Shown: piece by piece, positions 1-5,181 of the stretch
Layout of the letters: every line of letters begins with the position of its first letter
Numbering within the stretch: the stretch's first letter is position 1
UHGV virus genome: UHGV-0386881
Strand: one strand, 5' to 3'
DNA: 5,181 bases
From: a virus
Made by a program: the position numbers and the translations under genes
Notes under the pieces: generated by a model
The model's input: the letters and a program-made list of their open reading frames with translations, nothing else
Told to the model about the DNA's origin: nothing
The model's database searches: none

Positions 1-100
1 CTTACTCTACTCAATGTGGCAGGTCGAACAAGGTTGGACGCCCTCTATCTGGGAGTTTGCTAAGCTCCTCAATTACTCACTAATAGAAGATCTATAAGCT

Positions 101-2008
101 ATGCCAAATCTAACTAAGTATTCACTTGACCACGAGGTTCGGTCAAGTTTCGAAATGGGTCAACTCATCCCATTTTTGTGCCAAGAGGTTGTACCAGGCG
201 ATAAGTATCGCGTACAATCTAGTACGTTGGTACGTCTTCAGCCTATGTTATCTCCGCTGATGCATAGACTTGATTACTTCCAGAGGTACTATTATGTGCC
301 TTATAGGTTGCTTATACCTAATTATGAGCAATTATTGACTGATCCTGATAGCGGTAATACTGTGCCAGGTATGGATAAGTATTTACAATATACTTCTAAT
401 ACCTTTAAGGATTTGTTCATCGAGAAACCTTTGCTGGAGTATTTCGGTCTTGCTACTGCTAATGGTGATAAGAATCCCGCTAGTGTGATTAAGGATCTTA
501 ATGCGACTCCCCTACTTGCTTACTACCTTATATATAATCATTATTATATGAGGTCAGATCTTGATAGTCGGTATGTTGACCAGCTCCGTCCCGAGAATTT
601 TACGAGTGCCGAGATACGTAAATATATCGGTAATGTGATGCATGTTAATGAGGGTCTTGATTACTTCACTAGCGCGAAAACCTCTACTCAGTACGGCAAT
701 ATGGTGCAGTTGGATATGGATGGTAATAATACTATTACTGTTCCCGAGATGCGTCTCGCAGAGCGTTTGCAGTCTTTCCGCGAGCGTCTTTTGCGTGTTG
801 GTGGTAAGTACGTGAATTATATTAAGGAGTTTTTCGGTGTCGAACCGCTTGACGCTAGAGTTCAAATACCTAAATATCTTGGTGGTGACTCTTACGTGCT
901 TAATGTCTCAGATGTAGATCAGACTGCCCCCTCTGAACTCGGAGCCGTTGGTGAGTCTTATGGTAAATCTGTGTCGGTTAATCGTACCGGTCAGATTGAA
1001 TATGATGTGTACGAGCATGGTTTGATCATTGGTCTTCATTTTGTTCGTCCACGCCCATCTAATATTGGTGGTTGTCCTAAGCTATTTACTCGTAGGACTT
1101 ACTTCGATTTCTTTAATCCTCATTTCTCAGCTTTGGGTTATCAAGAGATAGAAGATCGCGAACTTGATGTTACACGTTCTAAAGATAGTGTTTTTGGATA
1201 TGTCCCGAGGTATGACGAGTATCGCTCTGGTAATGATATAGTGTCAGGTGATTTCCGCCGATCGCTTAATTATTGGCACATGTCTAGAGACATTAGTAAG
1301 GAGAAGTTATCAGTTGACTTTGTCGAATGCCGTCCAGATAATCGTATATTTTCTTTTGCTGAACAGTCTTTGTCATTGTATTGGTTTAGTGGATTTGCGA
1401 CTAATATTCGGTATCTTGGTAAGCCATTTCCTGATTCTGTTGGTGTGACTGGATATGTTTGGGCACCTGATGGTTTTAATCCGAAAGGTGATTTATTTCA
1501 CGCTGTTGTTAAATTAGGCTTTGATATTGATTCTGTTCCGTGCTCTTATGATTTGTCTATCGCTTCAGTTACTAAGTTTTCTCATGGTGCTGGCCGTCAT
1601 GTTAAATTTGAGGATGTTGCTTATTCCGATGAACCTGCTGGCATTGGTAATACTTGGGTTTCTATTATGAGTTCCTCTCATGATAAACCGCAAGGTATTC
1701 TTATTGATGATCTTGAACCAGCATTTACGGCGTTCAAGGATGGTAAACCGATCGAAGATGCTCGTTTGTCTGAGATTTCTACGCTTACTCGTAAAGGTGT
1801 TTCTTATCCGTTTATCATTGATATTTCATCAATGAAGATGGTTTCTAATACTATTCAGATTGGTTTTGGCTTGCCTGGTTGGAAGTTTGTTCGGCTTGTT
1901 AGTCGTGTTTTAGATAAGCCCGTAGACAATCATGTATTGTCAGTGACTTATAATAATGTTGATGTTCTTCGGCCTTTGGCTCGTTATGATGGTAACGTTT
2001 TAAGATGA
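101..2008 (+). CDS. Microviridae major capsid protein VP1 (F-like jelly-roll capsid protein), 635 aa
   Basis: This is the longest ORF in the window. The N-terminus 'SLDHEVRSSFEMGQLIPFLCQEVVPGDKY' matches the conserved VP1 N-terminal signature of gokusho/alpa-type microviruses (pattern ...F..G.L.P....EVLPGD.). A size above 600 aa is typical of VP1 with large insertion loops. VP2 and Rep follow in the gene order expected for Microviridae. Third-codon positions are T/A-rich, consistent with the rest of the genome. Confidence 0.9.
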   Translation: MPNLTKYSLDHEVRSSFEMGQLIPFLCQEVVPGDKYRVQSSTLVRLQPMLSPLMHRLDYFQRYYYVPYRLLIPNYEQLLTDPDSGNTVPGMDKYLQYTSNTFKDLFIEKPLLEYFGLATANGDKNPASVIKDLNATPLLAYYLIYNHYYMRSDLDSRYVDQLRPENFTSAEIRKYIGNVMHVNEGLDYFTSAKTSTQYGNMVQLDMDGNNTITVPEMRLAERLQSFRERLLRVGGKYVNYIKEFFGVEPLDARVQIPKYLGGDSYVLNVSDVDQTAPSELGAVGESYGKSVSVNRTGQIEYDVYEHGLIIGLHFVRPRPSNIGGCPKLFTRRTYFDFFNPHFSALGYQEIEDRELDVTRSKDSVFGYVPRYDEYRSGNDIVSGDFRRSLNYWHMSRDISKEKLSVDFVECRPDNRIFSFAEQSLSLYWFSGFATNIRYLGKPFPDSVGVTGYVWAPDGFNPKGDLFHAVVKLGFDIDSVPCSYDLSIASVTKFSHGAGRHVKFEDVAYSDEPAGIGNTWVSIMSSSHDKPQGILIDDLEPAFTAFKDGKPIEDARLSEISTLTRKGVSYPFIIDISSMKMVSNTIQIGFGLPGWKFVRLVSRVLDKPVDNHVLSVTYNNVDVLRPLARYDGNVLR

Positions 2009-2015
2009 TAGAGTT

Positions 2016-3047
2016 ATGCCTCCATTTTTGCCCGCTTTAATTGGTGCTGGTGCGTCTCTTGTTGGTGGTCTTATTAACAATGAGTATGCCCAAGCTAGAA
2101 CCGATGAACAATGGGATAGAATGAATTATATGCAGGATAAAATGAACGCATATAATGCGCCCGTTGCTCAGATGGCTCGACTCCGAGAAGCTGGATTGAA
2201 CCCTAATCTTGTGTATGCTAATGGCGGTGCTGTTATGCAGTCCGCTGTTGGTAATGCTCCACAACCTCCGCATACTGCTCCGATTGATACTCAGGGAGTG
2301 TTACAGATGGTGCAGACGATTGTCGGTGCAATGCTTGAAAAGGATAAGATTCAAGCTCAGAAAGATGTTACTGAGATGCAGACTCAGTCTAGTGAGAAGA
2401 TTGCAGAAGGTCATGATACTACTCAGAAAGAGGTTACAGGCATACAGACTCAGTCTAGTGAGAAGATTGCAGAAGGTCATAACACTACTCAGAAAGAGGT
2501 TACAGGTATGCAGACTCAGTCTAATGAGAAGATTGCTTCTGCTAATCGTAAAGAGAATGCTCGTCAGTTTGATTTGTCTTTTGAACAGCAAAAGCGTGTC
2601 GATGCTATGCGTTTGTCTATTGATCGGAGTCTAGCTAATTCTCAAATAGCTTTGCATTCCTCTCAAATTGAGATTAATAATTTGTCAGCTAATTTGTCTC
2701 GTCAACTTCAGCCTTTTTTGGTTGATAAGGCTAGACTTGATGCTTTATCCTCTCAGTTTTCTTTGAGTAATGAAAAGTTAGAGACTTTTCTTTCTCGTCC
2801 GTATGAGATTTCAGTTACTGACTTAGAGAACGCTTATAAAGATGCAGGTTTATCTGTTCCTAGTGCTTTTGGATTGTCTCAAATGGTAGATTATCATAAT
2901 GAGGCTGTTAGATCTTGGAATCAAGAGGTTAAAACTAACACAAAAAAGCTTTCTGATGATGAGTTTTATTCTGGTTGGATGCATCTTTGGAATGCTATTT
3001 CTGCTCCTACTCAGATGGCTGCTTCTTTGATTTTGAAGAAGAAGTAG
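2016..3047 (+). CDS. Microviridae minor capsid / DNA pilot protein VP2 (H-like), 343 aa
   Basis: The ORF starts 8 nt after the VP1 stop. It has a Gly/Ala-rich hydrophobic N-terminus (PALIGAGASLVGGLI) followed by 'MNAYNAPVAQMARLREAGLNPNLVY' (nt ~2145-2210). This is the highly conserved VP2/pilot-protein motif (...Q..V.D...AGLNP.L). The central and C-terminal parts are Q/S/E/K-rich and predicted helical or coiled-coil, as expected for a tube-forming pilot protein. Confidence 0.85.
   Translation: MPPFLPALIGAGASLVGGLINNEYAQARTDEQWDRMNYMQDKMNAYNAPVAQMARLREAGLNPNLVYANGGAVMQSAVGNAPQPPHTAPIDTQGVLQMVQTIVGAMLEKDKIQAQKDVTEMQTQSSEKIAEGHDTTQKEVTGIQTQSSEKIAEGHNTTQKEVTGMQTQSNEKIASANRKENARQFDLSFEQQKRVDAMRLSIDRSLANSQIALHSSQIEINNLSANLSRQLQPFLVDKARLDALSSQFSLSNEKLETFLSRPYEISVTDLENAYKDAGLSVPSAFGLSQMVDYHNEAVRSWNQEVKTNTKKLSDDEFYSGWMHLWNAISAPTQMAASLILKKK
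2361..2536 (+). repeat. In-frame 66-nt tandem repeat (about 2.7 copies) inside VP2, encoding 22-aa units KDVTEMQTQSSEKIAEGHDTTQ / KEVTGIQTQSSEKIAEGHNTTQ / KEVTGMQTQSNEKIA...
   Basis: Direct reading gives 2361-2426, 2427-2492 and a partial unit 2493-~2536. Units 1 and 2 differ at only ~6 of 66 nt. Identity breaks down after 'gagaagattgc' in unit 3. The repeat keeps the VP2 reading frame. Confidence 0.9.
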
Positions 3048-3079
3048 TATATTTGCCTTGTACTAATCAATCTAAGTGT

Positions 3080-3220
3080 ATGAATATATTTATCAACTAT
3101 GTTCTTTATCCCTTGTTGGTGATATTTTGGTTCCTTGTATTCGTATGGCTTGTTTTGCTTCTTGCAAGGTCTATATGTCGTATTATTAAACAATTTCGCA
3201 ATGGAAAAGAGAAGTTATAA
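3080..3220 (+). CDS. Hypothetical small single-pass membrane protein (46 aa: MNIFINYVLYPLLVIFWFLVFVWLVLLLARSICRIIKQFRNGKEKL). It is a candidate lysis or holin-like protein.
   Basis: This is the internal ATG of the 2975-3220 track ORF and lies 33 nt after the VP2 stop. It has a short N-terminus, a ~23-residue hydrophobic helix, then a basic C-terminal tail. Its stop overlaps the start of the next ORF (3201) by 20 nt, a compact phage-like arrangement. The ORF is short and composition-driven, so coding status is uncertain. Confidence 0.35.
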   Translation: MNIFINYVLYPLLVIFWFLVFVWLVLLLARSICRIIKQFRNGKEKL

Positions 3221-3500
3221 GTATGTGGCTAGAGAGCCACAGAGTGTAGTGTCTGATACTTTGCCAAATCAGACTGTTGACCTTAAGATCCTAGTCAAAC
3301 AATTAATGGATGGCCAGGCTCTTAATGTTGGATTATCATTGTCTGAGGACACTTCGGATACTTTAGATACTCCAGATATTACTAAGTATGATTTCCGTCA
3401 TATGACTGTATCTGATGTAGATAATCTATTGTCTAAGGTTCAGCCTGTGAAAATTGATCCTGCGCCAGCTGAGACCGGTACGGCTCCCGTAGCCGATTGA
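3201..3500 (+). CDS. Hypothetical acidic protein, 99 aa from ATG 3201 (the track ORF starts at 3135 in the same frame). It is possibly a scaffolding/VP3-like or other accessory virion protein.
   Basis: The ORF is on the + strand between VP2 and the intergenic region. The N-terminal 22 codons of the 3135 version (MYSYGLFCFLQGLYVVLLNNFA) look like out-of-frame readthrough of the preceding TM ORF. ATG 3201 (MEKRSYKYVAREPQ...) is therefore preferred. The C-terminal half is acidic and S/T/D-rich (SEDTSDTLDTPDITKYDF...). I recognise no specific family from sequence alone. Confidence 0.5.
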   Translation: MEKRSYKYVAREPQSVVSDTLPNQTVDLKILVKQLMDGQALNVGLSLSEDTSDTLDTPDITKYDFRHMTVSDVDNLLSKVQPVKIDPAPAETGTAPVAD

Positions 3501-3507
3501 TATTAAT

Positions 3508-3609
3508 GGGTGCGGGGGCTGATGGCTTGTCCATTGCCCCCCCTCACCTCTTTTGAGGTGGGGGGCAATGGCTTTGCCGAATAAGTCCTTCGGACCGCCC
3601 CCCCGCCCG
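3508..3609. repeat. ~100-bp GC-rich imperfect palindrome (cruciform/hairpin element) with homopolymer runs G5, C7, G6 and C7, flanked by TTAAT on both sides
   Basis: The left arm is attaatgggtgcgggggctgatggcttgtccattgccccccc. The reverse complement of the right arm is attaacgggcgggggggcggtccgaagg...caaagccattgcccccc. The inner core, ccattgcccccc(c)tcacctc-tttt-gaggtggggggcaatgg (3531-3570), forms a near-perfect ~17-bp stem with a TTTT loop. Outer arms pair with two T/C differences that would be G-U wobbles in RNA. GC content is well above 60%, in a genome that is otherwise ~38% GC. TTAAT sits at 3503-3507 and at 3610-3614. Confidence 0.8.
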
Positions 3610-3629
3610 TTAATAATCACGAGAGAGCA

Positions 3630-3660
3630 GGCGATTACTATTACTTGACATGTAATCGCC
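3630..3660 (+). promoter_or_regulatory. Perfect 9-bp stem (ggcgattac/gtaatcgcc) with a 13-nt loop tattacttgacat. It is a candidate rolling-circle ori stem-loop (TACTATTAC at 3636-3644) or promoter element (TTGACA at 3645-3650).
   Basis: The inverted repeat was read directly: 3630-3638 pairs with 3652-3660 with no mismatches. The stem/loop junction contains TACTATTAC, which differs from the CRESS nonanucleotide TAGTATTAC at one position. The loop contains the sigma70 -35 consensus TTGACA, with a weak -10-like TACAAA at 3670-3675 after a 19-nt spacer. Confidence 0.4.
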
Positions 3661-3691
3661 AAGTGACACTACAAATATATTTGTATCGTGT

Positions 3692-3723
3692 CTTGTCTGT
3701 TTCAATTAGTTGTAGTACATTTG
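3692..3723 (+). promoter_or_regulatory. Possible Bacteroidetes-type promoter for rep: a -33-like cTTG (3692-3695), a 20-nt spacer, then a -7 TAnnTTTG match 'TACATTTG' (3716-3723)
   Basis: The match to the Bacteroides sigmaAB consensus (TTTG ... TAnnTTTG) lies ~80 nt upstream of the VP4 ATG. This is only relevant if the host is a Bacteroidetes member. AT-rich sequence gives such matches easily. Confidence 0.2.
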
Positions 3724-3801
3724 TGCCAAGAGCAGATAACTCTTGATAGTTAAGATTATCAAAGCCTGCTTTTGGACTAAACGTATAACCCATTCTAGTA
3801 A

Positions 3802-4740
3802 ATGCTATGTATTAATCAAATTCAAGTCTTGAACCCTAAGACGGGTAAAATTATTAAAGTACCCTGCGGTACTTGTTACGCCTGTCAATCTAACAAACGA
3901 TCTAGTTGGATGTTTCGCAATACGATAGAACTACAATACGCTGAGAGTGCGTTCTTCTGTACTCTTACATACAATGATACTGCCTTGTTAGGTCTTCCGT
4001 ATCATGCTTCATCTAACTTGCGTATGCCCTTGAAATATCACTATCAACGCTGGCTTAAGCGCTTACGTAAAGCGTTACAGCCTGCTAAAGTGAGGTATTT
4101 TCTTTGTCACGAGTATGGAGACGAGTCTCTTCGTCCTCATTATCATGTTATATTATATCTAGATCGGTCGATGTCTTTGCCAGAGATGCGTGGCTTGATA
4201 TCTGATAGTTGGATCTATGGTAATATTCAATGTGATTATGTTACTCCTGCCAGGATTCATTACCTAACTAAATACGTGACTAAACAATTTCGCAATGTCA
4301 AGGTTTCAGGTCGTTCAGTGGATTATATCTTTAATCACATTTGGGCTAATAGAGATCTTCAACATCGCTATATTGTTGAGTTCTACCTTAAGAAGTTTTC
4401 TTTTGTGGTAGCAAGTCAAGGCTTAGGTTGTCAGCTCCTGCGTGAGCCTGCTTTTATTCGCTGGTTTTGGGATCATCTCGAGCCTGGCGAGTCTTATCCT
4501 ACTTATACTATCGGAGGTCATTCCTATACGCTACCGCGTATATACTTAAAGAAGCTTGTGCCTGATATATGGCGTGAAGCTATTGCCCCCGATATATCGC
4601 CCGAGGCTTATTCAGCCCGTATATCTGAACTCGCGTCTGACGCTAATCTAACTACTAAAACGTATGTGGAAAATGCGCGCTACATACAGGACAGAATGTC
4701 CGCTTCTATCCGCGCTAATAACAAAAAATCCCCTTTGTAA
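3802..4740 (+). CDS. Microviridae replication initiation protein VP4 (HUH rolling-circle endonuclease, phiX gpA-like), 312 aa
   Basis: The N-terminal 'VPCGTCYACQ' matches the Cys-rich motif typical of VP4. RCR motif I is 'FCTLTY' (nt 3955-3972). Motif II (HUH) is 'HYHVILY' (nt 4138-4158). Motif III, with two catalytic tyrosines spaced as in phiX174 gpA (YVAKYVNK), is 'YLTKYVTK' (nt 4261-4284). Confidence 0.9.
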   Translation: MLCINQIQVLNPKTGKIIKVPCGTCYACQSNKRSSWMFRNTIELQYAESAFFCTLTYNDTALLGLPYHASSNLRMPLKYHYQRWLKRLRKALQPAKVRYFLCHEYGDESLRPHYHVILYLDRSMSLPEMRGLISDSWIYGNIQCDYVTPARIHYLTKYVTKQFRNVKVSGRSVDYIFNHIWANRDLQHRYIVEFYLKKFSFVVASQGLGCQLLREPAFIRWFWDHLEPGESYPTYTIGGHSYTLPRIYLKKLVPDIWREAIAPDISPEAYSARISELASDANLTTKTYVENARYIQDRMSASIRANNKKSPL

Positions 4741-4742
4741 CT

Positions 4743-4871
4743 ATGAAGTTATCAAATCGCAAACTTGGATTCTTCGCTCGCTTGCGTAGGTTCCGCATCC
4801 CTGTGCTACTGCTTTTGCTGGCAGTGGTTGTTGTCTGTGTTGCTTTCGGATGGTTTTCTTTCCTAATCTGA
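4743..4871 (+). CDS. Hypothetical 42-aa protein with a basic N-terminus and hydrophobic C-terminus (MKLSNRKLGFFARLRRFRIPVLLLLLAVVVVCVAFGWFSFLI). It is a candidate J/VP5-like DNA-binding protein or membrane/lysis peptide.
   Basis: It starts 2 nt after the VP4 stop (taaCTATG). The first 20 residues carry 7 Arg/Lys, followed by a ~22-residue purely hydrophobic segment. Its TGA overlaps the ATG of the next ORF (cTGATG), suggesting translational coupling. It is below the length cut-off of the ORF track. Confidence 0.4.
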   Translation: MKLSNRKLGFFARLRRFRIPVLLLLLAVVVVCVAFGWFSFLI

Positions 4872-5181
4872 TGTGCCTTATGAATACTTGTAAGTATCGA
4901 AACAATCCGTTTAATATCCGCTATAATGCTGATAATAATTGGAAAGGTCAAACAGAGCCTAAGAATGGCTTCTGTACTTTTAGTGATATGAAGTACGGAG
5001 TTCGTGCCGCTTTCCTGCTTGTTTTTAATTATCGTAATCTTCACGATGCTACTACACCACGTGATATAATACGATATTGGGCACCTAAAGAGGATGGTAA
5101 TGATACTACCGCATATATATCCTTTGTCGCTCAACTCATCAATGAGGATGAAGATATTAATACTCCTCTTGAGTATCTTGT
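4871..5181 (+). CDS. Hypothetical protein, N-terminal 103 aa only (MCLMNTCKYRNNPFNIRYNADNNWKGQTEPKNGFCTFSDMKYGVRAAFLLVFNYRNLHDATTPRDIIRYWAPKEDGNDTTAYISFVAQLINEDEDINTPLEYL...). It is open to the window end.
   Basis: The + strand frame is open from ATG 4871 through the last base. It is co-directional and start/stop-coupled with the preceding small ORF. Its codon composition matches the other + strand genes. The minus-strand ORF 4715-5134 over the same region is likely a shadow ORF. I do not recognise a family. Confidence 0.45.
   Translation, partial: MCLMNTCKYRNNPFNIRYNADNNWKGQTEPKNGFCTFSDMKYGVRAAFLLVFNYRNLHDATTPRDIIRYWAPKEDGNDTTAYISFVAQLINEDEDINTPLEYL

Follow-up and report, generated by a model that had tools for sequence, protein, structure and literature searches.

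A variable-number hendecad array with a lineage-specific duplication of two hendecads in the predicted pilot-protein helix of microvirus UHGV-0386881

To our knowledge, DNA transfer across a diderm envelope by tailless microviruses is understood for phiX174 only, where the region of the pilot protein H that matches the array described below assembles into a decameric tube carrying the genome across the cell envelope. In-frame insertions in the H repeats are reportedly viable and deletions or shortened H defective, and H revertants are said to have duplicated neighbouring sequence, regaining wild-type length and not wild-type sequence. The H decamer, with its ten helices in parallel, forms a 170 Å tube of ~22–25 Å width, lined by Q/N/R and thus by amide and guanidinium side chains; in H, three hendecads (residues 151–183: QKELTKMQLDN, QKEIAEMQNET and QKEIAGIQSAT) are followed by a kinked transition and by eleven heptads (PMC7354561, Table 1). 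For microviruses beyond the phiX174 group a tube is not established, because cryo-ET of Ebor, a non-Bullavirinae microvirus, showed no periplasm-spanning tube (PMC11195240). VP2/H homologues were described in microvirus proviruses associated with Bacteroidetes (BMVs, 'Alpavirinae'; Krupovic & Forterre 2011, PMC3091885), and tape measure proteins with a variable number of 11-amino-acid repeats are known in tailed phages (Belcaid, Bergeron & Poisson 2011, PMC3271669).

The locus studied here lies in the UHGV virus genome UHGV-0386881 (the window, meaning the whole 5,181-nt stretch of DNA that was analysed; Table 1). The 343-aa ORF encodes AQKDVTEMQTQSSEKIAEGHDT / TQKEVTGIQTQSSEKIAEGHNT / TQKEVTGMQTQSNEKIAS... 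and immediately follows VP1, which codes for the major capsid protein (Phage_F, E 5e-54, 101–2008), with Rep at 3802–4740. This is the placement of the pilot protein in a VP1-VP2-VP4 genome, an order typical for Suborder III microviruses (PMC9239249), and the BMV proviruses likewise have the mcp-VP2-...-Rep order, with VP2/H homologues that contain a coiled-coil region and an N-terminal TM segment (PMC3091885), to which the predicted helix and the hydrophobic N-terminus of the present protein would correspond. The original prediction that the gene encodes a DNA pilot protein was borne out by this post-Phage_F position, by PHROG 8689 'pilot protein for DNA ejection' (E 2.1e-17; further PHROG matches with the same annotation, 31272 at E 2.5e-9 and 11693 at E 1e-6) and by the PDB, where the only credible sequence matches were to the phiX174 H tube (best two, 4JPN at E 2.7e-4 and 4JPP; a family profile was topped by the same two). 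GenBank relatives carry the annotation 'DNA pilot protein', and Pfam PF04687 Microvir_H, a profile built on the phiX174 group, scored just below its cutoff (E 2.4e-4, 21.0 bits against 22.7). The N-terminal segment is hydrophobic, Gly-rich and conserved, with G10–G18 near-invariant across the family (40-sequence alignment), and AlphaFold2 confidence is low there. Judging by its sequence, this is presumably where the pilot protein inserts into the membrane; a TM segment at the N-terminus has been named as a hallmark of VP2/H proteins (PMC3091885). In the same alignment, the columns V95–Q100, M106–D110, I112 and A114 are invariant ahead of the array, and VLQMVQTIVGAMLEKDKIQA served as the left anchor for the length measurements.

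Table 1. Features of the VP2 gene and its hendecad array in UHGV-0386881.
Feature	Coordinates	Strand	Basis
VP2 / DNA pilot protein gene, 343 aa	2016..3047	+	ORF list; profile matches
Gly/Ala-rich hydrophobic N-terminal segment, aa 3-21, PFLPALIGAGASLVGGLIN	2022..2078	+	read from translation
Invariant anchor VLQMVQTIVGAMLEKDKIQA directly ahead of array	2298..2357	+	invariant columns, 40-sequence alignment
Predicted single continuous alpha-helix, aa 108-259 (array + downstream segment)	2337..2792	+	AlphaFold2 monomer, 40-sequence alignment
66-nt tandem repeat, 2.7 copies	2356..2536	+	Tandem Repeats Finder; find_repeats
Hendecad array, six 11-residue units, aa 115-180	2358..2555	+	33-nt layout; alignment to phiX174 H
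h1 QKDVTEMQTQS	2358-2390	+	
h2 SEKIAEGHDTT	2391-2423	+	
h3 QKEVTGIQTQS	2424-2456	+	
h4 SEKIAEGHNTT	2457-2489	+	
h5 QKEVTGMQTQS	2490-2522	+	
h6 NEKIASANRKE	2523-2555	+	
Older copy of recent 66-nt duplication, h2h3	2391..2456	+	62/66 nt identical to 2457-2522
Newer copy of recent duplication, h4h5	2457..2522	+	comparison with L003/P0008 and P0009-P0014

The likeness to the phiX174 H tube that had been suggested for this protein was found at the array, which aligns in register with the tube-forming H hendecads. With hhalign, VP2 114–155 aligned to H 150–191, that is, to H hendecads 1–3 plus the transition (E 1.3e-4, 38% identity, probability 54%), so that Q115 of VP2 pairs with Q151, where H hendecad 1 begins. 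The similarity is short (42–67 residues) and borderline, and coiled-coil composition can inflate similarity scores of this kind; outside the hendecads, sequence similarity of VP2 to H was undetectable. The two proteins also share their annotated role and gene position; in both, the N-terminus is hydrophobic and rich in Gly and precedes a very long helix (a predicted one in VP2), and their hendecads alike have Q/N at positions 1 and 8, K/E at 2–3 and I/V/M/L at 4. They differ in that VP2 has six hendecads (4–8 in relatives) against three in H, in that the VP2 hendecads are followed by a 79-aa helix and those of H by eleven heptads, and in host (Bacteroidales for the VP2 phages, Enterobacteria for phiX174). 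A profile of 263 distinct hendecads from the family, [NQS]-[KE]-[EDK]-[IMVL]-[AQT]-[EDTS]-[EAM]-[QRNK]-[INTL]-x-[STE], matches the H unit QKEIAEMQNET. Position 4 is I/M/V/L in 90% of them, and positions 1 and 8 are Q/N/S/R in 65–70%, a frequency consistent with the lining of the H-tube lumen that is not in itself a test of a tube.

The repeat had been placed in a predicted helical region, and the AlphaFold2 model agrees: array and downstream segment were predicted as one long helix, with pLDDT low in the array (48–56) and higher downstream (69–79), in a monomer model that is silent on a decamer. This modelled helix is presumed to be the tube-forming one; a long central helix, putatively coiled, is indicated by the model, by the 11-residue periodicity and by the sequence match to the H tube. 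Hydrophobicity over aa 115–180 gave a Fourier power of 46.2 at a period of 3.67 residues against 3.1 at 3.50, and the hydrophobic moment in the array peaked at 3.66 residues. The latter peak is weak evidence, since it is near-automatic with an 11/22-aa repeat and the same test missed the published heptads of phiX174 H. Heptad periodicity, which had been proposed as the mark of a coiled-coil tube, was not found here, either in these spectra or in the array lengths of relatives, whose classes are not multiples of 7. As a test for tube formation it is misplaced, since hendecads also make up the part of H that matches the array (PMC7354561, Table 1). We conclude that the structural period of the array is 11 residues (22 = 2 × 11), not heptads.

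At the DNA level the repeat has a period of 66 nt with 91% matches and 0 indels (Tandem Repeats Finder score 299). Its copies lie at 2356–2421, 2422–2487 (89% identical to copy 1) and 2488–2553 (76%, with similarity stopping near 2536); at least 59 of 66 matches at a fixed offset have a chance probability of ~1e-23. The tandem duplication originally described at 2361–2536 with ~90% identity was thus correct to within 5 nt. The 66-nt unit equals 22 codons and is in frame with the VP2 ORF. Units 1 and 2 have 36 identical nt in common, a stretch that defeats short-k de Bruijn assemblers, so that the three units might in principle be the product of repeat mis-assembly; among the Logan k=31 contigs, P0007 (SRR14297150) indeed has two units only and P0027 is broken in a chimeric way within this region. 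We consider this explanation extremely improbable. Each unit carries private SNPs (for example the 5' SNPs of unit 1, GTTACTGAGATG, and the 3' SNPs of unit 2, CATAAC), and both unit junctions (U1-U2 and U2-U3) are unique within 30 nt. Because the same three-unit array occurs in at least 9 other assemblies, with the same unit-specific SNPs, the repeat is not an assembly artefact, a possibility that had been raised against it and that these assemblies largely refute. They include P0001–P0006 (Logan, ENA, NCBI), a 16.5-kb ENA contig (P0121), a provirus on a 51-kb contig (L002; 1 nt different in 198) and a separate public metagenome contig (L103) with an identical array; the arrangement thus occurs in SPAdes-type contigs from ENA/NCBI of up to 51 kb, and also in Logan contigs in which the units are divergent enough for the assembler to separate them. 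P0007 and P0027 were the only two-unit forms. The former lacks exactly one unit and is otherwise nt-identical; the latter shows an obvious chimeric join at the array, whereas P0121, from the same cluster, contains three units. Since k=31 contigs cannot resolve the 36-nt stretch, both may be collapses, so the population polymorphism suggested for this repeat is putative. Searches of ENA, NCBI, IMG/VR and the metagenome contig collection turned up neither a 2-unit nor a 4-unit form of the 66-nt repeat; the 36-nt core was absent from IMG/VR and retrieved one contig from the metagenome collection, again with three units. VP2 lengths from short-k assemblies therefore need care, because such assemblies collapse or break at the array.

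Comparison with relatives identified which units are recent. All relatives have hendecads h2 and h3, even those without the duplication, and at the position of h4h5 the nearest relatives (L003/P0008 and P0009–P0014) have SERNVDVTTQS and NEKISTERNKT instead. The duplication is lineage-specific, present in relatives at 93–98% identity and absent at 81% or below. The recent copying originally proposed stands in the form of h2h3 duplicated to h4h5 (62/66 nt), whereas the similarity of units 1 and 2 on which it was based is partly old paralogy, since h1 resembles h3 also in relatives without the duplication. The VP2 of UHGV-0386881 is no longer than that of its nearest relatives, which likewise have six hendecads, because h4h5 took the place of two ancestral hendecads. 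As the array stayed at six units, the event homogenised it or restored its length and did not extend it. The proposal that copy number alters tube length was accordingly upheld only in part: the length of the putative tube helix does vary among relatives, but this duplication left it equal to that of the nearest ones. The outcome resembles that in the phiX174 H laboratory revertants, since the array still measures six units although two of them have given way to a copy of the adjoining ones, and by this analogy a deletion may have preceded the duplication in the UHGV-0386881 lineage. Unlike those mutants, which were engineered or selected in one phage, the arrays here arose in nature through many independent events, and 4–8 units are tolerated. 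Taken together, we think it likely that the repeat, which is genuine, in frame and specific to this lineage, duplicates two hendecads in the helix of a VP2/H homologue, within a section that behaves as a variable-number hendecad array in this clade.

How the copy arose can be read in more than one way. Under this preferred reading, hendecads would be gained, lost, swapped and re-amplified through slippage or unequal recombination between 33-nt-periodic DNA, and h2h3 would have been copied into the place of the two ancestral hendecads. Another account invokes one step of unequal homologous recombination between related, non-identical genomes misaligned by two hendecads, not intramolecular slippage. 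The array does sit at a sharp recombination boundary: among UHGV-0386881, L001, L002 and L003, the N-terminal half of VP2 is 14–22% divergent in nucleotides and the C-terminal half 0–0.8%, and UHGV-0386881 is 99–100% identical to the provirus L002 only over ~2400–3150, against 80–90% elsewhere. N-terminal regions of two distinct types are found attached to this same array, the array of P0008/L003 is chimeric (h1–h3 of UHGV-0386881 type, then h4–h6 of P0009 type), and h4h5 of UHGV-0386881 differs from h2h3 of L003 by 1 nt in 66. In that case the 6% divergence of the copies would equal the parental divergence and therefore would not date the event. However, the parental pair was not identified among the sequences compared, and the series of states at one h2 codon, AAC / GAC (L002) / GAT, also fits ordinary divergence after duplication. 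We give such a single exchange a substantial but less than even chance; for the protein, both routes lead to the same result.

We counted units in related VP2s, as had been suggested. Across 120 sequences (UHGV-0386881 and 119 homologues), the array contains 4–8 hendecads and differs in length by multiples of 11 residues. The anchor-to-anchor distances fell into five classes (46, 57, 68, 79 and 90 aa), all 2 mod 11, as for a hendecad coil, and off-register indels numbered 0 in the 120 sequences, including diverged arrays with little DNA periodicity. The downstream helix segment is 79 or 82 aa in 115 of 121 sequences. On a tree of the C-terminal flank, at least 22 independent changes of hendecad number were needed, against 53 with shuffled labels. 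A difference of one hendecad is seen even within some pairs whose C-flanks are identical, and two ENA assemblies (megahit k141 and SPAdes) show a clean 33-nt presence/absence with no long repeat able to collapse. Near-identical neighbouring units were seen in 50 of the 120 sequences, with at least five unrelated unit types amplified in different lineages. Distant VP2s (IMG/VR plus 50%-identity representatives) lacked strong internal repeats; at that detection threshold, amplified arrays therefore characterise this clade.

Such turnover might be neutral churn in a tolerant, low-complexity helical spacer, driven by a 33-nt slippage bias alone, with neither copy number nor duplication having adaptive or length-restoring meaning. 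Slippage acts between 33-nt-periodic DNA, and mutational bias alone could therefore produce 33-nt steps and, with them, the 11-residue quantisation. Short microhomologies lie in register at the hendecad boundaries (for example ACTCAGTCT, at the ends of h1, h3, h5 and h4 of L003), many lineages amplify different units without a common sequence, the differences between units 1 and 2 are mostly non-synonymous (5/7), and 5, 6 and 7 hendecads are all common. Against this, position-specific residue classes are kept over the 263 hendecads and match those of phiX174 H, which argues that the units are under protein-level constraint. The lack of off-register indels extends to diverged arrays, the range is bounded at 4–8 with 98 of 120 sequences at 5 or 6, and shortened phiX174 H is, as mentioned, reportedly defective and recovered its length through duplication of neighbours. 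Purely neutral turnover thus seems to us rather unlikely, if by no means negligible. Selection, beyond mutational bias, would then enforce the 11-residue step: if the array changes by whole units, neither the polar Q/N/R positions that face the lumen (1 and 8) nor the hydrophobic seam of position 4, plus 7/9, would lose phase with the rest of the helix, which is invariant.

Long stop-free runs cross the array in another forward frame (+1 frame, 2209–2634) and on the minus strand (2301–2591), and microviruses are known for overlapping genes. Even so, an overlapping gene, or a DNA-level function such as iterons or an origin or packaging signal, is a very improbable reason for the repeat. Relatives hold unrelated DNA there and conserve the protein-level pattern only, and the length of the alternative-frame open run is not conserved (48 to 144 codons among relatives). 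The array showed no ssDNA structure (folding, z +0.38), inverted repeats or Rfam match, and DNA-level explanations were rejected on these grounds.

Because relatives gain and lose units solely in whole 11-residue steps, the length of the putative tube looks naturally adjustable. If the VP2 helix forms an H-like oligomeric tube and its length sets that of the tube, each hendecad would add ~15 Å and each 22-aa unit ~31 Å (scaled from 170 Å per 121 residues in H). A broader and more speculative reading, which we hold to be doubtful but worth stating, is that the array is a natural, fast-evolving 'ruler' of the Bacteroidales-microvirus conduit, whose 4–8 hendecads (a span of ~60 Å) would be tuned to the host envelope and whose deletions would be repaired by duplication of neighbours, as in the phiX174 H revertants; the array would also act as a recombination joint that reassorts N-terminal (membrane or host-contact) and C-terminal modules. 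The tape measure proteins offer a parallel of a helical, length-setting DNA-delivery protein that evolves by 11-residue duplication and loss (PMC3271669). This is analogy only: protein and virus realm are unrelated, and tape measure units are W/F-marked and set tail length during assembly, whereas the Q/K/E-rich VP2 units would set the length of a conduit after attachment.

Sequences of this clade are evidence that conservation of the hendecad part of the H tube reaches far beyond the Enterobacteria phages, and they offer a natural allelic series from 4 to 8 hendecads in near-identical backgrounds. A Bacteroides-infecting microvirus, phiHBP1, is culturable, and its pilot-protein escape mutations are point changes (L84, L90) outside any repeat (PMC13064476). 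The clade of gut microviruses studied here occurs integrated in Bacteroidales genomes, with one close provirus in the genome collection, in Porphyromonas sp. UMGS166. The BMV proviruses are similar in lacking an integrase and in integrating in Bacteroidales between imperfect direct repeats; hendecad arrays and their copy-number variation were not described in that study, and the genome of BMV1 is larger (6.3 kb against ~5.2 kb for UHGV-0386881; PMC3091885).

The original prediction described a recently duplicated 66-nt tandem repeat encoding 22-residue units in the VP2 gene. Tandem-repeat analysis (TRF) gave a period of 66 nt, 2.7 copies and 91% matches with no indels (chance probability ~1e-23); the predicted identity of ~90% between units 1 and 2 was borne out (89% by repeat comparison), and the unit is in frame, encoding units of 22 residues. 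The three-unit repeat is not an assembly artefact, because every unit carries private SNPs and nine or more further assemblies, drawn from Logan, ENA, NCBI and a separate public collection of metagenome contigs, have the same arrangement, among them contigs of 51 kb and 16.5 kb.

Features of the window (L002, provirus on a 51-kb contig; L004, Porphyromonas sp. UMGS166 contig)
Feature	Window position	Remarks
Major capsid gene VP1	101-2008	Pfam Phage_F, E 5e-54
Low-identity region of VP1	1351-1950	C-terminal third
VP2, predicted pilot protein ORF	2016-3047	343 aa
Sharp mosaic	2016-3150	boundary near 2350-2400
66-nt tandem repeat	2356-2536	
Source copy h2h3	2391-2456	
Recent copy h4h5	2457-2522	62/66 nt identical to h2h3
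Small ORF	3135-3500	
9-nt tandem repeat GATACTCCA	3357-3378	2.4 copies, TRF score 30
G/C-run-rich segment	3500-3625	intergenic, small ORF to Rep
Perfect 12-nt hairpin arms	3531-3542, 3560-3571	
Proviral integration junction	~3776-3796	counterparts: L004 2511-2531 and 7697-7717; L002 ~5225-5245
Rolling-circle Rep gene	3802-4740	

In a 33-nt layout of the DNA, VP2 aa 115-180 resolved into six hendecads of 11 residues (h1, QKDVTEMQTQS; h2, SEKIAEGHDTT; h3, QKEVTGIQTQS; h4, SEKIAEGHNTT; h5, QKEVTGMQTQS; h6, NEKIASANRKE). AlphaFold2 (monomer, 40-sequence alignment) predicted one uninterrupted helix over aa 108-259, with low confidence in this array (pLDDT 48-56) and better confidence downstream (69-79); as far as these tools tell, the array is helix and not a disordered linker. 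The heptad periodicity named in the original prediction was not recovered, the array period being 11, not 7 (hydrophobic power 46 at 3.67 versus 3 at 3.50), a Fourier result of little weight that largely follows from the repeat itself, the same test having missed the heptads of phiX174 H. Across the family, 263 distinct hendecads gave the profile [NQS]-[KE]-[EDK]-[IMVL]-[AQT]-[EDTS]-[EAM]-[QRNK]-[INTL]-x-[STE].

The sole matches in a PDB-wide sequence search were the phiX174 H-protein tube structures 4JPN (E 2.7e-4) and 4JPP, over aa 113-179, and the 40-sequence family profile again placed these two on top. With hhalign, query residues 114-155 aligned to H 150-191 (E 1.3e-4, 38% identity), so that Q115 is paired with Q151, where H "hendecad 1" begins. 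H has been dissected into the hendecads QKELTKMQLDN, QKEIAEMQNET and QKEIAGIQSAT, a transition and eleven heptads (PMC7354561, Table 1), and our family profile matches its hendecad pattern position for position. The array would work like the hendecad section of H, to which it is probably homologous. The H tube is a 170 Å decamer lined by Q/N/R (PMC7354561); a decameric tube was not seen for microvirus Ebor (PMC11195240).

Repeat units were counted in relatives, as the original prediction had proposed, and ranged from 4 to 8 hendecads among 120 sequences, namely the query and 119 homologues. The distance from the invariant anchor ...LEKDKIQA to the next anchor (RQF or RQADM) took only the values 46, 57, 68, 79 and 90 residues, all 2 mod 11. 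Between the array and the nearly invariant P262 the helix always measures 79 or 82 residues; the length variation therefore lies entirely within the array. A neighbour-joining tree built on the C-terminal flank requires no fewer than 22 independent changes of hendecad number, versus 53 with shuffled labels, and one-unit differences occur between proteins with identical C-flanks. One of these differences, followed to the DNA in a megahit k141 and a SPAdes assembly from ENA, is a clean 33-nt presence/absence of SERNVDVTTGS, at a site without any long repeat able to collapse in assembly. Near-identical adjoining units were found in 50 of the 120 sequences and fall into five or more unrelated types: the window 22-mer, a second 22-mer (xKDMQSxQIxA-xKDLQTExITA), QEGMQEKSIQS (up to five copies), SERNVDVQTKS (three copies) and DAKLQTEKLEx. 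Hendecad-number variation among lineages is solid, and this family-wide picture of length is the most informative result. More distant VP2s yielded no amplified arrays at the detection threshold used.

The family's most extreme amplification is of QEGMQEKSIQS, two to five tandem copies of which give arrays of 5 to 8 hendecads in seven proteins with an RQADM-type C-terminus (P0104, P0105, P0106, P0107, P0109, P0111 and P0116), protein-level counts whose exact values may reflect assembly collapse or expansion. In P0122, a 391-aa protein that the representative search gave as a distant relative, the post-array anchor is duplicated in tandem over 11 residues (ANLNENKRQFN / ATLNENKRQFD), another whole-hendecad event elsewhere in the helix.

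The best explanation, which we consider likely, places in the presumed tube-forming helix an array of hendecads whose number varies by whole units only and within a bounded range. Slippage or unequal recombination would drive the turnover of hendecads, and filtering would leave only whole-unit changes within that range. The main rival attributes the 11-residue step to mutational bias alone, length being selectively neutral within 4-8 hendecads; the two accounts are compatible. A DNA-level function or an overlapping gene is unlikely, as the DNA of relatives at this position is unrelated, the open run in the alternative frame ranges from 48 to 144 codons among them, and the array is no more stably folded than shuffled sequences (z +0.38) and contains no inverted repeats or Rfam match. 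In evolutionary behaviour the closest analogy is offered by some tape measure proteins, which are built of 11-residue units (PMC3271669); the searchable literature yielded no description of hendecad-quantised VP2 length variation, which shows only that none turned up.

The claim of recent expansion held for one step only. The copying of h2h3 to h4h5 is recent, and the h1/h3 resemblance that contributed to the "90% identity" is old, since h1, h2 and h3 are recognisable in relatives down to 50% identity. The nearest relatives without the duplication (P0008-P0014, 75-81% identity) also have six hendecads, continuing after h3 with SERNVDV..., NE[KN]I[SA]TERNKT and EKEISDANRKE. The net effect of the duplication was to replace units without lengthening the array, an outcome reportedly shared by the laboratory revertants of shortened H of Roznowski & Fane (2016). 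The order of events in the window lineage is one that we infer. Strains whose VP2 N-halves diverge by at least 14% (nt) have the array in common, down to every unit-specific SNP; it is therefore older than those strains or was transferred among them.

Among the window and four loci of close relatives (L001, L002, L003 and L103), the VP2 C-half (2556-3047) differs by 0-0.8% and the N-half by 14-22% (nt); identity between the window and provirus L002 reaches 99-100% only from ~2400 to ~3150 and is 80-90% elsewhere, and the array of P0008, the VP2 that goes with L003, is chimeric. These patterns place the array at a recombination boundary. For the origin of the duplicate, unequal recombination between related genomes competes seriously with simple slippage. 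Within the mosaic, the same array is joined to two N-terminal types.

Copy-number polymorphism of the 66-nt unit is unproven, because both two-unit forms come from Logan, units 1 and 2 have 36 identical nt in common against k=31, and one form is a fusion. P0007, from a k=31 Logan contig, has exactly one unit fewer in an otherwise nt-identical array, and by its flanks nests beside P0004 inside the three-unit group, on its face a deletion of one unit. P0027 is the one other two-unit sequence; it groups with an ENA protein of three units and has 19 unrelated residues fused directly upstream of the array. In the three-unit Logan contigs (P0001, P0003), extra substitutions interrupt the 36-nt identity. 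VP2 lengths from k=31 assemblies are unreliable where adjoining units have more than 31 identical nt in common. Such contigs (P0007, P0027; L001) break or collapse at the array.

With its 5181 nt, the window amounts to an essentially complete microvirus genome. In GenBank it comes closest to human-associated "Microviridae sp." genomes (81-85% nt identity), circular and ~5.1 kb, whose second gene is labelled "DNA pilot protein"; gene position and profile match assign VP2 to that function. The L002 provirus, in a bacterial contig, encodes a VP2 96% identical to the window's beside lipid-A acyltransferase-like and outer-membrane beta-barrel genes, and Porphyromonas sp. UMGS166 encodes one 78% identical. 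This makes the host a diderm and very probably one of the Bacteroidales, in agreement with the proviruses that Krupovic & Forterre described (PMC3091885).

The Porphyromonas prophage has no integrase gene and is flanked by imperfect direct repeats (ACTAAACATWWAACTCATTCT; window counterpart ACTAAACGTATAACCCATTCT), features reminiscent of the proposal that Bacteroidetes microviruses integrate at dif-like sites in an Xer-dependent manner (PMC3091885); the corresponding site in the window lies just upstream of the Rep start. In VP1, identity to L002 and L004 falls to ~45-60% (80-90% elsewhere) over a stretch that presumably corresponds to the known hypervariable surface-loop region of Suborder III microviruses (PMC9239249). 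The small ORF has no Pfam or PHROG match, and its 9-nt repeat encodes a D/T/S/P-rich stretch. The G/C-run-rich segment, in an AT-rich genome, has no Rfam match; as single-stranded DNA it folds into a long hairpin (-36 kcal/mol, z -6.3; 0/200 shuffles as stable), a candidate complementary-strand origin, terminator or packaging signal.

Follow-up and report, generated by a model that had tools for sequence, protein, structure and literature searches.

A covarying plus-strand three-way junction adjoins the putative replication origin of an Alpavirinae-like microvirus of Bacteroidales

Genome organisation and prophage junctions

The window, by which we mean the whole 5181-nt stretch of DNA analysed here (UHGV virus genome UHGV-0386881), is an essentially complete circular microvirus genome in which every gene lies on the plus strand. 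In GenBank it comes nearest, at 81–85% identity, to records of Microviridae from the human vagina and gut. The following genes were identified:

101–2008, plus strand: major capsid protein (Phage_F)
2016–3047, plus strand: DNA pilot protein
3135–3500, plus strand: 121-aa ORF without a family match
3802–4740, plus strand: rolling-circle Rep, with its ATG at 3802
spanning the ends of the window, plus strand: lysin-like ORF

The 121-aa ORF and Rep are separated by 301 nt of non-coding sequence, which contains the element that is the subject of this study, at positions 3498–3619 with a core at 3508–3609. Its pairing begins, at the outer end, with the TGA that closes the ORF at 3135–3500. The core has a GC content of 66.7% compared with 40.5% for the genome; the compositional break described in the initial annotation is therefore real, although its figure of about 38% for the background was too low.

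The genome belongs to a temperate microvirus that is Alpavirinae-like and infects Porphyromonas/Bacteroidales. Integrated copies adjoining pyrD were found on two contigs, L117 (binned as Porphyromonas in a metagenome-assembled genome, MAG) and L136. In both, similarity to the window breaks off at 3796/3797, which is 5 nt short of the Rep ATG, and host pyrD/pyrK comes next. Examples of lysogens are the strains behind NZ_UQDF01000014 and ERZ28664137 scaffold_164. The L136 prophage is bracketed by the imperfect direct repeats GAACTAAACATAAATCTCATTCTA and GGACTAAACTTATATCTCATTCTA, which resemble the dif-like att sites reported for Bacteroidales microvirus proviruses, which carry no integrase (PMC3091885).

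Putative plus-strand origin and promoter

Downstream of the element, the remainder of the non-coding stretch contains four further features:

3630–3660, plus strand: conserved hairpin GGCGATTAC-(13 nt loop)-GTAATCGCC, putative plus-strand origin
3665–3692, plus strand: hairpin GACAC...GTGTC, just 3′ of the origin hairpin
3716–3723, plus strand: TAcaTTTG box, putative promoter for Rep and the downstream genes
3774–3797, plus strand: dif-like attachment site GGACTAAACGTATAACCCATTCTA, with the prophage-host junction at 3796/3797

The loop of the first hairpin reads ACTTGACAT, for which many relatives have ACTTGATAT instead. The loop's ACTTG|A motif (3647|3648) matches the phiX174 viral-strand origin AACTTG|ATATTAATAAC, annotated at 4306 in NC_001422. 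On the strength of this match, 3630–3660 is a putative plus-strand origin that would be nicked at G3647|A3648. The hairpin is kept with stem covariation in L137, L139 and L140, whose Rep proteins are 55–60% identical (the stem variant GCGGTTAC/GTAACCGC occurs in L137 and L139), and the origin motif persists in L150 and L151, where Rep identity is just 34–36%. It lies 11 nt 3′ of the element, a distance that stays within 9–14 nt in all five sequence types of the element described below. The hairpin at 3665–3692 may be a Rep-binding region, and the box at 3716–3723 fits the Bacteroidetes −7 promoter consensus, TAnnTTTG; this motif was also found in L137, L139, L140 and L147.

Structure of the element

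Folding of positions 3500–3620 as single-stranded DNA gave −36 kcal/mol (z = −7.0, with none of 200 shuffled sequences folding as well), and as RNA −72.2 kcal/mol (z = −8.1, again with no shuffle as good). When the whole window was scanned with a sliding frame of 120 nt, the element was the best fold at −35.5 kcal/mol against a mean of −10.3 (sd 4.5), about 5.6 sd below that mean, and the best window outside the element reached −22.3. The initial annotation had proposed a long hairpin and had suggested comparing its folding with that of shuffled sequence; the exceptional stability was upheld, but the predicted shape is a three-way junction of stems P1, P2 and P3, not a single hairpin. Its parts are as follows:

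3498–3619, plus strand: whole three-way junction, defined by folds, the covariance model R1 and covariation
3498–3519, plus strand: 5′ strand of P1 (TGATATTAATGGGTG-C-GGGGGC)
3524–3578, plus strand: P2, the long arm, with a lower stem GGC/GCC, a 4x4 internal loop and then the upper stem
upper part of P2: stem CCATTGCCCCCC/GGGGGGCAATGG (12 bp), CTC bulge and apical hairpin ACCTC-TTTT-GAGGT
3585–3595, plus strand: P3, a small hairpin GTCC-TTC-GGAC
3597–3619, plus strand: 3′ strand of P1 (GCCCCC-C-CGCCCGTTAAT-A-ATCA)

An inner stem of about 17 bp, reported initially, corresponds to the 12+5 bp of upper P2, which are interrupted by the CTC bulge. The outer arms had been described as carrying two G-U-compatible mismatches: P1 indeed contains two G.T pairs, but in addition a C.C 1x1 mismatch, in which C3513 stands opposite C3603 and which is conserved as a pyrimidine-pyrimidine mismatch. 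The alternating G and C runs are present at 3514–3518 (G5), 3537–3543 (C7), 3560–3565 (G6) and 3598–3604 (C7), the last of them one base away from where it had been placed. Only three runs of at least three G occur per strand of the element, and the covariation described below strongly backs the hairpin over a G-quadruplex or i-motif.

Conservation, covariation and strand bias

All 14 clade members found carry exactly one copy of the element, at the same position. The 13 further copies come from GenBank genomes (five), IMG/VR contigs (three), the Porphyromonas MAG contig L117, the 59-kb ENA contig L136, the metagenome contigs L143–L145, and L147; scans of IMG/VR and JGI metagenomes yielded few members, namely three viral contigs and five metagenome contigs. 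The copies fall into five sequence types that are 69–83% identical to one another and that all fold to the same junction. The apical 27 nt of P2 are nearly invariant across the clade, whereas the lower stem of P2 differs wholly in sequence between types with its pairing kept (window, GGC...CCATTG; type C, GATGCCT; type D, CACGGCT), and P3 takes the form GCC-TCA-GGC or GCC-TAG-GGC in other types.

Aligning the homologous intergenic regions, as had been suggested initially, revealed covariation. In a model-guided alignment of the 14 copies, 93.6% of cells were standard pairs, and compensatory changes on both sides were found at 14 of 44 pairs (40 cells); the count rests on about five lineages and on an alignment fitted to the structure. 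A raw MAFFT alignment was structurally wrong in mid-P2 for types C and D, and was therefore realigned with the covariance model. Because such realignment biases the counts toward structure, we also scored controls in which the partner strand was slid by 1–3 columns: these gave 2–5 pairs with both-side changes and 40–58% pairing, and none of 500 column shuffles reached the observed covariation values. RNAalifold applied to the raw MAFFT alignment still reported 12 compensatory pairs. By helix, both-side changes affect 8 of the 21 pairs of P1 (helix 1, with 95.6% of cells paired) and two of the four pairs of P3 (helix 5).

The plus strand folds more stably than the minus strand in all nine variants compared under RNA parameters and in eight of nine under DNA parameters, with one tie, and the variants together hold 27 G.U/G.T pairs on the plus strand against 4 on the minus strand. 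This better folding indicates that selection acts on the plus strand, and we read the element as a plus-strand structure selected for its fold. In Microviridae the packaged DNA strand has mRNA sense, so the bias is common to single-stranded DNA and mRNA and does not separate the two.

The apical hairpin on its own is not restricted to this clade. We scanned 185,579 species genomes with the 19-mer that forms it; among the matches listed, the one full-length copy is the prophage itself, and the others belong mostly to a Planctomycetota/Phycisphaerae repeat family and to ordinary terminators that have the apical hairpin only in common with the element. These reach at most 26 nt by BLAST and at most 28 bits with R1, compared with 52–150 bits for true members, and we treated them as convergence.

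Stable folds at the same position in other lineages

Five more distant lineages carry, at the position of the element, folds that are unrelated in sequence but very stable. In all six lineages examined, no other 120-nt stretch of the genome folds as stably in single-stranded DNA as one found no more than 300 nt 5′ of the origin hairpin, with the qualification that the top 120-nt window takes in the origin hairpin itself in L139 and L140. Imperfect hairpins of 180–220 nt (z between −6.6 and −10.5) occupy the slot in L137, L150 and L151. These folds of other lineages share no sequence with one another, are locally GC-enriched and stand 50–290 nt from the origin. Since unrelated GC-enriched stable folds recur in the same slot, we regard an origin-adjacent plus-strand structure as a shared feature of this branch, of which the element in the window is the clade-specific version.

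A canonical terminator, consisting of a GC hairpin and a T run, directly follows the last gene in L137, L139 and L140, and apparently in L151 too. In L137, L139 and L140 the order is terminator, further large hairpins and then the origin hairpin. The presence of a separate terminator beside the large fold means that termination alone does not explain the large fold in these lineages; in the window clade itself, no separate terminator was evident.

A candidate complementary-strand origin

With the structure, conservation, covariation, strand bias and position of the element established, we turn to its function. One of the readings offered in the initial annotation was a functional single-stranded DNA structure, and in kind this is what covariation, plus-strand bias, position and the analogous folds point to, the specific role being argued from analogy. 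As would be expected of a minus-strand origin, the packaged strand folds here, outside any gene, with exceptional stability. We tentatively favour an interpretation in which it is an origin-region structure of the plus strand that acts as a complementary-strand origin, with or without a part in termination.

In packaged or injected single-stranded DNA, the GC-rich junction would stay double-stranded while SSB coats the rest of the genome, and could then provide the entry site for host priming enzymes, be it primase, a PriA primosome or RNA polymerase. Priming at the junction would start complementary-strand synthesis and so convert single-stranded DNA to the replicative form. Within such a scheme the apical hairpin, CCCCC-YYY-ACCTC-TTTW-GAGGT-GGGGG, may serve as the sequence-specific contact and the covarying lower stems as scaffold. 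Because the element opens with the stop codon that closes the single plus-strand transcription unit, and the putative promoter comes only after it, its RNA fold probably also ends or stabilises the transcript, and we infer for it both priming and termination.

Several well-studied systems offer parallels to the proposed function. In the Ff phages (M13/f1/fd), whose intergenic region has hairpins A–E, hairpins B and C form the minus-strand origin, which is primed by RNA polymerase, and hairpin A combines the packaging signal with a transcription terminator, so that a single structure acting in DNA and in RNA is established there. The gene order of the window (the last structural gene, then the stable folds, the plus-origin hairpin, the promoter and finally Rep) parallels that of the Ff intergenic region, in which the last morphogenesis gene is followed by single-stranded DNA hairpins, the plus-origin nick hairpin and Rep (gene II). 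The two differ in that they have no sequence similarity, belong to different virus families with different packaging modes, and in the present case involve Bacteroidales hosts; moreover, the element is one three-way junction with a role deduced from sequence, whereas Ff has a row of hairpins.

Within the microviruses, the n′/PriA site of phiX174 and the G4-type primase origin are SSB-resistant plus-strand hairpins in the F-G intergenic region that start the complementary strand. The element resembles these sites of the Bullavirinae (phiX174 PAS and G4 origin) as a stable non-coding hairpin structure in the packaged plus strand of a microvirus. They are, however, unrelated to it in sequence and far from the plus-strand origin, which in those phages is inside gene A, while the element is only 11 nt from the putative origin hairpin. 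The single-strand origins of rolling-circle plasmids (ssoA, ssoU, ssoT and ssoW) are imperfect palindromes of 100–200 nt that function on one strand and in one orientation only, adjoin the double-strand origin and show little sequence conservation between types, yet have conserved apical motifs. The element is similar in adjoining the putative plus origin and in combining a varied sequence with a conserved apex, but it belongs to a phage and not to a plasmid, and has neither CS-6 nor RSB, apart from a chance TAGCGT in type E. Known sso and G4 motifs are not conserved among the copies: the ssoA CS-6 motif TAGCGT occurs in type E only, and a G4-like CTG start is found at no fixed place. Since the motifs of sso, G4 and Ff origins are not conserved, we did not file the element under any of those named types; it is like a single-strand origin or an Ff intergenic hairpin in its likely working, and belongs to none of those sequence families. 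No promoter-like (sigma-70) site was listed within 3498–3619.

The closest precedents in other microvirus clades are the long hairpins found before Rep in the intergenic regions of reekeekee- and roodoodoo-microviruses, which show compensatory arm changes and have been proposed, without proof, as minus-strand origins in a study that also cites the phiX174/G4 complementary-strand sites (PMC9865509). Those hairpins differ from the element in being simple, 13–64 nt long, unrelated in sequence and from clades with Alphaproteobacteria-like hosts. The literature searched yielded no description of the element or of the origin region of an Alpavirinae-like phage.

A stable hairpin near the origin of a single-stranded DNA phage is what a specialist would expect; what the element adds is a form in which the second-strand origin of Bacteroidales microviruses becomes testable. 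The question bears on microviruses outside the phiX174/G4 group, which dominate the single-stranded DNA viromes of the human gut, mouth and vagina. It is possible, although we would not presume it, that for Bacteroidales (Alpavirinae-like) microviruses a complementary-strand origin becomes recognisable here for the first time, with an invariant apex read by a host priming enzyme and an RNA fold that doubles as the operon terminator. If that were so, a hyper-stable fold just 5′ of an ACTTG|ATAT origin hairpin would mark the replication module of a whole Microviridae branch. Together with the origin hairpin, the promoter box and the dif-like att site, the element makes up a compact, testable map of a control region of about 300 nt, which could guide the design of minimal replicons or of synthetic circular genomes such as have been made for enterobacterial gokushoviruses (PMC7062461), the annotation of such genomes, given that one GenBank record has a CDS called across the element, and searches for microvirus origins in metagenomes.

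Termination and other roles

An alternative that we take seriously is that the element acts purely at the RNA level, as terminator and/or 3′-end stabiliser of a polycistronic plus-strand mRNA that comprises Rep, the lysin-like ORF, capsid, pilot and ORF3; it would then keep transcription of the circular genome from reaching the origin and promoter and, once the phage is integrated, from entering host pyrD. If this were all that it did, the element would be an ordinary feature. As in an intrinsic terminator, a GC-rich stem-loop directly follows the last gene of the transcription unit, beginning at its stop codon and upstream of the promoter box at 3716–3723, and the canonical terminators of L137, L139 and L140 lie at exactly the same position. 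The apical 19-mer also forms terminator hairpins flanked by an A run and a T run in Moraxellaceae, Saccharibacteria and Rhodococcus, among the matches listed, and both the tolerance of G.U pairs and an RNA fold of −72 kcal/mol are in keeping with a function in RNA. The sequence 3′ of the stem varies with type. In types C and D, P1 is followed by a U-rich tail (TTGTTTTAAT and TTGTTTTTATTA, respectively), and these tails, combined with the absence of an evident separate terminator in the window clade, are what make a role in RNA only a serious contender. The window type, in contrast, has no U tract: its tail TTAATAAT contains 4 T in 8 nt, and neither this tail nor those of type B (TTAATAGC) and type E (TTAATACT) was called by the terminator scan. 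A branched junction of 120 nt with a conserved mismatch and an invariant apex also goes far beyond what termination needs and sets the element apart from intrinsic terminators, and where a lineage possesses a normal terminator, a large fold is nevertheless present in addition, adjoining the origin. Taken together, we consider an exclusively RNA-level role possible and, in view of these last points, somewhat doubtful.

The element could instead be an accessory structure of single-stranded or replicative-form DNA that assists plus-strand rolling-circle replication or encapsidation, for example by pausing the fork, by positioning Rep for strand transfer immediately ahead of the regenerated origin or, like Ff hairpin A, by marking the genome for packaging. 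Its invariable location directly 5′ of the origin hairpin in all five types would suit such a task, since synthesis or displacement of the strand passes through it last before arriving at the putative nick site, 3647|3648. The analogous folds of other lineages, however, stand at variable distances from the origin (50–290 nt), and microviruses of the phiX174 type couple packaging to Rep at the origin and are not known to have a separate packaging signal. We therefore judge this role unlikely.

Several helices that are conserved and covary, together with an apical loop that does not change, are also the usual signature of a functional RNA, and the element might be a structured non-coding RNA that itself regulates, for instance, lysogeny or host interaction. 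A permissive Rfam scan of the whole window returned chance-level matches only, the best overlap with the element being Pab91 (18.2 bits, E = 9.9, where the gathering score is 71), and ARAGORN found no tRNA or tmRNA in the window. Placed directly after a stop codon, the element lacks a separate promoter, and it is confined to one small clade, with unrelated folds filling the slot in other lineages. A regulatory RNA is accordingly a reading to which we give little credence, and for the function of the element we retain that of a candidate complementary-strand origin.

The TTAAT flanks and the origin of the GC-rich sequence

The core is bracketed by TTAAT at 3503–3507 and 3610–3614, exactly as first recorded, and two explanations had been put forward for these flanks: that they extend the palindrome, or that they are the target-site duplication of a MITE-like insertion. 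The pentanucleotide occurs 18 times in the window, so that two flanking copies are unremarkable in themselves. The first explanation is supported. The two flanks form the outer pairs of P1 and change together in relatives, as in the replacement of TTAATGGGTG.../...CGCCCGTTAA by TTTAAACAAGTG.../...CACTTGTTTTTA, and in types C and D they read TTTAAAC.../...GTTTT(T)A, which are complementary sequences and not direct repeats. A covarying stem of this kind is not a target-site duplication.

Insertion of a mobile palindromic element (MITE- or REP-like) at TTAAT, possibly from a GC-richer genome, is accordingly very improbable, for all that TTAAT is found on both sides and that GC content rises sharply from 40% to 67%. 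The multiple copies and empty sites by which an insertion might be recognised were both sought. Searches with R1 detected no further copies in about 40 kb of host flank (L117, L136, L141, L144 and L145), no second copy elsewhere in the phage genomes, and none in a CRISPR contig or in more distant relatives; the sole full-length genome match among those listed is, as noted above, the prophage. None of the 14 clade members presents an empty site, and in the distant lineages the slot is filled by unrelated structured DNA. The initial suggestion of acquisition from a GC-richer source is not supported: the element (66.7% GC) exceeds the host flanks (49–53%), so that a host origin does not account for its composition. 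Its GC richness is better explained by selection for stable pairing, given the non-homologous GC-enriched folds in the same slot elsewhere.

A folded single-stranded attachment site of the CTX-phage type, through which host XerC/D would integrate a single strand, might be entertained for a temperate phage that has a large single-stranded DNA fold and a dif-like att site but no integrase (PMC3091885), and is the least credible of the readings considered: the prophage junction at 3796/3797 is about 180 nt 3′ of the element, which stands intact inside the prophages and is thus not the crossover site, dif-like arms are absent from its stems, and the att site has no inverted copy with which to pair.

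Finally, we examined the coding potential of the element. A plus-frame ATG at 3506 opens just 16 codons in the window, and the minus-strand ORF at 3426–3662 has no Pfam match. The 64-aa CDS annotated across the element in OP549878 owes its existence to one C fewer and to nothing else; between relatives, indels in the C and G runs break every reading frame of the element.

A likely plus-strand origin hairpin

A conserved hairpin follows the GC-rich element, and in a sequence comparison its loop agrees with AACTTG/ATATTAATAAC, the site at which the viral-strand origin of phiX174 is nicked.

Window 3630-3660: putative origin hairpin, loop ACTTG/A(N)AT, with counterparts in L147 (same clade as the window) and in the more distant microvirus lineages L137, L139, L140, L150 and L151.

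Its stem shows covariation (GGCGATTAC to GCGGTTAC to CTGGCAAATAT), and the persistence of the motif in relatives with Rep identity as low as 34% makes this hairpin the likely plus-strand origin for this branch of Microviridae.

The same hairpin is targeted from a CRISPR-bearing contig, L141.

L141 (OLQN01000224.1) 5610-7011, minus strand: CRISPR array, repeat GTCGCACCCCACACGGGGTGCGTGAATTGAAAC.

At least seven of its 21 spacers match the microvirus family of the window, and two of them, spacers 16 and 18, span the origin hairpin and are oriented oppositely to each other. The GC-rich element is not targeted by any of the 21. A repeat of this type also directly abuts phage sequence in the last 35 nt or so of the 3′ end of contig L149, a junction that is probably an assembly chimera in which phage and array were joined via a matching spacer.

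Attachment site and integrated copies

Directly 5′ of the Rep ATG lies a dif-like site with counterparts in two contigs carrying integrated phage, a Porphyromonas MAG contig (L117) and a 59-kb ENA contig (L136).

Window 3774-3797: dif-like attachment site.
L136 6860-6890 and 12050-12075: counterparts.
L117 about 7205: counterpart.
Window 3716-3723: putative Bacteroidetes-type promoter box, TAcaTTTG, upstream of the attachment site and Rep start (3774-3802).

The integrated copies adjoin pyrD/pyrK in both contigs and are bracketed by 24-nt imperfect direct repeats; the phage encodes no integrase gene. A different flank in L149 and in the prophage fragment L009 marks a second integration site. 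The host-side flank of L009 (1-366, minus strand) encodes a protein fragment that by eye resembles a phage head-morphogenesis protein, and this copy may therefore sit within or next to another prophage. Given the position of the putative promoter box upstream of the attachment site, integration would separate Rep from it, which could silence the prophage without a repressor.

Features at the GC-rich element

In distant relatives, the stretch that separates the origin hairpin from the last structural gene holds imperfect hairpins of 180-220 nt with local GC enrichment, unrelated in sequence to the GC-rich element of the window.

L150 3861-4160; L151 1130-1310; L137 11770-11970: imperfect hairpins.

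One GenBank annotation spans the element itself.

L001 421-615 (OP549878.1 3369-3563): 64-aa hypothetical protein UYL88490.1.

This CDS is probably spurious, because its frame, which relatives do not keep intact, is open only through a 1-nt difference in one of the runs of C.

Among the matches listed, Phycisphaerae/Planctomycetota MAGs (L016-L135) each contain dozens of copies of a repeat, GGGTGGCCCACCTCTTTAGAGGTGGGGGACACGAAT...ATTCGTGTCCCCCACGGCTAAAGCCATGGGCCA, which forms a multi-copy family, and the 19-nt apical hairpin is the sole feature that it has in common with the GC-rich element.

Follow-up and report, generated by a model that had tools for sequence, protein, structure and literature searches.

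Among microviruses, an origin of viral-strand synthesis is described in the searchable literature only for the phiX174 group, and experimental nick mapping for microviruses outside this group was not found there. These other microviruses dominate many viromes, including human ones. In phiX174 (Bullavirinae), protein A cleaves the DNA between G4305 and A4306 with Tyr343/Tyr347 (bioRxiv 10.64898/2026.07.25.740675), and the RefSeq record of this phage annotates a rep_origin at A4306, in the sequence CCCCCAACTTG^ATATTAATAACACTATAGACCAC / CAACTTG^ATATTAATAAC. The origin of the rolling-circle plasmid pC194 includes the heptamer CTTGATA (PMC7072734). For roodoodoo- and reekeekeeviruses, conserved hairpins adjacent to rep are treated in the DNA secondary structure sections of Olo Ndela et al. 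2022 (PMC9865509), where their function was left open and negative-strand initiation was discussed. A hairpin origin with CTTG in its loop is not described for gokusho- or alpaviruses in the searchable literature; a mention in older work on Chp2, phiMH2K or SpV4 is possible. Bacteroidetes microvirus proviruses are known to use dif-like att sites, and Xer-mediated integration has been proposed for them (PMC3091885).

Here, we analysed a DNA stretch of 5,181 nucleotides (UHGV-0386881), referred to as the window, which is a complete microvirus genome. A preliminary description made from the letters alone had already considered it a microvirus, and the encoded Phage_F capsid, pilot-like protein and PF23343 Rep bore this out. 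The genes concerned are as follows:

101-2008, open reading frame: major capsid protein (Pfam Phage_F, E = 5e-54).
2016-3047, open reading frame: pilot-like protein, with a weak Microvir_H match below the Pfam gathering score; the homologous gene is a DNA pilot protein in GenBank relatives.
3802-4740, plus strand: rep, encoding a rolling-circle Rep of 312 amino acids (PF23343, E = 2e-18).

Five GenBank genomes from human samples share 80-84% identity with the window across most of its length, and relatives of the Rep were also found as prophages within long bacterial contigs. A reference-genome scan pointed to Porphyromonas as host, with Rep identities of 92% in uncultured Porphyromonas UMGS166 and 60% in a Porphyromonas MAG. 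From the prophage relatives and this host it follows that the phage is a temperate Bacteroidales microvirus, a type that Krupovic and Forterre have described (PMC3091885). Next to microvirus prophages with 55-60% Rep identity, we observed an HTH_3-type gene (L012, 7176-7694; L119, 5622-6095), which is placed between host genes and the prophage end and could be a phage-borne repressor or a plain host gene. Nucleotide similarity to distant rodent/capybara microviruses (75-79%) was confined to a single stretch of the window, 2128-2231, and its conservation is explained by the pilot-protein motif NAPVAQMARLREAGLNPNLVYANGG encoded there.

The element under study is a hairpin upstream of rep, which consists of the following parts:

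3630-3638, plus strand: 5' arm GGCGATTAC, perfect complement of 3652-3660, with compensatory changes at four of eight scored pairs in syntenic relatives.
3639-3651, plus strand: loop TATTACTTGACAT of 13 nt, holding the conserved block TACTTGA (3642-3648).
3652-3660, plus strand: 3' arm GTAATCGCC, pairing with 3630-3638 and covarying in relatives.
3661-3669, plus strand: conserved 3' flank AAGTGACAC, overlapping the 5' arm of the next hairpin.

The perfect stem of 9 bp, the loop of 13 nt and the CRESS-like string TACTATTAC at 3636-3644 had been reported in the preliminary description and are exact by sequence; the gap between the hairpin and the rep start codon (ATG at 3802) is 141 nt, where 140 nt had been given. 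When the 41-nt context was folded as single-stranded DNA, exactly this hairpin was obtained at -8.6 kcal/mol, compared with an average of -2.3 kcal/mol for shuffled versions (z = -4.4), one in 200 of which folded equally well. Three perfect inverted repeats (stem of at least 9 bp, loop of 3-20 nt) were found in the window vs 0.29 expected, and 27.5% of the dinucleotide shuffles of the window contained at least one such perfect hairpin. By itself, the hairpin is only modestly unusual, and it stands above chance because of its conservation and the compensatory stem changes in syntenic relatives, together with its family-wide recurrence. A second perfect 9-bp hairpin (2125-2156), which overlaps the stretch 2128-2231, is probably a chance occurrence, since its loop lacks CTTG and it is located inside the pilot-protein gene. 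The block TACTTGA occurs only once in the window. An Rfam scan of 3400-3900 gave no relevant match.

Conservation at matching genomic positions was followed in a syntenic set of 12 relatives, the Reps of which are 36-100% identical to that of the window. All 12 keep the hairpin, placed upstream of rep at a distance of 72-142 nt or at the corresponding end of the prophage. In the alignment of these hairpins 96.9% of the cells are paired, and double changes are present at four of the eight scored pairs. This degree of stem covariation was reached by none of 500 shuffles, and slid controls gave 18-52% pairing. The compensatory changes comprise G-C to A-T in L118 and L122, A-T to G-C in L012 and L119, and T-A to A-T in L122. 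Thus, the check that had been proposed for the hairpin, a covarying stem-loop upstream of VP4/rep in relatives, gave a positive result (four of eight pairs compensatory, 12 relatives), but of the two elements whose conservation had been at issue, the stem was retained and the TATTAC loop was not.

Inside the loop, the block TACTTGA (in extended form TACTTGA(T/C/A)AT) is invariant in the 12 syntenic relatives, whereas the adjacent loop bases vary, those on its 5' side reading TAT, TCC, CTA, CTAC, CAT or TCT. The five GenBank relatives keep the hairpin nearly unchanged but vary in the CRESS-like string. An extra base, usually C (TACCTATTAC), is present there in five of the six close relatives for which the upstream region can be compared; among the GenBank relatives the extra C is present in three (GGCGATTAC-CTATTACTTGACAT), PV067916 has T at that place and OP549878 equals the window. 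In place of TATTAC, relatives read CCTAC, CTATAC or CTAATAC, with TAATAC in PV067918, TCCTAC in L094 and L097, CTATAC in L118 and L012, and CTACTAC in L120. Similarly, TTGACA is replaced by TTGAAA in OP549878 and by TTGATA in L094, L097, L100, L118 and L120. The 3' flank, of the form A.xTGACA, shows little or no change in relatives with Rep identities as low as 36%, though the stem varies, and AAGTGACAC may, judging from this pattern, be a Rep-binding element. A divergent upstream region in L001, the Rep of which is 92% identical, was considered as counter-evidence to conservation and rejected, since this region is the host flank of a prophage; the divergence begins exactly at the att core.

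To the syntenic set we added a family set from an alignment-based scan of viral contigs, which yielded at least 100 further microvirus contigs with Reps 23-44% identical; the full test set comprised 119 microvirus loci with Rep identities of 23-92% among the matches listed. An exact-pattern hairpin scan of viral contigs retrieved one contig only, the pattern being too specific. Hairpins were enumerated by script, with a strand control and a permuted-motif control. Among the matches listed, hairpins with CTTG in a 6-20-nt loop and a stem of 8 bp or more were present on the rep-sense strand of 98 of the 119 loci vs 15 on the opposite strand; eleven permuted CTTG 4-mers gave 7-23 loci under the same criteria, and about 18% of the loci had no perfect hairpin under the criteria used, some of these being incomplete contigs. 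When CTTGA was required together with a stem of 7 bp or more, the numbers were 79 for the rep-sense and 9 for the opposite strand (among the matches listed). A census of all perfect inverted repeats with stems of at least 9 bp in 114 phage-size loci gave, among the matches listed, 172 repeats, of which 93 carried CTTG in the plus-strand loop and 8 in the minus-strand loop; 89 of these 93 plus-strand hairpins lay outside long open reading frames. The distinct hairpins among the matches listed (n = 86) use 56 different loop-proximal stem 8-mers, and their sequence logo reads T65% A66% CTTG A77% T84% A73% T76%, where the CTTG core is invariant by construction and the flanking positions are unselected. 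It can be seen that these flanks equal the phiX174 sequence A-CTTG^ATAT. Across the family, conservation at loop positions -8 to -6, counted from the G, is 36-42% (among the matches listed).

Depending on the clade, the hairpin is located about 70-350 nt upstream of rep, about 1.1-1.3 kb upstream of it or just downstream of it. The window belongs to the class of CTTG-loop hairpins as defined here, that is, rep-sense, intergenic, with 8 bp or more in the stem and (T)ACTTG(A/T)T in a loop of 6-20 nt. The following isolated gokushoviruses also carry such a hairpin:

Chp2, 2904-2941: stem of 14 bp, loop TCTACTTGAT.
phiMH2K, 3296-3335: loop ...CTACTTGTTG...
SpV4, 512-544: loop ATTACTTGTTATA.
Chp1, 2750-2777: loop CCTCTTGGCT.

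The hairpins of Chp2, phiMH2K and Chp1 are intergenic; the SpV4 record annotates the capsid gene only. In phiX174 the motif is present and there is no enclosing inverted repeat. As a side observation, four IMG/VR contigs (L039, L041, L079, L087) contain two CTTG-loop hairpins each, spaced by about 4.0-4.9 kb. This distance is near one microvirus genome length, which suggests that the assemblies are concatemeric or terminally redundant and that the genomes are not larger.

The conserved loop motif, TACTTGAT, is the phiX174 origin nick site (ACTTG^ATAT), and pC194 is nicked after G as well. The window itself reads CTTGACA, with C at position +2 where the consensus and phiX174 have T, a variant shared by 13 of the 86 distinct hairpins (among the matches listed). 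When compared with CTTGATA of pC194 it matches at six of seven positions, and the close relatives and the family consensus read CTTGATA. Since the conserved block is TACTTGA rather than TATTAC, the predicted nick shifts from TATT^AC to CTTG^A and would fall between G3647 and A3648. This position is derived by homology: nick specificity should be transferable because the motif is the phiX174 nick site and the Rep is homologous to phiX174 protein A. The Rep contains motif II as RPHYH (H113, H115) and motif III as Y154-LTK-Y158 (YxxxY), and the HUH motif and both tyrosines (Y154, Y158) are invariant in 26 Rep homologues. A profile of these Reps aligned with residues 181-305 of phiX174 protein A (hhalign probability 93%, E = 2.9e-7). 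A Pfam scan of the Rep returned PF23343 alone, with neither Rep_1 (PF01446) nor a helicase domain, and no iterons or direct repeats were found in 3560-3810. Because of its two catalytic tyrosines, the lack of a helicase domain and the homology to protein A, the Rep is by its sequence phiX-type and not CRESS-type.

What is established is that the hairpin exists, that its stem covaries and that its loop motif is conserved and strand-specific family-wide. We consider it probable that this hairpin is the viral (+) strand rolling-circle origin, serving both initiation and termination. In the mechanism that we propose, the inverted repeat or a displaced single strand would present the loop TATTACTTG^ACAT as single-stranded DNA, and the HUH Rep encoded 141 nt downstream would cleave between G3647 and A3648. 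One of the active-site tyrosines (Y154/Y158) would be used, Rep would stay bound to the 5' phosphate of A3648, and the 3'-OH of G3647 would be extended by the host polymerase. After one round the second tyrosine would cleave the regenerated hairpin on the displaced strand, and joining of the ends would release a circular plus strand. We infer that the hairpin forms in vivo and that Rep recognises its stem and 3' flank. Caveats to the origin reading are that duplex DNA does not readily extrude a cruciform with a 9-bp stem and a 13-nt loop and that a plus-strand-specific hairpin would also be expected of a signal on packaged or entering single-stranded DNA.

The hairpin is part of an intergenic region of about 300 nt, in which a structured element, the origin hairpin, a candidate promoter and a dif-like attP follow each other in this order. 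Its neighbours are:

3498-3619, plus strand: large GC-rich branched single-stranded DNA structure, located between the stop codon of ORF 3135-3500, which it directly follows, and the hairpin, which is 10 nt further downstream.
3665-3692, plus strand: second small hairpin (GACAC...GTGTC), the structure of which is kept in relatives with a different interior sequence.
3716-3723 (also 3676-3683): candidate promoter element TACATTTG, matching the Bacteroidota -7 element TAnnTTTG.
3776-3803, plus strand: dif-like attP ACTAAACGTAT-AACCCA-TTCTAGTAAAT, abutting the rep start codon, with its crossover core at 3776-3797.

The minimum free energy fold of 3480-3720 amounted to -57.3 kcal/mol (z = -8.7). 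In a consensus fold of 3494-3700 from eight relatives, 15 pairs showed compensatory changes and all 15 lie inside the 3498-3619 structure. By analogy with the TF-terminator/ori(-) hairpin of phiX174 (bioRxiv 10.64898/2026.07.25.740675), this structure is a candidate for the complementary-strand origin and/or a terminator. Its base also includes an exact match to the phiX174 11-mer TTGATATTAAT (3497-3507). We rejected this match as the true origin, since it is altered in four of six close relatives (e.g., CTAATTTAAAC in PV067916); ORF 3135-3500 also ends there with its stop codon, and the 11-mer makes up the base of the large stem. Exact or one-mismatch matches to the 11-mer are expected 0.34 times per window by chance, and the match is most likely a coincidence.

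On the other side of the hairpin, TACATTTG at 3716-3723 is invariant in close relatives, and TAtcTTTG is found at the equivalent place in L118 and L120. Motifs of the TAnnTTTG type occur eight times in the window vs 4.6 expected and are not statistically enriched. From its sequence, the element at 3716-3723 is the likely rep promoter. In two independent lysogens, L011 (7865-7890 and 13050-13075) and Porphyromonas UMGS166 L094 (6975-7000 and 12160-12185), a copy of the attP core is present at each of the two prophage junctions, in agreement with the dif-like att sites of Bacteroidetes microvirus proviruses (PMC3091885). No integrase gene was seen in these prophages, and the attP arrangement fits Xer-mediated integration. 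The distance from the right prophage end to the hairpin, which is intact and internal to the prophage, is about 115 nt.

A strand-specific, intergenic hairpin would also suit another signal that is read on single-stranded DNA, such as a complementary (-) strand origin used by host primase, PriA or RNA polymerase, or a packaging/circularisation signal. The ori- of phiX174 is a hairpin (bioRxiv 10.64898/2026.07.25.740675), and the rep-adjacent hairpins of roodoodoo- and reekeekeeviruses were tentatively discussed in this sense in the secondary structure sections of PMC9865509. We regard this explanation, the main rival, as unlikely. Homologous initiators (phiX174 protein A, pC194) have the conserved loop sequence as their nick site, and one loop motif is kept across Chlamydia, Spiroplasma, Bdellovibrio and Porphyromonas, which is unexpected for a host-dependent ori-; moreover, the larger covarying structure just upstream (3498-3619) is a better ori- candidate. 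Much less probable still is an origin of the CRESS type, in which Rep would nick TACTATT^AC at the 5' stem/loop junction. Such a CRESS-like stem-loop next to rep had been the leading proposal of the preliminary description, and the counted identity of TACTATTAC to the circovirus/nanovirus nonanucleotide TAGTATTAC (8/9) is correct, as is the likeness of the general stem-loop architecture. Of this proposal we retain a hairpin-presented, rep-adjacent, probable rolling-circle origin, but nick motif and initiator are of the phiX174 type. The string TACTATTAC / NANTATTAC, which had been taken as the signal, is not the conserved part, since relatives vary in TATTAC and TACTTGA is invariant, and the family as a whole shows no conservation at positions -8 to -6. 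Among the matches listed, 11 of 115 loci had a hairpin whose loop contains TATTAC, all of them the window itself or close relatives, and the form ANTATTAC occurs six times in the window and hence is not unique. A two-tyrosine, helicase-less Rep of phiX type and the lack of iterons also argue against a CRESS-type nick.

A promoter reading had been offered as the alternative, with TTGACA in the loop (3646-3651) as -35 and TACAAA (3670-3675) as -10 element of a hairpin-embedded sigma-70 promoter for rep. The -35 hexamer is perfect and TACAAA follows 18 nt further on, but a consensus scan of 3400-3900 gave no promoter-like site on the plus strand. TTGACA is the T-to-C variant of TTGATA, the form present in most of the family, and in relatives the hexamer and TACAAA are 24 nt apart owing to a different interior of the following hairpin, so that neither the hexamer nor the spacing is conserved. 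In addition, the host Porphyromonas belongs to the Bacteroidota, the main sigma factor of which reads -33 TTTG / -7 TAnnTTTG and not TTGACA / TATAAT, and the conserved TACATTTG at 3716-3723 is at hand. We therefore abandoned the sigma-70 promoter as highly improbable. The temperate lifestyle and the dif-like attP just about 115 nt away bring the integration apparatus into play, be it as a second Xer/dif-like site or as a folded attP as in CTXphi, and an additional dif-like site close to one end is known from some Bacteroidetes microvirus proviruses (PMC3091885). This explanation is hardly credible, since the prophage junctions map to 3776-3797 with the hairpin intact inside the prophage, its geometry is 9 + 13 + 9 nt and not 11-6-11, and gokushoviruses known only as isolated phages carry the same hairpin. 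The same mapping of the prophage junctions (core at 3776-3797, hairpin internal) led us to reject the hairpin as the attP itself.

With a rolling-circle origin as the preferred reading, a wider proposal can be put forward, which we hold tentatively and with slightly more doubt than conviction. All or most microviruses outside the phiX174 group, including gokushoviruses, temperate Bacteroidales-infecting microviruses and many unclassified clades, may share one previously unannotated origin, a covarying hairpin with the loop TACTTG^ATAT; the hairpin form would be ancestral and would have been lost secondarily in Bullavirinae when the origin moved into gene A. The element is apparently unannotated across a very large virus group, and the class of mechanism is familiar. 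An exact nick prediction, after the G of TACTTG, is cheaply testable. If the shared origin is true, the nick site and a natural 'position 1' become predictable from sequence for thousands of metagenomic microvirus genomes. Possible uses are a principled start coordinate for microvirus genome records and a cis element for replicons or phagemids in Bacteroidota, Chlamydia and other hosts. The 300-nt intergenic region of the window can be viewed as a compact control module.

When the locus is compared with known systems, the hairpins of roodoodoo- and reekeekeeviruses (PMC9865509) are by their description similar to it: they also occur in small microviruses, in intergenic positions close to rep, and combine conserved loops with compensatory substitutions in the stem; the DNA secondary structure sections of that paper draw no link to the phiX174 nick motif. 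CRESS-DNA origins (circo-, nano- and geminiviruses; NANTATTAC) likewise have, next to rep, a short intergenic hairpin whose loop presents the nick motif and whose stem covaries. Unlike them, the locus has the loop motif TACTTGAT instead of TAGTATTAC and a different predicted nick position, the window is without iterons, and its Rep has no SF3 helicase and two catalytic tyrosines instead of one. With the double-strand origins of pC194/pUB110-type plasmids it has in common rolling-circle replication via an HUH initiator and the sequence CTTGATA, which is the family consensus here. The plasmid initiators, in contrast, are Pfam Rep_1 proteins whereas this Rep is PF23343, and replicon context and copy control differ. 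The origin of phiX174 differs in lying within gene A without an inverted repeat, whereas the motif here sits in the loop of an intergenic hairpin of 9-16 bp; furthermore, the 30-nt tripartite phiX174 origin is matched in its first part only, its AT-rich spacer and downstream key sequence being absent here. On the other hand, the nick core ACTTGA is present in the window and ACTTGATAT of the relatives matches at nine of nine positions, the HUH initiators with their two tyrosines (YxxxY) are homologous, and the strand polarity is the same. The origins of phiX174, of pC194 and of the hairpin type would thereby be linked in one evolutionary picture.
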